Source: a virus. From it: 64,000 nt of DNA. The stretch is taken from IMG/VR virus record IMGVR_UViG_3300032294_001558, one strand, 5' to 3'. The position numbers and the translations under genes were made by a program. Every line of letters starts with the position of its first letter. Position 1 is the stretch's first letter. Below are positions 1 to 64,000 of the stretch, piece by piece. The notes beneath the pieces were generated by a model. That model was not told the origin of the DNA. It was given only the letters and a program-made list of their open reading frames with translations, and did not search any database.

Positions 1-504
1 TACTCAGGCAACAACGCGGATCTTCGTCTTAACCGCATACTTATTGCCGATGGCGCGACATATAGTTACTCCGGCGATAACGCCGATCTAATCTACACTC
101 CAGCCGGTGCATACACGCTTGCAGCAGACGGCGCGACGTACAGCTACTCCGGCGATAACGCTAATCTTGTATACACCCCGGTTGGCGGGTTTACTCTTGT
201 AGCAGACGGAGCGACATATAGTTATTCGGGCGACAATGCAAATCTTTTGCTTGGCCGGGTGCTTGTCGCAGATGGCGTAACATACGGCTACACAGGTAAT
301 AACGCTAATTTCCCGTATAACCGGGTAATCAGACCGATTGGGGCGACGTACGTATATTTTGGTAACAACGCAACGCTTATCTACAGTGGCGGACCTCCAC
401 CAGTAATCGAAGTAATCGGTGTCAGCGGCCCGCAGGTCAATCAGGCGTTCCCCTTTGATGGTGTTACTGAACCCCCTTTCCCAGTTCAAAGAAGGACATC
501 TTGA
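1..504 (+). CDS. 5'-truncated repeat-containing virion (tail-fibre-like) protein, C-terminal part
   Basis: Frame 1 is open from nt 1 to TGA at 502-504. Translation has tandem ~22-aa units (ADGATYSYSGDNANL + 7-10 aa). The track lists only 247..504. Confidence 0.55.
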   Translation, partial: YSGNNADLRLNRILIADGATYSYSGDNADLIYTPAGAYTLAADGATYSYSGDNANLVYTPVGGFTLVADGATYSYSGDNANLLLGRVLVADGVTYGYTGNNANFPYNRVIRPIGATYVYFGNNATLIYSGGPPPVIEVIGVSGPQVNQAFPFDGVTEPPFPVQRRTS

Positions 505-575
505 TGGCTAAGTCTCCGGCGTGGCAGAGAAAAGAGGGCAAACAGCGTTGGGCATGGATGTGCTAAGATGGCTGC

Positions 576-1292
576 ATGCAACGCTTCAACGCTTACATCG
601 TCCGCGCAGCGGGAGATGTTTCTCCGGCTTTTTGTGCAAAATGTGGACAAGACAAGCCGCCCTCGGCATACTATGCTCACAGTAAGCGCCAGGACGGAGC
701 AACAAGGTATCGTCCGTATTGCAAAGAGTGCCGCGTTAAGGGTGGCAGAAAAAATTGGGCAAGGCCCGTTCACGCAGCTATCCTTGCAGCAGACGCGCAA
801 ACTTGCAAAATTTGCGGTGTTGATAAGCCACTTGAAGACTTTTACGCAAACGGCTGTTTTACGGATGGCACAAAAAAATACCGTAGCAGATGCAAAAGTT
901 GTGTACTTACAAGGGCGAAACAAGAACACCCAAAAATTTACGCGTCAAAAGCGCATAAGCGGTCGTCAAGTCCAAAAAACTTCATCTCCGGCATTCTTAA
1001 TCACGCTGCAAAACGCAAACAACATCTTGGGTTTGATATCGACCTTGTTTATCTTCTTCAACTTTATGCGCAACAGCAAGGCTGCTGTGCTTTGTCTGGA
1101 GTTGAAATGACTTACATTGCGGGTTCTGGGCGTGTAAACACCAACATAAGCATTGACAGGATTGACAGTTCTGTAGGCTATGTTCGTGGTAACGTGCAAT
1201 TTGTGTGCGATGTTGTTAACCGCATGAAGCAAGAGTTGCTTCAAGAAGAATTGTTGCTGTGGTGCAAACGCATTCTTGGGTTATCGGCATGA
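576..1292 (+). CDS. HNH-family homing-endonuclease-like protein
   Basis: 238 aa. Two CxxC...CxxC zinc-ribbon repeats (CAKCG..CKEC, CKICG..CKSC), then SIDRIDSSVGYVRGNVQFVCDVVNRMK, a DRID/N..N HNH-type motif common in free-standing phage nucleases. Confidence 0.6.
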   Translation: MQRFNAYIVRAAGDVSPAFCAKCGQDKPPSAYYAHSKRQDGATRYRPYCKECRVKGGRKNWARPVHAAILAADAQTCKICGVDKPLEDFYANGCFTDGTKKYRSRCKSCVLTRAKQEHPKIYASKAHKRSSSPKNFISGILNHAAKRKQHLGFDIDLVYLLQLYAQQQGCCALSGVEMTYIAGSGRVNTNISIDRIDSSVGYVRGNVQFVCDVVNRMKQELLQEELLLWCKRILGLSA

Positions 1293-1549
1293 AGAAACAC
1301 AAAACCCCTGCTTGGTCTAGGGCTGAAGGTCAAAGCGAAAAGGGGGGCCTAAACGCCAAAGGCAGAGCCTCTTACAACCGTGCGAACCCCGGTAAACCGG
1401 GGCTTAAAGCACCGCAGCCTGAAGGCGGTCCAAGAAGGGATTCTTTTTGCGCCCGAATGAAAGGGATGAAAAAGAAACTCACTTCTGCGAAGACGGCAAA
1501 CGACCCAAATTCGCGGATCAACAAATCACTTAAAGCTTGGAACTGCTAA
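1289..1549 (+). CDS. small basic phage protein, function unknown
   Basis: ATG at 1289 overlaps the upstream stop (ATGA). K/G-rich, with GGLNAKGRASYN...SFCARM. The track ORF 1259..1549 uses an upstream alternative start. Confidence 0.5.
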   Translation: MKKHKTPAWSRAEGQSEKGGLNAKGRASYNRANPGKPGLKAPQPEGGPRRDSFCARMKGMKKKLTSAKTANDPNSRINKSLKAWNC

Positions 1550-1550
1550 C

Positions 1551-1727
1551 ATGAAACATGAGCTTTCTGAGCACACAAAGCAACTGGTAGACTTGGCATC
1601 TATCGTAACTGTCGTTGGTGCTCTCGTGGATTTTTTGCCATCTGTTGCAGCACTCTTTACCGTCATTTGGACAGGAATACGTATTTGGGAAACCGATACG
1701 GTCCAAGGTTGGTTTAAGAGGAAGTAA
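1551..1727 (+). CDS. 58-aa membrane mini-protein (below the track size cutoff)
   Basis: ATG 1551 lies 1 nt after the previous stop. The stop overlaps the next start (TAATG). Hydrophobic core LASIVTVVGALVDFLPSVAALFTVIWTGI. Confidence 0.45.
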   Translation: MKHELSEHTKQLVDLASIVTVVGALVDFLPSVAALFTVIWTGIRIWETDTVQGWFKRK

Positions 1728-2065
1728 TGCCGGTCAAGTCTGAAAAGCAGCGCCGGTTTATGTATGCGTCTTTGGCGGGCAAAACGAATGTCCCGCCTAG
1801 CGTCGCCAAGAAATTTGTCGGGCCTAAGGCCCATAACGACGGCGGGTCCGTCAAGGAGACTGACGTGGAATCTAAGAAGATGGTCAAACAGGAGCTTGCC
1901 TTCATGAAAAAGAAGGGTGCTCCTAAGTCGATGATCGCCCATGAGAAGAAAGAAGGCGGCATGAAAAAGGGCGGTGCCGCTAAGTACGCTAAGGGCGGCG
2001 GCATCGAGGCTAAGGGCAAGACCAAGGGTAGAGTCGTCAAAATGAAGTACGGCGGTACTTGCTAG
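1727..2065 (+). CDS. K/G-rich basic protein (DUF3008-like N-terminus)
   Basis: 112 aa. PVKSEKQRRFMYA resembles the KSxxQxRFM motif recalled from memory. Tail is YAKGGGIEAKGKTKG. Confidence 0.5.
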   Translation: MPVKSEKQRRFMYASLAGKTNVPPSVAKKFVGPKAHNDGGSVKETDVESKKMVKQELAFMKKKGAPKSMIAHEKKEGGMKKGGAAKYAKGGGIEAKGKTKGRVVKMKYGGTC

Positions 2066-2068
2066 GAG

Positions 2069-2434
2069 ATGGCTATGGATGCTCAGACTGACGCCGAACT
2101 TCGGCGTATCCGGGACACGGACGACCCAAAGAAGCGCAAGGCGCTGCTGGACGCGCTGAATGCGCGTACAAGGCCCTATCGCGCGCCGCGCGGCTCCCAG
2201 GCCGCTGAACCCCCTGCGCCCGCCCCTGCGCCCGCCCCTGCGCCCGCCTCAGCCCCAGCTTCGACCTCGACGTACAAGTCAACGCGTGTCGATCCTCGCG
2301 AAATCATTAAGCCGGAGATAACCACTAGGCGCCGTATGCGCGAAGCCGAAGAAAGCATGGGGTTCGCCAAAGGCGGGAAGGTTCGCGGCGATGGTTGTGC
2401 TCAGCGGGGCAAGACCAAGGGGACGATGCGTTGA
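2069..2434 (+). CDS. basic protein with (AP)n linker, function unknown
   Basis: 121 aa. AGGAG abuts ATG 2069, so ATG 2075 may be the real start. Tail FAKGGKVRGDGCAQRGKTKG is paralogous to the neighbouring genes. Confidence 0.45.
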   Translation: MAMDAQTDAELRRIRDTDDPKKRKALLDALNARTRPYRAPRGSQAAEPPAPAPAPAPAPASAPASTSTYKSTRVDPREIIKPEITTRRRMREAEESMGFAKGGKVRGDGCAQRGKTKGTMR

Positions 2435-2448
2435 GAAGCTCACGTGGC

Positions 2449-2634
2449 ATGGGGGCGATTCGTGAAGACCTCAAGTTTGCTAAAGGTGGCGGGCTGTACG
2501 CAAACATCCACGCCAAGCGGCAGCGTATTGCCGCTGGATCAGGCGAAAAAATGCGCCCGCCCGGCGCTCCCGGCGCTCCTACGCCCCAAGCCTTCAAACG
2601 GTCCGCAAAAACTGTAAAAGGTCCGAGGAAGTAA
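2449..2634 (+). CDS. small basic protein, function unknown
   Basis: ATG 2449 lies inside track ORF 2395..2634, which starts at TTG and overlaps the upstream gene. Contains KFAKGGGLYANIHAKRQRI. Confidence 0.4.
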   Translation: MGAIREDLKFAKGGGLYANIHAKRQRIAAGSGEKMRPPGAPGAPTPQAFKRSAKTVKGPRK

Positions 2635-2635
2635 T

Positions 2636-3427
2636 ATGCAGCGATACTTCGACGTTGTTCAAGACCGCAGCGGTAACGCTATCGCGGGCGCTTCGGTTTC
2701 TGTATACGTCGGTAGTACGTCTAACCTAGCGACTATCTATAGCGACAATGGTGTAACGCTGACCGCTAACCCGCTCACTACTAATGGTGACGGTGAATAT
2801 GCTTTTTATGCGGCAAACGGTACTTACACCCTTACTATTGAAGCTACAAACTATAGCTCCGAAAACAAGCCTGGAACGGTTCTTTTTGACCCGGCGGATT
2901 CTGTATCACTTGCTACTGGCTCGGTCAACTACCTCAATGTACTTGGCGGTAACACCCTACAGCCCGCAGTTGTTAGCGCGCTTGGCGGGGACGCCAGCAT
3001 CGGCTTGGCGCTGCGTCCGAAGGGTTCAGGCGCGATTCTGGCGCAGGATAGCGCGGGGCTCACTGTGGCCGAACTTGGTAGCACGGGTTCGCGGTTTCCA
3101 CGCGTAGCGTACTCGCCGTTTGTCTCGCTCACCGATCAGGCGTCGATTCTGTTGAATGGCTCGCTGGGGAACAGTTTCATTGTGACCCTGGCCGGCAACC
3201 GTACGCTGGCGAACCCCAGCAACCTCACGGATGGGGCGGTGTATAACATCTGGATCAAACAAGACGCCACTGGGGGCCGCACGCTAACTTACGGCTCAAA
3301 GTTTAAATGGCCTGGGGGCGTGGCCCCATCACTAACTACTGCGGCTAATGCGCTTGATTTCATGTCTTGTCAATACAATCTGGCACAAGACATTCTTGTC
3401 TGCGTTATGCAAAACGACGTCAAGTAG
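2636..3427 (+). CDS. tail-fibre/virion protein with beta-sandwich-like N-domain
   Basis: 263 aa. MQRYFDVVQDRSGNAIAGASVSVY..GDGEYAFY resembles N-domains seen in phage fibre proteins. Tightly packed in the virion block. Confidence 0.5.
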   Translation: MQRYFDVVQDRSGNAIAGASVSVYVGSTSNLATIYSDNGVTLTANPLTTNGDGEYAFYAANGTYTLTIEATNYSSENKPGTVLFDPADSVSLATGSVNYLNVLGGNTLQPAVVSALGGDASIGLALRPKGSGAILAQDSAGLTVAELGSTGSRFPRVAYSPFVSLTDQASILLNGSLGNSFIVTLAGNRTLANPSNLTDGAVYNIWIKQDATGGRTLTYGSKFKWPGGVAPSLTTAANALDFMSCQYNLAQDILVCVMQNDVK

Positions 3428-3436
3428 GCTGGTACT

Positions 3437-4165
3437 ATGACTGTTCTAAATAACAATGTAACACCAGTAAATAACGTATCTAACGCTGCGTTATTTAACC
3501 CAGACCTTAGCGAGATTGTTGAGGAAGCGTTTGAGCGCTGCGGCAGTGAGCTTCGCACAGGTTACGACCTGCGTACGGCGCGGCGGTCGATGAATCTGTT
3601 GTTCGCAGATTGGGCGAATCGGGGCATTAATCTATGGACCGTTGAGCAGGGGTCACAAGTACTGACGGCGGGCACTGCTACGTACACACTCCCGGGCGAT
3701 ACGGTTGATCTGATGGAGCATGTTATCCGTACGGGGGCGGGCAGTACAGCTACGCAGACCGACCTCACCATTACGCGTATCAGTGTTTCTACGTACTCGT
3801 CCATCCCGAACAAGCTGCAACAAGCGCGACCGATCCAGGTTTACATTGACCGACAACAAGCTGCGCCGAAGTTCACTGTGTGGCCGGTGCCGGATAGTTC
3901 TCAGACGTACACTTTCGTCTATTGGCGGCTTCGCCGTATCGATGATGCTGGGTCTGGCGGGGCCAACACGCAGGATGTCCCGTTCCGGTTCCTGAACGCG
4001 CTCGTCGCGGGACTTGCCTACTACCTAGCGCTGAAGATTCCTGGCGCGGCCGAACGCCTGCCGATTCTCAAACAACAGTATGACGAGGCGTGGGACTTGG
4101 CGAGCACTGAAGACCGCGAGAAAGCCGCGGTGAGATTCGTCCCCAGGCAGATGTTTATTGGGTGA
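3437..4165 (+). CDS. virion structural protein (possible adaptor), function unknown
   Basis: 242-aa ORF, co-oriented and tightly spaced in the structural block. No diagnostic motif. Confidence 0.45.
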   Translation: MTVLNNNVTPVNNVSNAALFNPDLSEIVEEAFERCGSELRTGYDLRTARRSMNLLFADWANRGINLWTVEQGSQVLTAGTATYTLPGDTVDLMEHVIRTGAGSTATQTDLTITRISVSTYSSIPNKLQQARPIQVYIDRQQAAPKFTVWPVPDSSQTYTFVYWRLRRIDDAGSGGANTQDVPFRFLNALVAGLAYYLALKIPGAAERLPILKQQYDEAWDLASTEDREKAAVRFVPRQMFIG

Positions 4166-4168
4166 CGC

Positions 4169-4819
4169 ATGTTCACGGTAGGCCCTGCTTTGCTTGGGAC
4201 CGGCGTAAAGATTTCATTTGTAGGGATCGGCACGCCAAACGCCAATATCAATTTTCCTACAGTTGTGCCGGCACACAATGCTGGTGACATAATTGTTACG
4301 CTTGATGTTGGCACTTCAGGAGTTATTCCCAACTTAAGATCGGGATATACTACGCTTTGCACTTGCAATGGGGCGTTTATTGGTGGCGCGCGACTTTCAG
4401 CTATTGCCGATACAAGTAATAGTATTACAAGTCTTGCGGCGGCGAGCGGGGCTGCTATGCCGCCGATAGTCGCAATATACAGAAACGCGCAAGTGAACCC
4501 GGGATCATTTGGAAGCGGTGTAGAAACAGTAGGTGGAAGCAATCCGCGTAATTGGCCTAGTCTCGCCGCATTTGTCGGTAGTGGTTCGTGGGTTATCGGT
4601 ATGCTGGGGACGAATAATCAATATCCGGTTGTGCTAACAGCCGGTGATACGCCGGGAATGGTGCAACGCACTATTAAACCGGCCGGATGGGGCGGCTCTA
4701 CATACGCAATTTTTGATTCAAACGGTGTTCTAAGTAGTTTTACAGGATACACATGGAATGCCAATGAAGCAGCTAGCACTGCGAACATTTCAGCCGCTGC
4801 CGAGTTGAGAAGGAAATAA
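4169..4819 (+). CDS. virion-associated protein, function unknown
   Basis: 216-aa ORF starting 4 nt after the previous stop. G/S/T/N-rich, fibre-like composition. Confidence 0.45.
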   Translation: MFTVGPALLGTGVKISFVGIGTPNANINFPTVVPAHNAGDIIVTLDVGTSGVIPNLRSGYTTLCTCNGAFIGGARLSAIADTSNSITSLAAASGAAMPPIVAIYRNAQVNPGSFGSGVETVGGSNPRNWPSLAAFVGSGSWVIGMLGTNNQYPVVLTAGDTPGMVQRTIKPAGWGGSTYAIFDSNGVLSSFTGYTWNANEAASTANISAAAELRRK

Positions 4820-4822
4820 AGC

Positions 4823-5206
4823 ATGGCAAATCGCTTTGCTAATGGCGCTAAAGCGTTTGGGTTTTGCGACGTTTGTGGGTTCCGTTTCAACCTGAAGAAG
4901 CTGAAGAACCTTACCGTCAAGACAAAGCAGACACAGATTCGCGCGTGCCCGCAGTGCTGGGTGCCCGATCAGCCGCAACTGCAACTCGGCATGTATCCCG
5001 TCGCGGATCCTCAAGCGATTCGCGACCCGCGCCCTGATACGAACACATGGGTTGCTTCCGGTACGGGCGTTTCCGGGTTCCCTGGCGAAGGCAGTCGTGT
5101 TACTCAGTGGGGCTGGGCTCCCGTAGGCGGCCCCAACGCAGTTCTGGGCTCCGTCGTCCCCAACGCCTTGCTTGGACAAGGTGTTCTTGGTACAGTGACC
5201 TTCTAG
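4823..5206 (+). CDS. zinc-ribbon protein, function unknown
   Basis: 127 aa with CDVCG...CPQC. Confidence 0.45.
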   Translation: MANRFANGAKAFGFCDVCGFRFNLKKLKNLTVKTKQTQIRACPQCWVPDQPQLQLGMYPVADPQAIRDPRPDTNTWVASGTGVSGFPGEGSRVTQWGWAPVGGPNAVLGSVVPNALLGQGVLGTVTF

Positions 5207-5215
5207 GAGATTTTT

Positions 5216-5368
5216 ATGGCTACAACCCCTGAAAAAGCTGTCCGTAAGCACGAGAAGCGGATGCACCCCGGCAAGACCCCTTCGTTTAAGAAGGGCGGGC
5301 CTACGACCGACGATTACAAGCGCCTCGGCCGTAACATGGCGCGTGCCATGAACCAGAAAGGCCGCTGA
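5216..5368 (+). CDS. 50-aa basic mini-protein (below the track cutoff)
   Basis: AGGAGA lies 5 nt upstream of ATG 5216. Sequence is MATTPEKAVRKHEKRMHPGKTPSFKKGG.... The stop is 1 nt before the next ATG. Confidence 0.4.
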   Translation: MATTPEKAVRKHEKRMHPGKTPSFKKGGPTTDDYKRLGRNMARAMNQKGR

Positions 5369-5369
5369 G

Positions 5370-5552
5370 ATGAAGACCAAAACTACCAAGGCCCCAGCAG
5401 CCGGCCAAACGGCTCCAGGCGTCGAGACGCTGAATGTCTCTGTGGCGAACGAGCGGGCCAAGCCGTATGGCGGTGTCAAGACTGCGGGCGTGCAGATGCG
5501 AGGTACAGGCGCGGCTACGAAAGGTAAGATGTCGCGCGGCCCGATGGGGTGA
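5370..5552 (+). CDS. small basic protein, function unknown
   Basis: 60 aa. The tail VQMRGTGAATKGKMSRGPMG resembles the tails of 1727..2434. Confidence 0.4.
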   Translation: MKTKTTKAPAAGQTAPGVETLNVSVANERAKPYGGVKTAGVQMRGTGAATKGKMSRGPMG

Positions 5553-5555
5553 TCT

Positions 5556-6215
5556 ATGCCGATGACATATACGCAGCTTCAAGCTGCGGTATCATACTAC
5601 ACTGAGAATACATTTTCGGCAGTAGACTTTGCTACTATGACTCGGCTTGCCGAGCAAAAAGTCTATAGTGTAGTCCAGCTTCCTACGCTCCGTAAAACGG
5701 CGACGCTGACGTTTAACGTTGGTGTTCAGACGATCAATCTACCTACAGATTTTTTGTCGTCGTATAGTTTTGCGGTGGTTCTGCCAACAGGCGAATACGC
5801 GTACATGCTGAATAAAGATGTCAACTTTATTCAGGAAGCATACCCAAGTCCTGTGTTCTCAGGCGTTCCCAAGTACTACGCGCTTGCTGGCACCGTGAGC
5901 AACCCATTGGTGCAAGTAGCAGTAGTTGGGCCTGCGCCCCAGCTTGGGTACGATACGGCACTCAATTACGCGGCGTACCCCGAAAGCATCACGGTTGCGA
6001 CTACAGGCACTTCTTGGTTGGGTAACAACTTCGAGTCTGTACTATTCAACGGAGTGATGGTCGAAGCTGCCCGTGCCATGAAGCAAGAGCCCGATATTGT
6101 CGCCATGTATGAGAAGCAGTTCCAAGAGTCGTTGATGCTCGTTAAGGAACTCGGTGACGGGCGGAACCGCCGCGACGCATATCGCTCCGGCCAGACACGC
6201 TCTGGGGTGACCTGA
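5556..6215 (+). CDS. virion protein (possible head-tail connector component)
   Basis: 219 aa. The N-terminus MTYTQLQAAVSYYTENT... recalls neck/adaptor-type phage proteins, from memory only. Confidence 0.45.
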   Translation: MPMTYTQLQAAVSYYTENTFSAVDFATMTRLAEQKVYSVVQLPTLRKTATLTFNVGVQTINLPTDFLSSYSFAVVLPTGEYAYMLNKDVNFIQEAYPSPVFSGVPKYYALAGTVSNPLVQVAVVGPAPQLGYDTALNYAAYPESITVATTGTSWLGNNFESVLFNGVMVEAARAMKQEPDIVAMYEKQFQESLMLVKELGDGRNRRDAYRSGQTRSGVT

Positions 6216-6631
6216 TGCCTATCATCCAAGGACTTGTTTCGTCGTTCAAGCTAGAGTCTTGGCAGGCGATCCACGACTTTCCAACAGATACACTCAAGTT
6301 TGCACTTTATACCGCCAATGCCTCGCTTAACTCCACTACGACGACATACACCAGTGCTAACGAAGTCACTGCTGTGGGCTACACTGCTGGTGGCGTTGTG
6401 CTTTCTGGTGTCACTCTCACTCTAAATAACGGGGCCGCCTGTCTATCTTTTGATAACCCAACGTGGGCAGGTGTAAATTTTGTCTGCCGAGGCGCGTTGA
6501 TTTATAACGCCAGCAAAGCCAATCGAGCAATTGCGGTGCTAGATTTTGGCGCGGACAAGACCGCCTCTGGTACTTTTGTTGTACCCATTCCAGCGAATAC
6601 TTCTTCTACGGCGATTATCCGCTTCCAGTAA
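6215..6631 (+). CDS. virion protein, function unknown
   Basis: 138 aa. The start overlaps the previous stop (TGATG). Confidence 0.45.
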   Translation: MPIIQGLVSSFKLESWQAIHDFPTDTLKFALYTANASLNSTTTTYTSANEVTAVGYTAGGVVLSGVTLTLNNGAACLSFDNPTWAGVNFVCRGALIYNASKANRAIAVLDFGADKTASGTFVVPIPANTSSTAIIRFQ

Positions 6632-6639
6632 GGACAGTC

Positions 6640-8163
6640 ATGCCTACTAGTTTCACTCCCCTGCTCGGTCTCGCGCTACCTGCTACAGGCGAATTGTCGG
6701 GCACCTGGGGCGATACGGTTAACAACTCCATTACGTCTTTGGTTGAAAGCGCTGTAGCTGGCACTACAACGTTAAATACTGATGCAGATGTTACGCTAAC
6801 GACTAACACGGGTGCTAGCAACCAAGCGCGGCAGGCTGTATTGCTCTGCACGGGCGCGCGTACGGCGCAAAGAACAATTACCGCCCCAGCGCAATCGAAG
6901 ACGTACATTGTCGTAAATAATACTACGGGCGGGTTTTCTGTAAAGCTTGTTGGGTCAGGTCCTACAGCAGGTATTACTGTTGATAGTGGGGAACGTGCGC
7001 TAGTTGTGTGGAATGGGTCCGATTTTGTCAAGCTAGGCTACGCGAGCGGGGTAGGGGTGTTCACCAGTGTTGTCGCCGGTTCGGGCACAGCGGCGCTGCC
7101 GTCTTACTCCTTCCTCGGAGACACCGATACGGGAATGTTCTCGCCGGCCGCCAATACGCTGGCCTGGAGCGTAGGCGGGACGGATGGCGTGCGGCTGGAC
7201 TCCAGCGGGAACCTTGGGATCGGAGTGGCGAGTCCGGGTAGTCGACTGCACGTTAGCAGTTCTGCATCAGAGATCGCACGGTTTCAGACCTCCGGCGCGG
7301 ATATGTATCTGCGCTTCGTAAACAGTGTCGACCCAAACGGATACATCGGCTACCAAAACAGGGCATTGACGTTTTGGACTGCCAACGTCCAATGCATGAG
7401 TCTCGACGCCTCGGGCAACCTCGGCCTGGGGGTGACGCCGAGTGCGTGGGGCCCCGCGTACAAGGCGATGCAGCTATTTTTTGGAGGTGGGCCGTTCACT
7501 TCAAATGCCGGCGCGGTTGGTTTTACTGGTAACTGTTTCCATAACGGCTCAAACTGGGTGTATGCATCCAGCAACCCTGCTACTCGTTACGAACTTGGAC
7601 CAGATAGCGGCAACCATCGATGGTTCACCGCCCCCTCCGGCACCGCAGGCAACGCGATCACGTTTACTCAGGCGATGACGCTGACTTCGGCCGGACTTCT
7701 CCAGCTAGCAGCCGGTAACACTGGTGGTGGCGTTGCACTCAATAACGCAGCTAATACGTCGCCTACTGTTCTTGATTGGTACGAAGAGGGCACGTTCACC
7801 CCGACGCTCACGGGTATCGGCACACCAACATACACTACGCAGTCAGGCTCTTATACACGGATCGGGAACGTAGTCCACTTCAATATTACGCTTAATTGGA
7901 CTGATGGGACAAACGGCGCGGGTATTACCGTGGCTAGCCTCCCGTTCACGGCCGCTGGGGCCAATACACCAGTAAGTGTCAGTGTTAACTACCTAGGCAA
8001 TGCGAGTTTCACGTGGACAGGCGTGGTTAAGGCATACGTTAGTGGCGGGACGGCGAATATCGCCCTGGTCGTAGAAAGTTCTGGCGCTTCCAATGGGACG
8101 CTGCTAAACCCTAGCGCGGGTACTAAAGATGTGATTATCTCTGGTACTTACAGGGTTGCATAA
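6640..8163 (+). CDS. tail fibre protein
   Basis: 507 aa. N-terminus MPTSFTPLLGLALPATGELSGTWGDTVNNSIT is typical of phage fibre N-termini. G/S/T/N-rich body. Confidence 0.6.
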   Translation: MPTSFTPLLGLALPATGELSGTWGDTVNNSITSLVESAVAGTTTLNTDADVTLTTNTGASNQARQAVLLCTGARTAQRTITAPAQSKTYIVVNNTTGGFSVKLVGSGPTAGITVDSGERALVVWNGSDFVKLGYASGVGVFTSVVAGSGTAALPSYSFLGDTDTGMFSPAANTLAWSVGGTDGVRLDSSGNLGIGVASPGSRLHVSSSASEIARFQTSGADMYLRFVNSVDPNGYIGYQNRALTFWTANVQCMSLDASGNLGLGVTPSAWGPAYKAMQLFFGGGPFTSNAGAVGFTGNCFHNGSNWVYASSNPATRYELGPDSGNHRWFTAPSGTAGNAITFTQAMTLTSAGLLQLAAGNTGGGVALNNAANTSPTVLDWYEEGTFTPTLTGIGTPTYTTQSGSYTRIGNVVHFNITLNWTDGTNGAGITVASLPFTAAGANTPVSVSVNYLGNASFTWTGVVKAYVSGGTANIALVVESSGASNGTLLNPSAGTKDVIISGTYRVA

Positions 8164-8411
8164 TGAAACTTCCAATTTTTCCACAAGACAAAGCGAACCA
8201 TTTTATTTACGGCGCCGCAGTCACTTCCTTGGTAGCTTTGTTCAGCGTTGTAGCAGCGATCATTTTATGTGTAGTCGTCGCAGTTGGAAGGGAGGTATAT
8301 AACAAGGTGTACGGCGGTGAGGTGTCCTTGGCGGATATCGCATGGACGCTTGCAGGGGGGGCCGTAGTACTGTTTCCGTTTCTCCGGCAACAAATTCCCT
8401 CTATTTTTTGA
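8163..8411 (+). CDS. small membrane protein (holin/antiholin candidate)
   Basis: 82 aa with 2-3 hydrophobic helices. Start overlaps the fibre stop (TAATG). Lies immediately upstream of the lysis genes. Confidence 0.45.
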   Translation: MKLPIFPQDKANHFIYGAAVTSLVALFSVVAAIILCVVVAVGREVYNKVYGGEVSLADIAWTLAGGAVVLFPFLRQQIPSIF

Positions 8412-8431
8412 TAACTACGGTTTATTGAACT

Positions 8432-8977
8432 ATGCCACTTCCTGCATTTCTTGCTCCACTACTGGCCCAAGGACTCAGCCTTCTTAGTAATGCTGCGCTC
8501 GCTAAAGGCAAAGAGTGGGTCGAACAGAAGACGGGCGTCAGCCTCGATCAACCGCTGTCGTCAGAAGATGTACTGAAGCTTCGTCAGTATGAGATGGATC
8601 ACGAGGAGGAGCTTATCAGGCTTCGGCAGGAAGACGATAAGCTTAAAGCGACGCTGGAGCTTGCGTATCTTGAAGATGTACAAAATGCACGAGATCTACA
8701 GAAAGCCGCTCTGGCGCAGAACGATTTGTTTGCAAAGCGCTTCATCTACTACCTCGCGATCTTCTGGAGTGTCGCAGCGGTTCTCTACATCGGATTTATC
8801 ACGTTTGCGGAGATCCCCGAAGCGAATGTACGTTTTGCTGACACAATTCTTGGTTTCTTGTTGGGCACATTGATCGCTACCATCATGAACTTCTTCTACG
8901 GCTCTAGTCGCGGCAGTGCAACTAAGGGGCAGGTACTTGAGGATGTTGTGTCTAAGGTTGCGGGGGACAAGCAATGA
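8432..8977 (+). CDS. holin, 3-TM GTA-type (tentative)
   Basis: 181 aa. Amphipathic N-terminus, a coiled segment, then C-terminal TM helices (FIYYLAIFWSVAAVLYIGFITF; FLLGTLIATIMNFFYG). Overlaps the endolysin start. Confidence 0.5.
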   Translation: MPLPAFLAPLLAQGLSLLSNAALAKGKEWVEQKTGVSLDQPLSSEDVLKLRQYEMDHEEELIRLRQEDDKLKATLELAYLEDVQNARDLQKAALAQNDLFAKRFIYYLAIFWSVAAVLYIGFITFAEIPEANVRFADTILGFLLGTLIATIMNFFYGSSRGSATKGQVLEDVVSKVAGDKQ

Positions 8978-9312
8978 GTCTTGTGCCAGAACAAGCAGCG
9001 TTCCTGCTCGATGTGTGCCGCCTGATCCAATATGCTACTTCACAGGGTTGGACGATCACAGGCGGGGAGTTGTACCGCACGCTTGAGCAGCAGCAGATCC
9101 ATGTAAAGGCAGGTCGTTCAAAGACGATGAACAGCAACCATCTCAGGCGTCTTGCAATCGATCTTAACTTCTTCAAAGACGGTAAGTTGGTCTGGGACAA
9201 GAACACAATCGCCCCTCTAGGCTCGTATTGGGAGACGCTTCACCCTAAGAATCGTTGGGGCGGCAATTTTAGGTCGCTCGTCGATGTACCGCATTTTGAA
9301 CGAAATGTGTAG
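8974..9312 (+). CDS. endolysin, peptidase M15 (VanY / L-Ala-D-Glu peptidase-like)
   Basis: 112 aa. SNHLRRLAIDL and VDVPHFE match the H..D...H zinc-ligand pattern of M15 phage lysins. Confidence 0.65.
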   Translation: MSLVPEQAAFLLDVCRLIQYATSQGWTITGGELYRTLEQQQIHVKAGRSKTMNSNHLRRLAIDLNFFKDGKLVWDKNTIAPLGSYWETLHPKNRWGGNFRSLVDVPHFERNV

Positions 9313-9314
9313 TC

Positions 9315-11168
9315 ATGCCGCTTAAGACGATTAGGTTTAAGCCTGGGATTAACCGCGAGAATACTAGATATCTTGCGGAAGGGAAGTGGTATGACTGCGA
9401 AAAAGTCCGTTTCCGTCAAGGAACACCTGAGAAGATCGGCGGCTGGGCACGTATCTCAAACAATACCTACCTTGGTGTTGCGCGGTCTCTCTGGCCGTGG
9501 GCGGCGTCAGCCGGGGCGTTGTATCTTGGCGTCGGCACCCACCTTAAATACTATGTTTCTACGAGCGGGGCGTACTACGATGTTACCCCACTGCGTGTAA
9601 CCACGACACTCCCAAACAATCCGTTTACTGCGAACGGCACTAATATTATCTCAGTAAACGCCCCCACACACGGGGCTATTGTTGGAGATTTTGTTACGTA
9701 TAGTGGGGCGACAGCATTCAGTGGTGTGACGATTGTTGGCGAGTATCAGGTCGTCTCTGTTACAGACGCGAATACGTACACGATCGATTTTGGTTCTAAT
9801 GTCGCCGCCGGTTCAGGTGGCGGCGCGGCTGTTTCCGCAGCGTACCAAATCAATATTGGTGCAGCCACGCAACTGCCCTTGGTCGGATGGGGGGCGGGAG
9901 GATGGGGCCAAGGGACTTGGGGCCAAGGCGCGATGGGGACAACGCAGATCCGTATTTGGAACAACCAGAACTTCGGGTTTGACCTACTCTACGGGCCGAA
10001 AGGCGGGGCCCTGTACTACTGGAATAACACTACTGGACTTGCCTCGCGGGGTGTCGCGCTTACGAGTTTGCCCGGTGCATCTGATGTACCCACGCTCCAC
10101 AATCACATGATTGTGTCAGACGCATCTAGGTTTGTTCTTGTTTTTGGTTGTAACGACTACGGCAATACGTCTATAGACCCGATGCTGATTCGGTGGTCTG
10201 ACCAAGAGACTGCGGTTAATTGGACCCCAGCAGCGACGAACCAAGCCGGGAGTTTACGTCTTTCTCGCGGCTCTAAGATTAGCGCCGTACTTCAAGTCCG
10301 ACAAGAGCTTCTTGTCTGGACGGATATCGCGTTGTATTCTTTGCAGTATCTAGGTCCTCCTGTTGTTTGGGGCTCTCAGATTTTGGGAGACAATATCTCT
10401 ATCGTCAGTGATAGAGCGGTAATGGTGGCTGCTGGTACTGCATATTGGATGGGCGAAGAGAAATTCTATGTCTATGACGGCCGATTGAACACACTTACTT
10501 GCGATGTCCGCCAGTATGTGTTCGGAGATTTTAATTTTAACGAAGCGCAACAAGTGTTCGCTGGTAGTGTAGAGGAATTCAACGAGGTCTGGTGGTTCTA
10601 TTGTTCTGCGGGGTCTACTACAATTGATCGTTACGTTGTTTACAATTACCTAGAACAAGCTTGGTACTACGGCCGTATGGCAAGAACGGCCTGGATTGAC
10701 GATAGCCTTGTTAGTACTTACCCGATAGCCGCTACGTATTCAAACGTATTGGTGTATCATGAACTGGGAGTGAATGACGCTGAAGGCCCAACCGCCCAAC
10801 CAGTCACTGCGTACATTACATCCGCTGAGTTCGATATTGAAGACGGGCACAACTTTGGGTTCATCTGGCGCGTACTGCCAGACGTAAAGTTTGACGGCTC
10901 AGATGTGCAAAATCCGTCTGTGACGATGACACTCCTGCCGTTGCAGAATTCTGGTTCGGGATATAACGTACCGCCATCTGTTGGCGGCGCTGACTCGGGC
11001 GCTATTGTCCGATCGACCACAGTCCCGGTGGAGCAGTTCACGGGACAGATTAACGTGCGCGTGCGCGGGCGACAAATGGCGTTTAAGGTGCAGTCAGACT
11101 CGCTCGGTACCCATTGGCAGCTTGGCGCGCCTAGAATCGATATTCGTCCTGACGGCAGGAAATCCTGA
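9315..11168 (+). CDS. tail (nozzle/tubular-type) protein
   Basis: 617 aa. N-terminus KPGINRENTRYLAEGKWYDCEKVRFRQGTPEKIGGW recalls podovirus tail proteins, from memory. Confidence 0.5.
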   Translation: MPLKTIRFKPGINRENTRYLAEGKWYDCEKVRFRQGTPEKIGGWARISNNTYLGVARSLWPWAASAGALYLGVGTHLKYYVSTSGAYYDVTPLRVTTTLPNNPFTANGTNIISVNAPTHGAIVGDFVTYSGATAFSGVTIVGEYQVVSVTDANTYTIDFGSNVAAGSGGGAAVSAAYQINIGAATQLPLVGWGAGGWGQGTWGQGAMGTTQIRIWNNQNFGFDLLYGPKGGALYYWNNTTGLASRGVALTSLPGASDVPTLHNHMIVSDASRFVLVFGCNDYGNTSIDPMLIRWSDQETAVNWTPAATNQAGSLRLSRGSKISAVLQVRQELLVWTDIALYSLQYLGPPVVWGSQILGDNISIVSDRAVMVAAGTAYWMGEEKFYVYDGRLNTLTCDVRQYVFGDFNFNEAQQVFAGSVEEFNEVWWFYCSAGSTTIDRYVVYNYLEQAWYYGRMARTAWIDDSLVSTYPIAATYSNVLVYHELGVNDAEGPTAQPVTAYITSAEFDIEDGHNFGFIWRVLPDVKFDGSDVQNPSVTMTLLPLQNSGSGYNVPPSVGGADSGAIVRSTTVPVEQFTGQINVRVRGRQMAFKVQSDSLGTHWQLGAPRIDIRPDGRKS

Positions 11169-12520
11169 TGTCTGTATGGAGCAATCTCGTAAAGCGCTTT
11201 CGCGCCCCCGCACTGCCAAAGCCGGGGCCGACGTACACGCAGACGTACATGGACAACCTGCTGAATGTCCTGCGTTTGTACTTCAACCAGCTTGACGAAC
11301 TTCTGGCGAATATCTTGGCTGCTCAACCCGTAAACGTCCGTTTTTTCGGGACCGCACTTGATGCGTTTGGTCGTACGCGTATTAGTCAGCCGTATACCCT
11401 GTTTGACTCTCAGAACCGCTACGAGAAGAACGACCTTTTCGACGAAACTACTGCTACAGGCGGTACGGTTACGTATACGGCCAACGAAAGCACGGTCAAT
11501 CTGAATGTAACCACCAGCAGCGGGTCAAGCGTCACCCGCCAAAGCTACCGCTCATTTGCCTACCAGCCCGGTAAGGGCTTGATGGTGATGAATACGTTTG
11601 TCATGGGGTCGCCCCAGACGAACATGCGGATGCGTGTGGGGTACTTCAATTCAGAAAACGGCGTGTTTCTTGAGCGGGACGGCGCTACGGTCTACATTGT
11701 CCGACGTACGTTCGTCTCCGGTGCCGCAGTCGATACGCGTGTGGCGCAAACTGACTGGAACGGTGATAGGCTCAACGGTACCGGCGCGTCCACACTGACG
11801 CTCGATCTTACAAAGGCCCAAATCCTCTGGATGGACTTCGAGTGGCTGGGCGTAGGTTCCGTCCGGGTTGGGTTCGTGATCGATGGGCAGCCCGTTATCT
11901 GCCACACGTTTAACAACGCCAACAACCTCACGACGGTCTATATGACGACGGCGATCCTGCCGGTGCGTTATGAAGTGACTAACACCGGGGCTGTCGCAGC
12001 CGCGGCTACACTGAAGCAAATCTGCTCTACGGTTATTTCTGAAGGCGGCTACGAAAAGAAGGTGGCTACGTTTGTCGCACGTATGACGGCTGCCAATCCG
12101 TCTATAAGCACTACGTTCGTTCCGCTAGTATCTATCCGGCTGGCTGCGGGGCGCACAGGGGCGGTTGTGGTTCCTGATAGTTACGCAGTTCTTCCTACAG
12201 CGGGGGCGGCAACTACATTCGAGATTGTACTAGTAAAGAATCCTACGCTCACTGGCGCATCTTGGGCGCCCACAGACTCTAATAACGTGCAGCGAGATAT
12301 TAGTGCTACGTCTTTTACTGGCGGGACTATTATCGAATCGCAGTATGTTGTATCCTCTTTTTTATCCCAAGGTATGTCGTCTGGCGGAGGGGATTATAAC
12401 TGGGATCTACAACTCGGCGCCACGATCGTCGGCACTAGCGACATCTATACTGTTGCTGCGCGTACATTAAGTGGCACGCAAACTGCGATTGCAAGCATGT
12501 CGTTTTGGGATCTGACATGA
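11168..12520 (+). CDS. virion structural protein
   Basis: 450 aa. Start overlaps the previous stop (TGATG). Confidence 0.5.
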   Translation: MSVWSNLVKRFRAPALPKPGPTYTQTYMDNLLNVLRLYFNQLDELLANILAAQPVNVRFFGTALDAFGRTRISQPYTLFDSQNRYEKNDLFDETTATGGTVTYTANESTVNLNVTTSSGSSVTRQSYRSFAYQPGKGLMVMNTFVMGSPQTNMRMRVGYFNSENGVFLERDGATVYIVRRTFVSGAAVDTRVAQTDWNGDRLNGTGASTLTLDLTKAQILWMDFEWLGVGSVRVGFVIDGQPVICHTFNNANNLTTVYMTTAILPVRYEVTNTGAVAAAATLKQICSTVISEGGYEKKVATFVARMTAANPSISTTFVPLVSIRLAAGRTGAVVVPDSYAVLPTAGAATTFEIVLVKNPTLTGASWAPTDSNNVQRDISATSFTGGTIIESQYVVSSFLSQGMSSGGGDYNWDLQLGATIVGTSDIYTVAARTLSGTQTAIASMSFWDLT

Positions 12521-13812
12521 ATGAAAACGACCCTTACGCCGGGATTAGAAACCTGAAGTTTCGCGGGGTAGACGAGGTTTTCACTCCGGTATCCCAGGAT
12601 GAACTATCTCAGTTCTACGTTGATACGGACGAGGGTCGGCGAGTTGACCAACAGCGCGCCATTGCGGCCGGATTCGCGCCGAACGCAGTGTCTGTCGGGG
12701 GGTCCGAGTACGGTGGAGAGAACTTCACTTGGGGGCGCCCCACTGGGCAATTTCGGGGCTGGGCTCCAGATTGGGAAGCACTAAAACCGCTTGGGTTCCA
12801 GTCTAAATACAACCAATCAGACGACATCACCAGCCAGCTCTCTGAAGCACAACGTGTGGCTTTGGGGGGTGATAGACTCTTTAAAATTACGCTGCAACAG
12901 CCAGGCAAACATAAATACGATACTCAAGAAGCTTTTTATCGTGTGGGTCCCCAGGGCGAAGGGGTACTACTCGGCACGCCAACAGCGTCACGGCAGCAGT
13001 CTAGTTCAAAGCAGTTCCGTGACACACTATTCAAGGAGATGCTTCCGGCCGCTGCGCAGTTTGCTGCGCTCGCTGGCGGCCTGCCCGGACTCTCGTCAGC
13101 CACTTTTGGTGGCGGACTACTCGGCGCTGCGGCCGCGGGTGCGGCTAATAGTGCTATCGGCACGCTACTTCGCGGTGGTGGTCTAGATGACATTCTGAAG
13201 AGTGCGGTAACTGGTGGGGTCACGGGCGGCGTGATGCCCACGATCTCATCGGCTATTTCTGACATTATTCCTAGAGAGGGCATCGGGGCGCTACTCAACC
13301 GTGCCACTACAGATGTTGCGCAGTCGGGTCTTCGCTCCTTGTTGTCAGGGAGAGACTTCGATCTTGGCGATGCCCTCAAGGGGTCCGCGCTGAACCAACT
13401 CACAGCGGGCTTGACCGACAACTTGGGGGTCCCTAAGGGTCTGGCTTCGCTGGGCGTAAGGCTGGCTGGAGGGCAGCAGGCGCGACCTTCGGACATCCTG
13501 GGACTGGTTCGCGGCTTCGGTGGGCCTGACAACGCACTTGCTCAAGTTGGACGAATCGCGGATACTGTGGCTGGGAGAAAAACTCGCCTACCCATGTCGT
13601 CCACGCCCCCCGAAGCTCTGACCCAGGCACGTGCCACGGACGACGCATTCGCGCCGCTTGCCCTGATGAGTCTGCTCGGACAGCCCGCGCGTAGCGCCCC
13701 GGCCCCAGAGTACGAGGTAGCGCAAATCAACGCACGTTCGCCGTTCGGCAACGTCTTTGACCGCAACCAAGACGAATACACAAGCCAGCTTCTTAGAGGT
13801 CGGTATGGATAG
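12517..13812 (+). CDS. internal virion protein (Gly/Ala-rich)
   Basis: ATG 12517 overlaps the upstream stop (ATGA). The track gives 12505. GGLLGAAAAGAANSAIG-type segments. Confidence 0.5.
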   Translation: MNENDPYAGIRNLKFRGVDEVFTPVSQDELSQFYVDTDEGRRVDQQRAIAAGFAPNAVSVGGSEYGGENFTWGRPTGQFRGWAPDWEALKPLGFQSKYNQSDDITSQLSEAQRVALGGDRLFKITLQQPGKHKYDTQEAFYRVGPQGEGVLLGTPTASRQQSSSKQFRDTLFKEMLPAAAQFAALAGGLPGLSSATFGGGLLGAAAAGAANSAIGTLLRGGGLDDILKSAVTGGVTGGVMPTISSAISDIIPREGIGALLNRATTDVAQSGLRSLLSGRDFDLGDALKGSALNQLTAGLTDNLGVPKGLASLGVRLAGGQQARPSDILGLVRGFGGPDNALAQVGRIADTVAGRKTRLPMSSTPPEALTQARATDDAFAPLALMSLLGQPARSAPAPEYEVAQINARSPFGNVFDRNQDEYTSQLLRGRYG

Positions 13813-14620
13813 TTTTTTCGACTATTTTGAACCGGGGGCGATCGGGTACGACTTCGACACTACGCTGTCTCCGTATAACGAAGACTTTAGCGCCAACTAT
13901 TTTTTGCCGGGCGGTGTAGATTACATTGGTGGGGACGAGGGCGGCGCCGTACCGCAAGACAACGAGTGGATGAAGTTTTTGCGGCAGCAAGAGACCGCCC
14001 AAAGCGGCGAGTCCCCGTTGGGCGGAATTGGTCCTAACGCAGAAAGCCTCCCACTAGTTAACACCAATACTAACCTACTCTCCAAACTTTTTGGTAGTCT
14101 CAAGAGTGGCGGACAACAGGTAGCGAATGCCGCGGTATCTCCTAGCGGACTGATGGGGATTCTAGGTGCATTGCTGGCGAATAAGTTCGACAAGGCCCCC
14201 GCTCAAGGGGGTGGTGTAGGTGCGGCGTACGCAGGGGCGAAACCAATTACTCGCACAATCGAACAGGGCAAGTACGGCCCTATTGCTCGTTACGCGGCTG
14301 ATGGCGGTATCATGAACGCCTACGCGTATGGCGGCTCCGTCTCCCCCTTTCCTATGCAGGATGGGGGGTTTGTGATGACCAAAAAAGCAGTAGATGGCGC
14401 GGGTGGCGCGGGGGGCATCAAGCGGATTCTCCCGGGCGCGCGTATGATCGGCGGTCCTCCCGACCCTACTGGTCGGCGCGACCTGACGCCTGCGGTCATT
14501 CATGGCCCTCGTGGGCAGACTCCGGCACGGGTGTCAAACGGCGAAGCGTATGTCCCCCCCGGCCGCGACACCAAGGGCCTCTACGCCCTGATGAAACATC
14601 TTGAAGGGAAGGCCGCATGA
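13805..14620 (+). CDS. internal virion protein
   Basis: ATG 13805 is preceded by GAGG. The track ORF starts at 13757, inside the upstream gene. Confidence 0.45.
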   Translation: MDSFFDYFEPGAIGYDFDTTLSPYNEDFSANYFLPGGVDYIGGDEGGAVPQDNEWMKFLRQQETAQSGESPLGGIGPNAESLPLVNTNTNLLSKLFGSLKSGGQQVANAAVSPSGLMGILGALLANKFDKAPAQGGGVGAAYAGAKPITRTIEQGKYGPIARYAADGGIMNAYAYGGSVSPFPMQDGGFVMTKKAVDGAGGAGGIKRILPGARMIGGPPDPTGRRDLTPAVIHGPRGQTPARVSNGEAYVPPGRDTKGLYALMKHLEGKAA

Positions 14621-15564
14621 TCACCGCAGCGCCTGAGATGCCCACCAGCCTGCCGGTCACTACGCAGGCTGCACAGTCCGCTCCGCTCGGGGGCGCCCAA
14701 ACGACGCCAATCAACCCGTCGCAGTCCACGCTCGCGCCCAATTTCGCCAGCTACATCTACAACCTGCTCGGTAGGGGCGAGGGGCTAGCTAATCTACCGT
14801 TCCAAGAGTTCACCGGGCAGCGGTTCGCCGGCACGTCGCCGCTTCAGCAGCAGGCGTTCACGGGCCTCGGTAGTCTGGGGCCCAGCCAAGCAACCGGCGC
14901 AGGCATCGCGGCCACGCAGCAGGCGCTGACCGGCCTACAGGGGCTGCTGCCGTACAAGGTCGGCTCCGTGTCGGAGTACATGAGTCCTTACATGCAGAAT
15001 GTAGTGGACATTCAGGCGAGGGAAGCACGGCGACAAGCAGACATTGGACGTACCGCAGAACAGGCGCGACTCACGCAAGCGGGGGCTTACGGCGGCTCGC
15101 GGCAGGCCATCATGGAGGCGGAGCGCCAACGCAATCTCAACGAACAGATTGGCGACATCCAGGCCAAGGGACTCCAGTCAGCGTACGACCGTGCGGTGGA
15201 ACAGCGGCTTAAGGAGGGCGATCTCGGTATCCGCGGCTTGACGGGACAACTACAAGGCGCCCAGACGCTCGGCACCCTCGGCCAAAGCCAGTTCGGACAG
15301 GGACTTCAAGCGCTGCAAGAGCAGCGGCTCGCCGGCAAGGAACAGCGTCAGATTGAACAAGAACCGCTTGATTTCGGATACCAGCAGTTCCAAGAATCGC
15401 TCAAGTACCCGTACCAGCAGACTACGTTCATGCAGAGTCTGCTTCAGGGGCTCCCGCTGGCGACGCAACAACCCTACCAAGCGGGGGATTCTACCTTTGG
15501 CGCTTTGACGCAGGGCGGACTGACAGGACTGGCGCTGTATAAACTTCTGACTGAGGGTAAGTGA
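14617..15564 (+). CDS. internal virion protein (Q/L-rich)
   Basis: 315 aa. ATGA overlap with the upstream gene. Confidence 0.5.
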   Translation: MITAAPEMPTSLPVTTQAAQSAPLGGAQTTPINPSQSTLAPNFASYIYNLLGRGEGLANLPFQEFTGQRFAGTSPLQQQAFTGLGSLGPSQATGAGIAATQQALTGLQGLLPYKVGSVSEYMSPYMQNVVDIQAREARRQADIGRTAEQARLTQAGAYGGSRQAIMEAERQRNLNEQIGDIQAKGLQSAYDRAVEQRLKEGDLGIRGLTGQLQGAQTLGTLGQSQFGQGLQALQEQRLAGKEQRQIEQEPLDFGYQQFQESLKYPYQQTTFMQSLLQGLPLATQQPYQAGDSTFGALTQGGLTGLALYKLLTEGK

Positions 15565-17174
15565 TGGTGCTGCAACCGCAACCGCAACCGCAGACGGCCC
15601 CGGGGCAAGCGGCTATGCCCACGCCCACCCCCGCTCAGACGACGCAGACTGCCTCGCCGCAGACGCCATCGTTGATGCAGATGGGTAGCAACGCACTGCG
15701 GCAGTTGTTTATGCAAGTCATGAACAACACGGGCCCCAAGCTGCCCCCGGCGTTGATTTTGAGTGCGCTCAGTAAAGTCATGCAGCGCGAGAACATGGCC
15801 GAGGCGGCGCAAGGTCAAATGGCTATGGCTCAGGCTAACCAGCCCACGGTCGCGCAGCAGCTTATGGGTACGCGCCAGATGGCTGAAGGCGGGGTTGTGT
15901 CTTTGAGCGGTGGCGGTGACCCGACCATTGAAGCAATTCTTCGTAAAGGCCCTGCGGCGCGAACGGCCGAAGAGAATGAGCTTCTGAGGAGCGCAGGTTT
16001 CCAGATGCTGGAGCGTAAAGTACCTTCGGACTCAGGCATCGCGCGTCTCAACCGCTGGCTTGAGGATGCGCTTGGTGCAGGCAAGCCAAAAGCGGCATTG
16101 GGGTTTTCATCCACGGGGTTTCCCTCGTCTGCCCCCGTGAAGCAGGACGACATCGCAAAGATGCTGTTTGCTATGGACTTGGCGAAGCCGTATCGGTCTG
16201 AAGTGCCTCCCGCCACTCCCCCTACCCCAACCGCCTCCGCCGCCCGCGGCGGTTCTGGGGCCGCCGCACCCAGAACGCCGACGACTTCTCCACTCACTGA
16301 CGCTTTGGCGGATATCGAGAAGCAAATCGCCGATGCTATCCGTATGCAGGGGGTTGTCCCCCCGGAGCTTCTAGCCGAAAGAGAGCGTATCCAACGACTT
16401 ATAGCGGAGCAGATTGAAGCTCGAAAAGGGCGTAGTGCGGAGGCGCTGAGAGAAGGGGAGGAGCGACTTGGACAGGTCATGTCTCGTGGCATCGGCGCGC
16501 AAGACCTCCTTAAGATGGCTGCTGGGATCGATAAGCGTAAAGGCAAAGTGGCCGGCTCTATCGCTGGCGGGATTGCTGGCGCTCTAGGCGAGCAAGAAGC
16601 AAGACGGGAAGCGGCGCGTAAAGAGTTTATGCAGGTCAAGGCCGCTGAGCGTACGGAGACTAATCTCATCGAACAGATGCAGATGCAGGAACTCGTCCGT
16701 CAGAACGCTCTGAAGACCGGCGACGTTGCAGCAGCGCAGGCAGCCACGGCCAAACTCGCGGAACTTAAGCGGGTGATGAATGAGCTTCGCTACAGCCGCG
16801 AGCAGCAAGCCTTCAAAAACCTTCTCGATGAGCGCAAGGTCGCGGCTGATGAGATGTCCGCCCGAGCGCAGATGGTCAGCGCCCAGGCGCGTGGTAGTGG
16901 CGCGACTGCCCCAGCAACACTGAATCCAAACCAGCGGGCGGTACTCCTTGAGAAGGCGGTGGATAATGTCAGGCAAGATCCGCAAACCAACGTGCGCCTA
17001 GCAAGGGCACAACAAGAAGCGATCAAGAGCAAAGTACCGTTTGACCGCCAAGCCTTTATCGACCGGCTTGTCCAAGCGCAATTTGAGCAAATGCTGGCCG
17101 CTGCCGAAGGTCGCCAACCTGCTGTAGCTGCCCCGCCTCCAGGGCGGGTTATCGATTTCTCAAGCATTAAGTGA
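15561..17174 (+). CDS. internal virion protein (coiled-coil, A/Q/E-rich)
   Basis: 537 aa. GTGATG overlap with the upstream gene. Confidence 0.5.
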   Translation: MMVLQPQPQPQTAPGQAAMPTPTPAQTTQTASPQTPSLMQMGSNALRQLFMQVMNNTGPKLPPALILSALSKVMQRENMAEAAQGQMAMAQANQPTVAQQLMGTRQMAEGGVVSLSGGGDPTIEAILRKGPAARTAEENELLRSAGFQMLERKVPSDSGIARLNRWLEDALGAGKPKAALGFSSTGFPSSAPVKQDDIAKMLFAMDLAKPYRSEVPPATPPTPTASAARGGSGAAAPRTPTTSPLTDALADIEKQIADAIRMQGVVPPELLAERERIQRLIAEQIEARKGRSAEALREGEERLGQVMSRGIGAQDLLKMAAGIDKRKGKVAGSIAGGIAGALGEQEARREAARKEFMQVKAAERTETNLIEQMQMQELVRQNALKTGDVAAAQAATAKLAELKRVMNELRYSREQQAFKNLLDERKVAADEMSARAQMVSAQARGSGATAPATLNPNQRAVLLEKAVDNVRQDPQTNVRLARAQQEAIKSKVPFDRQAFIDRLVQAQFEQMLAAAEGRQPAVAAPPPGRVIDFSSIK

Positions 17175-17175
17175 T

Positions 17176-20100
17176 ATGGCTTACGCTATCCGTTTGCCTG
17201 ACGGTACGCTTGTCCAGAATATTCCTGACGAGGTAACACCGCAGGAAGCGAAGCGGCGAATCCTTGCTGCTGGTTTGTATAAACCGCCCACCCCTGAAAC
17301 TACTGTCCTTGGTGAAGCAAAAGAGTTGTTCAAGGGGCTGGTCCCGGGAGCGGTCGGACTGGTTGAAAGCGCCGCAACTGGTGCGTCTGCGCTACTGCCA
17401 GAACAGACTGAGAAAGCCGTTCGGGAAAAAATCGCCAGCATCGCGGGTGCTGCCAAAGCCCCGTTTGCTGCTGCGCCGGGGTATGAAGAGGCCGTAGGTC
17501 GCAAGCTGGGCGAAGCCATTGGTTCCACGGCCCCGTTTCTTGTAGCGGGGCCTCTCGGGCTGGCGGGTAAGGTCGGCGCAGTCGGTCTTGGTGTTGGTGC
17601 CGGTGCGGGGGAGGCGCGCACGCGCGCTGAGAAGGAAGGCGCGACTGCCGAACAGAGAAGCACAGCCACGGCGCTTGGCATCATCCCCGGTGCGGCGGAG
17701 GTTTTTGCGCCTTTCCGCATCTTGTCCCGAATTCCTGAGTCTGCAAAAGCTCAGGGCGTCCAGTTGGTTAAACGGGCACTTGTTGCCGGTGGGGAGGAAG
17801 CTGCGCAAGAAGCCGCGTCAGGTTTCGCTCAGAATCTCATCGCCAAGGGCGTCTACAAGCCCGAGCAGGAACTGATCGAGGGTCTGGGTGCGCAGGCCGC
17901 CTACGGCGGGGCCACTGGTGCCATCGTTCAGGGACTGATGGATCTTGCCTTGGGACGGCGCGCACGCGCTGCAAGGACTGCGCCTGAGGAAAGCCCAATC
18001 GAGCGCGCCGAACGTGAGGCGACTGCGAAAGCCGCCGCTGCGCCCCCTGCACCGCCTGCCGAAGAGCCCACGCCCTCTGCGGTGGAGGCCCCTGCACCGC
18101 CCGTCGAAGAGCCCACAGTCCGGAAGAAGGGTGAACCCCCTGCCACCGGCTTGCAGCCGGATGAGATTACCGGGCTGGGCGTCACCAAGAAGCAGCCGAT
18201 CTTCCGACGCATGCTGGGCAAAGACATGGCGGACCCCGCGCAGCGTGATGCGGTGCTGGCAGACATCGAGAAGTACCTCACCCGGGGGAATGGTAGCGAG
18301 GAATCGCGGGCGAAACTGACAGAGTTCAAAGAACGCTTCGCTCCCCCCGCTGCTGAAACCCCCACGCCCCCTGCCGCCGAAGCGGCCCCCCCGGCACCAA
18401 CGGAGACCCCAAGTGCTACAGGAACTGTCGAACCATCAAGTGGAGCAGGCGTTGCAGTGGCTGGCGAGTCCAGTACAGGAGCCGCCCCCGGAGGGGTTGA
18501 AGTCACTGAACCAACTGGAGTGGTTCCTCCTGTCGCGGATGTTGGAGAGCCTGCTGCTGGAGAAGGAGCAGAGCCCGGTGCAGTAGCACCGCCCCCCGCT
18601 GCCGCTCCTGAGACCGCCGTTGAACCCATAGCCCCTGTTGCGGAAACGCCCGCTGCTCCCGCTCCCGCCCCAAAGAGAAAGGTCCTGAAGGGCTCGGTTG
18701 AGAACCAAGTCAAAGCGCTAGGTATCAACGCTGCGCAGGGTGGGGCGCCTGATCCGAAGGTTGTCCGCGAGACGCTGGAACCTATCGACCCGAAGATGGC
18801 TCGGGCGGTGATGTTCTATCTGGGTGTCGATTACAACGGGAATTTCCTTGTCGGTGCCAACAACCTGCCTCAGACGCCATCGGCTCAAAAAGCCGGACAG
18901 ATGGCGGGGCTCGGGAAGAACTCCGGGGATCGCGTCAAAAAAGTCGCTGCCGCACTGGGTATCACGGGCGGCATTCGCAGGAAGTATCAGGCTTCGCAGA
19001 CGGATGCGGTAGTCACTGGTCGTGCAGTTTCGGAAGCTGGCACCGGGGCTGATGTCGAGTCTGCAAAAACTGGTCTGATCACCGAACAGTCGTGGTATGA
19101 ACCGATTGCGCGCAAAGGCATCGAACAGGTAAACGATACGGAGCTTGCCCGCGTGGCAGTCAAGGCGGATCGGTTCTTGAAAAACCGCGCCAACGAACCC
19201 ACGCACGCTGCCATCATGGCAGAGGTACAGAACCGGGCGAAACGCCCTGAGTTCCGCTCTGCGCTGAAGAGAGAGTTTGGTATCGCCAGTGAAGAGGCGA
19301 CAGTTGAAGAAGGTACGCCGGGTACTGAGGATGCGGTCGATGAAGATGATGGGCCGACCTACCGCTCTATCCCGCAGACGCCTGTCATCACCGACCGTGC
19401 TTCTCACGCTGAGCTTGAAAAGGTCGTTGCAGACATTGAAAAGGCCCTGGGGGGCCAAGTAGATGTCGTCATTCTTGACGACGTTACTGACGTAGACGCT
19501 AAGCAAGCTTCTGGTACTCGCGCCGGTGCGTTGATCAAAGGGCAGATATATCTGTTCCGTAGCGGAATCGCCAAGGGGCTCGAAGGACAGAAGACTGTCT
19601 TCCACGAACTATTCCACAAAGGGCTGAAGAATCTGCTGCCTGAGGCTGAGTACCGGGCGACGATGAACAGGTTCTATAGCCAAAGCGCGGACATTCGTGC
19701 GATGGCTGACGCTTATCTTGCGTCAGATGCAGGTAAACAGGATACAAAGAATCTCAGCCCGCAAGACGCTCGGGTGTTGGCAGTCGAAGAGTCGCTTGCC
19801 GAGGTGGCGGAGCAGACCGATCTCAAGCCCACATTGGTCCGGCAGGTCGGGGGCTTCCTCGCCAGAGTCGCTGACCGTCTGGGCATGCCGCAGCTTGCCC
19901 GTGCCATTCGTACGATGGGGCTGAACGAGCAGGAGAAGTTCATCCGCGATGCGCTTCAAGCTGGGCTGGGACCAACGACCGGCGAAGGGGCTACGCGGTT
20001 CCGTACGACTATCACCCCCGAAGCCGAAGCTACCGCCAAGGATCTCGACGCCATTGGTGAGCGCAAACAGCGTGGTGTGGTCCAGAAAATCGGCAAGCAA

Positions 20101-22734
20101 CTAGAAGGCCGTGTGCCTCTTCGTATCCGCGAAAAGTTGGTGGATTCTCTGGCCCCTATGGAGGATTGGTTTGTCAACGCCTATGGCGGGCAAATCCGCA
20201 CTGCTAGCGGGCGGCTGAACCCGATGGTGCTACTCTCGCGCGCCCTTGATGCGCTTCGTATAAGCAAAGCTGCGCAGATTGAAGGCGGACTTAGCCGAGA
20301 AGACGGACTTATCGTTGCCACGGAGCTAAAAGACGCAAACGGGCGTTCTGTCAGCTATTCTGGAGTACTTAATCGTATTGCCGATGCCGCTAAAGCAGAG
20401 GGCAAGACCTATGAGGACTACCGTAATACGATTGACAATATTCTGTACGGGCACCGCGAATTTTACTTGCGCCAAAAGAACCGTGAGATTGAGCAACAAG
20501 CACAAGCCCTAGATGACGCCGGGAAGGCAGACAAAGCGAAAACGCTCCGTGAAGGCATCGTAGAGTTGTACCTTACCGATGAACAGATCGATAGGGCGGA
20601 GACAGCGTTCCAACAAGACGACTTCATCAAAGGTGTTCTGTCCGATCTTGATACTGTCCGGTTTAATATGCTAGATATGCTGGTGGAAACTAGTCGTATC
20701 AGTAAAGAGCAAGCGCAAGACTACAAAGATAACCTAGGCTATATTCCATTTGAGCGCATCGGCGAGTACGAAAACCAATGGACACAGGCGACTCGGGGGG
20801 CCAACCGTGGCGTTGCCGCACTAAGGAAGCTCAGGCAGCTAGAAGGTAGCAAGCGGAAGTCCACGTCGGTCGTCGAAAACTTCTCCGGGTTCATGGATTG
20901 GGCTACCAAGGAGGCGATGAAGAACGAAGCGGCTAGACGTGCCCTGGGGGATATGGAACTGCTCGGCGCTGCCCAACGCCGCGAACAGCCCCCCGCTACG
21001 GACTCCCCAGGTGGCATGGTCGATGTCTACGAAGACGGGCAGAAGGTTAGGTTCTACGTACCCGACCCGGCGCATCTGGTCACTTTTAGTCTTGCTGACC
21101 CCCAACTGTCCAACATCATCAAGGGACTTTCGCAGGCCACGCGCCTACTCCGCGCGGGCGTGACTTCGATGCCGCCGTTTGCTATCAAGCAGATTTTTGA
21201 CGATGTGGTCCGTGCCTATACCTACGCTGGAGTCAAGGACAATAAAACGCTTGTTAAGAACGTACTGTCGAACTTTCCTAAGCTGTGGCTTAGCGAACTT
21301 CGCAGCCAGAAAACCGCTGGTATCCGAGAACTAGAGAACCTTGGTATTGTTGGTACATACGACGTTACTCAGCACACTAATCTTAAAGACGTTCTGAAAG
21401 AGTCAGGTGCGGAGAAAGAAGGGCTTGGCAGTGCCATCCTGCGTGTGATGGAGGCTGGTGCCAAAGCGTCTGACCTCGCCGTGCGTAAAGCGATCTATGA
21501 CCAAGTACTGACGGAAACTGGCGATACGGCGCAAGCCGAGTCCGCAGCGCGAGAGATTATCAACTTCAGCCGTCGTGGATCATCGCGCATGATGAACATG
21601 ATGATCAGCATCATCCCCTTCTTCAACGCCTATGCGCAAGGCATGGACAAGCTGGCGTCTGCTGCCGCTGGCGGGCTTGTAGGTAAGAAAACGGGCACTG
21701 CACGGAGCATGTTCTACAAGCGCATGATGGTGCTGACTGCTATGGGCACGGCTTATGCGCTGTTGATGTCAGACGACGAGGAATACGAAAAACTCCCCGA
21801 CCACGTGCGGGATACCAACTGGGTGCTGCCTTACGGCAAGGCGCTCGGGTTCACCCCTGCCATCCCCATCCCGGCGGAACTTGCGTTCTTTTTCAAAGCG
21901 ATCCCCGAACGAGTTCTGCGGTACTACAAGTACCAGGGTACTGAAGACGAGCGCGCCGCTATTGATGTGCTAAAAGAGTTGACAAAGCGCGGGGTTGATG
22001 TTTTCTCGTCTCCGAATTTGATGGCCCAAGGTATTCGGCCGCTTGTGGAGAACTTGATCAACTACTCGTTCTTCCTTGGTCGGCCGCTAGAGAGTCAGTC
22101 TCAGCTTGCTCTGCGTCCGTTTGAACGCTACGGTACCGGCACGTCTGAGAGTATGAAGGCAGTCGGTAGCTTGCTCGAAGACGCAGCCAACGCAACTGGT
22201 ATAGAGACCTTCGCCATCTCTCCGATTAAATTGGAGAACGCGTTGCGGGGACTTTTTGGCACTTCAATGGGTCTTGCGCTGTCTGTCAGTGACGCACTGC
22301 TTTACCCAAACCGTACAGACCGCCCGCTTCATCAGCAAATCGGGGCGCAAATTACTGGCGTAAGCGCTGTGATGAAAGACCCAGTAGGTACGCGGTTCAT
22401 GGATGAGATTTACGATCTAGAAAAGCGGACTGCGCAAGTCTATGGGACGTACAACCGTATGCTCAAGACTAAGCCCGAAGAAGCCGAGGTGTTCCTTCTG
22501 GATAATATAGGCATATATTCGATCCGGCCGCAGGTTCAGTCTTTGATGGAGACCATCCGCGTGATGAACGAATCGACGCAGGCCATCAACCGAGACACCT
22601 CGCTCAGCCCCGAGGAGCGCCGCAAGCTCATCGATGACTTACGGGCGGAGCAGAACGACATCGCTCGTCAGGTTTGGCAGTTGCGCCGGGAGGCGCGGAA
22701 CATTCAACTGGGGCTGGTGGCCCCGTCCTCGTAA
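17176..22734 (+). CDS. giant polyvalent internal virion / DNA-ejection protein with zincin HExxH motif
   Basis: 1852-aa uninterrupted ORF and last gene of the + block. A/P/E-rich linkers. FHELFH at 19603..19617. Confidence 0.7.
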   Translation: MAYAIRLPDGTLVQNIPDEVTPQEAKRRILAAGLYKPPTPETTVLGEAKELFKGLVPGAVGLVESAATGASALLPEQTEKAVREKIASIAGAAKAPFAAAPGYEEAVGRKLGEAIGSTAPFLVAGPLGLAGKVGAVGLGVGAGAGEARTRAEKEGATAEQRSTATALGIIPGAAEVFAPFRILSRIPESAKAQGVQLVKRALVAGGEEAAQEAASGFAQNLIAKGVYKPEQELIEGLGAQAAYGGATGAIVQGLMDLALGRRARAARTAPEESPIERAEREATAKAAAAPPAPPAEEPTPSAVEAPAPPVEEPTVRKKGEPPATGLQPDEITGLGVTKKQPIFRRMLGKDMADPAQRDAVLADIEKYLTRGNGSEESRAKLTEFKERFAPPAAETPTPPAAEAAPPAPTETPSATGTVEPSSGAGVAVAGESSTGAAPGGVEVTEPTGVVPPVADVGEPAAGEGAEPGAVAPPPAAAPETAVEPIAPVAETPAAPAPAPKRKVLKGSVENQVKALGINAAQGGAPDPKVVRETLEPIDPKMARAVMFYLGVDYNGNFLVGANNLPQTPSAQKAGQMAGLGKNSGDRVKKVAAALGITGGIRRKYQASQTDAVVTGRAVSEAGTGADVESAKTGLITEQSWYEPIARKGIEQVNDTELARVAVKADRFLKNRANEPTHAAIMAEVQNRAKRPEFRSALKREFGIASEEATVEEGTPGTEDAVDEDDGPTYRSIPQTPVITDRASHAELEKVVADIEKALGGQVDVVILDDVTDVDAKQASGTRAGALIKGQIYLFRSGIAKGLEGQKTVFHELFHKGLKNLLPEAEYRATMNRFYSQSADIRAMADAYLASDAGKQDTKNLSPQDARVLAVEESLAEVAEQTDLKPTLVRQVGGFLARVADRLGMPQLARAIRTMGLNEQEKFIRDALQAGLGPTTGEGATRFRTTITPEAEATAKDLDAIGERKQRGVVQKIGKQLEGRVPLRIREKLVDSLAPMEDWFVNAYGGQIRTASGRLNPMVLLSRALDALRISKAAQIEGGLSREDGLIVATELKDANGRSVSYSGVLNRIADAAKAEGKTYEDYRNTIDNILYGHREFYLRQKNREIEQQAQALDDAGKADKAKTLREGIVELYLTDEQIDRAETAFQQDDFIKGVLSDLDTVRFNMLDMLVETSRISKEQAQDYKDNLGYIPFERIGEYENQWTQATRGANRGVAALRKLRQLEGSKRKSTSVVENFSGFMDWATKEAMKNEAARRALGDMELLGAAQRREQPPATDSPGGMVDVYEDGQKVRFYVPDPAHLVTFSLADPQLSNIIKGLSQATRLLRAGVTSMPPFAIKQIFDDVVRAYTYAGVKDNKTLVKNVLSNFPKLWLSELRSQKTAGIRELENLGIVGTYDVTQHTNLKDVLKESGAEKEGLGSAILRVMEAGAKASDLAVRKAIYDQVLTETGDTAQAESAAREIINFSRRGSSRMMNMMISIIPFFNAYAQGMDKLASAAAGGLVGKKTGTARSMFYKRMMVLTAMGTAYALLMSDDEEYEKLPDHVRDTNWVLPYGKALGFTPAIPIPAELAFFFKAIPERVLRYYKYQGTEDERAAIDVLKELTKRGVDVFSSPNLMAQGIRPLVENLINYSFFLGRPLESQSQLALRPFERYGTGTSESMKAVGSLLEDAANATGIETFAISPIKLENALRGLFGTSMGLALSVSDALLYPNRTDRPLHQQIGAQITGVSAVMKDPVGTRFMDEIYDLEKRTAQVYGTYNRMLKTKPEEAEVFLLDNIGIYSIRPQVQSLMETIRVMNESTQAINRDTSLSPEERRKLIDDLRAEQNDIARQVWQLRREARNIQLGLVAPSS

Positions 22735-22771
22735 AAAAGCCCCGGGCCGGACAGCAGCCGTAACCCGGGGC
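22733..22771 (-). terminator. convergent (probably bidirectional) intrinsic terminator
   Basis: GCCCCGGG-17 nt-CCCGGGGC hairpin (22739..22771). Flanked by an A6 run on the + strand, which is a T-run after the hairpin on the - strand. Lies between the ends of the + and - blocks. Confidence 0.5.
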
Positions 22772-22816
22772 GAATAGGAGGAGAAACGCTGGCAACTGCA
22801 CCGCCAGCGGGGCCGA

Positions 22817-23041
22817 TCATACAACGCGCCAGACTCGGATGCCAAGCATCCCGGACTCGATTCTTTCGACGTAAGTCATCCCGTATTTCTTTTTAGAGTA
22901 GTACCGGGAAACTGCGGTGAAAGCTTTTTTTGGTGTCAAAGTAGGCAAGAAAAAACTATCGTTTACCGCCATATTATCCGGCACTCGATAGTTAACACCG
23001 CTTATTTTAAGCGGCTTTTGTACTACTGGCGGCTGTAGCAT
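22817..23041 (-). CDS. hypothetical protein, paralog of 39605..39853
   Basis: 74 aa. Shares M.(V/I).DSF(F/L) and C-terminal GIRVWR with the 39605 ORF. Confidence 0.45.
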   Translation of the reverse strand: MLQPPVVQKPLKISGVNYRVPDNMAVNDSFFLPTLTPKKAFTAVSRYYSKKKYGMTYVERIESGMLGIRVWRVV

Positions 23042-25835
23042 CGTCTGTTAGCCCGAGCACTTGGGCGGCATCTTTAATGCAGTACGCACTGACTGGACCA
23101 AAGTCGGTGTCCCACCCTGCCCCCATACGCTTCTTGATTAGCTCAACTTCGCGTCCGGTCTCTTCATTAAAGAGAACGCGAATCTCTTTGGCGTTGATGT
23201 AGTTATCTGCGCACCAACGCGTAAAGTCTTTTTGGACAATAAACAGGGTCTTAGTGTCTGGCTCGTACCGCACCACCAACCTACCCTTAGGCTTCATATA
23301 CGGCTCGTTCTGCAACCCGTTGCTGCGCTGTTTAGAGTCGATAGTCAGCATGTTGTTGATGTTGTTGTTGATGAACGCAGCAAAAGTCTCGACAGCCCTA
23401 GTAGACTGTGACTGCATATCTGCGCCAGACTTTTTGACGACTGTAAGAATCTGCGCGGCGATTCTCGATATGTTGAAAGAGGTCAGTCCCAAAGTGTTAG
23501 TTATCACGCCCGCCGCCAGCGCGCAAACCACTTGGTTCAGCTTATACCGCTCTGTCTGAGTCCACGTGTGCTCCAGATAGACCCAATCGCGAGTCTGCTC
23601 CCATACTCGCTGTACATACTCAATGTTCGAGACTACAAACGATATGAACAACGGCCCTGCGTGTCCGTAGTTGTCCTCAAGCTGGTTAAATACTTTCTGC
23701 GCGCCGAGAACATCATCAGGAACGGGTGTCCGGAGATGGATCTCAATAACACGGGCCATCTCCCCTTGCGGATCGAACTTGATTATTCCGAGCCTGTCTT
23801 CAATACTTGTGTTGCTTGACCAGATGCTGTTGCCCTTCCAAGTAATGTCGTTATGCCGCTCAGCGTTCTCCCCAGCCTTCATACGGTCCCGCGCTCGACC
23901 TTGCGTACTGCCGTAGAGAAGCACCGACATCTCCTCTGGCTTTGTATTGGTCATCTCATCGAGGGTCATAGCAATACCGTTCAAAACCCCCATTCTATGG
24001 ACCTTGGATAGATGGGTGTCTTGCGCGTCTTTCATCATCGCAGACGGGTTAGCGAAGATGGAGTTGATCATTTTTAGAATAGTGGTTTTCCCGGTGCCAC
24101 TTTTCTTAGAGAAGTAATTCAACACCCCGCCGTTCTCCGGCGAGAAATGCATCAACATACTGCCAAACCCAGTGAGCAGTCCGTAGGCGTGCAGATCACA
24201 CTCAGGGCGGTTGTACATATCCACGACCCGCTTCCAGCCCTCCAGCGTGCCTTTCGGCCTGAACCAGTCTAGATATCTATCAAGTGAGCGCGCTGCTGGA
24301 GTGTATTTAATACCCTTGTCTGTATACTCCCTATCACCAGCGATGAATGTGTTGTGCTTTGTCCAACCAAACCTCGCGTGTACGGCGTCTGCCTTGGTAG
24401 AAAGCTGCAAATCCTGAATAGAACGGGCAAAATAGTGTTGTAGCTGCTGTAGTTGCTTTTGGTTGTAAGTGGTGACGCCTTGCTCGTTCAGCTTGTCCCG
24501 AAGTTTTTCAGGAGCAGCGAATTCTTTCTGACTCATCATGAAGTCACGGACACCGTCGTTTGGCAAGTGGTGCCTCAACCACAGCACGTCCCCTAGCTCT
24601 GAGTCGCGCATCCGCTTATAGATGTACAGGTCATGTGGGTACACCAGTTCGTATTCTTCTGGTGTGTCACCGTCATCGTCCCCCGACTTTTCCTTGTGCT
24701 TGACCATATACACGCCCCCATGCTTACCGCGAAGGTACGGCCACGGGTACGCGGGGATGTCGTAACGCCTCCCCCCTGCTTCAACAAAAGGCTTTTCTTC
24801 TACTCTCTGTAGGGCGATGGTGGCGCCAAGCTGGATAGGTGATGTGATCTTCCCTCCATGCGGGCAGCCAACGCAAAGCTCGGGACGGTCTAGAGACTGG
24901 AACGTCTCGCAGGTATAGGGGCCCTTCGTGAGGGCAGCTTTCCTCTCTGTCTCTTCGGGGCTGTAGTCAGGATGCCCCTTAGACACTTCGTGGATCGCCC
25001 AATCGCGGTCGTCGCACTGTTCGGCGATAGACAGCACCCCGCGCCAGCAAGGCTCCGTGACATTCTCTGGATGCTTGATGGCTTCAGCAATCTGCGCGCA
25101 GCCTTGGCCTTTGGTGGACTTGATCCAGATGGTTTCAAATTTACTAATCCGGTTATCCCACCCAGCCAGTGTCTTAGTGATATTACTTAGCTTAGGTCTG
25201 CTTACCGTAGCGACAGGGGTAGGCGGTACTGCTACGTTGTTAAGGATACCGGCTAGTTTATCAAAGCTGTAGTGAACAACATCTGTCAGTAGAACTACTT
25301 GTGCGCCATTTTTTTGGTTGATCGTATCAGGGATACGTAGCACACGAACGACGTCCGCAGTACAGCCACCGTCTACGCTGAATCTTTCTGCTTTGCACAG
25401 CGCTTTCAGTCGCTCGGCTGCTTCAGTCCATTGGTGGACCGGCACCGCATCAGTAAATATCCAATGGGCGTGGTATCCATTACCAGAATCGACGATTGTT
25501 GGTTTCGGTAGTTTTACCTTTTTGCAGAACTCTTTTAGAGCCTGCATTGCTTCTGTTTTGTTGCTGTACGGCTTACGGTCGCCGCAATCAACGTCTATAT
25601 ACAGTTCTCTCTTAGCTACAGCGTTTATAGCTTCGGCAGTTGTACCAGACCCAAACCCCGCTGTTGCGTAGTATACGTCAACATCTTTTGGTAGTCCTTG
25701 CTTGATGTTTTCAACCATCTCTGAAGGACTGTTAAAGAATCGATTGAACGCGGTCTTGGTCTTCCTGTTTACGAATCTAAGAGAGTACCGTGCCCTTTCT
25801 GGGAGAATGCCTTGTAGGAAATCCAATTGGGACAT
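23007..25835 (-). CDS. bifunctional primase-polymerase / SF3 (D5-like) helicase
   Basis: 942 aa. N-terminal prim-pol-like LYIDVDCGD...SGNGYHAHW. Walker A is SKKSGTGKTT, followed by TLDEM. Confidence 0.75.
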   Translation of the reverse strand: MSQLDFLQGILPERARYSLRFVNRKTKTAFNRFFNSPSEMVENIKQGLPKDVDVYYATAGFGSGTTAEAINAVAKRELYIDVDCGDRKPYSNKTEAMQALKEFCKKVKLPKPTIVDSGNGYHAHWIFTDAVPVHQWTEAAERLKALCKAERFSVDGGCTADVVRVLRIPDTINQKNGAQVVLLTDVVHYSFDKLAGILNNVAVPPTPVATVSRPKLSNITKTLAGWDNRISKFETIWIKSTKGQGCAQIAEAIKHPENVTEPCWRGVLSIAEQCDDRDWAIHEVSKGHPDYSPEETERKAALTKGPYTCETFQSLDRPELCVGCPHGGKITSPIQLGATIALQRVEEKPFVEAGGRRYDIPAYPWPYLRGKHGGVYMVKHKEKSGDDDGDTPEEYELVYPHDLYIYKRMRDSELGDVLWLRHHLPNDGVRDFMMSQKEFAAPEKLRDKLNEQGVTTYNQKQLQQLQHYFARSIQDLQLSTKADAVHARFGWTKHNTFIAGDREYTDKGIKYTPAARSLDRYLDWFRPKGTLEGWKRVVDMYNRPECDLHAYGLLTGFGSMLMHFSPENGGVLNYFSKKSGTGKTTILKMINSIFANPSAMMKDAQDTHLSKVHRMGVLNGIAMTLDEMTNTKPEEMSVLLYGSTQGRARDRMKAGENAERHNDITWKGNSIWSSNTSIEDRLGIIKFDPQGEMARVIEIHLRTPVPDDVLGAQKVFNQLEDNYGHAGPLFISFVVSNIEYVQRVWEQTRDWVYLEHTWTQTERYKLNQVVCALAAGVITNTLGLTSFNISRIAAQILTVVKKSGADMQSQSTRAVETFAAFINNNINNMLTIDSKQRSNGLQNEPYMKPKGRLVVRYEPDTKTLFIVQKDFTRWCADNYINAKEIRVLFNEETGREVELIKKRMGAGWDTDFGPVSAYCIKDAAQVLGLTDDATAASSTKAA

Positions 25836-25877
25836 GACGACACGGGGTTAGCCGCGCAGGCGCAGCGGGGCAGGCAA

Positions 25878-26111
25878 TCAAGCCGGGGTGAGCCGCGAAC
25901 GATAGTACGCCGCGACCTTGGGGCGCAAGTGCTTTCCCACCTCTCGCTTGCCCGAGAACCACTGGTAGACAGCAGCCTTGCAGACACCAAGGTCAAGGCA
26001 GACCTGGGTCACAGGAATCTGCCTGGAGATACACAAGCGCCCCAAGGAGACCCCGAGACGTTCGGGGTCAGCCTCCGCATTCAGCCTGACGATCTTGGCT
26101 GAATACGGCAT
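25878..26111 (-). CDS. small HTH DNA-binding protein
   Basis: ATG 26111 lies 1 nt after the upstream stop. VTQVCLDLGVCKAAVYQWFSGKR is HTH-like. Confidence 0.45.
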   Translation of the reverse strand: MPYSAKIVRLNAEADPERLGVSLGRLCISRQIPVTQVCLDLGVCKAAVYQWFSGKREVGKHLRPKVAAYYRSRLTPA

Positions 26112-26112
26112 C

Positions 26113-27054
26113 TCAGTCGTCAGAGTCGGCGGCCCACTCACTCAGGATCGACTGCACGCTCACGGGTGCAGCGGTGGCCTTGGATTCCTTGACGGTGGGC
26201 TCGTCGGGATCTGTGGCGACGGGCGGCTTCACCTTGGCCTTCACAACGGGCGTAGCGGGCGCTGCGGGCGGTTGGGCGGCTGCCTTGGGCTGCACGAACA
26301 CAGGCTGTTCGGTGGGCGCAGCGGGTGCCTCGGGGGTGCCATCAATTTCCGCCACCGTCATAGTGACTGCATCGATAGCTGCCTGATCATCCATACGAGC
26401 GATGACCTGTGCCCACTCAGCCTCTTCCAACGGGCGCACAGCAGAGAAAACGAGCTTCATGTTCGCCGAAGTATCGAAACGCATCTCCGTGACAACCGCG
26501 TTGACTTCGATCCCATGCCCGCCAAGGAACCGCGCGTACTGCTGGAGCCCCATCTTACGCCCTTCGCCTTGTGCAAAAAGACTGCTAGCGTTGATGTTCA
26601 TGGCGAAAATGTCGCCTTCCATATCCGATGCGAGCAGCACAGCCAGACGCCGGCTATAACGGCACGCTTTGGACTCGCCTTGCCCAGAGCCCTTGATATC
26701 CTGCGGGCAACCGTTGCAGGTCTTGTGCTGCGGGGTCTTGACGTTCTCGTGCGGCTTGACGCTATCGTCGGACCAGCAGACAGGGCGTGACTTCACGCCT
26801 TTTTCGTATTGTCCCCCGTAGTAAGTGCGAGCGTTGGCCTCGGCGGCACGAACAATCACGACGTTCATTGCGCGGTCTTCGTTGACAGCCACGGGCTTGC
26901 CGCCGACCATCATGGTGAAGACGTTGTTCTCAATACTGATCCGCTTACTGTTTCCGCCCCCCATGAGGGACTTAGTAAGATCGCTCAGTTGCCCACGACG
27001 AAGATGCGGAGGCAGAACATTACCGGATTGAAACAGGGTGAGTTCAGACGACAT
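26113..27054 (-). CDS. putative ssDNA-binding protein
   Basis: 313 aa. Cys cluster CNGCP...C. A/P-rich linker and acidic tail ...EWAADSDD, as in phage SSBs. Sits in the replication module. Confidence 0.45.
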   Translation of the reverse strand: MSSELTLFQSGNVLPPHLRRGQLSDLTKSLMGGGNSKRISIENNVFTMMVGGKPVAVNEDRAMNVVIVRAAEANARTYYGGQYEKGVKSRPVCWSDDSVKPHENVKTPQHKTCNGCPQDIKGSGQGESKACRYSRRLAVLLASDMEGDIFAMNINASSLFAQGEGRKMGLQQYARFLGGHGIEVNAVVTEMRFDTSANMKLVFSAVRPLEEAEWAQVIARMDDQAAIDAVTMTVAEIDGTPEAPAAPTEQPVFVQPKAAAQPPAAPATPVVKAKVKPPVATDPDEPTVKESKATAAPVSVQSILSEWAADSDD

Positions 27055-27055
27055 A

Positions 27056-27463
27056 TTAAGACCTTCTAACGGTTACAGTGTACTTTGACTCGACATTCAT
27101 GCCTTTTGGCATCTTGTCAGGGTTAGACTTTAGGAATTCACTCATCGCGCGTTGCGCGATGCGCCGTTCAAGCAAATCTAGCGCGTTGTTCTCCTCGATA
27201 AACTTATGCATCGCCTCCCAATCAGATGTCCAGTAGCGGGTAGATACCCCACGAATAACTACACCAACACCGGGGATGCTGACATTGCCCCCCGCGCGCT
27301 TGCAGGTTTCAAGTAGGAATCCCTCTATCACTTCCATCTGGTCTTTGATCTTCTTATCTTCTTCTTCATATTTTGCCGACAGAGCACTACGTGCTTCTCG
27401 CATCTTTAAATACGCTCTGACCAGTACTGGTGTCGGCGGCAGTTCACTGTGCGTCTCTTGCAT
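27056..27463 (-). CDS. hypothetical replication-module protein
   Basis: 135-aa ORF packed between the helicase and the SSB-like gene. Confidence 0.45.
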   Translation of the reverse strand: MQETHSELPPTPVLVRAYLKMREARSALSAKYEEEDKKIKDQMEVIEGFLLETCKRAGGNVSIPGVGVVIRGVSTRYWTSDWEAMHKFIEENNALDLLERRIAQRAMSEFLKSNPDKMPKGMNVESKYTVTVRRS

Positions 27464-27503
27464 TGGGGCCTCCTAGACAGACTCGTAGTTTACATGAAAA
27501 CTT

Positions 27504-29975
27504 TTAGGCGTCAAGTACCTCCTTGTACAGGTTCAGAAGCGAATCGAGGCTGGCGGTCTTGGACTCCAGCGCTTCATACTGCTTACGCTCGACCGGGGAG
27601 CCGCAGAGCTTGACCACCAAGCAGGGGTTTTTCTGGCCCGCCCGGTGGACGCGAGCATTGGCTTGGTGCCAGATTTCGTTAGAGGTCACAGGCCCCCACC
27701 ACACGACAGTGTTGGCCGCGTGCAACGTCACACCATGCGAAGCAGCGGCGGGCTGAATCAACAGAATGCGTGGATCAGGTCCAGTCTGAAACGCCTTAAA
27801 TATTTCTGTACGTTTATGAGCAGCTACACCACCATGAACTACTTCTACTGTGTATCCGTCTTTTTTCAGTTGGTTCTCTAGATGGTCTATTGCGTGCCGG
27901 AAAGGGACGAAGACAAGAACTTTGTGTGTGCTTTCTTCTATCGCTTCTAGTAAAACATTATACCGATGTGTCATGTCGAACACTACGGTATTACCGTCGT
28001 CGGTATAGACCGCCCCACAGTTATGTACAATTAGCGGGGTGCCTGTAGCCCCCCGGACTACAAACCTACTGCGCGGCCCACAGTTTACAAGGTCGTAGAC
28101 TCGCTCCGTACCAGCGTAGTGAGCGCTTTCTCTAGCGGCCAGTTGTACCGAAACAGTCGCGCATGTAGCGTCGCTTTCTTTATACCGTAGACTTCCGCCG
28201 CCTGTGTTACCGTCAAACGGCCCTTTGGTGTATCCACCCACTGGTTGAACCGCGTATTGTTGGCTTGCTCCGTAGCCGTAGCCCATCGACAGTTCTCTGG
28301 ACTGTACGGGCCATTCACGTTTATCCGATCTAACGCCAAACCATCGGCGTACCCTTCCTGCATGTCGGCCCAGAAATTCGCAAACGACTCTTCCCAATGT
28401 TTGCAAACAGTTATCCCCCGTGCTCCGTAATTTTGGTAGTCTTTGTCTTTTGGGTCTAAACATCTCCGCCGCATACCGGACCATACGCGGTACGGGCGAG
28501 ATTGCGTCATTCTGTGCGTTTCGTTCCCGTGATGGCAACCACAACTCCTTGGGTGCACCCTCTTCGTATTGCGAAGATATTGGCTCTGCCTCTCCACAAC
28601 CGCCCCGCAATCGCATTGACACACCCACTTCGCGCACTGACTTCCGCGCACCGTTGACTCGGCTCGCGCTAATACCACCAGGAAGCCGAACCTCTGCCCA
28701 GTCAAGTCCAGCGCCCGTCGCACGGGGTTTGAGTATGTCATCTGCCGTCGCCCATCCGTCATTTGTAAGCACCTTATGATCTGCGGTCATACGAACCCCA
28801 GCAACGGTAACCAAGGGCTTTACACCCCGGAAGATCGCTCCTTGCTGGGCCACCCACTCCACGCCATCCCAAACGCGATGTTGTGGAGTAACGAGTTGGA
28901 TTGGTAACCAACCTACGTCGGTTAATACGTCTGTGTTATACGATATACATGCTACCTGTAAAAGCTTGTTAAGATTAGTAGCCGCATTGACCGACGTTAC
29001 GGTTTCTCCAGCGGCAGTCATTATAAACTGCTCTTTGAGGAGCTTGTAGTACTTAGACTGCTGCGGTGTGAGCGGGGCTTCGCGCGTGGTATACAGCAAT
29101 TCCGGCAGGTCTAAGCATTCATCTTTCGTAAATCTGATCGCTGGCTGTAGTATTTTGTTAATCGTTTCGGCTGCATCAGTCTTAGGTTTCCACCTAAACT
29201 GTGTGAGTTTATACATCACTCTATCGCGGAATGTATAGAAATTTGATGGTATTGATCCCGGGTCCATCATTTTAGCTAGGCCATAAGCGTCAGTAGGACT
29301 TTGCGAGGCAGGGGTGCCAGTCAACATCCACAGCCACGTATTCGGCTGAATTAATGAGTTGATCGCTCTCCATCTTTTGGTGGTGGCGGTTTTTACTGCG
29401 TTGGCTTCGTCGATTATTACCAAATCGAAACCGCTATCTTTCAGGTCTGGTAGGACTGTTTCGACGCCATCAAAATTTATGATGACAAACTCAGCATCGG
29501 ATTGTATGACTTTAGTACGTTTCTCTCTGCTACCGTGAGCAATATCTACCCTGCGGTGCATGACCGTTTTGAACAGGTCAGCGCGCCACGCCGAGTTCAT
29601 GATCGACAGTGGGCAGATCACCAAAACGCGTCTGACATGCCCCGTACGCAACAAGTAGTCCGCTGCCCACGCTACGCTTGCGGTCTTGGCGGTGCCCGGG
29701 TCGTTGAAACAATACGCTCTACGATGGAGTGTGAGAAACGAAGCTGTAGTCCGCTGGTGCGCAAATGGCGTATATATCCCCGGCCAGTTGTAGTGCTTTT
29801 CTATTGGCGATGGTACTTTCTTGACGCCTAGATTCTTTAGTACTTGGGACTCGTCTAGGCCCCAATAGACCAACACTGTGCCATCGGCTAGTTGTTTGGA
29901 ACGGGGGATCGTTGCGAGCACCCGCTCGGGGTGCCGCAACTTAAGAAGCAAAGCTTTGTTCTCTACTATCTGCAT
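27504..29975 (-). CDS. SNF2/SWI2-family helicase, intein-containing precursor
   Basis: 823 aa. Motifs DPGTAKT, LVIIDEANAVK and C-terminal QANARVHRAGQ. Interrupted by the Hint element 28020..28949. Confidence 0.8.
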   Translation of the reverse strand: MQIVENKALLLKLRHPERVLATIPRSKQLADGTVLVYWGLDESQVLKNLGVKKVPSPIEKHYNWPGIYTPFAHQRTTASFLTLHRRAYCFNDPGTAKTASVAWAADYLLRTGHVRRVLVICPLSIMNSAWRADLFKTVMHRRVDIAHGSREKRTKVIQSDAEFVIINFDGVETVLPDLKDSGFDLVIIDEANAVKTATTKRWRAINSLIQPNTWLWMLTGTPASQSPTDAYGLAKMMDPGSIPSNFYTFRDRVMYKLTQFRWKPKTDAAETINKILQPAIRFTKDECLDLPELLYTTREAPLTPQQSKYYKLLKEQFIMTAAGETVTSVNAATNLNKLLQVACISYNTDVLTDVGWLPIQLVTPQHRVWDGVEWVAQQGAIFRGVKPLVTVAGVRMTADHKVLTNDGWATADDILKPRATGAGLDWAEVRLPGGISASRVNGARKSVREVGVSMRLRGGCGEAEPISSQYEEGAPKELWLPSRERNAQNDAISPVPRMVRYAAEMFRPKRQRLPKLRSTGDNCLQTLGRVVCEFLGRHAGRVRRWFGVRSDKREWPVQSRELSMGYGYGASQQYAVQPVGGYTKGPFDGNTGGGSLRYKESDATCATVSVQLAARESAHYAGTERVYDLVNCGPRSRFVVRGATGTPLIVHNCGAVYTDDGNTVVFDMTHRYNVLLEAIEESTHKVLVFVPFRHAIDHLENQLKKDGYTVEVVHGGVAAHKRTEIFKAFQTGPDPRILLIQPAAASHGVTLHAANTVVWWGPVTSNEIWHQANARVHRAGQKNPCLVVKLCGSPVERKQYEALESKTASLDSLLNLYKEVLDA
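28020..28949 (-). mobile_element. mini-intein in the SNF2 helicase
   Basis: Cys-1 block CISYNTDVLTDVGW, block B MTADHKVLT, C-terminal PLIVHN followed by the +1 Cys. 310 codons, in frame with the helicase. Confidence 0.7.
28085..28762 (-). CDS. HNH homing endonuclease nested out of frame inside the helicase intein
   Basis: 225 aa in a frame offset from the helicase. Motifs CQCDCG..SCGC, YQNYGARGITVC, LDRINVNGPYSPENCRWATATEQANN. AAGGTG lies 8 nt upstream of the ATG. Confidence 0.65.
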   Translation of the reverse strand: MTDGRRQMTYSNPVRRALDLTGQRFGFLVVLARAESTVRGSQCAKWVCQCDCGAVVERQSQYLRNTKRVHPRSCGCHHGNETHRMTQSRPYRVWSGMRRRCLDPKDKDYQNYGARGITVCKHWEESFANFWADMQEGYADGLALDRINVNGPYSPENCRWATATEQANNTRFNQWVDTPKGRLTVTQAAEVYGIKKATLHARLFRYNWPLEKALTTLVRSESTTL

Positions 29976-30517
29976 TAACGCAACTCAAACTTACAAGCTG
30001 CCGCGCGTTCGATAAGGTCAAGGGCCTGGGTCGTAGCGTCATCAAGAGCGTTGTGCGGTACCCCTACGTTCTGCTTCTTCTCCTTCGTACCAAACATAGC
30101 CCGGATAGTTCGGTAGCAGCGGTCGTTCCAAAAATGCCAAGGGGTATCCATTTTCATGAGACGGTAGGCAGCGGCGAGCAGCGCATTATCAAAGTTTGCA
30201 CCGTTGCCCCAAACCACTGCTACGTCTTGTGGAGGCATCCACATAGAGAACTTAATGAGTGCGAGGTCGATTTTAAGCGTACCAGAAAATGCAGCAGTTC
30301 TGGCTTCTTCTGACTGTTTAGACCACCACTCCAAAGTACTTTTTTGCGCGCGGAATCCGGCTTCTTTACAGGACTCTGAGTCAATCGCAACATAGAATTT
30401 TTCGGCAATTCCTTTTTCGGCGCTGAACTTAACTGCGCCGATAGATAGGATCGTATCCCCCGGCCTTGTGCCCAGGGTCTCAAGATCAATCATTACATGC
30501 TTAAGATCGTTGTCCAT
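29975..30517 (-). CDS. DnaQ-like 3'-5' exonuclease
   Basis: 180 aa. Motifs MIDLETLG (Exo I), WGNGANFDNALL (Exo II) and HNALDD (Exo III). Confidence 0.7.
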   Translation of the reverse strand: MDNDLKHVMIDLETLGTRPGDTILSIGAVKFSAEKGIAEKFYVAIDSESCKEAGFRAQKSTLEWWSKQSEEARTAAFSGTLKIDLALIKFSMWMPPQDVAVVWGNGANFDNALLAAAYRLMKMDTPWHFWNDRCYRTIRAMFGTKEKKQNVGVPHNALDDATTQALDLIERAAACKFELR

Positions 30518-30610
30518 TTCTTCTCCTAAATACCAAGATGGTTCGATGAGGGGATCTCATCGAACCGTAGACCCCAATCTTGTTGGGGATTAAACCCGCT
30601 CTAAGCGGTG
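30518..30610 (-). promoter_or_regulatory. three consecutive stem-loops in an intergenic spacer
   Basis: 11-bp stem 30540..30566, 6-bp stem 30572..30588 and 5-bp stem 30596..30608. May act as a processing or attenuation site. Confidence 0.3.
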
Positions 30611-30877
30611 TCAGGCCCCGCTTCGCGGGCTCTTGTAGTTTTTTGCGCTGTTGGCGCTAAAAGACTTAAGCCGGACGTTCCCTGGCTTGCTTTTCCCACC
30701 ATCTTTGATGGGCTTGATGTGGTCTAGGGCTTTCCCTTCCCGGGAAGCTCGCCCGTGCTCTTTATCCCAAGCACGTCTAGCCCGCTGTCTTTCCGACTGC
30801 TTAGCCCGCCCACCATTTGCGAGGAAGTCTCTGTACTCTTTTTGGTGGTTTCTATCAGACTTGTTTTTGTAAGGCAT
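30611..30877 (-). CDS. small basic HNH-like protein
   Basis: 88 aa. LDHIKPIKDGGKSKPGNVRLKSFSANSAKN fits a minimal H-N-N/H motif. Confidence 0.4.
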   Translation of the reverse strand: MPYKNKSDRNHQKEYRDFLANGGRAKQSERQRARRAWDKEHGRASREGKALDHIKPIKDGGKSKPGNVRLKSFSANSAKNYKSPRSGA

Positions 30878-30914
30878 TCGTTATCTCCAAAATCCAATTC
30901 CAACTGGACCCAGT

Positions 30915-31586
30915 TCATGTATTAGCTCCATTATGGGGACAGGTAGTAACGACGCAATGGCGACGGCAAAGCCCCGACGGATTAGGGTTCCATACGTTTG
31001 TGCGGATTGCGGTTTCCAGTCGTTGGATATCTTGCATCCATTGCCGCCAGTAGACTTTTTCACGTTCTACTGTGTATTCAGCGGGCTTGAAGTGGTTCGC
31101 TACTACGAACAGCAGCCCGCCCTTGACCCTACGCACTGAGGGGAAGTGTTTGAAGACCAGCAAGGCCATCAACTCCAACTGTGCTGTATCTGCGTATTTG
31201 GCAGAGCGGCTCGTCTTGTAGTCCACGACCCGGGCAGAGCCTTTGTCCTCGTTGACGATCAGGAGGTCCACGACCCCCCGGCACCATACATCAGGCGCGT
31301 CAAACGCGCAAGGGTGCAGATCCTTGGTCAGGCCCATCTTGTGCTCGCACAGCTTAGTCCCGGGGATGTTTCGCAGGGCATCGAGGTGGGGCTTGACGTA
31401 GCCGAAGGCCCCAGGCAGGGGGGTGCCGTCTCGCACGTAAGACTCGGCTGCTTCGTGGAAATTCGTGCCGTATAGCGTAGCCTCTGTGAACGGTGGCTCC
31501 ACAAAGTTGCGGAAGACTTTTACCTCTGCATACTGTCTCGGACAAGTCTTAAATTTTTTTAGGCTACTAAACGACCACGCTTTCAT
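30915..31586 (-). CDS. PD-(D/E)XK nuclease, Cas4/RecB-like
   Basis: 223 aa. N-terminal CPRQY and C-terminal C..HC....CPH suggest an Fe-S cluster pattern. GVVDLL..D.K core. Confidence 0.6.
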   Translation of the reverse strand: MKAWSFSSLKKFKTCPRQYAEVKVFRNFVEPPFTEATLYGTNFHEAAESYVRDGTPLPGAFGYVKPHLDALRNIPGTKLCEHKMGLTKDLHPCAFDAPDVWCRGVVDLLIVNEDKGSARVVDYKTSRSAKYADTAQLELMALLVFKHFPSVRRVKGGLLFVVANHFKPAEYTVEREKVYWRQWMQDIQRLETAIRTNVWNPNPSGLCRRHCVVTTCPHNGANT

Positions 31587-31768
31587 CGCCTATTTTCTTC
31601 CATTATTGAAAGAGTATGCTGGAGCAGCCGCCCTTCGACACAAAGGCTCTCGGCCTTCAACCGCGCTTTTTCATATTCGTGGCTCAGACAAAGATGGTGA
31701 ATCTCTTTCGCAAGCTTTTCGATCTGTATTAGCGGCATTGCGTAGTCAACAATCTCGTCATTCTTCAT
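31583..31768 (-). CDS. hypothetical protein
   Basis: 61-aa ORF overlapping both neighbours by a few nt. Confidence 0.35.
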   Translation of the reverse strand: MKNDEIVDYAMPLIQIEKLAKEIHHLCLSHEYEKARLKAESLCVEGRLLQHTLSIMEENRR

Positions 31769-34535
31769 CAGCCATTTCCCCGTAATTATAGCCCCATTTG
31801 GACTCGCAGTTGATCGGCAGCCCCGCTGCCCAGGGAGGCACCCAACGCATGCAGGACTCGATGTAAGCCCGCGCCTCGCCTAGCTCGGCCTCGCGCACTA
31901 CGGCCAGAATACTATCATGGACGGTCAAGGCCACACGGTACTTCTTTGCAATGCGCAGCAACTGCGACATCACAATAATACGGGCGAGTGCCTGAGTACA
32001 GTTCTCAACCAATTTCCCGCCGTATATATCTACTAGTCCTGTGTCGTCTTTATACTGCCACCGCATTACTTGTCGGTTCGGGTCCTGTGTCCGGTGCAGT
32101 TGCGGGTAGCTGACGTACAGCCCGCTGGGCAGGCGCACGCCTTTCTTTCCCTCGATGAGCAGCACACCCTCGCGCCCGAGCCACCGGGTCTTGTTGGCGT
32201 GCATGGACTCGATGCACTGCTCGGCCTCGTACCACAGATTTTTGATACGGTCATTAGTCATGCGATAAATGTCAATGATCCGCTGGCACTCTTGAATATC
32301 AAGATCCATTGGCGGGTTTGCGGTCTTTAGCGTAGCCTGTAGTTTGAAGGCCCCGGTTTGGTAACCGCAATTATGTACGATCAGCGCCCCCGCTGCTGTC
32401 AACACAGTGAATCTGTTGTTCGGTCCTGCTAAGGCGATGTCGTAGGTCTGCATTTTCTGTTTTAAGACGCTCGATCTCCTGTTGTAGGACTGACACCCTG
32501 CGTCTATTGTTGGCGTTCTCGCCTCTAGTACACCACCGAAGATTCCCAGGTTCGTAGCCTTTATCGTTGTCGATCCGGTCAAGTTCAAGTAGAGGGTTGT
32601 CCCAGCCCGGCAGAGAAATGATGTATCGCAGAAACGCCCTGCGGTCTTTAGTCCACGCCGGATAAACTCGTATACCTCTCCCGCCGTAATTTTCGTACTG
32701 TCTACAAGTCGGTATTTCGCATCGGTTAATGCAGGAAGATATTCTATTAAGGAGGCGTTCTCTTGTTGCGTCATCTGGAACGGTGTCGGCATACCCCCAA
32801 TAGTGTTTGCGTGTTTTAGCAGACGCTTTCCTTGCGCAATCCCCGCATCTAGCAGTTTTTTTATTGATGAAGTTACTACGGTGAACAAGACCTTCCCATC
32901 CGCAAGTACACTTGACGCGCGGGTTCCAGCCTTCACTGTATCCGTTTTTCCGTAATTGTTGTTCCCAGCCAATGACGGTAAGGTCGCCCTGTTGAGTGCC
33001 GATTGGAGCAGGGAAGGGTTTGAATGGACCTCGGACCACGCCCGCCATCCATGTCCCGTCAGGATTTCGTGGTCCGCCGTGGCGTGCAACATCAAATCCG
33101 TTTGTGTTTCTGTTATTCGGTACCCCTGATTCAACAATCCGCTGTGGCTCACCCATGATTCCCCATCCCATAGTTTGTCAGATAGCTGGACCCGTACGAT
33201 AGTCTTCCAGCCTGAGTCTGTCAAGACTTGGGTATCAGGTCCGAAGCACCCGAGGACCACTGTTTTTCCTAGGAACCTTTCGTTCTTGTTAGCCTTCGTA
33301 ATTGGACGGCCGTAGATACGACTCGCCATTTTGCAATACACATCGACTCCGTTGGCGAAATCCTCAACAAGATCGTTCTGCCTCGCCAGCCACGCCAATA
33401 CCCGAGCTTCGATGTTGGACGAATCAGAATCAATCAGAACGTGCCCAGGCGGGGCTTCAATACATGCTTTGAGTTCTGTACCCCCTCGTGCAGGTAGGTT
33501 TTGAAGATTAATATTATCGCCGCCGCTCGTTCTTTTTGTTCTTGCGTAGCTATACTTGAGAGGGACTGGTAGTACTGGGTTACGCTTAGCGATGTCGATA
33601 AACGTACTTGTGCGGGTCTCCTCCAGCGTGCTTTTGGTCCCCAGGCGCGCAGCTACGGCGGTCTGCACTCGCTCATCAGGATGGTCCAGCAGGGCTTTAA
33701 GTCCGGGGTCGGTCTTAGCGAATGCGAACGCCGGTTTCCCCGTCGTCTTGCTGATCTTCATGGGCGGCTCGACACCCAGTTCCTTCAGTACCTCGGCAAA
33801 CTGCGGGTTCGACGATAGCCGCTCCTTACTGAACTCTGTCTTACTTAGAAGCTCTTCCTTGCGCTTGATCACCCCTGCGAGGTGCGCTTCCAGCTTCTCC
33901 TTGTTCAGCCGCAGCACAGGCTCCGAGAACATCCTGATATGCCGGTCGATGAGCCGCAACTCCTCCAGGGGGTAGTTGTCCCGCTTGTCGAACTCCTCGA
34001 TGTTGTACCAGCCCTCGGACATCGTGTGCCACATGTCGTAGCAAAGCTTAACGTCATGCAGGCAGTAGGCTGCGTATCGGCTGAACCCCTCGGAGGTGAA
34101 GTCTTCTCTACGCTTGCCCATCGCGTTTTGCACCTCGGTGCCCTTATCCTCGAAGCCGTACCGCTTGGCAAGCATGGCGAGAGAGTTGTTCCGGGACCCA
34201 AACATGGCACGGGCCATAGACAGGGTGTCTAGCCACGCGCGGGGATTAACGTCAAAGAGCCACGAGAAGATGGCTGAGTCGAACATCGTGTTGTGGCACA
34301 GCACGGCGTACTTACCCCAGTCTACCGCGTCCAGTCTATATTTGATGTCCGCGTGGGTGCCAGTGACCACTTCTGTAGTGCCATCGGGCCACCGAAGCCC
34401 GAGCATTATAACTTCAAATCGTGGGTCACGTACATACGCCTCAGTAGTTAGTTTTGTGAGGCTGTATTCTTTGTCGTAGTACGTTTCAAAGTCCGCGGTG
34501 ATTATTTCCATATGTCTCTCTAAACCACTGCTCAA
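31758..34535 (-). CDS. family-A DNA polymerase with 3'-5' exonuclease domain, intein-containing precursor
   Basis: 925 aa. Motifs ITADFETYY (exo), LIDSDSSNIEARVLAW (motif A), KTVVLG/[intein]/CGYQTG (motif B) and VHDS (motif C). ATG 34511 is an alternative start. Confidence 0.85.
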   Translation of the reverse strand: MSSGLERHMEIITADFETYYDKEYSLTKLTTEAYVRDPRFEVIMLGLRWPDGTTEVVTGTHADIKYRLDAVDWGKYAVLCHNTMFDSAIFSWLFDVNPRAWLDTLSMARAMFGSRNNSLAMLAKRYGFEDKGTEVQNAMGKRREDFTSEGFSRYAAYCLHDVKLCYDMWHTMSEGWYNIEEFDKRDNYPLEELRLIDRHIRMFSEPVLRLNKEKLEAHLAGVIKRKEELLSKTEFSKERLSSNPQFAEVLKELGVEPPMKISKTTGKPAFAFAKTDPGLKALLDHPDERVQTAVAARLGTKSTLEETRTSTFIDIAKRNPVLPVPLKYSYARTKRTSGGDNINLQNLPARGGTELKACIEAPPGHVLIDSDSSNIEARVLAWLARQNDLVEDFANGVDVYCKMASRIYGRPITKANKNERFLGKTVVLGCFGPDTQVLTDSGWKTIVRVQLSDKLWDGESWVSHSGLLNQGYRITETQTDLMLHATADHEILTGHGWRAWSEVHSNPSLLQSALNRATLPSLAGNNNYGKTDTVKAGTRASSVLADGKVLFTVVTSSIKKLLDAGIAQGKRLLKHANTIGGMPTPFQMTQQENASLIEYLPALTDAKYRLVDSTKITAGEVYEFIRRGLKTAGRFCDTSFLCRAGTTLYLNLTGSTTIKATNLGIFGGVLEARTPTIDAGCQSYNRRSSVLKQKMQTYDIALAGPNNRFTVLTAAGALIVHNCGYQTGAFKLQATLKTANPPMDLDIQECQRIIDIYRMTNDRIKNLWYEAEQCIESMHANKTRWLGREGVLLIEGKKGVRLPSGLYVSYPQLHRTQDPNRQVMRWQYKDDTGLVDIYGGKLVENCTQALARIIVMSQLLRIAKKYRVALTVHDSILAVVREAELGEARAYIESCMRWVPPWAAGLPINCESKWGYNYGEMADEE
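32370..33248 (-). mobile_element. mini-intein in DNA polymerase motif B
   Basis: CFGPDTQVLTDSGW, ATADHEILT, and ALIVHN followed by the +1 Cys. 293 codons in frame. Paralogous to the helicase intein. Confidence 0.7.
32371..33171 (-). CDS. HNH homing endonuclease nested out of frame inside the polymerase intein
   Basis: 266-aa ORF in an offset frame. Motifs CTCGW..CGDC, YENYGGRGIRVY, LDRIDNDKGYEPGNLRWCTRGENANNRR. The true start may be internal, for example ATG 33048. Confidence 0.6.
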   Translation of the reverse strand: MGWGIMGEPQRIVESGVPNNRNTNGFDVARHGGPRNPDGTWMAGVVRGPFKPFPAPIGTQQGDLTVIGWEQQLRKNGYSEGWNPRVKCTCGWEGLVHRSNFINKKTARCGDCARKASAKTRKHYWGYADTVPDDATRERLLNRISSCINRCEIPTCRQYENYGGRGIRVYPAWTKDRRAFLRYIISLPGWDNPLLELDRIDNDKGYEPGNLRWCTRGENANNRRRVSVLQQEIERLKTENADLRHRLSRTEQQIHCVDSSGGADRT

Positions 34536-34797
34536 GTAGATCGAGCGTATCTTCGCGGACCACCATTGCAGCGCCGCCCGCTTTATGGATAGCGGTGATC
34601 TCTCGCTCTTGCAGAGCGGTGGGTTTGTTATATCCGGCCTTGCATTCTACTGCAAGAAACCTGCCTCGGTAGCAGATGATGATGTCGGGTATACCCGCAC
34701 GACCGTAACCGTTCTGCGCGGGGAAAAAATGCCACGCACCATAGCGCGTGATAAGCTCTACGCACTTACGTTTGACTTTGCTTTCAGGTGTGGTCAT
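34486..34797 (-). CDS. VRR-NUC domain nuclease
   Basis: 103 aa. GIPDIIICYRGRFLAVECK matches the PD..(D/E)xK core of VRR-NUC. Confidence 0.7.
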   Translation of the reverse strand: MTTPESKVKRKCVELITRYGAWHFFPAQNGYGRAGIPDIIICYRGRFLAVECKAGYNKPTALQEREITAIHKAGGAAMVVREDTLDLLEQWFRETYGNNHRGL

Positions 34798-34798
34798 T

Positions 34799-35053
34799 TT
34801 ATTCTGCTTGTTTCAAAGCAAGCGTATAACTCAACCAAAACGGCCAAGCAAGCGCTTTGATTCCTCCGGCTAGAGCCGGCGGGGATGGAGTTTGGCAGAT
34901 ACGTCTCGTGCTGATGTCATTGGGGAAATCGACCGCACACTTTGCACTGACCAAAGCATGCGCGCGTTCCGATTCTACGGTGGCGGGGCCAAAACAAATG
35001 ACCACCCCTGCTAAATACGCCGCCCCAAAACAAAGTGGAATAGATATCTTCAT
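34799..35053 (-). CDS. small membrane protein
   Basis: GAGGGAG lies upstream of ATG 35053. Sequence MKISIPLCFGAAYLAGVVICFG.... The longer track ORF to 35197 lacks translation signals. Confidence 0.4.
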   Translation of the reverse strand: MKISIPLCFGAAYLAGVVICFGPATVESERAHALVSAKCAVDFPNDISTRRICQTPSPPALAGGIKALAWPFWLSYTLALKQAE

Positions 35054-35138
35054 TTTTTCGCTCCCTCTATGAGAAAAATGGCTACAAGCAGCCCCCGTAT
35101 CAACAGTGCGTCGTGCATACAAAACCTCTAGATTTTGT

Positions 35139-35447
35139 CTAAAACACGTTAGGCCCCAAGTCCAGCACCACCGTGCGCGGCTGCATCGCCACGCCATCGG
35201 CCACTGCCTTCAGCAGCGCCATGTAGCGCGCGTCCACCTCGCGCAGTTGAGCCGTCAAGCCGTCCACGCGACTCGCCCAGCAGTGCGCCTCGTCGGCGCG
35301 GGCCGAGCGCACCGCATCGCGCAGTTCTTCAATCCGCGCCTCCACCGCCAGCAGCGTGCTGCTCTTGAGCGGCACCATGCCCGTGTTGGGCGCCAGTCGC
35401 GCCGTTGCTAGCGCGCTGCGCCAGTCGCTCAGTTCATGTTCTCGCAT
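35139..35447 (-). CDS. hypothetical early protein
   Basis: 102-aa ORF, co-oriented, in the GC-rich early block. Confidence 0.35.
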   Translation of the reverse strand: MREHELSDWRSALATARLAPNTGMVPLKSSTLLAVEARIEELRDAVRSARADEAHCWASRVDGLTAQLREVDARYMALLKAVADGVAMQPRTVVLDLGPNVF

Positions 35448-35483
35448 CTTCTCGCTCCGGTTGGTTGGGGCCTAACACTTCGC

Positions 35484-35960
35484 TCAAGCCGACGCCTGAC
35501 GGCGCGGCTTACCTCGGGCGTTGGGCGGCTCGCTGTCGTCGTAGCGCCCTAATGCTTCGGCGGCCAGTTCTCGGCACGCTTCGCGGTCGCGGTTCCAAGT
35601 ACCGTCCGGCCGCATCGGGGCCGCAATCAACTCCAGCGCCTCGCGCATTTCCATCGCGCGCAGGCTCGGCCGTCGCGCGAAGCCGGCATCGGCCAGTTTT
35701 TGGCTTCGCGTGCGCGCGTCCAGCGTGTACTCGCGCACCACCCATAGGCCCGCCGAGTGAATCTCATGCTCCACTATGGCGTCGCTGATATGGTCGTTGC
35801 ACGCTTGCGGGTACGCTGCGCAGAACACCGGAAGGCCCATCTCGTCCAACACAACAAACACGGTGCTCGGTAGGTCATCGCGCTTCGGCACCAGCCGCCC
35901 AACCCCTCGCTCAACCGGAGAGCCGCCGGCTACGGTGTTTGCATCTTCAGGCGTCGTCAT
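35484..35960 (-). CDS. hypothetical early protein
   Basis: 158 aa. GGGAGA lies upstream of the ATG. Confidence 0.4.
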   Translation of the reverse strand: MTTPEDANTVAGGSPVERGVGRLVPKRDDLPSTVFVVLDEMGLPVFCAAYPQACNDHISDAIVEHEIHSAGLWVVREYTLDARTRSQKLADAGFARRPSLRAMEMREALELIAAPMRPDGTWNRDREACRELAAEALGRYDDSEPPNARGKPRRQASA

Positions 35961-35986
35961 GCGGCGTCTCCCGGTTAGCTCGAACG

Positions 35987-36232
35987 TTAGGCATCAAGCC
36001 CGCTGCGCTTCAGCAGGTCGAGGTATTCGTCTGCAAGTTGCTCGTAGTCGTGCCGCGCGTCTCCCAAGCGGTCCCAGGTGTTCGCGTACTTGTAGCCGCC
36101 CGCATAGGTGTCGCGCACCCATTCGTCGCTCATGCCCTCGGTGTCCTGCGGGTAGTCCGCACGCGCGCGCGCTATCCAGGCCGCGTCCGTCAGCTTCGGA
36201 AACCAGTAGGGTCGGTCGTTGCTTGTTGCCAT
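35987..36232 (-). CDS. hypothetical early protein
   Basis: AGGAG lies 7 nt upstream of ATG 36232 (MATSNDRPYWFPK...). Confidence 0.4.
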   Translation of the reverse strand: MATSNDRPYWFPKLTDAAWIARARADYPQDTEGMSDEWVRDTYAGGYKYANTWDRLGDARHDYEQLADEYLDLLKRSGLDA

Positions 36233-36302
36233 AATCAGTTCTCCTAGTTGATGCCTAACTAACGGTTCAACCCGGACCGGCCTCCGGCCGGTTAACCTAG
36301 CG

Positions 36303-36524
36303 TTAGAACTCTTGCAAAATTTCGTTGGCGTTCCAAGCAATAGCAGCGGCAACCATCACGGCTGTCTCAAACCGCCGCACCTGTTCCCGCACCCGGGTTG
36401 CGTGTTTCCCGCGCCTGCGATTGCTGGTTGAAATCACGCGCCAATCTTTGTCAAGCGAGCCTAGCCACGCAAGCGACCTATTGCTGATTTTTACAACGCC
36501 AAAGTCCGTCACTATTACGTCCAT
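36303..36524 (-). CDS. hypothetical early protein
   Basis: ATG 36524 (MDVIVTDFG...). The track start 36545 is a TTG. Confidence 0.35.
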   Translation of the reverse strand: MDVIVTDFGVVKISNRSLAWLGSLDKDWRVISTSNRRRGKHATRVREQVRRFETAVMVAAAIAWNANEILQEF

Positions 36525-36624
36525 GAGTTTTAACCCTTCACTCAACCGGACAAGCCCAGGCAGGCTATCTCGCTCCGGTCAAGCCAAGTCGTGGGGCTTT
36601 CCGGTTACTTCTACGTTCGGCCTC

Positions 36625-36897
36625 TTACTGCGCGCCACCGCAGGTCACGATGTACGGCGGCTCCCACGGCGGGCGCGGCACCCATGTCGGTGCCGGCAGC
36701 GTCACGGGCACAAACACCGGCTGCACAGTCGGCATCGGCCCAATCCACTCCGGCCGCTGTTCGGCGCGGCGGCGTTGCTCTGCCAGCAGCGCCTTCAGGT
36801 GCGCCAGCAGCGGCTCGTAGCGCGGCTGCCCGGTGCCGCACTCGCGCACCTTTTTGTCCGCCACCTCTATCGCTTGCGCCAGTTCTTCGTTGGTCAT
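36625..36897 (-). CDS. hypothetical early protein
   Basis: A G-rich SD lies upstream of ATG 36897 (MTNEELAQAIE...). Confidence 0.35.
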   Translation of the reverse strand: MTNEELAQAIEVADKKVRECGTGQPRYEPLLAHLKALLAEQRRRAEQRPEWIGPMPTVQPVFVPVTLPAPTWVPRPPWEPPYIVTCGGAQ

Positions 36898-36917
36898 CGT
36901 TCCCCCCACGTTAAGCA

Positions 36918-37211
36918 TCATACAAGCCCCGCCGCTTTAAGTTCTGCGCTTGACAGCAGTTTGTTCATGTACTCGCCGGGGATGCCTTCGACTTGCGCCG
37001 CCTGAATCTCGCCGCCCGGGTTGATGCCCAGCGCCCACGCCTTTTGGTACGCGTGTATGAAGCCCGGCGCTTCCACGATGCACACGCCCAGAAACTGCTG
37101 GCCCTTCGGCTTTTCAGGGTCGCAGAACGACATCCACCACAGCACGGGGGGGTTGTCCTGCTCTTCGGCCAGCAGAAGCTCCTTGAGTTCCTGCACTTGC
37201 GGTTCGTTCAT
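36918..37211 (-). CDS. hypothetical early protein (start ambiguous; ORF is open to 37499)
   Basis: GAGGTGG lies 4 nt upstream of ATG 37211 (MNEPQVQELKELL...). See the finding on frame ambiguity. Confidence 0.35.
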   Translation of the reverse strand: MNEPQVQELKELLLAEEQDNPPVLWWMSFCDPEKPKGQQFLGVCIVEAPGFIHAYQKAWALGINPGGEIQAAQVEGIPGEYMNKLLSSAELKAAGLV

Positions 37212-37600
37212 CGTGCCACCTCTGCATGTTAGGCCGCCCAGGCTCTTACGTGTCACTTCGTACACCTCGTACCGCATCCCCGTGTCGTCGTTCGCGTACT
37301 GACCCAGGTAGTGGGCCGCTTCGCGCTCGGCCTCTTCGCGCGTTGAGGCGGTGCCGCCCGCGTGCCAATCGTCGTCTTTGCTGGGCTCGCGCCCAGCGCA
37401 ATTGGGAAGACCCCCCAGAAGTCCGCGGACGGCCAGATGCTGAGAGCCAAGTATGCGGACGCTCCCACCCAGCCACCGTAGCACAGTCGTGCGAGACACG
37501 TTGATCTCGCACTCGACGCGGCGTCTGCACTCGTGGATTCAGTAGTCATCGGTTTTCCTCTTTAGGCCGCAAAAAATCCCGCCGCGCCTCCGCGTGCGGC

Positions 37601-37951
37601 TCAACTTCTACGTTGGGCATCACCAACAACCCAGTATTGGCGCGGCGCCGTCGCCTTGAATTGCATGCTGTCCACGCATTGCACCACGGAAGTACAGCCA
37701 CCAGACTTTATGGTGAAGTGGGCGCAAAGGCGGCAGTCACGCGGCCACAAGTTCAGGGCTGCATTACGCGCCGCTTCAGCCTCGCGCATAGCGTAGGCAA
37801 TCCACTCCGCCACGTCCGCGCTGTCTCCCAGCGTGGTCTCCCCAACCGCGCCCGCCTCATAGGCGGCAAAGGCCAAGCCATCCAGCGCTTTGCGCACGGG
37901 GGATAACCCCTCGGTCAACCGGACCTTGGCCGGCGTTGCGTCGTCATTCAT
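37601..37951 (-). CDS. hypothetical early protein
   Basis: 116 aa. AGGAG lies upstream of the ATG. Confidence 0.4.
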   Translation of the reverse strand: MNDDATPAKVRLTEGLSPVRKALDGLAFAAYEAGAVGETTLGDSADVAEWIAYAMREAEAARNAALNLWPRDCRLCAHFTIKSGGCTSVVQCVDSMQFKATAPRQYWVVGDAQRRS

Positions 37952-37979
37952 CGTTACTCCTTCCGGCCAAGGCCGGTTT

Positions 37980-38285
37980 TCACTGCGGCAGGGCAGCGTG
38001 AACGACCTCGTACCCGGCGCCGCGCAGCGCTTCGGCGTGGTCTAGACCGCCGCTGTAGCTGCCTTCCAACTCGCCAAAGCTCTTGCACCGGCCATCTTCC
38101 GTCGCCGGAAAGATGTAGGTTTCCGGGCCGCCGAACATCGCCACCGTCGCAGACACGATCACGAATCCGTGTGTCTCCACAGTCTTGCCGTCGTAGTCGA
38201 TAGCCACCAGCGGCGGCAGCAGCGTGTAGAGCCGGGCGTCGCCGGTCCAGCCTTCGAGGTTCTTCACAAACACTGCTTGGTTCAT
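37980..38285 (-). CDS. hypothetical early protein
   Basis: 101 aa. GGAGAG lies upstream of the ATG. Confidence 0.45.
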   Translation of the reverse strand: MNQAVFVKNLEGWTGDARLYTLLPPLVAIDYDGKTVETHGFVIVSATVAMFGGPETYIFPATEDGRCKSFGELEGSYSGGLDHAEALRGAGYEVVHAALPQ

Positions 38286-38324
38286 CTCTGCTCTCCTGCC
38301 GCGCGTGGCGGCTTGTCTCGAACG

Positions 38325-38714
38325 TTAGGCGCCGGGCAGCGGCTGTCGGCCGCTAGCTATTTCTTCTGCGCACCAGTCGGCCACCTGTCGCATAGTGGCG
38401 CTTCCAACGCGGCCATACACAGCAGACCGGCAGACCTTCGCACACCGCTCGCGCTCTGCGGCCACGGCGGCAGCAATCCGACGCTCTTGTTCCTGCCAAG
38501 CCCACAGCCCATGCAGCGACATCATCGGTCCGTGCAGCGTCATAGTGCCTCTTTGATCCAGCGCGTCGGGCAGGTAGTAGGTCTTGCACCACGCGGCATA
38601 GTCTGCGGTTGTGCGCTCAAAAAATCCGCGTTCCGGCACCTGTGCGTCTGGTTCAACCGGACCCGCCACGGTGGGCTGCGTCGTCTCGTTCATCGTCGCC
38701 CACTTCTTCGCCAT
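38325..38714 (-). CDS. hypothetical early protein (start uncertain)
   Basis: 129-aa ORF. Its 5' end overlaps a well-signalled 37-codon ORF at 38653..38766. Confidence 0.4.
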   Translation of the reverse strand: MAKKWATMNETTQPTVAGPVEPDAQVPERGFFERTTADYAAWCKTYYLPDALDQRGTMTLHGPMMSLHGLWAWQEQERRIAAAVAAERERCAKVCRSAVYGRVGSATMRQVADWCAEEIASGRQPLPGA

Positions 38715-38948
38715 CCTGCTCGATCAAGCCTTCGGTCAGGGCGTACTTGCTATTCCAAATCTTCATTCGTTTCTCCGGTTGTATAGTCAAATTAAAGTGA
38801 GGGGGGAACGTAGATTCCTAGCCCCCTCGTTCTAGGTATTGGAGTGCCGTGCCCTGAACACACTTCGTGGGCGGGAGAGCACGGCTCTGTTTATGCTTTT
38901 CATCTACGAGGTACTTACATAAACAGGTATGAAAGCCCCGCCACGTTG

Positions 38949-39161
38949 CTATATCAATCCACGTCGAATGACTAGCGCTACTGCATGCGTAATCGTTTTC
39001 GCCTGAAGCTTTCTACGAATTTCGGATGAGTAGTACTCTGTAGTCTTTACAACTACATTGAGTTCACTTGCCGCCTGTTTACGTGACATCCCCTGCGCGA
39101 GCAGGGTGAGATACAGAATCTCGACCTCGGACAGCTTGTCGCTTTTCCCGGGCAGGGCCAT
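38949..39161 (-). CDS. LuxR/GerE-type HTH transcription regulator (70 aa)
   Basis: GAGGTGG lies upstream of ATG 39161. LSEVEILYLTLLAQGMSRKQAASELNVVVKTTEYYSSEIRRKL is a GerE-type HTH. Confidence 0.6.
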   Translation of the reverse strand: MALPGKSDKLSEVEILYLTLLAQGMSRKQAASELNVVVKTTEYYSSEIRRKLQAKTITHAVALVIRRGLI

Positions 39162-39285
39162 CACCACCTCGCATCTTCCTCCTGGCGAGTGGCCGGCTCT
39201 GGGCGTGCGCGAGGGGGCTTGTTGGTATACCACTGCCCGCCCTCGCTGTAAATGAGGAACGGCCACCCGGCCCGGGGGCGATTCT

Positions 39286-39495
39286 TCAGTCCGTGGACCC
39301 AGCCGTGTGGGTCGCCCGCAGTGCCTCCTTGAGGCGCGCGATCCGGGCTGTGTACTTCTGCACCAGGGACTCGGCCTCTTCGCGATGCGCGTGCGCCAGC
39401 AGAAGCATTCGCTTCGCATCTTCCAGATGCCGCACCATCATCACCTCCGCAGTCGGGGGCTGGAACAGTGCTTGGATTTGGCGTAGCCATTTCAT
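39286..39495 (-). CDS. hypothetical early protein (coiled-coil)
   Basis: 69 aa. AGGAGC lies 5 nt upstream of the ATG. Confidence 0.4.
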   Translation of the reverse strand: MKWLRQIQALFQPPTAEVMMVRHLEDAKRMLLLAHAHREEAESLVQKYTARIARLKEALRATHTAGSTD

Positions 39496-39604
39496 CTATC
39501 GCTCCTAGAAATAAAAACACTCTGCCGAAGCAGAGTGTTTAGTGGTGCAGCGCTGGGGTGGGGCAGCGCTGCGGGTTCAAACACATCCCACCATTTGTCT
39601 TTTG

Positions 39605-39853
39605 TCAGGCAGTGCGCCAGACGCGGATGCCGTCCGAAACCTTCGCGGTAGTCCACTCACCGCCCTCGATGCGCTTTTTGGCAACGAGGAGCTTACGGCG
39701 CCACGAATCGACCACCTTCTTGTCGTTGGGGTCACACTGGATGAGGAAGCTGTCGCCAATGTCCATGTCAGCCAGAGGGAAAGCGGTCGGCTTGCGGCCA
39801 CGCCCACCACGGTTAGTGACTTGAGGGATACCAGCTTCGACTTGGAAGTTCAT
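39605..39853 (-). CDS. hypothetical protein, paralog of 22817..23041
   Basis: 82 aa. Contains MDIGDSFLI and a C-terminal GIRVWR. Confidence 0.45.
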   Translation of the reverse strand: MNFQVEAGIPQVTNRGGRGRKPTAFPLADMDIGDSFLIQCDPNDKKVVDSWRRKLLVAKKRIEGGEWTTAKVSDGIRVWRTA

Positions 39854-39934
39854 CTATTTTCCTTGCGGCCTCCCGGGCAGCGGGAAGCGAAAAGTTGTTT
39901 GTGGCTGCCCCACGAAAAGCACATTCTACTACGA

Positions 39935-40186
39935 TTAGTCAGGCTCGATCCAGTAGGCGCCCCCTATTTTGACACCGATACCTTTGACTTTTACATTTTC
40001 CCCCGCTACGTCCAAGAAACGTATAGCGTCCTGCAACCACAAAGGCAGCAGGTCTAGGCGGTAAGATCCTTGTGTTTGTGCGATAGCTTGTGGTAAGCGG
40101 GGGTAGATGGTCAATCGGTACAAACCCGTATAGCACGTAACACAATACGTTGTTTCTGGATTGCGTGGATCGTCTATGGTGTGCAT
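39935..40186 (-). CDS. hypothetical protein
   Basis: 83-aa ORF abutting 40187..40465. Confidence 0.4.
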   Translation of the reverse strand: MHTIDDPRNPETTYCVTCYTGLYRLTIYPRLPQAIAQTQGSYRLDLLPLWLQDAIRFLDVAGENVKVKGIGVKIGGAYWIEPD

Positions 40187-40465
40187 TTATGCCTTCTCTT
40201 TTTCTGCGCGTTCCCTCTCTTCCAACATTTTTTGATTTTGCAGCGCTTGGTGGAAGTGGGCAGGCCCGATGGCGCGCAGGGTGGGCATGTCTTCGATATT
40301 TAGAAGTTTCGCATACCCTTTATCTCCCCCTTCTTCCCACCTAGTATCGTAGGTGTATACGTCTTGTCCTTGACACGCTTCAAAGATCGCGAGTGCTGCT
40401 TTTTTAGGCATGACGATGTTTCTGTACCCAAAACTAATGATGATTAAATCGAAGTTTTTATCCAT
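40187..40465 (-). CDS. hypothetical protein
   Basis: 92-aa ORF directly downstream of GY copy A. Confidence 0.45.
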   Translation of the reverse strand: MDKNFDLIIISFGYRNIVMPKKAALAIFEACQGQDVYTYDTRWEEGGDKGYAKLLNIEDMPTLRAIGPAHFHQALQNQKMLEERERAEKEKA

Positions 40466-40510
40466 GTTTGTTCCTTACAGTTTGTGTGTTGACACCCGAT
40501 CCCGAAAACT

Positions 40511-40738
40511 CTAGAAATGCGGTGGGGGGCGTGATAGGTAATCACCGCTGCCGTTGCCGTAGCCGTCGCCATAGCCGTTGCCGTTGCCGTAGCTGTTGCC
40601 GTAGTAGCCGGAGCCGTCGCCGTAGCCGTCGCCGCTGCCGTCGCCGTAGCCGTAGCCGTAGCCGTCGCCGTAGCCGTCGCCGGAGCCACACATCACTGCT
40701 CCGGCTGTGTACCACATGAAAAACGATACGTCAGACAA
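40511..40738 (-). CDS. Gly/Tyr/Asp-repeat mini-protein, copy A
   Basis: AGGAGG-cgca-TTG start. MSDVSFFMWYTAGAVMCG, then a (G-Y/D/N/S)n core, then the tail ...RPPPHF. Confidence 0.55.
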   Translation of the reverse strand: MSDVSFFMWYTAGAVMCGSGDGYGDGYGYGYGDGSGDGYGDGSGYYGNSYGNGNGYGDGYGNGSGDYLSRPPPHF

Positions 40739-40746
40739 TGCGCCTC

Positions 40747-41127
40747 CTAGAAATGCAATAGGGCATCCGACTCAAAATCGCCGTCGCCGTAGCCGTAGCC
40801 GTCGCCGGAGCCATAGCCGTCGCCGTAGACGTCGGCGTAGCCGTTGCCGCCGCCGTAGACGTCGGCGTAGCCGTTGCCGTAGCCGTCGCCGTCGCCGTCG
40901 CCGTAGCCGTAGCCGTGGCCGTAGCCGTTGCCGTAGCCGTGGCCGTAGCCGTCGCCGTCGCCGTCGCCGTAGCCGTAGCCGTGGCCGTAGCCGTTGCCGT
41001 AGCCGTGGCCGTAGCCGTCGCCGTAGCCGACGCCGTTGCCGTAGCCGGAGCCGGCGCCGTCGCCGTAGCCGGAGCCAAACATCACTGCTCCGGCTGTGTA
41101 CCACATGAAAAATGATACGTCAGACAA
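40747..41127 (-). CDS. Gly/Tyr/Asp-repeat mini-protein, copy B (longest)
   Basis: AGGAGG-taca-TTG at 41127; the track ORF runs on to 41334 without signals. Same N-terminus, tail GDFESDALLHF. The stop TAG is part of copy A's SD. Confidence 0.55.
   Translation of the reverse strand: MSDVSFFMWYTAGAVMFGSGYGDGAGSGYGNGVGYGDGYGHGYGNGYGHGYGYGDGDGDGYGHGYGNGYGHGYGYGDGDGDGYGNGYADVYGGGNGYADVYGDGYGSGDGYGYGDGDFESDALLHF
40885..41016. repeat. perfect 66-bp tandem duplication inside GY copy B
   Basis: Units 40885..40950 and 40951..41016 are identical. Each is built of 11 GCCGTN-type hexamers and duplicates 22 aa. Confidence 0.8.
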
Positions 41128-41164
41128 TGTACCTCCTAAATCCGCAATATCTCCTGCGGAGTTA

Positions 41165-42373
41165 CTACGCCGGTACATAGAGAGACACCCCGCAAGGGGC
41201 AGTAATACCTTTAGTGCTGATGCACCACAGCACCGGGGCGTTCCATTCGCCCCAGTTTTTGCCCACATAGCCGTCAGTAAAGTGGATGATGCAGTCGGGC
41301 TTAATACCTTTAGCAGCGAGGTAACGAGAGACACTGGTCGGGTCCGTACCGCCGCCGCCCTTGGGCTTAGTCACATCTGCGATAGACGTAACAGCATCGC
41401 CTTCGTATACCTCATGAGCGGCTACTGTCGTGTCCCAGTAAATCACATCGACGATCTCGGGCTTGACCGTCTCGCAGGCACTGACGATCTCGGTCATAGC
41501 ACGCCGGAGTTGTGCTTCGCCGATTGACCCACTAGTGTCGCAGGTAACTACAACGCGCTTCATCGTTTCACTGATCCTGCTCGGCATGTACGCATCCTGC
41601 GCCATCCACCTACGCGACGGTTTGCGCCACGTTGACATATCGCTACCAGCAGCATGCGTGCGGTAAAAATCTTTCAGTTGATCGCGCCAGTCAACAGTGA
41701 CTTCCAACAGGTCTTTGATACTACGATCTACGTTAGCACCCATCTTGCCAGCAGCAATAACGGCTTGCCGGATAGCGGTATCAACGGCCTTGGCAACTTC
41801 CGTCGCTTCCGACGCGCCCAGCGCTTCGCCTGACTTGCGGCTACTGCCATCCCCAGGTGCGGACTTAGCCGGCCGATGCTCGTCCATTGGTTGGGCTTTG
41901 CCGCCGCTAGCGCTGCGTTGCGCTTTCTGTTGTTGTTGTCGTTGCTGTTTCATCCGGCGATAGACCTCACCCGTATCCATCCCTTCGTACTGGTAATCGA
42001 GGATGGCGTGCGGCCACACCGTCAGCCAGTTGTCCGCCCCCTTGCCAGCGAGCTTATCGAGTTGAAGGTTGATTACCGCATCCGCCGCTATGTTGGCGGT
42101 ATCAGAGTCTTCGTCCCACAGATGCTTCCAAGTGATCATATGGAGGTAGAGCACGTGATAGTACTCGTGCAGCACAACGAAACGCAGTGTAGCGTCGTCC
42201 AGCGTGTCGATGAATTGACGGCCGACGAGTACATCACGGCCGTTAGTAGCCGCGGTGGGGAGTCCATCCGCAACAATACAGTCGCCGGTCATCATGATAC
42301 CCGACAAGGCGATGAACCTTGGTTCGCGCATGATCGCAACTCGCGCCCGTAGAAGTCTGTCTTGCTGGTTCAT
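41165..42373 (-). CDS. zincin metallopeptidase-like + VWA domain protein (DUF2201-type)
   Basis: 402 aa. N-terminal VVLHEYYHVLYLH (HExxH). C-terminal VVTCDTSGSI is a MIDAS-like DxSGS. Usual partner of MoxR-type ATPases. Confidence 0.7.
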   Translation of the reverse strand: MNQQDRLLRARVAIMREPRFIALSGIMMTGDCIVADGLPTAATNGRDVLVGRQFIDTLDDATLRFVVLHEYYHVLYLHMITWKHLWDEDSDTANIAADAVINLQLDKLAGKGADNWLTVWPHAILDYQYEGMDTGEVYRRMKQQRQQQQKAQRSASGGKAQPMDEHRPAKSAPGDGSSRKSGEALGASEATEVAKAVDTAIRQAVIAAGKMGANVDRSIKDLLEVTVDWRDQLKDFYRTHAAGSDMSTWRKPSRRWMAQDAYMPSRISETMKRVVVTCDTSGSIGEAQLRRAMTEIVSACETVKPEIVDVIYWDTTVAAHEVYEGDAVTSIADVTKPKGGGGTDPTSVSRYLAAKGIKPDCIIHFTDGYVGKNWGEWNAPVLWCISTKGITAPCGVSLYVPA

Positions 42374-42382
42374 ATCTCGCTC

Positions 42383-42676
42383 CTAAAAATGCAGTGGGGC
42401 ATCCGACTCAAAATCGCCGTAGCCGTGGCCGTAGCTGTCGCCATAACCGTCGCCGTAGCCGTCGCCGAGGCCGTTGCCGTTGCCGTCGCCGTAGCCGTTG
42501 CCGTAGCCGTCGCCATAGCCGTTGCCGTTGCCGTAGCTGTTGCCGTAGTAGCCGGAGCCGTAGCCGTAGCCGCGGCCGTTGCCGTTGCCGTAGCCGTCGC
42601 CGTAGCCGTAGCCGTAGCCGGAGCCAAACATCACTGCTCCGGCTGTGTACCACATGAAAAATGATACGTCAGACAA
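42383..42676 (-). CDS. Gly/Tyr/Asp-repeat mini-protein, copy C
   Basis: AGGAGG-cgca-TTG start. Conserved N-terminus and tail GDFESDAPLHF. The stop TAG lies in the SD of the VWA gene. Confidence 0.55.
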   Translation of the reverse strand: MSDVSFFMWYTAGAVMFGSGYGYGYGDGYGNGNGRGYGYGSGYYGNSYGNGNGYGDGYGNGYGDGNGNGLGDGYGDGYGDSYGHGYGDFESDAPLHF

Positions 42677-42684
42677 TGCGCCTC

Positions 42685-42972
42685 CTAGAAATGCAGTGGG
42701 GCATTCGACTCAAAATCACCGTAGCCGTCGCCGTAGCCGAGGCCGTAGCCGTCGCCGCTGCCGTCGCCGTAGCCATAGCCGAAGCCGAAGCTATAGCCGT
42801 AGCCGTAGCCGTAGCCGTAGCTAGCGCCGTTGCCGAGGCTGTAGCCATAGCCTTCGCCATAGCTGTTGCCGTCGCCGTAGCCGTCGCCGTAGCCGTTTCC
42901 GTCGCCGTCGCCAAACATCACTGCTCCGGCTGTGTACCACATGAAAAATGATACGTCAGTAGTAGCGCTCAC
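42685..42972 (-). CDS. Gly/Tyr/Asp-repeat mini-protein, copy D
   Basis: GTG start 7 nt after the ATPase stop. MSATTDVSFFMWYTAGAVMFG..., tail GDFESNAPLHF. Confidence 0.5.
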   Translation of the reverse strand: MSATTDVSFFMWYTAGAVMFGDGDGNGYGDGYGDGNSYGEGYGYSLGNGASYGYGYGYGYSFGFGYGYGDGSGDGYGLGYGDGYGDFESNAPLHF

Positions 42973-43916
42973 GACTTTATCACTTCATCAGCCAGTGCGA
43001 GTCCCGGACCCAGTCAGTAAAGCTAGCGTTCAGAACGGCCCACGTCTTATTACGGGTACGAAGCAGTGATGTAGCAAAGACACACTGCACTTCTTTCGGT
43101 AGCCGCTTAACGTAAATCATCACGTTGTCTAGCGTGTCTTCTTCTGTACGCATGACGGCGCGAAACACCGTCATCATGATAGCGGCCGGGTTGTCTGGCA
43201 CCGGGGCCTTGTCCGGAGTATTGGCAATCAACGCCCAGGCAGGCAGTTTATCGGCCAACTCAACGAACGCCATCAAGTCAAACGCAGCGCGGGGGCCAAT
43301 GTTGCCTGCGATGGCAGCCAGTGTGATGTCGGGGTCGTTGATCGAAGCGCGCCGGTCTTCGCGAAGCTCGATGCTCGCAAGGTACAGCGAGCGGGGCGAA
43401 ACAAACGAGCGGCGCTTATCGCGGGGGTGGAACCCATACGGGAAATCCTCGGGCTTATCGTAGTCCTTGAAAGTGCCGAACAACTTATCCTGTTCTTCCT
43501 TGGCCCAGGCCAACATAGCTTCGTGGACTTGGTTACGCAGGCCCCACTCGACCCACTCGTCGGCAGTCGGATTGCGCATCTCGATGAACGAGACACGATT
43601 GCAGGAATGCGCCTGAAACAGATCGCCCACGCCCTCGGCCCCGAGGTTGGTTGCACCGAAGACGATGCTGCCCGGGGGCAGCGGCACCGCCCCCACCCTG
43701 CGTTCAAGCATCACGGGCAGGAGGGCGTTCTGCACTGGGCGGGAAGCCTTGCCGATCTCGTCTAGGTTAATGACCATTGGCTTTGTGCCGTCGCCAACCA
43801 GCAACACATTCGGCAGGAACTCCACGATCCGCCGCTCTTTGTCCACCGAGGGGATCTGCACATCACCTACGTCCCACTGGGTGCAGTCCACCGTCACCAC
43901 GTTATACGTGTTGGGG

Positions 43917-44325
<409 letters not shown>

Positions 44326-44336
<11 letters not shown>

Positions 44337-44589
44337 GCTTCATCCAAACTCCATTGCAATCGATGAAGTGGCAAAGCCGGTTTTTCGGAACCATCACGGG
44401 CGGGCAGGGGTCCAGTGCAGAGCCTTTCTGCGGGCCCTCGATAGCGAGTTGTCCGAAGCCGTTGGTAGTAGCCGACTTACGCACGTTGAGGCAGTTCGTG
44501 ATCACGTAGTAGTGATCTTCTTCAACGACGCGGCCGACATAGACGAAACCGTTATCCACGACGGCAATCTTGATTCCGAGGTCTTGCAT
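44326..44589 (-). CDS. hypothetical protein
   Basis: AGGAG lies 6 nt upstream of ATG 44589 (MQDLGIKIAVVDNGF...). The track ORF extends to 44757 without signals. Confidence 0.45.
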
Positions 44590-44641
44590 GATTACTCCTA
44601 CTAGAGAAAAGAGGGGGCCGTAGCCCCCGGGTTGGGGATTC

Positions 44642-45577
44642 TTACAGTGCGAACTTGTCAATGATATCCTGCATCGCAGTCTTCGTGCTACGCTGCAACT
44701 CGGGGGATTCCTTGAGACTGTCGATATCCACACGGGACAACGCGGTCTCCAAGGCACGTCGCGCTTCCTCCAGGCGCGGATCGTTCGTGACGTTCAAGTC
44801 ACGCAGCAGGCTTGTTAGCTCCAGCCCTTGTTCCAGCATGCTGTCGTACAGCTTGGGGCGGCGCCGCTTCTTGATCTCGACAGACACGACGTTGCCCGCG
44901 TCATCGAAAGTTTTGTTCTCCTCCACTGCGTCCGGGTCGTATTCCAGCAACGCTGACATTCGCTCTTGGACCCACTCCACTTGGGTTTTGATTCGCTGCC
45001 ACGCGTCCGCGATGGCGCCTGACACCCGTTCCGCGACCATCTTGTCATACTGCGCCCTCATTTGACGCTGTGTTTCTTGGCCGATATCGACCCGGAAGTC
45101 ACCCGAAGAAGGCAGCGGTTCGACCACGAACGAGAAGCGGAACTTGGCAGCCACCTCTTCCACGGGCGGGTACTCACTACGGTCAAACAGTGCGCCCATC
45201 TCGAAGGCTTGCTTACTGATCTCCGTGCTGTATGTATCCAAGAAGACCTGCACCAACTGCCGGACCTGACGCTCATACTTACCCACTTGATCAATCACAT
45301 CGAGATACTGCGCGGTCGTGATAAGTCGCCGGTTGTTGTCGTCCCACGGCAACGTGACACGATTGATCCATTGCCGAACCTCACCCCGCAGGGACTTGAT
45401 AGCCTCAAGCGTAGGGCACTCGCTGAACAAGTGTTTCTGCACCGTAGCGGCCTTCTTGCTACGCGCACCCTTGGCGGCGATGATCTCGTCTTTCGTCGCC
45501 TTGTCCTGCTTCCGTGCTTCCCACACGGACATATTCAGGCTGCAAAGCATGGCAGCAGTCGTGATGTCTACCGTCAC
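44642..45577 (-). CDS. DUF3150-like protein (tentative), partner of AAA+/VWA modules
   Basis: 311 aa. AGGAGAAAG lies upstream of a GTG start. The family assignment is from memory of CobS/CobT-like three-gene modules and was not searched. Confidence 0.45.
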   Translation of the reverse strand: MTVDITTAAMLCSLNMSVWEARKQDKATKDEIIAAKGARSKKAATVQKHLFSECPTLEAIKSLRGEVRQWINRVTLPWDDNNRRLITTAQYLDVIDQVGKYERQVRQLVQVFLDTYSTEISKQAFEMGALFDRSEYPPVEEVAAKFRFSFVVEPLPSSGDFRVDIGQETQRQMRAQYDKMVAERVSGAIADAWQRIKTQVEWVQERMSALLEYDPDAVEENKTFDDAGNVVSVEIKKRRRPKLYDSMLEQGLELTSLLRDLNVTNDPRLEEARRALETALSRVDIDSLKESPELQRSTKTAMQDIIDKFAL

Positions 45578-45590
45578 TTTCTTTCTCCTA

Positions 45591-45612
45591 GGTTAACCGC
45601 TAGTTAACTAGC
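45591..45612. promoter_or_regulatory. GGTTAACC-type palindrome pair
   Basis: GGTTAACCGCTAGTTAACTAGC in the 45578..45603 intergenic spacer. Confidence 0.3.
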
Positions 45613-45930
45613 GTAGTTGATAAAGCATACCTGGCATTCGCCCATCGGGCGAAGCTCTATTGTATCACCATAGTCCACGGTAATACAGCGCTTTCCTGTC
45701 CACCCGGCGATACGCTTTGCACGGCGCACGATGGCGCCACGGGATGCAGCCTGCGGTACTTCCAACGTGTACCGCCGCACCCAACAATAGTTCGGCTCCC
45801 CGTTGAAGGTGTCAGTAACCTCGATGTTGAACTTGACAATGGGGGAGGTCTTCTGTCGGTTCCCGTCTTTATCAACGTAGCCGACAGTCGCATTGAACAT
45901 ATCAGACAGAGCCTGCGCAAGCTGCTTCAT
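45604..45930 (-). CDS. hypothetical protein
   Basis: 108-aa ORF overlapping the upstream gene by 4 nt. Confidence 0.4.
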   Translation of the reverse strand: MKQLAQALSDMFNATVGYVDKDGNRQKTSPIVKFNIEVTDTFNGEPNYCWVRRYTLEVPQAASRGAIVRRAKRIAGWTGKRCITVDYGDTIELRPMGECQVCFINYAS

Positions 45931-46394
45931 ACGCGCCCCCCTTCTTCAGTGAACTCGTACTCGTTAGCGATAAGGGTCTCGTCGATGTATTCGTCCGACT
46001 GTTGATACTCTCGGTCTTCACGCCAAGCCATGAAGCCTGCATAAAGCGCGTCGTCGAATGCGGCGGATGCATTCCGCTTCTTCTTGAAGACATCGTAGAA
46101 GGTTTCCCAAATGTCGGCATCCAGGTAGTACCCGGTAGGCATATGGTCGCGCTTGAACTCCCTAATCTTGCGCCCGCGGAAATTCTCCTTCGTTGCGTCG
46201 TGCTCATAAGACAGGCTATCGACGTCGTAACCCTTCAACGTGACGCCGAATTCTGAACAGAACGCTTCGATGGATTGTCGTGCTTCCTCCTGCCACTCGA
46301 AATCCGCCACACTGCGCCACCATTCCCGAGCGAGTTCTTTGGCCTTGTCGCTGAGTTCATAGAACTTGAACACCTTAACTTCGATTGTCCTCAT
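45927..46394 (-). CDS. hypothetical acidic protein
   Basis: 155 aa, ending ...LIANEYEFTEEGGRV. Confidence 0.45.
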   Translation of the reverse strand: MRTIEVKVFKFYELSDKAKELAREWWRSVADFEWQEEARQSIEAFCSEFGVTLKGYDVDSLSYEHDATKENFRGRKIREFKRDHMPTGYYLDADIWETFYDVFKKKRNASAAFDDALYAGFMAWREDREYQQSDEYIDETLIANEYEFTEEGGRV

Positions 46395-46403
46395 ACTAGC
46401 TCC

Positions 46404-46610
46404 TTAGCGGTGGAATCCACCCTTGTTGTTAATGCCCTTCAAATCTTCTTTGCTTGTCAGCAATATGTAATTGGACTTGTGGAGTGGGGCAATGCACCAC
46501 GAGCGCCGTTCTGCGCGGGCTTCTTCCTCACCGCACAGCAGGCACAAACGTCGCCCAAGGGCGGCACGGGCAGCGGGCACAGGCTCGCCGCAGCGGGGGC
46601 AGGCGGTCAC
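46404..46610 (-). CDS. C4 zinc-finger protein (TraR/DksA-like, tentative)
   Basis: 68 aa with CPRCGE...CLLCG. Confidence 0.45.
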   Translation of the reverse strand: MTACPRCGEPVPAARAALGRRLCLLCGEEEARAERRSWCIAPLHKSNYILLTSKEDLKGINNKGGFHR

Positions 46611-46768
46611 AGCAGTTCCTCCGGAACGTCAACCTCGTCGCCCAGCTTGGACGCGACGAAGCACCGCATAGCTGCGATGAGTGGTGTGGGGCCGAAGTTG
46701 AATCGGTTGGGCCACGGCAGCGCAGCGACCCACCGGGCCTTGATCTCGGGGTTCATCTTGAGTCCCAT
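46607..46768 (-). CDS. 53-aa hypothetical protein (below the track cutoff as a separate gene)
   Basis: ATG 46768 follows the 37-bp junction repeat, which supplies GAAGGAGAA. Sequence MGLKMNPEIKARWVAAL.... Confidence 0.35.
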   Translation of the reverse strand: MGLKMNPEIKARWVAALPWPNRFNFGPTPLIAAMRCFVASKLGDEVDVPEELL

Positions 46769-46799
46769 TTCAGTTCTCCTTCGCCTTCTCGGCGGCGCG
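46763..46799. repeat. 37-bp junction repeat, copy 1
   Basis: Identical to 47085..47121. On the - strand it reads CGCGCCGCCGAGAAGGCGAAGGAGAACTGAAATGGGA. Confidence 0.85.
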
Positions 46800-46811
46800 G
46801 TTAGCTTAGCG

Positions 46812-47090
46812 TTATGCCGCTTCCTTGTCGCCAATAGGACGCCCCACGAGTCGCAGCACCTCGTCTTCGCCGTCGCTGTCTCGCAGCGGGCGCAGGCACG
46901 CATCCAGCGGTGGGCGCGGCATTCCGTTGCTCCCAATCAGCACCGGCTCCGTCCGCCAGCGCGGGCCATAACCAAGTGCGCCCCCACCCTTGGTCAACTT
47001 CACGCATCGAACAATCTTGCCTTCGTTCCCTGCGGCGCTACGCACCACAATAGCAAGATCGCCTTGTTTGCAGTTCAGCTTGCTTCCCAT
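46812..47090 (-). CDS. hypothetical protein
   Basis: ATG 47090 follows junction-repeat copy 2. Sequence MGSKLNCKQGDLAIVVRSAAGNEGKIV.... Confidence 0.45.
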   Translation of the reverse strand: MGSKLNCKQGDLAIVVRSAAGNEGKIVRCVKLTKGGGALGYGPRWRTEPVLIGSNGMPRPPLDACLRPLRDSDGEDEVLRLVGRPIGDKEAA

Positions 47091-47121
47091 TTCAGTTCTC
47101 CTTCGCCTTCTCGGCGGCGCG
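47085..47121. repeat. 37-bp junction repeat, copy 2
   Basis: Encodes the C-terminus ..RAAEKAKEN-stop of 47092..47331, plus the SD and ATG of the next gene. Confidence 0.85.
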
Positions 47122-47331
47122 AGTGAGTCCACCAAGGGCAGCACCCGCACTGCTGGCGCGCAGCACGGTCAGCCTGTCGCACAGCGCGGAGGCCAGGGGC
47201 ACCTCGTCGGGCTGTAGCCGCCCACCCAGCGCCTTCAGCACCAGCAGCGCGTCGTGCTTATCGAGTTCAAACACCCACGTGGGGCGCATCCAGACCGTGG
47301 CCGGCAAGCACTTGTCTTCGGGATTGAACAT
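47092..47331 (-). CDS. hypothetical protein
   Basis: 79-aa ORF. Confidence 0.4.
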   Translation of the reverse strand: MFNPEDKCLPATVWMRPTWVFELDKHDALLVLKALGGRLQPDEVPLASALCDRLTVLRASSAGAALGGLTRAAEKAKEN

Positions 47332-47368
47332 CTCTTACTCCTTCAGTTGTGGGTCTTGGCCGGCGCTT

Positions 47369-47668
47369 TCACTGCTTCAGCGCCGCCAGTTCGTCGGCCA
47401 GCGTCACGGGTTCGCCGCGCTCAATCATGTCGCGCAGCTTCACGCTGGCGGCGTACCACTTGGGCGGGCACAGATTCAGCATGAAATGCGCGTCGGTCAG
47501 CGGGCACACCACGCGCCACGCGGCGCGCTCGTTGCTGTCTTCTTCGTACTCCTGAACCAGCAGGGCGGGCCGCTGGTCATCGGGGTCCATGCAGCTCACA
47601 ACCACGTCGCGCACCAAGCGCAGCGATCCCAGCGCGGGGCCTTCGATCAGCGATTCACCAGCGTACAT
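47369..47668 (-). CDS. hypothetical protein
   Basis: 99-aa ORF. Confidence 0.4.
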   Translation of the reverse strand: MYAGESLIEGPALGSLRLVRDVVVSCMDPDDQRPALLVQEYEEDSNERAAWRVVCPLTDAHFMLNLCPPKWYAASVKLRDMIERGEPVTLADELAALKQ

Positions 47669-47671
47669 TGC

Positions 47672-47935
47672 TTACTCCTTCCACTTGGGCGTCTTTGCCC
47701 ACATTGCCCTGAGGCCAAGGGGTGCGGTCTTGATGATCAGCGCCGGTACCGTGGTCGGCTCCGTGCTGAAGCGGTCGTCGTAGATGAAAGCCTTGGTGTA
47801 CTGTCCACGCGCAACGCGCAGCACAGCGGCACGCAGCGCGCCATCGATAGTCACGGCGTGGCCGAGTCGGTCACCCGCTGCACCGGAGTACTCGGTGCGA
47901 ATGAGGCGCGGTGTGCGCCGGGAAGTGTTGTTCAT
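47672..47935 (-). CDS. hypothetical protein
   Basis: AGGAGC lies upstream of ATG 47935 (MNNTSRRTPRLIRTEY...). Confidence 0.4.
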   Translation of the reverse strand: MNNTSRRTPRLIRTEYSGAAGDRLGHAVTIDGALRAAVLRVARGQYTKAFIYDDRFSTEPTTVPALIIKTAPLGLRAMWAKTPKWKE

Positions 47936-47937
47936 AT

Positions 47938-48213
47938 CTAGCTCCTTGGTTCCCACACAAAGTTGGTCTGTCGTGTGTCTCGCGCTTGCGAGTACGAAAT
48001 GCGGAAGTTGGCACCCAGTGCGCGGAGGATCGCGTTCATATGGGCCGCCGTGGTCGCCGTGTACCAGCCGTACCAGTAAAACTGCACGGTGTCGCCCACC
48101 CACTTCGCGATGGGCGTGGAGTGCAGCGTGTACACAGTGCCATCCGAGTCCGCGTTATGGCACCTACCAGACGATTTCCGCGCAAACGCTTCTGCAAGCT
48201 GTTGTCTGTTCAT
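47938..48213 (-). CDS. hypothetical protein
   Basis: 91 aa. AGGAG lies upstream of the ATG. Confidence 0.4.
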   Translation of the reverse strand: MNRQQLAEAFARKSSGRCHNADSDGTVYTLHSTPIAKWVGDTVQFYWYGWYTATTAAHMNAILRALGANFRISYSQARDTRQTNFVWEPRS

Positions 48214-48235
48214 CCTTACTCCTAGTGTTCGTTTC

Positions 48236-48258
48236 GGGGTTAACCGCCGGGTAACTCG
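48236..48258. promoter_or_regulatory. GTTAAC-N5-GGTAAC inverted-repeat site
   Basis: GGGGTTAACCGCCGGGTAACTCG in the 48214..48268 spacer. Confidence 0.3.
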
Positions 48259-48268
48259 GGCATTGCGT

Positions 48269-48532
48269 TCAGTAGTACCCGATCACCTCTCCATCCAGAA
48301 TGATTTCCTGAATGACTTGGAACGTATACGTGCAGCGCATCTCACCGATGCGCCCGTCGTCGCCGCACCACTCGAAGTGACTGAAGTCTTCGCACCCCAA
48401 GCACGGGCCCGGGGCGTTGGCGATCTCCCAGCTAGTGATAGCAGAAAGTTCCTCCGGGCTATAGCCCGTCTCGTCGCCGTTGATGAGGTACGGTGCCCAA
48501 TGCTCGGGCAGCAAGTAAGTCTGAGTTCTCAT
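48269..48532 (-). CDS. hypothetical protein, first ORF of the leftward early operon
   Basis: 87 aa. GGAGAG lies upstream of the ATG. Confidence 0.45.
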   Translation of the reverse strand: MRTQTYLLPEHWAPYLINGDETGYSPEELSAITSWEIANAPGPCLGCEDFSHFEWCGDDGRIGEMRCTYTFQVIQEIILDGEVIGYY

Positions 48533-49086
48533 ATAACTCTCCGGTTTTCCGCAGCACTGCGCTGCTTACAGGGCTCGTCAACATCTGCGGGGGCTGTGCC
48601 GCATACGGTCGGAGCACTCTAAGCAGGGGGCGAGTGTTTCCACCCCCTGCGGCCCATAGTCGCGCCGCTATGGGTCGGCTGTACTATTAAAGGTCAGTAC
48701 ACAACCCGCCATAGGGGATTACCTATGGGCCTTTTGGCACGCTTCGGGCGTGCCCGTCTCGTGGGATTCTTACCCACTGGAGGACGCGCAGGGACCTTGC
48801 ATGGACGCGCGATGATGTTCTGTTTCGGTATAGCCCCAGGCAGAGTCGGGTGATTGCCGGCGCATAGCGCCCATCCGAGTCACCAGTAACTGCCATCATC
48901 TATACCACAGGGGGTGCGCTGCGCTTAGGTTAACCGGCGGTTAACCCCGCGCTTTTAGTGTTCGCAAGGTGTACTAGCTTTCGCCATCCGGGCGGTGTGT
49001 GAGCACTACCCGGATGCATGTACATGAATTGTTAGAGAGCGTCGGCCCGAGCGTCGGGCCGGTAGGTGAAGACTTTCTCCACCTAC
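48533..49086 (-). promoter_or_regulatory. ~550-nt hairpin-rich leader downstream of the consensus promoter
   Basis: No ORF of 60 aa or more on the - strand. At least 7 stems of 7-8 bp, e.g. 49062..49086, 49043..49061, 48985..49016, 48735..48753, 48709..48728, 48653..48674 and 48622..48650. Confidence 0.35.
48927..48948. promoter_or_regulatory. tandem GGTTAACC palindromes
   Basis: AGGTTAACCGGCGGTTAACCCC inside the leader. Confidence 0.3.
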
Positions 49087-49092
49087 AAATAC

Positions 49093-49121
49093 ATTATACC
49101 ATAGATGCGTCTTTATGTCAA
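49093..49121 (-). promoter_or_regulatory. consensus sigma70 promoter firing leftward
   Basis: The - strand reads TTGACA, a 17-nt spacer, then TATAAT. On the + strand these are TGTCAA at 49116..49121 and ATTATA at 49093..49098. Confidence 0.6.
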
Positions 49122-49146
49122 GTGGTTCACTGCCGCGCATTCACGG

Positions 49147-49254
49147 CCGGAGCCGTCATCTACGATGACCGCCCCGGAGCCGTCATCTACGATGACCGCC
49201 CCGGAGCCGTCATCTACGATGACCGCCCCGGAGCCGTCATCTACGATGACCGCC
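49147..49254. repeat. 4 x 27-bp perfect tandem repeats (iteron/operator array)
   Basis: The unit CCGGAGCCGTCATCTACGATGACCGCC occurs four times. Each unit contains the palindrome GTCATC-TAC-GATGAC. Confidence 0.85.
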
Positions 49255-50380
49255 CCTTGCGAAGATTTTCTAGTGCTTTCTCGCCCTTTGAGTTCATGTT
49301 CCCCTTTGCCCGCGTATTCTTAAACCATTCATCGGCAGCGTACAGGATACCTACGTCCGTTATATAGGGTAGTACTCGGTCCACTACGTATCTACCTTCG
49401 CTGATGATCCTGCCTAGCTTAGTCATGAACAGCACATTCCCGGTGCGATACGGTTCATGCACTCTGTAGCGACCGATTCGCGGGCTTTTGGTTGATTGTC
49501 CTTCGGCGTGCCCCCATTCGATAGGCAGATCGGTGACTGGGCAGCGGGTGGGGAACCCGCCGGGATCGGATGTCGCTAGGTCGTCGATCTTAAATTTGGC
49601 ACCTGACACGGACACCCCCCCGGGGGTCTTGCGATGCTGTGCCGTGCGGAACACGGCGACCACATTCTTTACTTCTTGCATGCGTGGATCGGTACGGGCA
49701 AACTCATACGCAGCGCGGGGGCTTTTGGTCTTGCTATTCGGCACGTCGCTATCTTCTAGCTTGATGCCTTGGTACTTGTTAAGCAGGTTGACTAGCACCG
49801 GCACCGGGATGCCGATACGGCACGCGGCTACCTTCAGCACGGCGAGGGCGCGGGAGGACTTCGCAGCGAGTCTGTCTTCGACGGCAGCTATGGCGTCGGG
49901 GGGGCTGGGCCTCGCGAGCAGTCGGGGGGTCGTTATGTTGCAGGCAAGCTCGGCTAGGGTCTCGGGCAGGGGGGCGGTTAACTGATGGGTAACCCGGTCG
50001 GTTACGGTGGGGCGGCCGTGCGGATCGTATGTGATGAGAAAGGGGTCGGCGTCGGGGGCTATGGCAGCGGTGGCGGCGAGGGCGTCTAGGAATACGGTGG
50101 GGTGGCCGTGGGGGTCGGTGAGGGGCACGACGTACTTATCGAAGACTAGCGCACGGGAGCGGCCCGCCTTGAGGGTGGGCACGGGGAGGTTCCAGCGTAG
50201 CGAGGGGTTGAGCAGGTTGGGGCGGAAGAGGAAGAGAGGGCGCGCGGGGGCGGCGGGGGCGGCGGGGGCGGCGGGGGCGGCGGGGGCGGCGGGGGCGGCG
50301 GGGGCGGCGGGGCTGAGGTAGACGAGGCGGGGGAGCAGGGTGGGGGCGGGGTACTTGAGGGGCGGCATAGGGTTAACCAT
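49241..50380 (-). CDS. hypothetical 379-aa protein with (AAP)7 tract
   Basis: Long ORF with no recognisable domain and no convincing SD at the annotated start. Its 3' end runs into the iteron array. Confidence 0.45.
   Translation of the reverse strand: MVNPMPPLKYPAPTLLPRLVYLSPAAPAAPAAPAAPAAPAAPAAPARPLFLFRPNLLNPSLRWNLPVPTLKAGRSRALVFDKYVVPLTDPHGHPTVFLDALAATAAIAPDADPFLITYDPHGRPTVTDRVTHQLTAPLPETLAELACNITTPRLLARPSPPDAIAAVEDRLAAKSSRALAVLKVAACRIGIPVPVLVNLLNKYQGIKLEDSDVPNSKTKSPRAAYEFARTDPRMQEVKNVVAVFRTAQHRKTPGGVSVSGAKFKIDDLATSDPGGFPTRCPVTDLPIEWGHAEGQSTKSPRIGRYRVHEPYRTGNVLFMTKLGRIISEGRYVVDRVLPYITDVGILYAADEWFKNTRAKGNMNSKGEKALENLRKGRSS
50246..50308. repeat. 7 x 9-bp tandem repeat (GGGGGCGGC)
   Basis: Encodes (AAP)7 on the - strand. 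Confidence 0.8.
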
Positions 50381-50830
50381 TAGAGTTTGGGGAACGGAGA
50401 ATTGTATAAGAGCCGGAGCGGGAGTAAGGGCAGGGATTATATGTTTTCTTGGGGCGCGGGGCCGGGGCAGGGCGCTCGGGCTAGGATTTTTGGAAAAGAT
50501 GAATGTATATACCGCCGGGACTGCGTAGGCGCTACCTAAAAAACGGAAACCTTTTTTAGTGAAATAATCTCGGGTGTAAGGGTTAAGGTTCTGCTCCGTT
50601 TCTTATACAATCTTGGAATTGTTCCGGCTTTTTATTGTCCGTTCCGTTACCGTTCTCAATAAGTTATATAGACTTCAAAACTCGGGTGAACCCTAAGTGC
50701 GGTATAGAAAGTGGTCCCTTACGGGTTTCTACGGATCACCCTTAGAGCTTGGTTTTATATACATCACTTAGGGTTTCTATCTATTTTTAAACCTATATAA
50801 TATATCAAGAACGAAAACGGAACGTTTGGA
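50381..50830. other. AT-rich, motif-dense non-coding region (origin / control-region candidate)
   Basis: Visibly AT-rich compared with its flanks. At least 9 AACGG(A)/(T)CCGTT motifs and several CCTTA/TAAGG motifs. No credible ORF. Coordinates here are +/-1. Confidence 0.35.
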
Positions 50831-50895
50831 ACGGGGGCTGCCCGACTTGCCACGCCCTGCCCGGCCCTGCTTGGGGATCGGGTGTCACGGTGCCC

Positions 50896-50915
50896 GGGTT
50901 ACCCGCCGGGTAACC
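50896..50915. promoter_or_regulatory. GTTAC-N-GTAAC inverted-repeat site
   Basis: The site reads GGGTTACCCGCCGGGTAACC. Confidence 0.3.
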
Positions 50916-50988
50916 GCCCCCTATGCGCGCCGCGCTTGCGTGCTGGCGTGCCGCTCGCGTGCTCTTGACACCCGGTCCCGACCGGGCG

Positions 50989-51013
50989 AAAAAAAGCCCC
51001 GCAGCGCGGGGCT
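50989..51013 (-). terminator. intrinsic terminator of gene 51033..51587
   Basis: On the - strand, AGCCCCGC-gct-GCGGGGCT is followed by T7. A second stem CCCGGTC-cc-GACCGGG lies at 50971..50986. Confidence 0.55.
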
Positions 51014-51032
51014 GCGGGGCTGCGGGCCAAGA

Positions 51033-51587
51033 TTACTTCGCGTTACGCTTCAGCAGCGCGAGCATGCGAGCGGCGCTTTCCTGGAAGGCAACGATATCTT
51101 CGGAGGGCCAAGCCTTCCGGCCCGGTACCTTTGCCCGCATCGCCTCCAAAGCCTGCGCCCATGCGCTATCGATATTCTGCAACCCTTCGGGCTTCGTCTC
51201 GGGCTTCGTCTCGGGCTTCGCCGCGGGCTTACCCTTCGGGCGCCCGGCTCCGGCTCCGGGCTTCGGCCCCGTTGCCTTGCGGATCAGGGCAACCGTGGCA
51301 TTGATCCCCCCGCCGCTTTCCGCGGCGGAATCCACCAGAATACTGAAGTCGCACTCCAGCATGCGCCTGACTTTCGAGAGTTTCACTTTTGCCGATGCTG
51401 CGTCCATATCCCCCGCGGCAACCCGGGCGGCGATCCCTTCGGTCACGGCTTCCACCGCGGCTTCGGGGTCGTAGTTGTCTCCCGCGGCTTCGCGCTGCTC
51501 AATGATGGTTGCAACCAAGGAAGCCCCGGCCACGGCAAGCGCGGCGATGCCTTCAACAATCGGGGCGGCGTTGAACTTCTGCGACAT
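51033..51587 (-). CDS. hypothetical protein (A/E-rich, KPETKPETKPE tract)
   Basis: 184 aa. GGAG lies upstream of the ATG. A monocistronic unit with its own terminator. Confidence 0.5.
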   Translation of the reverse strand: MSQKFNAAPIVEGIAALAVAGASLVATIIEQREAAGDNYDPEAAVEAVTEGIAARVAAGDMDAASAKVKLSKVRRMLECDFSILVDSAAESGGGINATVALIRKATGPKPGAGAGRPKGKPAAKPETKPETKPEGLQNIDSAWAQALEAMRAKVPGRKAWPSEDIVAFQESAARMLALLKRNAK

Positions 51588-51632
51588 GGTATAACTCCGT
51601 TAGTGTCGCGCCGGAATCAGTCCGGTACTGTA

Positions 51633-51651
51633 TAGGTGTATCGTACACCTA
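51633..51651. promoter_or_regulatory. perfect 8-3-8 inverted repeat (operator candidate)
   Basis: TAGGTGTA-TCG-TACACCTA in the divergent region between 51587 and the terminase genes. Confidence 0.35.
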
Positions 51652-51676
51652 CACTCTAGGGAAACGCGTGTTTTTT

Positions 51677-51695
51677 AGTTATCCGCGGGTAACTC
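51677..51695. promoter_or_regulatory. GTTAYC-CGCG-GRTAAC palindrome
   Basis: The site reads AGTTATCCGCGGGTAACTC. Confidence 0.3.
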
Positions 51696-51933
51696 ACCCG
51701 CCCCGGACCCCCCTTGTATGCGTTGGGACTCCGGCGTCGCGCTTCGCGCTGTATTCCGCACAAACAATCCCCACGCGCAAAACGGCGCAACCAAAACTAG
51801 CAAGCGAAACATACGACGGGGCGCGCAAACAAAACCAACAACGGCAGGGTGAACAAAAATAAACTGCGCACAACCAGCCCCACCCCCCGTAAATACAGAA
51901 CCCCCCCCCGGGGGAGGAGTCTCAAAATCCCCC

Positions 51934-52587
51934 TTGCAGGGCATAAAAATTCCGTATAGGATGAGGTGCATGATCGATTGCAACGCCGAATCGTTCGTCC
52001 CCCTGCCGACCCGAGTCTCGCTGCCAACGCTCACATACGAAGAGCTACGCAGGCGGGCCAAGGCTGCCTGTAACGCGGCCCTGCTTCTTCAGGCGGAGGG
52101 CTGCGAAGACCAACCGGACATCGAGTTTGTGCAAACTATCGCCCACAACGCTCTTCGTAAAGCTGCCGAAGGTAAAGATATCGTGGCGGCAGAAGCAGCA
52201 TCAGCCATGAGTACGCCCGAAGGCGCCCTATACGTCGAGCAAATCCTGTCCGCTTACGACATGGAAATAGTGCATGACGCTAAACGCCTGCGCAATTTTG
52301 TAACTAATAAGCTGGTTGTAGAGTCCGAAAATATGGACGCGCGCATTCGTATGAAGGCGCTGGAGCTACTTGGCAAAATTAGTAACGTCGGATTGTTTAC
52401 CGACCGTACCGAAATCACTGTTAACAACCGCTCTACAGTAGAACTCGAAGAGTCTTTGCGAGATAAGATCCGTAAACTGGTAGATAAGCAAAACGTAGAA
52501 GATGCGAAAATTCTGATGCCTACTATCAAGAACACTCAGCTTCAGCCGGACAAAATCCCAGATGTGCGGCAGATTTTGGGTGGCTAA
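51934..52587 (+). CDS. terminase small subunit (tentative)
   Basis: The C-terminal half has RIRMKALELLGKISNVGLFTDRTEITV, typical of TerS families. Lies immediately upstream of terL. The start is uncertain: TTG 51934, ATG 51961 or ATG 51970. Confidence 0.5.
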   Translation: MQGIKIPYRMRCMIDCNAESFVPLPTRVSLPTLTYEELRRRAKAACNAALLLQAEGCEDQPDIEFVQTIAHNALRKAAEGKDIVAAEAASAMSTPEGALYVEQILSAYDMEIVHDAKRLRNFVTNKLVVESENMDARIRMKALELLGKISNVGLFTDRTEITVNNRSTVELEESLRDKIRKLVDKQNVEDAKILMPTIKNTQLQPDKIPDVRQILGG

Positions 52588-52589
52588 AT

Positions 52590-55217
52590 ATGGACCAGAT
52601 GGAGTTGGAAGCCCTGGCTGCCAACATCAGCCAGTTTTCTCCCGAAGAACAGGCCCAGATCGTAGCGATTATTGAAGAACTAGAGCGTCGTAATAACGCA
52701 AAACTGTGCCAAACTAGTCTTATTGAGTTCTGTAAGCACATGGACCCTACGTATATCGTAGCTCCGCACCATAAAAAACTAGCAGAACTTCTAACTCAGG
52801 TGGCTTTTGGTATCGAAGATCGTATTGCGGTGTCAATTCCGCCGCGGCACGGAAAACTTTGCGCTGATAGCACACCAGTACCAACGCCGTCAGGTTGGAA
52901 GACACATGGTGAGCTTAAAGTGGGGGACTACGTATATGGCCCCGATGGTAAACCCACTAAGATTCTAGCTGTGTCGGAAAAAGGTGTAGCAGACGTGGTT
53001 TTTGCTATGTCTAATGGAGACAAGATCAAGGTTCACCGCAACCACGAATGGACGCTGTATTACAAACCTACTAAGACTTGGCGCACCTACGAGTCTAGTG
53101 AATTCAGCGAGCCTATGAAAGATCCGCGGGGTCAAGGCAGAATACGTGCGTTATGGTCGGGGCAATGCGGCGAAAGAGGCTCTAAAGCGCTATATGCACT
53201 CCCTAAGACGCATGCGCTTGAGTACGAAGAAAAAAATGTACCCCTCGATCCCTACCTGTTAGGCGTATGGCTTGGTGACGGCACTGCTGGTAAGGTATGT
53301 ATCACCATGTCTGCAGAAGACATGGCCGTTGTTGCGCCGTGCTTTGAGCAACACGGGTTTAACGAAACCGCTAGAAGTGTTCACTCTGCATCCGGAATCC
53401 CGACAGTGAGCTTCGCTGCTTCAGAAGAAGCAGGGTACAATAAGATATCTAGACTACGCACTGCTCTAGAAGCTGCCGGCACATACTACGTAAAACGCAT
53501 CCCAAATATGTATAAACTGGGCAGCGTCGAGCAGCGTAAAAAACTATTAGCTGGGCTGATTGACACTGATGGGCACGTAGATAAGGGTACTGGTAGGGTA
53601 CGGATCGTCACTGTGTCTAAGGATCTAGCAAAAGACATCCACGAAGTCGCTACATCATTGGGTTTTCGCCCATACGTTACCGAACAGCAGCCCACACTGT
53701 CTAGTTCTGGCATTCAAGGGAGGCAAGTCGTCTATACGGTAGGGTTCCAACCCAATAGTCCGGTGCCTACCATGCTGGACAGAAAGAAGATCACAGGACC
53801 GTTCAAAGAACCATACTTAGATACTGTTAATAATGTCTACGTTACGGAAGAGAAAGAACTCGGCCACTGCATTCAAGTAGAACGGGAGGACGGACTGTAC
53901 GTTGTTGGGAAGAATTTGACGGTAACGCACAACTCGCACCTAATTAGCACCCTTTTCCCCGCTTGGTTTTTGGGGCGTTTTCCAGACAAAAAGGTTCTAA
54001 TGGTGTCGCATACTGGCGACTTGGCAGTAGATTTTGGCCGGAAGGTGCGAAATATCATCGCAGATCCGCGTTACGCTAGTATTTTTCCGGGGGTTACGCT
54101 GGCTGCCGACTCAAAAAGTGCGGGCAGATGGTCAACCAGTTACGGGGGGGAGTTCTATGCATGCGGAGTAGGCGCAGCTTTGGCTGGGCGGGGGGCCGAC
54201 CTCCTGTTGGTGGACGACCCGCATTCGGAACAGGATCTGTTATCGGGTAATTTTGACGAGCTAGAGAAGGCATATCAGTGGTTTGCGTTTGGTGCCCGTA
54301 CGCGCCTCATGTCAGGGGGGCGGATTGCTGTGGTCCACACCCGATGGCACGAGTCGGATCTGATTGGGCACCTAATTAAGGACGGAGCAAACAACCCCAA
54401 AGCAGACCAGTACAAGATTTTTGAGTTTCCAGCCATAATTACGACCAAAACAACCACTCCTGAAGGTGAAGAGAGGGTGGTTGAAAAGGCGTTGTGGCCT
54501 GAGAAGTTCGATTTAGAGGCCCTTGCACGTACAAAGGCGTCGATGCCAGCGTTCCAGTGGAACGCGCAGTACATGCAGAATCCCACGGGGGAGCAAGGTG
54601 CCATCATCCAGCGCGACTGGTGGCGTTCGTGGAAGAAAGAAGATCCCCCCAAGTGCGAGTACGTTATAATGGCACTCGATGCAGCGGCTGAGAAGACAAA
54701 TCGCGCCGACTACACTGCTATACTGACTTTTGGTGTCTTTTCTGACGACGAACTTACTGACGGAAACCCGCATATCATACTTTTAAACGCCATAAACGTC
54801 CGCGTAGAGTTCCCAGAACTCAAAGATTTGGCGATTCAAGAGTGGAAAGAGTGGGAGCCTGACGCATTTATTGTGGAAAAAAAGTCTAGCGGCATTCCGT
54901 TATACCAAGAACTGCGCCGTATGGGCATCCCAGTGCAAGAGTTCACGCCTAATAGGGGTACTGGGGATAAAATTGCTCGTTTGAACGCCGTTGCTGATAT
55001 TATTCGCTCTGGCATGGTTTGGTACCCAGAAGGTCGCCGTTGGGCTGAAGAAGTGATTGAGCAGTCGGTTGCCTTCCCGTACGGGACGCATGACGATTTA
55101 GTCGATTGTTTGTCGATGGTCCTATCCCGCTACCGTCAAGGTGGGTTCATAACCCTCCCGTCCGACTACCGCGATCCCGAATACCTAAATCGACCCCGCA
55201 GGGCGGCGTATTACTAA
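52590..55217 (+). CDS. terL: terminase large subunit, intein-containing precursor
   Basis: 875 aa. The P-loop PPRHGK is interrupted by the intein. Walker B is LLLVDDPHSE. The C-terminal nuclease half has IMALDAA..., DDLVDC. Confidence 0.85.
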   Translation: MDQMELEALAANISQFSPEEQAQIVAIIEELERRNNAKLCQTSLIEFCKHMDPTYIVAPHHKKLAELLTQVAFGIEDRIAVSIPPRHGKLCADSTPVPTPSGWKTHGELKVGDYVYGPDGKPTKILAVSEKGVADVVFAMSNGDKIKVHRNHEWTLYYKPTKTWRTYESSEFSEPMKDPRGQGRIRALWSGQCGERGSKALYALPKTHALEYEEKNVPLDPYLLGVWLGDGTAGKVCITMSAEDMAVVAPCFEQHGFNETARSVHSASGIPTVSFAASEEAGYNKISRLRTALEAAGTYYVKRIPNMYKLGSVEQRKKLLAGLIDTDGHVDKGTGRVRIVTVSKDLAKDIHEVATSLGFRPYVTEQQPTLSSSGIQGRQVVYTVGFQPNSPVPTMLDRKKITGPFKEPYLDTVNNVYVTEEKELGHCIQVEREDGLYVVGKNLTVTHNSHLISTLFPAWFLGRFPDKKVLMVSHTGDLAVDFGRKVRNIIADPRYASIFPGVTLAADSKSAGRWSTSYGGEFYACGVGAALAGRGADLLLVDDPHSEQDLLSGNFDELEKAYQWFAFGARTRLMSGGRIAVVHTRWHESDLIGHLIKDGANNPKADQYKIFEFPAIITTKTTTPEGEERVVEKALWPEKFDLEALARTKASMPAFQWNAQYMQNPTGEQGAIIQRDWWRSWKKEDPPKCEYVIMALDAAAEKTNRADYTAILTFGVFSDDELTDGNPHIILLNAINVRVEFPELKDLAIQEWKEWEPDAFIVEKKSSGIPLYQELRRMGIPVQEFTPNRGTGDKIARLNAVADIIRSGMVWYPEGRRWAEEVIEQSVAFPYGTHDDLVDCLSMVLSRYRQGGFITLPSDYRDPEYLNRPRRAAYY
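52860..53933 (+). mobile_element. LAGLIDADG-type intein in the terminase P-loop
   Basis: Cys at 52860 (CADSTPVPTPSGW) through ...LTVTHN, followed by the +1 Ser. In-frame LGVWLGDGT and LLAGLIDTDGHV motifs. 358 codons. Confidence 0.75.
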
Positions 55218-55226
55218 GGAAACGCA

Positions 55227-57650
55227 ATGATTGACAAGAATCTGATGCCGCAAGACGCGCTGGCGCTTTCTGATGAACCGGCGATTGAGATCGAGGTTGC
55301 CTTAGAAGAACCTGCGGGTGCAGAAGTCGTGCTTGAAGCCGAAGCAGAAGAACTCCCCGAGGAGTTCAGCGCCAATCTTGCGGAGAGTCTTGGCGCCGAC
55401 GTTCTTGAAGAACTCGCGAGTGAGCTTGTTCAGTTGGTAGATTCCGACATCAACTCTCGCAAAGAATGGGTGGAAATGTATATCGCCGGCCTGGAAGTGC
55501 TGGGGATGAAGTACGAGGAGCGCACCGAGCCCTGGTCCGGTGCTTGCGGGGTGTTCTCCCCCCTGCTGACCGAAGCGGCAGTACGGTTTCAGAGCGAGAT
55601 GATCATCGAGACCTTCCCGGCGCAAGGGCCGGTCAAGACGCAGATCATCGGTGCCATCGACAAATTGAAAGAGGAAGCGGCGGCGCGCGTGCGCGACGAC
55701 ATGAACTACATGCTGACCGAGCGCATGGTGTCATACCGCTCCGAGCATGAGCGGTTGCTGTACTCGCTGGGGCTTGCTGGGTCGGCGTTCAAGAAAATCT
55801 ACCCTGACCCGAACACGGAGCTGCCGGCTGCGCCGTTCGTGCCGGCAGAAGACCTGATCATTCCGTACGGGGCGTCGGACATCTACACCGCCGAGCGGGT
55901 CACGCACATCATGCGTAAGACCAAGAACGACATCAAGCGGCTACAGGCTGCGGGGTTCTACGTAGAGGCCGATCTGGGGGAGCCCACACGCATCTTCTCC
56001 GACATCGAGAAGAAAAAGGCGGAAGAGCAAGGCTACTCGCTCAACGACGATGAGCGGTATCAGTTGCTGGAGGTTCACGTTGATTGGGACTTGAAAGAGG
56101 ACTCCCAGGGGCTTGCGCTGCCCTACGTCGTGACTATCGACCGGAGCACGCAGAAGGTGCTGGCGGTGCGGCGCAACTGGGAGGAGGACGACCCCAAGCG
56201 ACAGAAGCGGCAGCACTTTGTGCAGTACACGTTCGTGCCGGGATTTGGCGCGTATGGCCTTGGGTTCATCCACCTCATCGGTGGCTACGCCCGCGCGGGC
56301 ACGTCGCTCATTCGCCAGCTTGTGGATGCCGGCTCGCTCGCTAACCTGCCCGGGGGACTCAAGACGCGCGGCCTGCGGATCAAGGGGGACGACACTCCCA
56401 TCGCGCCGGGCGAGTTCCGCGACGTTGATGTGCCTTCGGGCAGCGTCCGCGACAACATCATGCCCCTGCCGTACAAGGAGCCCTCCCAGGTGCTCGCAGC
56501 GCTGCTGGAGCGCATCACGGAGGAGGGCAGGCGGCTGGCAGCCATCGCAGACCTCAAGGTCTCCGACATGTCCGCCCAGGCGCCCGTGGGCACCACGCTG
56601 GCCCTGCTGGAGCGCCAGTTGAAGACCATGAGCGCGGTACAGGCCCGCGCGCACGCGAGCCTCCGGATGGAGTTCCGGCTGCTCAAGTCGGTCATTCGTG
56701 ACTTTGCACCGACTGACTACGAATACACGCCCGAGAACGCGACTCCGCGTGCCAAACAGGCTGACTATGACGTAGTAGAGATCATTCCTGTCTCTGATCC
56801 TAACGCGGCAACAATGTCGCAGCGGATCATGCAGTACCAAGCTGCGTTGCAGCTTGCGCAAGGGGCTCCGCAGATTTATGACCTTCCGCAGTTGCATCGA
56901 CAGATGCTGGAGGTGTTGGGGATCAAGAACGCGGCCAAACTCGTCCCGGTCGATGCCGATCAGAAGCCGCGCGATCCGGTAACGGAAAACATGAGTGTGC
57001 TCATGGGCAGGCCCATCAAGGCGTTCGCGTACCAAGACCACCAAGCGCACCTGATGGCGCACCAGTCGTTCATGCAAGACCCCAACATCGCGGCTACGCT
57101 GGGGCAGAACCCACAGGCGCAGCAGATGATGGCCGCGCTGATGGCGCACATTGCCGAGCACACGGCCTTTGCATACCGGGCCCAAGTGGAGATGGCGCTG
57201 GGCGCCCCGCTGCCCCCGCTGGACGACGAGAACGAGTCGCCGCTTGCGCCCGAGGACGAGAAGGCACTGGCACCGCTGATTGCTGCTGCGGCGCAGCAGA
57301 CGATGATCCAGAACCGCGCGGCGATGGCCCAGCAGCAGGCGCAGCAGCAGGCGCAAGACCCCACCTTACAGCTACAGGCCAAGGAACTTGAACTGAAGGA
57401 ACGTGACAGCGACCGTAAGGACCAGGACAGCTTGCGCGACTTCGAGATCGCTAGGGGCAAGCTTGCGCTGGAGGCTGCCAAGATCCAGAAGGACAATCCG
57501 CGGGCCAAGGCCCTTGCGGCGCAACAAGAGATCGTGCTCAAGGGCGCGAGAGCGCGGCAGGAAATGACACACAAAGATCAGATGCACCGGCTTAAGCTAC
57601 AGCAACAGGCGGAGCAGCGTGCGGCGCGTTCGCAGCCTAAGGAGAAGTGA
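55227..57650 (+). CDS. portal protein
   Basis: 807 aa, directly after terL. Acidic N-terminus and a Q/A-rich coiled C-terminus. Assigned by position and size. Confidence 0.65.
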   Translation: MIDKNLMPQDALALSDEPAIEIEVALEEPAGAEVVLEAEAEELPEEFSANLAESLGADVLEELASELVQLVDSDINSRKEWVEMYIAGLEVLGMKYEERTEPWSGACGVFSPLLTEAAVRFQSEMIIETFPAQGPVKTQIIGAIDKLKEEAAARVRDDMNYMLTERMVSYRSEHERLLYSLGLAGSAFKKIYPDPNTELPAAPFVPAEDLIIPYGASDIYTAERVTHIMRKTKNDIKRLQAAGFYVEADLGEPTRIFSDIEKKKAEEQGYSLNDDERYQLLEVHVDWDLKEDSQGLALPYVVTIDRSTQKVLAVRRNWEEDDPKRQKRQHFVQYTFVPGFGAYGLGFIHLIGGYARAGTSLIRQLVDAGSLANLPGGLKTRGLRIKGDDTPIAPGEFRDVDVPSGSVRDNIMPLPYKEPSQVLAALLERITEEGRRLAAIADLKVSDMSAQAPVGTTLALLERQLKTMSAVQARAHASLRMEFRLLKSVIRDFAPTDYEYTPENATPRAKQADYDVVEIIPVSDPNAATMSQRIMQYQAALQLAQGAPQIYDLPQLHRQMLEVLGIKNAAKLVPVDADQKPRDPVTENMSVLMGRPIKAFAYQDHQAHLMAHQSFMQDPNIAATLGQNPQAQQMMAALMAHIAEHTAFAYRAQVEMALGAPLPPLDDENESPLAPEDEKALAPLIAAAAQQTMIQNRAAMAQQQAQQQAQDPTLQLQAKELELKERDSDRKDQDSLRDFEIARGKLALEAAKIQKDNPRAKALAAQQEIVLKGARARQEMTHKDQMHRLKLQQQAEQRAARSQPKEK

Positions 57651-57841
57651 TGGCCGAAGACGCAATGAAGCACACGTTTCGAGAGCTTGAGGAGCGACAA
57701 AATGCTCTTACGCAGGCTCTTATTACAGGTGCGGCAAAAGACTACGCAGAGTATCGACAAATGTGCGGGGAAATCCGGGGTCTTTCATTCGCACATACCC
57801 ATTTCAGCGACCTCGTGCGGAAACTTCAAGATGACGAATAA
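57647..57841 (+). CDS. hypothetical small protein
   Basis: 64 aa. ATGA overlap with the portal gene. Confidence 0.4.
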   Translation: MMAEDAMKHTFRELEERQNALTQALITGAAKDYAEYRQMCGEIRGLSFAHTHFSDLVRKLQDDE

Positions 57842-58232
57842 TTTGCTTCTATCAGACGGAGAGAGCACTACGGTGCTGCCAGATACCGCGGAAGAAAAAG
57901 CGCGGCAGATTCCTGATCCAGCGACGTACCACCTTCTTTGTGTACTACCGAAGGCCGAGGAGGAGTACGAGAGCGGTCTGGTCAAAGCCGGCCAGACTAT
58001 GCACTACGAAGAAGTGCTGAGCCCCGTGCTGTTTGTGATCAAGATGGGCCCAGACGCGTACGCCGACAAAACGCGGTTCCCGCATGGGCCGTCGTGCAAG
58101 GTGGGGGATTTTGTTCTAGTTCGCCCAAATACGGGCACTAGGATCAAGATTCACGGGCAGGAATTTCGTCTGATTAACGACGACTCTGTCGAAGCAGTTG
58201 TTCAAGATCCGCGTGGGATCAAGAGGGCCTGA
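57831..58232 (+). CDS. GroES-like co-chaperonin (tentative)
   Basis: ATG 57831. The pattern ..LLCVLP..EEE.ESGLV......VLFVIKMGP...VKVGDFVLV....G..IKI.G.EF.LI.DDSV.A fits the Cpn10 layout. Confidence 0.45.
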   Translation: MTNNLLLSDGESTTVLPDTAEEKARQIPDPATYHLLCVLPKAEEEYESGLVKAGQTMHYEEVLSPVLFVIKMGPDAYADKTRFPHGPSCKVGDFVLVRPNTGTRIKIHGQEFRLINDDSVEAVVQDPRGIKRA

Positions 58233-58234
58233 AC

Positions 58235-59176
58235 ATGGACAAGTTTCAATTCCCCGATGAAAAGACCAACGACAACACCGAAGATTTTCAGGTAGAGATC
58301 GAAGGAGAAGGGGGGTCTGAGGTTGAGATTGTTGACGACACGCCTGAGGCAGACCGTGGCCGCGCGCCAATGGTTGACCCTCCGAATGAGGTCACTGACG
58401 AAGAGCTAGAAAAGTACACCGAGAGTGTCCGCACGCGCATCAAACACTTCTCCAAGGGCTACCACGAGGAGCGTCGGGCGAAGGAGGCGGCGCAGCGTGA
58501 GAAGGAGGAGGCGATCCGCCTTGCGCAGTCGTTGGTTGAGGAGAACAAGAAGCTCCAAGGCAGCCTCGGGCAGGGCCAGCAAGTCATGCTGGAGCAGGCC
58601 AAGAAGGTGTCTGCCACTGAGGTAGAACAGGCCAAGCAGAAGCTTAAGGCGGCGCATGAGGCGGGCGATACTGACGCGTTTGTTGCTGCGCAGGAAGAAC
58701 TCACGGCGGCCAAGATCCGGGCGGAGCGGTTCAACAACATCAAAACGCTTGCGCCACCTGAAGAAAGTGTGGTACAACCCGAAGCGCAAGGCCGACCGCA
58801 GCCTGCGGCCGTCACCCCCGACCCAGACGCACTTGCGTGGCAAAAGTCAAATTCGTGGTTTGGGACCAACCGTAGGATGACCGCAGTAGCGCTGGAGGTC
58901 CACCAAGAACTTGCGGAATCAGGGGTTCGTGTAGGATCTGAGGAATACTACAAAAGGATCGACAAGGAGATGCGTGAGACTTTTCCTGGTGCTTTTAAAC
59001 CACAGGAAGATAGGTCCGCAAAGAAGCCTAGTGTCGTCGCCCCCGTATCGCGCAGCACAGCGCCTAAAAAGATCGTGCTGACGCAATCGCAAGTCAACAT
59101 TGCTAAGCGGCTGGGACTGACTAACGAGCAGTACGCCCGCGCGGTAGCAGATGAGATGAGGAAGCAAAATGCCTGA
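58235..59176 (+). CDS. scaffolding protein
   Basis: 313 aa. Acidic N-terminus and a long E/K/A/Q coiled-coil. Lies between the portal and capsid genes. Confidence 0.55.
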   Translation: MDKFQFPDEKTNDNTEDFQVEIEGEGGSEVEIVDDTPEADRGRAPMVDPPNEVTDEELEKYTESVRTRIKHFSKGYHEERRAKEAAQREKEEAIRLAQSLVEENKKLQGSLGQGQQVMLEQAKKVSATEVEQAKQKLKAAHEAGDTDAFVAAQEELTAAKIRAERFNNIKTLAPPEESVVQPEAQGRPQPAAVTPDPDALAWQKSNSWFGTNRRMTAVALEVHQELAESGVRVGSEEYYKRIDKEMRETFPGAFKPQEDRSAKKPSVVAPVSRSTAPKKIVLTQSQVNIAKRLGLTNEQYARAVADEMRKQNA

Positions 59177-59630
59177 ACAACCAACCCGAGTCCCGCGAGA
59201 ATTCGACACCCGCGCGAAGACTGAACGGCCCAAGAAGTGGATGCCTCCGCAGATGCTTCCGGACCCCAAGCCTGAGCCCGGATACGCATTCCGCTGGATT
59301 CGCATCAGTACGCTGGGGGCTGGTGATCCGAGCAATGTTTCCGGTAAGTTCCAAGAGGGGTGGGAGCCCGTGAAGGCTTCAGAACACCCCGAAATCCAGC
59401 TTCTGGGCACTAGCTCCAATCGTTTCCCAGACAGCATTGAGATTGGCGGACTGCTTCTCTGCAAGACCCCTGTCGAATTCATGGAACAACGCGACACCTA
59501 CTATCGGCAACAAGCCGAGAACCAGTTGGAAAGCGTTGACAATCACTTCATGCGCCAGAACGATTCCCGCGCGCCGCTCTTCCGAGAGCGTCGTACTGAG
59601 GTTAAGTTCGGGCGCGGTTCTAACTCTTAG
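59169..59630 (+). CDS. head-module protein, function unknown
   Basis: 153-aa ORF overlapping the scaffold stop. Confidence 0.4.
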   Translation: MPEQPTRVPREFDTRAKTERPKKWMPPQMLPDPKPEPGYAFRWIRISTLGAGDPSNVSGKFQEGWEPVKASEHPEIQLLGTSSNRFPDSIEIGGLLLCKTPVEFMEQRDTYYRQQAENQLESVDNHFMRQNDSRAPLFRERRTEVKFGRGSNS

Positions 59631-59639
59631 GAGGCTTAA

Positions 59640-60566
59640 ATGCCGTATCCTATCATTGATGCTCCTTACGGGCTACAGCCGGTGAATTTGCGCGGAGGTA
59701 TTCCGTTTGCAGGTTCTACCCGGATGATCCCGATTGGTCAAGGCTACAACACCGGCATGTTCTATGGTGATGTGGTCGGTATTTCTAACGGTAACACGGT
59801 AATTACTCCGTACAACGCCAATACCCGCTCCGCTGCAACGGCAGGTGATATTGTTGGTGTGTTTCTCGGTGCCGAGTACACGGCTACGAGCGGCCCGCTT
59901 TTCGGTAAGCTTCGCAACGAGTTCTGGCCTGCGGGCACGAACGCCCCCGATGCGGTCGCTTACGTTGTGGATGACCCCAACGCGGTGTTCCGGTCGGTTG
60001 TGGTTGCTCAAAACCAAGGCACGGCTAACACTCAGGCCAATACCAGCACGGTCATTGGCTACATGTCGCCGTCGTTCGTCGGCTCCAACGCGTTCCTCGT
60101 CGCAGGTAACGCTGGTAGCTCTATCAGCGGTAACTCGCTGATGGGCGTCTCTGGCGGCAACCCGACCGTGGCCTCTTCGGTCGCGGGTAATATTCGGCAG
60201 ACTGTCGGTACGGGTGCGGGCACTTCGCCCTGCCTGCGCGTGATTCAGCTTGTTCCGGATACGGCGGTGACGGTCACGACCAACCTGACCTCCTCGCCTG
60301 CTGGTGCCGCGACCTTTACGGTGGCGTCCACTGCCGGGCTTCAGCCGGGTATGCAGTGCATCATCGCTGGTGTGTCTGGTACTACGGCGGGTTCGCCGGG
60401 CTCTAACCTCACGGTTACGGGCGTGGTTCCGGGCACTTCGACCATCACGGTCAGCGCCAACGTCACGGCGGCTAGCGGCACCTCGGTTACTTTCGTGGGC
60501 TACCCGGAAGTCATCGTGGGCTGGAACTTCGGTTTCCACAGCTATCTGTTGGCTGCGGGCGTCTAA
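59640..60566 (+). CDS. capsid-associated (decoration-like) protein
   Basis: 308 aa. GGAGG lies upstream of the ATG. Immediately precedes the major capsid gene. T/S/G/V-rich, Ig-like C-terminus. Confidence 0.45.
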   Translation: MPYPIIDAPYGLQPVNLRGGIPFAGSTRMIPIGQGYNTGMFYGDVVGISNGNTVITPYNANTRSAATAGDIVGVFLGAEYTATSGPLFGKLRNEFWPAGTNAPDAVAYVVDDPNAVFRSVVVAQNQGTANTQANTSTVIGYMSPSFVGSNAFLVAGNAGSSISGNSLMGVSGGNPTVASSVAGNIRQTVGTGAGTSPCLRVIQLVPDTAVTVTTNLTSSPAGAATFTVASTAGLQPGMQCIIAGVSGTTAGSPGSNLTVTGVVPGTSTITVSANVTAASGTSVTFVGYPEVIVGWNFGFHSYLLAAGV

Positions 60567-60578
60567 GGAGCATAAATC

Positions 60579-61490
60579 ATGGCAATTTCTCGTGCCCAAC
60601 TACTCAAGGAACTGCTCCCTGGACTGAACGCGCTGTTCGGCCTGGAGTACAAGCGCTACGGCGAAGAGCACAAGGAAATCTACGAAACCGAGTCTTCGGA
60701 TCGTAGTTTTGAGGAAGAAACCAAGCTTGCTGGTTTCAGTGCCGCCCCGGTGAAGAACGAAGGTCAAGCGCTTGAGTACCAAAATGCTCAAGAGGCGTGG
60801 ACCGCTCGTTACAACCACGAGACCATCGCTATGGGTTTCGCCATCACCGAAGAGGCGATGGAAGACAACCTGTACGACAGTCTCTCCAGCCGGTACACCA
60901 AGGCTCTTGCCCGTGCAATGGCGTACACCAAGCAGGTCAAGGCGGCTTCGATCCTGAATAACGGCTTCTCTAGCGCCACCGTTTACGGCGACGGCCAGCC
61001 GTTGTTTTCGACCGCGCATCCGCTGACCAGCGGGGGTACCAACTCTAACCGGCCGGCTACGGCGGCGGACCTCAACGAGACTTCGCTTGAGGCAGCGGTC
61101 ATTCAGATTGCTGGCTGGACGGATGAGAAGGGCCTGCTGATCGCGGCCAAGCCGCGTAAGCTGATTGTTCCGCCTGCGCTGATGTTCGTGGCTACCCGAC
61201 TTCTGGAGACCTCTCTGCGGGTCGGTACCACGGACAACGACATCAACGCGCTGAAGAACAACGGCTCCATCCCCGAAGGGTACACGGTCAACCACTTCCT
61301 GACCGACACCAACGCCTGGTTCCTAAAAACCGACGTGCCAAACGGCATGAAGCACTTCGTTCGCGTGTCGATGTCTACTGGTATGGACCAAGATTTCGAC
61401 ACTGGGAATAACCGCTACAAGGCGCGTGAGAGGTATTCATTCGGCGTCAGTGATCCTCTCGGGGTCTTCGGCTCGCCCGGTTCGAGCTGA
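60579..61490 (+). CDS. major capsid protein (HK97-fold, Mu gpT-like size class)
   Basis: 303 aa. AAGGAG lies upstream of the ATG. Position, length and composition fit. Followed by strong terminators. Confidence 0.65.
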   Translation: MAISRAQLLKELLPGLNALFGLEYKRYGEEHKEIYETESSDRSFEEETKLAGFSAAPVKNEGQALEYQNAQEAWTARYNHETIAMGFAITEEAMEDNLYDSLSSRYTKALARAMAYTKQVKAASILNNGFSSATVYGDGQPLFSTAHPLTSGGTNSNRPATAADLNETSLEAAVIQIAGWTDEKGLLIAAKPRKLIVPPALMFVATRLLETSLRVGTTDNDINALKNNGSIPEGYTVNHFLTDTNAWFLKTDVPNGMKHFVRVSMSTGMDQDFDTGNNRYKARERYSFGVSDPLGVFGSPGSS

Positions 61491-61528
61491 GCAAAACCCA
61501 GCAAAATCACGCACTTAGCTCGGTCTAA

Positions 61529-61554
61529 GGGGCCCTTCGGGGCCCTTTTTCTTT
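61529..61554 (+). terminator. intrinsic terminator after the capsid gene
   Basis: GGGCCC-TTCG-GGGCCC followed by TTTTTCTTT. Confidence 0.7.
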
Positions 61555-61559
61555 GCCTG

Positions 61560-61588
61560 TTGACTTTGAGAGGTACCGCTGGTACATT
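61560..61588 (+). promoter_or_regulatory. sigma70-like promoter
   Basis: TTGACT, a 17-nt spacer, then TACATT. Confidence 0.45.
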
Positions 61589-61594
61589 ACGGCA

Positions 61595-61682
61595 TCAGCC
61601 CTTGTAACGGAGGGCCCGGTTCGTCCTGATCTTATACGGGAATACCCGTATAAAAGGGCCCTTTGGGGCCCTTTTTCTTTTT
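61595..61682 (+). ncRNA. candidate ~90-nt small RNA between a promoter and a terminator
   Basis: No ORF. Stems ATCAG..CTGAT (61593-61630) and TTATACGGG-aata-CCCGTATAA (61632..61653), then the terminator hairpin 61656..61671 plus a U-run. Confidence 0.3.
61656..61682 (+). terminator. second intrinsic terminator (near-duplicate of the first)
   Basis: GGGCCC-TTTG-GGGCCC followed by TTTTTCTTTTT. Confidence 0.65.
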
Positions 61683-61686
61683 GGGC

Positions 61687-61715
61687 TTGACCTGCGCCAC
61701 GGCAGCGGCTAGTAT
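61687..61715 (+). promoter_or_regulatory. sigma70-like promoter for the homing-endonuclease gene
   Basis: TTGACC, a 17-nt spacer, then TAGTAT. Confidence 0.45.
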
Positions 61716-61732
61716 GCAAATCTTAGAGATTA

Positions 61733-63217
61733 GTGCTACACACCGATATGACGCTGCCCACCTCTCGTGCTGAAGCCGCCGCCACTGGAAGCAAGCACTA
61801 CTTCACCGGCAAGCCGTGCGCCCGAGGCCACGTTGCCCCGCGTTTCACCTCCATCGGCGCTTGTTCAGAGTGCTCACGCGAAAACACAATGCGTGTGTAC
61901 AGCCACAAGACTGCGCGTCGCAGAGCATACTCGGATCTGCAGGGCTTTATTGCCGCTGCGGTTGACGTACACGCCGGCAGGTACCGTTACGATGCGGCAG
62001 TCTATGCTGGAGCGCACACCAAGATTGCGATTTCCTGCCCCACGCACGGAGTGTTTTACCAGACGCCAACCAACCATATACAGGGCCGCGGATGCCCGCG
62101 CTGCAAACACGAAGCGTTTGGTCTTCGCTCTAGGACGGAAAAAGCCGACTTTGTTCGCCGGGCGCAACTCGTTTGGGGGGAGCGATGGGACTACTCCGAA
62201 ACTGAATATACGGGCGCAAGGTCGCTGCTCAACATCAGGTGCCCTGTTCACGGCGTTTTTCAACAAACGCAGTCTAACCATCTCTCTGGCAAGATAGGCT
62301 GCACACGGTGCAACCACACCAAATCAAGAGGCGAAGACGCCGTGGCCGCACTACTCGAAACCTACACGTCCATAGAACGCCGTAACAACACCATTTTGAA
62401 GCCTAGAGAGTTGGACATCTACATGCCCGACGCCAAAATGGCGGTTGAGTACTGCGGAGACTACTGGCATAGCCACGGAGACGCAGAGTCTGAGCGAAAA
62501 AACAGGCTCAAGCACTACGAAAAGTACAAGGCGTGCAGTGCGCTGGGTATTCGCCTGCTGACCGTCTACGAGTCCGAGTGGCTGACCCGGGGGTACGCGC
62601 TCCGCCGCTTGTTGCGCAACGCTATCGGTAAGGCTCGGGGGCGTCTCATGGCACGGAAGTGCGAGCTGGGCAAGCCCACCAACGCAGAGGCCAAGGCGTT
62701 CTACGAGCGCTACCACCCCCAAGGCGGGGACGGCATGGGAGAACACTACGGCCTGTTCTGGAAGGACAAGCTCGTTGCCTGCATGCGCTTTACTTTTGGG
62801 GCCAACGACCGAGGCAGTACCACTAAGCGGGTGTGGACCCTGACGCGCTACGCTACGCGGATCACGGTTGCTGGGGCGGCTTCTAGGCTTTTCAAAGCTT
62901 TCCTGACTGAGCATCAGCCGCTGGAGGTCAAATCGTTCTCTGATAACCGCTACTTTGAAGGCGGTATGTACGCGCAATTAGGGTTTGCTCTTGAGGAAGA
63001 GTCCGGACCAGACTATCAGGTCTGGAGCCCTAGGCTGGGCCTGCGCCCCAAGACGCACTACCAGCGGCGCAATCTCCCCAAGCGCCTGCAAGAGCACGGC
63101 GCAAGCGACACGTTCGACCCAGAAACGGACCCCCGCACGGAGGCCGAGATGACTTTTCTTATGGGGTGCCGACGCCTGTATGACTGCGGCAAAAAAAGAT
63201 GGGTCTGGCAGGCTTGA
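61733..63217 (+). CDS. free-standing homing endonuclease (Hef-like: zinc ribbons + Vsr/PD-(D/E)XK-like core + C-terminal domain)
   Basis: 494 aa. YFTGKPCARGH. Two ..HG(V)F(Y/Q)QT..NH..G.GC..C repeats. ELDIYMPDAKMAVEYCGDYWHS. C-terminal RKCELGKPT...AFYERYHPQG...SFSDNRYFEGGMY..LGF. GTG start (ATG 61748 is an alternative). Confidence 0.55.
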   Translation: MLHTDMTLPTSRAEAAATGSKHYFTGKPCARGHVAPRFTSIGACSECSRENTMRVYSHKTARRRAYSDLQGFIAAAVDVHAGRYRYDAAVYAGAHTKIAISCPTHGVFYQTPTNHIQGRGCPRCKHEAFGLRSRTEKADFVRRAQLVWGERWDYSETEYTGARSLLNIRCPVHGVFQQTQSNHLSGKIGCTRCNHTKSRGEDAVAALLETYTSIERRNNTILKPRELDIYMPDAKMAVEYCGDYWHSHGDAESERKNRLKHYEKYKACSALGIRLLTVYESEWLTRGYALRRLLRNAIGKARGRLMARKCELGKPTNAEAKAFYERYHPQGGDGMGEHYGLFWKDKLVACMRFTFGANDRGSTTKRVWTLTRYATRITVAGAASRLFKAFLTEHQPLEVKSFSDNRYFEGGMYAQLGFALEEESGPDYQVWSPRLGLRPKTHYQRRNLPKRLQEHGASDTFDPETDPRTEAEMTFLMGCRRLYDCGKKRWVWQA

Positions 63218-63320
63218 CTCCCGCGCCGTCCTAAGGTATAAAGGGCCGCCGGGGTTCCCCCCGCACGCCGACTGCCCCGGCAGACTCTCCTCAAGGCGGC
63301 GTGTGCACTGAGGACAAATC

Positions 63321-63806
63321 ATGGGTTTCTCTACCTTCTCTGGGCCTATCCGTTCGGGCACGCAGCGCTTTGGCACGGTGACTGAAGGCCGCAACACCGG
63401 CCTCGTGGTTCTCTCGCAGTCGGTTGACACGGGCGTCGTCACTGCGGGCGTCGGCAACGTCGATCTCCGCTTCGGGAACCTCCCTGCTGGCGCGCAGATC
63501 ATCAATATCACGGTTGACCAGACCGTGGTCCCTGGCGGCTCTTCGACGGCAACGATCTCTGTCGGTAGCGCAGTTGGTGGGGCGCAGTTTTTCCCGGCCA
63601 CCGCCACTACTGGTGGCGGACGTTTCACCACGACGGCAATTGCCAACGTGCTCAACTGGGCTACGCTGCCGACCAACGCTGACACGCAGCTTTGGGTGCG
63701 TTACGCGGTTGGTGTCGCGGCTGGTGTTGGCCGCGCGGTCATTACCGTCCAGTACGTTCAGCGTGCCTCTAATGGTGCGGTGGCTCCTACGACTTTTGAA
63801 GTCTAA
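63321..63806 (+). CDS. virion structural protein, function unknown
   Basis: 161 aa. GAGGA lies upstream of the ATG. G/T/V/A-rich, beta-type composition. Confidence 0.45.
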   Translation: MGFSTFSGPIRSGTQRFGTVTEGRNTGLVVLSQSVDTGVVTAGVGNVDLRFGNLPAGAQIINITVDQTVVPGGSSTATISVGSAVGGAQFFPATATTGGGRFTTTAIANVLNWATLPTNADTQLWVRYAVGVAAGVGRAVITVQYVQRASNGAVAPTTFEV

Positions 63807-63841
63807 GTAAGCCTTTTGTTTCCGCTTTGTAAGGAGATAAA

Positions 63842-64000
63842 ATGGCACAGCCAGCCTACCTAACTGCGTCGGACACGAGCAGTTCAACGCTCTACGTGCC
63901 CAACCTGCACGTTACGCCATTCAACATCGGCCTTGGCGCAATCGTTGTCTCCGGTACGCCGACATACACGGTAGAACACACGTTCGACAACATTTTTGCG
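63842..64000 (+). CDS. 3'-truncated virion protein
   Basis: AAGGAGA lies 4 nt upstream of ATG 63842. The frame is open to the window end. Confidence 0.45.
   Translation, partial: MAQPAYLTASDTSSSTLYVPNLHVTPFNIGLGAIVVSGTPTYTVEHTFDNIFA

Follow-up and report, generated by a model that had tools for sequence, protein, structure and literature searches.

The family A DNA polymerase gene (polA) of the virus in IMG/VR record IMGVR_UViG_3300032294_001558 is interrupted by a class-1 intein, and the DNA of this intein contains a second long reading frame, in the +2 frame relative to the polymerase, that encodes an HNH-like protein (positions below are those of the whole 64,000-nucleotide stretch analysed, which we call the window). 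The arrangement is probably a composite selfish element, in which an intein also carries a separately translated gene of the homing-nuclease type.

The polA gene and its intein

The polA precursor gene occupies positions 31758..34535 (- strand) and has 925 codons when counted from the mechanically assigned TTG; translation might instead begin at an ATG at 34511. Its open reading frame matches the Pfam DNA_pol_A model (E=2.9e-23). The intein (32370..33248, - strand; 293 amino acids, 879 nt) corresponds to polA amino acids 430–722, and the polymerase frame across it reads ...KTVVLG/CFGPDTQVLTDSGW...ATADHEILT...AGALIVHN/CGYQTG (slashes mark the splice junctions). The spliced polymerase aligns with the Klenow fragment (E=9e-17) across the junction (nerflgktvvlg/cgyqtgaf against Klenow eqRRsAKainFG/liYGmsaf), so the intein splits motif B, as had been claimed; it lies inside the O-helix, between VVLG and CGYQ, and the flanking residues align to Klenow G763 and L764. 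The splice junctions, internal motifs and frames read earlier in polA are all correct as statements about the sequence.

The Hint splicing domain is encoded by the two ends of the element. The N-terminal lobe with blocks A and B (32979..33248, - strand; intein amino acids 1–90, pLDDT 86–98) and the C-terminal lobe with blocks F and G, ...YDIALAGPNNRF...LIVHN (32370..32468, - strand; amino acids 261–293, pLDDT 92–97), are separated by an open polymerase-frame linker (32469..32978, - strand; amino acids 91–260, pLDDT 31–60); in the AlphaFold model of the intein both lobes are mostly above 90 and much of the centre is below 50. The class-1 residues C1, T57-x-x-H60, D270 and H292-N293 are invariant in alignments of 15 and 18 sequences, and the +1 position is Cys, or Ser in relatives L018-L020. 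Pfam and NCBIfam intein models leave the domain below threshold. The best 12 PDB matches of the intein profile are all inteins (best E=2.6e-4, the Mtu RecA mini-intein), and the top 48 PDB matches of the AlphaFold model in Foldseek are Hint-domain proteins (inteins and BIL/Vint domains; lowest E 6e-4, with a probability of 1.00 in most cases).

We infer that the polA intein undergoes protein splicing, since its catalytic residues are intact and it interrupts an essential O-helix. The Hint domain would excise itself by an N-S shift at Cys1, attack by Cys+1, cyclisation of Asn293 aided by His292, and an S-N shift, and splicing would restore the O-helix and yield a 632-amino acid polymerase. The original prediction called the element a mini-intein. 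That term denotes a splicing domain only, of about 130–200 amino acids and without an endonuclease-sized insert, and is wrong by size for an intein of 293 amino acids, in which Hint segments of about 90 and 33 amino acids are joined by an unstructured linker of about 170; as a protein, the modelled intein would function as a mini-intein does, its long loop being disordered.

An overprinted gene and a change of frame under selection

The nested HNH-like gene (32371..33156, - strand) encodes 261 amino acids from a conserved ATG at 33156. An in-frame ATG upstream, at 33171, gives an open reading frame of 266 amino acids (32371..33171, - strand), which is the one originally reported; that frame is real and its 2-nt offset was correctly given, but the likely start is the conserved ATG and not 33171. 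The nested stop, TAA, is made of the T of CAT (His292) and the AA of AAT (Asn293). It was thus rightly placed inside the HN codons of the splice junction, and it is a by-product of the CAT-AAT sequence; among relatives the nested stop is either at this position or up to 64 nt before it.

Within the intein the polymerase frame has no stop codons, the nested frame has three, all outside the open reading frame, and the third frame has 27; in the linker the polymerase frame has none against 17 in the third frame. When the synonymous codons of the nested gene are shuffled, the central 182 codons acquire a mean of 4.7 stops in the polymerase frame, with P=0.0002 for none. In comparison with L007, the polymerase frame is under purifying selection over intein nt 1–231 (pN/pS about 0.11/0.40), and in the Hint C lobe its omega is 0.23. 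In the centre (intein nt 232–780), compared with the closest relative, L007, the polymerase frame has 41% amino acid identity and an omega of 1.56, which is indistinguishable from the unused frame (45% and 1.38), whereas the nested frame has 76% identity, with pN 0.17 and pS 0.76. Selection therefore changes frame along the element: the Hint ends are maintained in the polymerase frame, and the central ~550 nt in the nested frame only. In the polymerase-frame linker (~170 codons), which is unconserved and unstructured, stop-freeness is all that is maintained.

These observations bear on the idea that the nested frame is an unexpressed, decaying relic of a free-standing homing-endonuclease gene within a mini-intein, its openness a side effect of constraint on the polymerase frame. 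In its favour, the GenBank records inspected carry no annotation of the nested gene, and in relative L016 a second nested open reading frame is shortened to 169 amino acids. However, the centre is strongly constrained in the nested frame and has no protein-level constraint in the polymerase frame; none of the 18 lineage-1 members, which are 40–80% diverged, has lost the intact gene, with its ATG and Shine-Dalgarno-like sequence conserved; and AlphaFold gives the nested protein a confident model (mean pLDDT 85.5). We regard a relic as very improbable.

Expression signals of the nested gene

A Shine-Dalgarno-like sequence, TGGGATGGGGAA (33159..33170, - strand), lies 2 nt upstream of ATG 33156, within Hint codons W27-D28-G29-E30. 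Its anti-Shine-Dalgarno duplex energy is -6.9 kcal/mol, which ranks this ATG among the best 7% of all internal ATGs of the window; the values in relatives are -6 to -10.7, and ATG 33171 has no such pairing (+0.7). Of 18 relatives, 12 have the ATG at intein nt 93. Further upstream is a candidate internal promoter, a sigma-70-like TTGACA-17-TATCGT (33196..33224, - strand) whose -35 box coincides with Leu-Thr codons of Hint block A. It matches at 10 of 12 positions, in a region that has three such sites where 1.9 are expected, and 13 of 18 relatives have their best promoter-like match at this position; in synonymous resampling P=0.008 here, and the value is not significant in most relatives, so that the site is not convincing statistically. 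The nested protein would be made by internal initiation at ATG 33156, driven by the Shine-Dalgarno-like sequence in the W-D-G-E codons, from a transcript that might start at the internal promoter overlapping block A.

In SP-101, L009, L016, L017 and L021 the +2 frame has stops 1–2 codons before the conserved ATG, and a fusion made by reading through into the nested frame is therefore ruled out. The same stops count against a scheme in which two programmed ribosomal frameshifts carry ribosomes into the +2 frame and back, a scheme that would require two conserved shift sites and whose attraction is that the nucleases of canonical inteins are in frame. A group I intron with an intron-encoded nuclease could be imagined instead, as group I introns with HNH genes are frequent in phage polymerase genes (PMC3428280). 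Here the polymerase frame is held open by selection and the ends of the insert fold as a Hint domain; Rfam intron families have no match over 27400..34700, and the search for group I or II introns gave nothing at E<=1 beyond a spurious IRES. We consider frameshifting or an intron extremely unlikely, and take internal initiation as the working explanation.

The HNH-like protein

The nested protein matches the protein family phrog_374, annotated "HNH endonuclease" (E=4.8e-29), and its matches to phrog_374, 3377 and 2081, all so annotated, range from E=5e-29 to 1e-20; 632 database homologues were found at E<=1e-5. Pfam and NCBIfam HNH models give no match to it at E<=0.1, and neither a PDB profile search nor Foldseek gives a significant HNH match, so the HNH label rests on the PHROG annotation.

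The nested frame includes CTCGW...CGDC, YENYGGRGIRVY and LDRIDNDKGYEPGNLRWCTRGENANNRR. Its CxC...CxxC zinc-ribbon-like motif (32836..32910, - strand) has C83, C85, C104 and C107, all invariant among 74 homologues. A beta-beta-alpha, HNH_3-like motif, LELDRIDNDKGYEPGNLRWCTRGENANN (32506..32586, - strand; nested amino acids 191–217), is modelled with strands at 191–194 and 206–209 and a helix at 211–216; D193, R194 and N205 are invariant, and N214 and N217 nearly so, in the same 74 homologues. The C-terminus is predicted to form a long helix or coiled coil (32389..32496, - strand; amino acids 221–256), with weak bZIP and leucine-zipper matches, and the tail of this segment overlaps blocks F and G.

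In I-HmuI, which is intron-encoded, His75 of the DH motif is the general base. When the nested protein is aligned to I-HmuI (PDB 1U3E) with hhalign, the HNH_3-like motif alone aligns, at E=0.012 but with a probability of 3.5%; the motif LELDRIDNDKGY-EPGNLRWCTRGENANN aligns with LVVDHKDGNKDNNLSTNLRWVTQKINVEN, D193 and N217 align with I-HmuI D74 and N96, and Arg194 falls on the His of the DH motif. Both proteins are tied to phage polymerase genes, but the global match in sequence or fold is not significant. No invariant His occurs anywhere in the nested protein among the 74 homologues, and sampled relatives have D/E-R in 46 of 47 cases and GR in the other. The catalytic His of a canonical HNH or His-Me finger nuclease is thus absent, with an invariant Arg194 in its place, and the earlier assignment as an HNH nuclease calls for this qualification. 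Our searches found no characterised member of this D-R subfamily.

The protein could therefore be an HNH-derived DNA-binding or regulatory protein without catalysis (His to Arg), carried by a genuine intein in an element that is now mostly inherited vertically; it might target recombination, recruit another nuclease or regulate replication. The lack of an invariant His, the invariance of D/E-R at the catalytic position and the failure of curated HNH models and solved HNH structures to match significantly are all as this reading expects, and a protein with a zinc ribbon and a coiled coil may well bind DNA and dimerise. On the other hand, N205 and the residues at the positions of I-HmuI D74 and N96 are conserved, and the whole D/E-R family, free-standing members included, is scattered in phage genomes in the manner of mobile homing-endonuclease genes. 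We think it rather unlikely that the protein is not a nuclease; the distribution of the element, described next, also bears on this.

Empty sites and spread of the element

Intein-less relatives, with polymerases 66–67% identical to that of the window, have an uninterrupted GKTVVLG/CGYQTG. Empty sites with an identical junction were found in L087-L091, which read ERF(L/V)GKTVVLG/CGYQTGA unbroken where, in the window, LG and CG are 879 nt apart, and the best 80 polymerase relatives listed are all of intein-less length. Salmonella Jerseyviruses, EBPR siphovirus 2 and 14 IMG/VR contigs have the element at the same site and in the same frame, with the conserved ATG and Shine-Dalgarno-like sequence. 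Among relatives of the nuclease, the closest 15 are without exception nested in the +2 frame, at polA motif B in 14 cases and within an SNF2 helicase in one; more distant relatives are all free-standing.

The host polymerases that share the element are otherwise 26–31% identical in the extein segments compared, and in every one of the 66 pairs whose exteins are less than 35% identical, the Hint domains and the HNH proteins are each more alike than the exteins. This sporadic distribution, the empty sites and an element more conserved than its hosts count against a non-nuclease protein in a vertically inherited element. The window and L007, whose exteins and elements are about equally diverged, do fit vertical descent and not recent homing, and this pair is a point in that reading's favour. 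Frame offset and start position are kept within each lineage across different host genes and sites, polA and SNF2 among them, which supports the original proposal that the Hint domain and the nested gene behave as one composite unit.

If the element is a composite selfish element, the nested protein would cut or nick the intein-less polA genes of co-infecting phages near the motif-B codons, and recombinational repair would copy the Hint domain and the nuclease gene jointly (homing).

A related element in the helicase gene

The window contains a second intein, of 310 amino acids (28020..28949, - strand), in an SNF2 helicase gene (27504..29975). It has its own nested HNH-like gene (28085..28762, - strand; 225 amino acids, phrog_374 E=2.3e-61), which is in the +1 frame and not in the +2 frame reported earlier. 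Relative L169 has a helicase element at the same site, and in the comparison with it the omega of the centre is 0.12 in the +1 frame and 1.54 in the helicase frame, which repeats the pattern of the polA element.

Alignment of the two inteins and of the two HNH proteins shows that the window's elements are related at the protein level only: identity is 38% for Hint-N, 52% for Hint-C and, in the nuclease, 35% across 110 amino acids, and no DNA similarity was found between them. The nested gene starts at intein nt 93 in the +2 polymerase element and at nt 188 in the +1 helicase element, and the nuclease ends in a coiled coil in the former and in an HTH-like tail in the latter. The polymerase element matches Jerseyvirus and EBPR siphovirus 2 polymerase elements, and the closest nested relatives of the helicase element are those of APSE-7, Caulobacter GB2A and Shewanella SFCi1 polymerase elements. 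The original idea that the two are paralogues is right in that they are related, but they belong to sister lineages and are not recent paralogues; nor did one unit colonise two genes here, as each element is much closer to those of other phages. Because they differ in frame and C-terminal domain, lack DNA similarity and have closer relatives elsewhere, the two are independent acquisitions and not a within-genome duplication. The helicase element would work in the same way as the polA element, as an independently acquired member of the sister (+1) lineage.

A more far-reaching version of the composite-element reading, which we put forward only tentatively, is that a His-less HNH_3 branch still drives homing, by unusual chemistry, as a nickase or as a partner protein, and that the Hint coding sequence has been co-opted for the expression signals (a -35 box in block A, at its V-L-T codons, the Shine-Dalgarno-like sequence in W-D-G-E and the ATG on the Trp32 codon). 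The element might then be a cassette of two genes, fully self-contained and overprinted over its entire length, which moves from one essential gene to another, unrelated one (polA motif B, the polA C-terminus and at least two SNF2 sites). It would also be a snapshot of the fusion by which a mini-intein and a free-standing gene for a homing endonuclease become a canonical intein.

Comparison with known systems

An out-of-frame nuclease in an intein is a general type that has already been described (1998, 2025–26). Actinobacteriophage inteins have an endonuclease VII-like nuclease "in frame 3" (bioRxiv 10.1101/2025.01.02.630785), and a cyanobacterial dnaX intein has a +2-frame LAGLIDADG nuclease (bioRxiv 10.64898/2026.09.14.751524); both papers cite Gorbalenya 1998 for anti-sense cases. 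The window polA element has the features of an overlapping-homing-endonuclease intein in the placement of its open reading frame, its frame-specific selection and its spread as a unit. It shares with these known cases a same-strand, out-of-frame nuclease gene that is flanked by the splicing blocks; an unstructured host-frame linker; frame-dependent selection; a sporadic distribution with intein-free alleles; and a proposed origin in which a free-standing homing-endonuclease gene invaded a mini-intein. It differs from them in its nuclease (phrog_374, HNH_3-like, with a zinc ribbon, a coiled coil and Arg for the catalytic His), in its hosts (Gram-negative and uncultured phages; polA motif B, polA site b and SNF2 helicases), in having two lineages with fixed but different offsets (+2 and +1), and in a start codon and Shine-Dalgarno-like sequence that lie within conserved Hint codons.

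Jerseyvirus polA inteins are already annotated as "intein" or "intein-containing DNA polymerase precursor" (for example FSL SP-101, KC139511; vB_SenS-Ent3, NC_024204). These and the intein of EBPR siphovirus 2 gp51 share with the window element the motif B site, the Hint lineage, the +2 frame and the ATG at intein nt 93, and their nucleases are 46–50% identical to the window nested protein; their nested stop is 28–61 nt before the intein end, unlike that of the window. The APSE-7, GB2A and SFCi1 polA inteins share with the helicase element a +1 frame that begins just after block B, an HTH-like C-terminus and a very similar block F/G, but they occupy another gene and site, near the polA C-terminus (...HN/CEN...). 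The ShiLan-domain insertion in mycobacteriophage DNA methylases (PMC11855218) likewise has a hidden out-of-frame HNH gene, an open host frame and a stop near the insert end; no splicing domain is detectable in it, whereas the window insert has a complete Hint domain. The authors of that study found no ribosome-binding site and proposed leaderless initiation at a GTG (PMC11855218), in contrast to the Shine-Dalgarno-like sequence and ATG of the window.

Significance

A full-length gene is hidden in the polymerase intein of roughly 150 Salmonella phage records, as well as in APSE, Caulobacter, Shewanella and EBPR siphovirus 2 phages, where gene callers miss it or split the polymerase around it. 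The absence of the catalytic His makes the activity of the nested protein a testable question of enzymology, and a Hint domain that tolerates a disordered insert of ~170 amino acids may serve protein engineering. The clean hand-over of selection from one frame to the other, with the "junk" frame merely kept stop-free, is a clear natural example of the limits on dual coding. The two sister lineages, each with a fixed offset and start in different hosts, are direct comparative evidence that a splicing domain and a separately translated nuclease gene can travel together, and this supports the model of intein origin in which the splicing domain came first and a free-standing nuclease gene invaded it later.

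The DNA polymerase gene is interrupted by an intein

The family A DNA polymerase gene occupies 31758..34535 on the minus strand (925 codons; Pfam DNA_pol_A, E=2.9e-23), and amino acids 430-722 of its product are a 293 amino acid insert encoded by 32370..33248 (minus strand). The polymerase frame reads ...ERFLGKTVVLG / CFGPDTQVLTDSGW ... ATADHEILT ... YDIALAGPNNRFTVLTAAGALIVHN / CGYQTGAFKL; within the insert this frame has no stop codons, the frame of the nested gene discussed below has three (all outside that gene) and the third frame has 27. When the insert is removed, kTVVLG/CGYqtgaf of the polymerase aligns with AKainFG/liYGmsaf of the Klenow fragment, and the insertion is therefore inside motif B (the O-helix), as the original prediction from the sequence had held. 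The polymerase reading frame as listed begins with a TTG that has no Shine-Dalgarno-like sequence (-0.6 kcal/mol); ATG 34511 on the minus strand (MEIITADFETYYDK; -3.5 kcal/mol, somewhat better), to which Met1 of the Salmonella phage FSL SP-101 polymerase aligns, is a possible alternative start.

The insert is an intein on four independent grounds: intein-less alleles, invariant residues, a sequence profile and structure. A survey of relatives for empty sites, which had been proposed with the original prediction, found intein-less polA alleles in database relatives L087-L091 (polymerases 66-67% identical) with an uninterrupted ERF(L/V)GKTVVLG/CGYQTGA; the L088 DNA across the site is ...AAGACCGTGGTGCTGGGG|TGCGGATATCAGACCGGA.... 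These uninterrupted sites define the exact boundaries of the insert and show that Cys+1 is a native extein residue. Cys1, Thr57-x-x-His60 (block B), Asp270 (block F) and His292-Asn293 (block G) are invariant in alignments of 15 and 18 inserts, and these are the residues by which class-1 inteins are defined. The top 12 matches of an insert profile to all PDB sequences are all inteins, the Mtu RecA mini-intein first (E=2.6e-4), followed by the Neq Pol, Spl DnaX and Ssp DnaB inteins. The AlphaFold model has pLDDT values of 86-98 for residues 1-90, 92-97 for residues 261-293 and 31-60 between them, and its top 48 Foldseek matches are, without exception, Hint-domain proteins (inteins and BIL/Vint domains; E down to 6e-4). 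Scans with curated Pfam and NCBIfam found no intein model at useful E-values, and a PDB search with the single intein sequence was only weakly suggestive (E=0.26); the identification required the profile and the structure. Searched by itself against the database, the intein protein gave only 4 matches, and a profile gave only 31, mostly truncated gene calls; gene callers break such precursors. Reading the insert as an intron was rejected, as no Rfam intron family matches the region.

The intein contains an overprinted gene

Inside the intein is a 266 codon open reading frame (32371..33171, minus strand) offset by +2 from the polymerase frame, whose TAA stop is made of the T of CAT (His292) and the AA of AAT (Asn293). 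The original prediction had described just this arrangement, a frame offset by 2 nt that stops within the HN codons of a polA intein, and its boundaries, frames and stops all check out. The nested reading frame is a real gene. The PHROG families that match its product carry the label HNH endonuclease (phrog_374, E=4.8e-29), and at E<=1e-5 the protein collection contains 632 homologues. Its AlphaFold model (mean pLDDT 85.5) is confident except for the first ~45 residues, whose codons overlap those of the Hint N-lobe.

The clearest evidence for the gene comes from a comparison with the closest relative, L007 (IMG/VR), in which the exteins are ~80% identical and the inteins align without gaps; this pair looks vertical in descent. 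At the Hint-coding ends (intein nt 1-231 and 781-879) omega is ~0.2 in the polymerase frame (pN ~0.11-0.16, pS 0.39-0.48), 1.0-2.7 in the nested +2 frame and 0.9-2.2 in the unused frame. In the centre (nt 232-780) the polymerase frame has 41% amino acid identity and an omega of 1.56, the nested frame has 76% identity (pN 0.17, pS 0.76), and the unused frame has 45% identity and an omega of 1.38. Selection thus switches from the polymerase frame to the nested frame and back again, and the central polymerase frame is constrained only to remain open. Synonymous-codon shuffling of the nested gene creates a mean of 4.7 polymerase-frame stops, and for zero stops P is 0.0002 in the window; in five relatives it is <=0.013. 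A second intein, in the SNF2 helicase gene (27504..29975, minus strand), shows the same frame-switching pattern when compared with its relative L169. In L168 (ENA scaffold LIAN20-1..._214, 1413..4979) and L167 (157..1525), the nested gene was called and the polymerase N-extein was left uncalled or the polymerase was split, which shows how elements of this kind spoil automatic gene calls. The homologues of the nested protein in the database are mostly on ~1-kb contigs, probably for the same gene-calling reason.

Start and expression signals

An ATG at intein nt 93 (window position 33156), built from the last base of codon 31 and the TG of the conserved Trp32 codon, is present in 12 of 18 lineage members; in one clade the nested ATG is at nt 99, and L018 and L019 have only an nt-78 ATG. 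A +2-frame stop lies 1-2 codons upstream of the conserved ATG in SP-101, L009, L016, L017 and L021, and the nested protein must therefore arise by initiation at that ATG; expression by read-through or frameshift fusion is rejected by these same stops. The first ATG (33171) was also rejected as the start, having no Shine-Dalgarno-like sequence and no conservation. The purine-rich, Shine-Dalgarno-like TGG GAT GGG GAA at 33159..33170 (minus strand) consists of the conserved Hint codons Trp27-Asp28-Gly29-Glu30, and its predicted anti-SD pairing (-6.9 kcal/mol; -6 to -10.7 in relatives) is in the top 7% of internal ATGs and stronger than the median for starts of long reading frames in the window (-4.85). 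A sigma-70-like TTGACA-17-TATCGT is present at 33224..33196 (minus strand), with the Leu-Thr codons of Hint block A (VLTD) as its -35 box. In 13 of 18 relatives the best promoter-like match occupies this position, and synonymous-site tests gave P=0.008 in the window and significance in only 3 of 12 members, so a candidate internal promoter overlapping block A is offered as a lead only.

The nested protein is HNH-like

The original prediction called the nested protein an HNH nuclease, and this identity is only partly established. The PHROG matches favor it, as does the motif LELDRIDNDKGYEPGNLRWCTRGENANN, the one stretch for which hhalign gave an alignment with I-HmuI (PDB 1U3E; LVVDHKDGNKDNNLSTNLRWVTQKINVEN, E=0.012, low probability), which has beta-beta-alpha secondary structure in the AlphaFold model. 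In this register Asp193, Asn205 and Asn217 lie opposite I-HmuI Asp74, Asn87 and Asn96, which in I-HmuI are metal-binding and structural residues. On the other hand, where I-HmuI has the His of its DH motif (His75, the general base), the nested protein has Arg194, which is invariant among 74 homologues. Of 47 relatives sampled, 46 have D/E-R as this pair and one has GR; the sample is biased by a search pattern that included IDNDKGYE. No invariant His is present anywhere in the homologue alignment of the family. Pfam and NCBIfam scans gave no HNH model at useful E-values, and Foldseek against the PDB and a PDB profile search gave no significant HNH match, so the HNH link comes from the PHROG labels and the one motif alignment. 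The protein may have a zinc ribbon, as its four invariant cysteines (CxC...CxxC) suggest, and the 35-residue helix at its C-terminus points to a coiled coil for dimerisation. We infer nuclease activity from the mobile-element behaviour described next.

Relatives and mobility

The best tblastn matches of the nested protein to GenBank phages are inside polymerase genes, in EBPR siphovirus 2 gp51 (49.5%) and ~150 Salmonella phages, mostly Jerseyviruses; the intein is annotated in some of these records, the nested gene in none of those inspected. Without exception, the 15 closest IMG/VR relatives (40-74% identity over their full length) are +2 genes enclosed in a longer reading frame, 14 at the same polA site and one, L021, in an SNF2 helicase gene (IMGVR_UViG_3300050138_000151, 3117-5639; VLARNL/C...VVHN/CWDCIDF), and all of the more distant IMG/VR matches (<=37%) are free-standing genes. 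When phages were searched for distant DNA similarity, the only match was one of 51 nt, to mycobacteriophage HNH genes. Homologues of the HNH-like proteins also lie under genes annotated as dUTPase in Enterococcus phage TJE2 (H85), Staphylococcus phage vB_SauM-V1SA15 (H99) and Streptococcus phage phiGBSVK-C_GBSInt4 (H134), and may be additional copies that are nested or misannotated.

Among the best 80 polymerase relatives listed from IMG/VR (49-67% identical), the match lengths leave no room for an intein. Fourteen non-redundant members of this lineage give 66 pairs with extein identity below 35%, and in every one of the 66 the exteins are less alike than the Hint domains and less alike than the nucleases (mean identities of 29%, 45% and 47%); these sequence comparisons argue for horizontal movement of the element between divergent polymerases.

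Two sister lineages

The helicase intein (28020..28949, nested gene 28085..28762, minus strand) is related to the polymerase element yet distinct from it. The two are 38% identical in Hint-N, 52% in Hint-C and 35% over 110 amino acids of the nuclease, and they have no DNA similarity (blastn gave nothing better than E=0.35). The helicase nested frame is +1 and starts at intein nt 188, after block B, and its protein has an HTH-like C-terminus where the polymerase element has a coiled coil. Its closest nested relatives, in APSE-7, Caulobacter GB2A and Shewanella SFCi1, are all +1 and occupy a different polA site near the C-terminus (...HN/CEN...). Other +1 relatives are in SNF2 helicases, L169 at the same site and L172 (IMGVR_UViG_3300037156_000185) at a second one (PVLAIHPN/C...FIVHN/SASHGLNL), and L021 and L172 show that the element can switch host genes and retain its frame offset. 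L016 (IMGVR_UViG_3300002732_000012) has one element of each lineage in the same polymerase gene (1278 aa; elements at aa 450-735 and 894-1199), lineage 1 (+2) at motif B and an APSE-like lineage 2 (+1) near the C-terminus (LKTYGGKL/CLAKGT...PLIVHN/CENICQAA); its second nested reading frame, open for only 169 aa, may be decaying.

The composite units of Hint domain and nuclease thus form two sister lineages, each of which holds its own frame offset across different essential genes, and the window acquired one of each. The idea of a composite mobile unit in the original prediction is supported in general, and a duplication within the genome is refuted; recent duplication is rejected by the blastn result, and with their low identities, lack of DNA similarity and different frames the two elements are not recent paralogues. 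A tblastn search of the window gave no third copy of a Hint or HNH-like sequence. The replication module around both elements (29975..34797, minus strand) includes four further genes on that strand, which from their sequences we take to be exonuclease-like (29975..30517, 180 aa, directly upstream of the helicase), HNH-like (30611..30877, a small protein), Cas4/PD-(D/E)XK-like (30915..31586, 223 aa) and VRR-NUC-like (34486..34797, 103 aa).

Relationship to known systems

Same-strand, out-of-frame intein nucleases have been reported as new in actinobacteriophages (in "frame 3"; bioRxiv 10.1101/2025.01.02.630785), where the nuclease is endonuclease VII-like, whereas ours is HNH-like. A cyanobacterial dnaX intein examined with the same kind of frame-specific selection test (bioRxiv 10.64898/2026.09.14.751524) differs in that its out-of-frame nuclease is a LAGLIDADG protein. 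Anti-sense intein nucleases go back to Gorbalenya 1998, according to passages in these two preprints (bioRxiv 10.1101/2025.01.02.630785 and 10.64898/2026.09.14.751524). Mycobacteriophage methylases contain a hidden out-of-frame HNH without any splicing domain (PMC11855218), unlike the present insert, which is an intein, and APSE polymerase inteins are variably present (PMC7313666). The general arrangement of an intein with an out-of-frame nuclease is already known and so is no longer conceptually surprising; in the literature searched we found no description of this nuclease family, of these hosts, of two fixed-offset lineages or of start signals within Hint codons. The best explanation, and one that we consider quite probable, is that the intein is able to splice and that the overprinted gene, of the homing-nuclease type, is translated separately. 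The finding is solid, and it is useful for annotation and for models of the origin of inteins.
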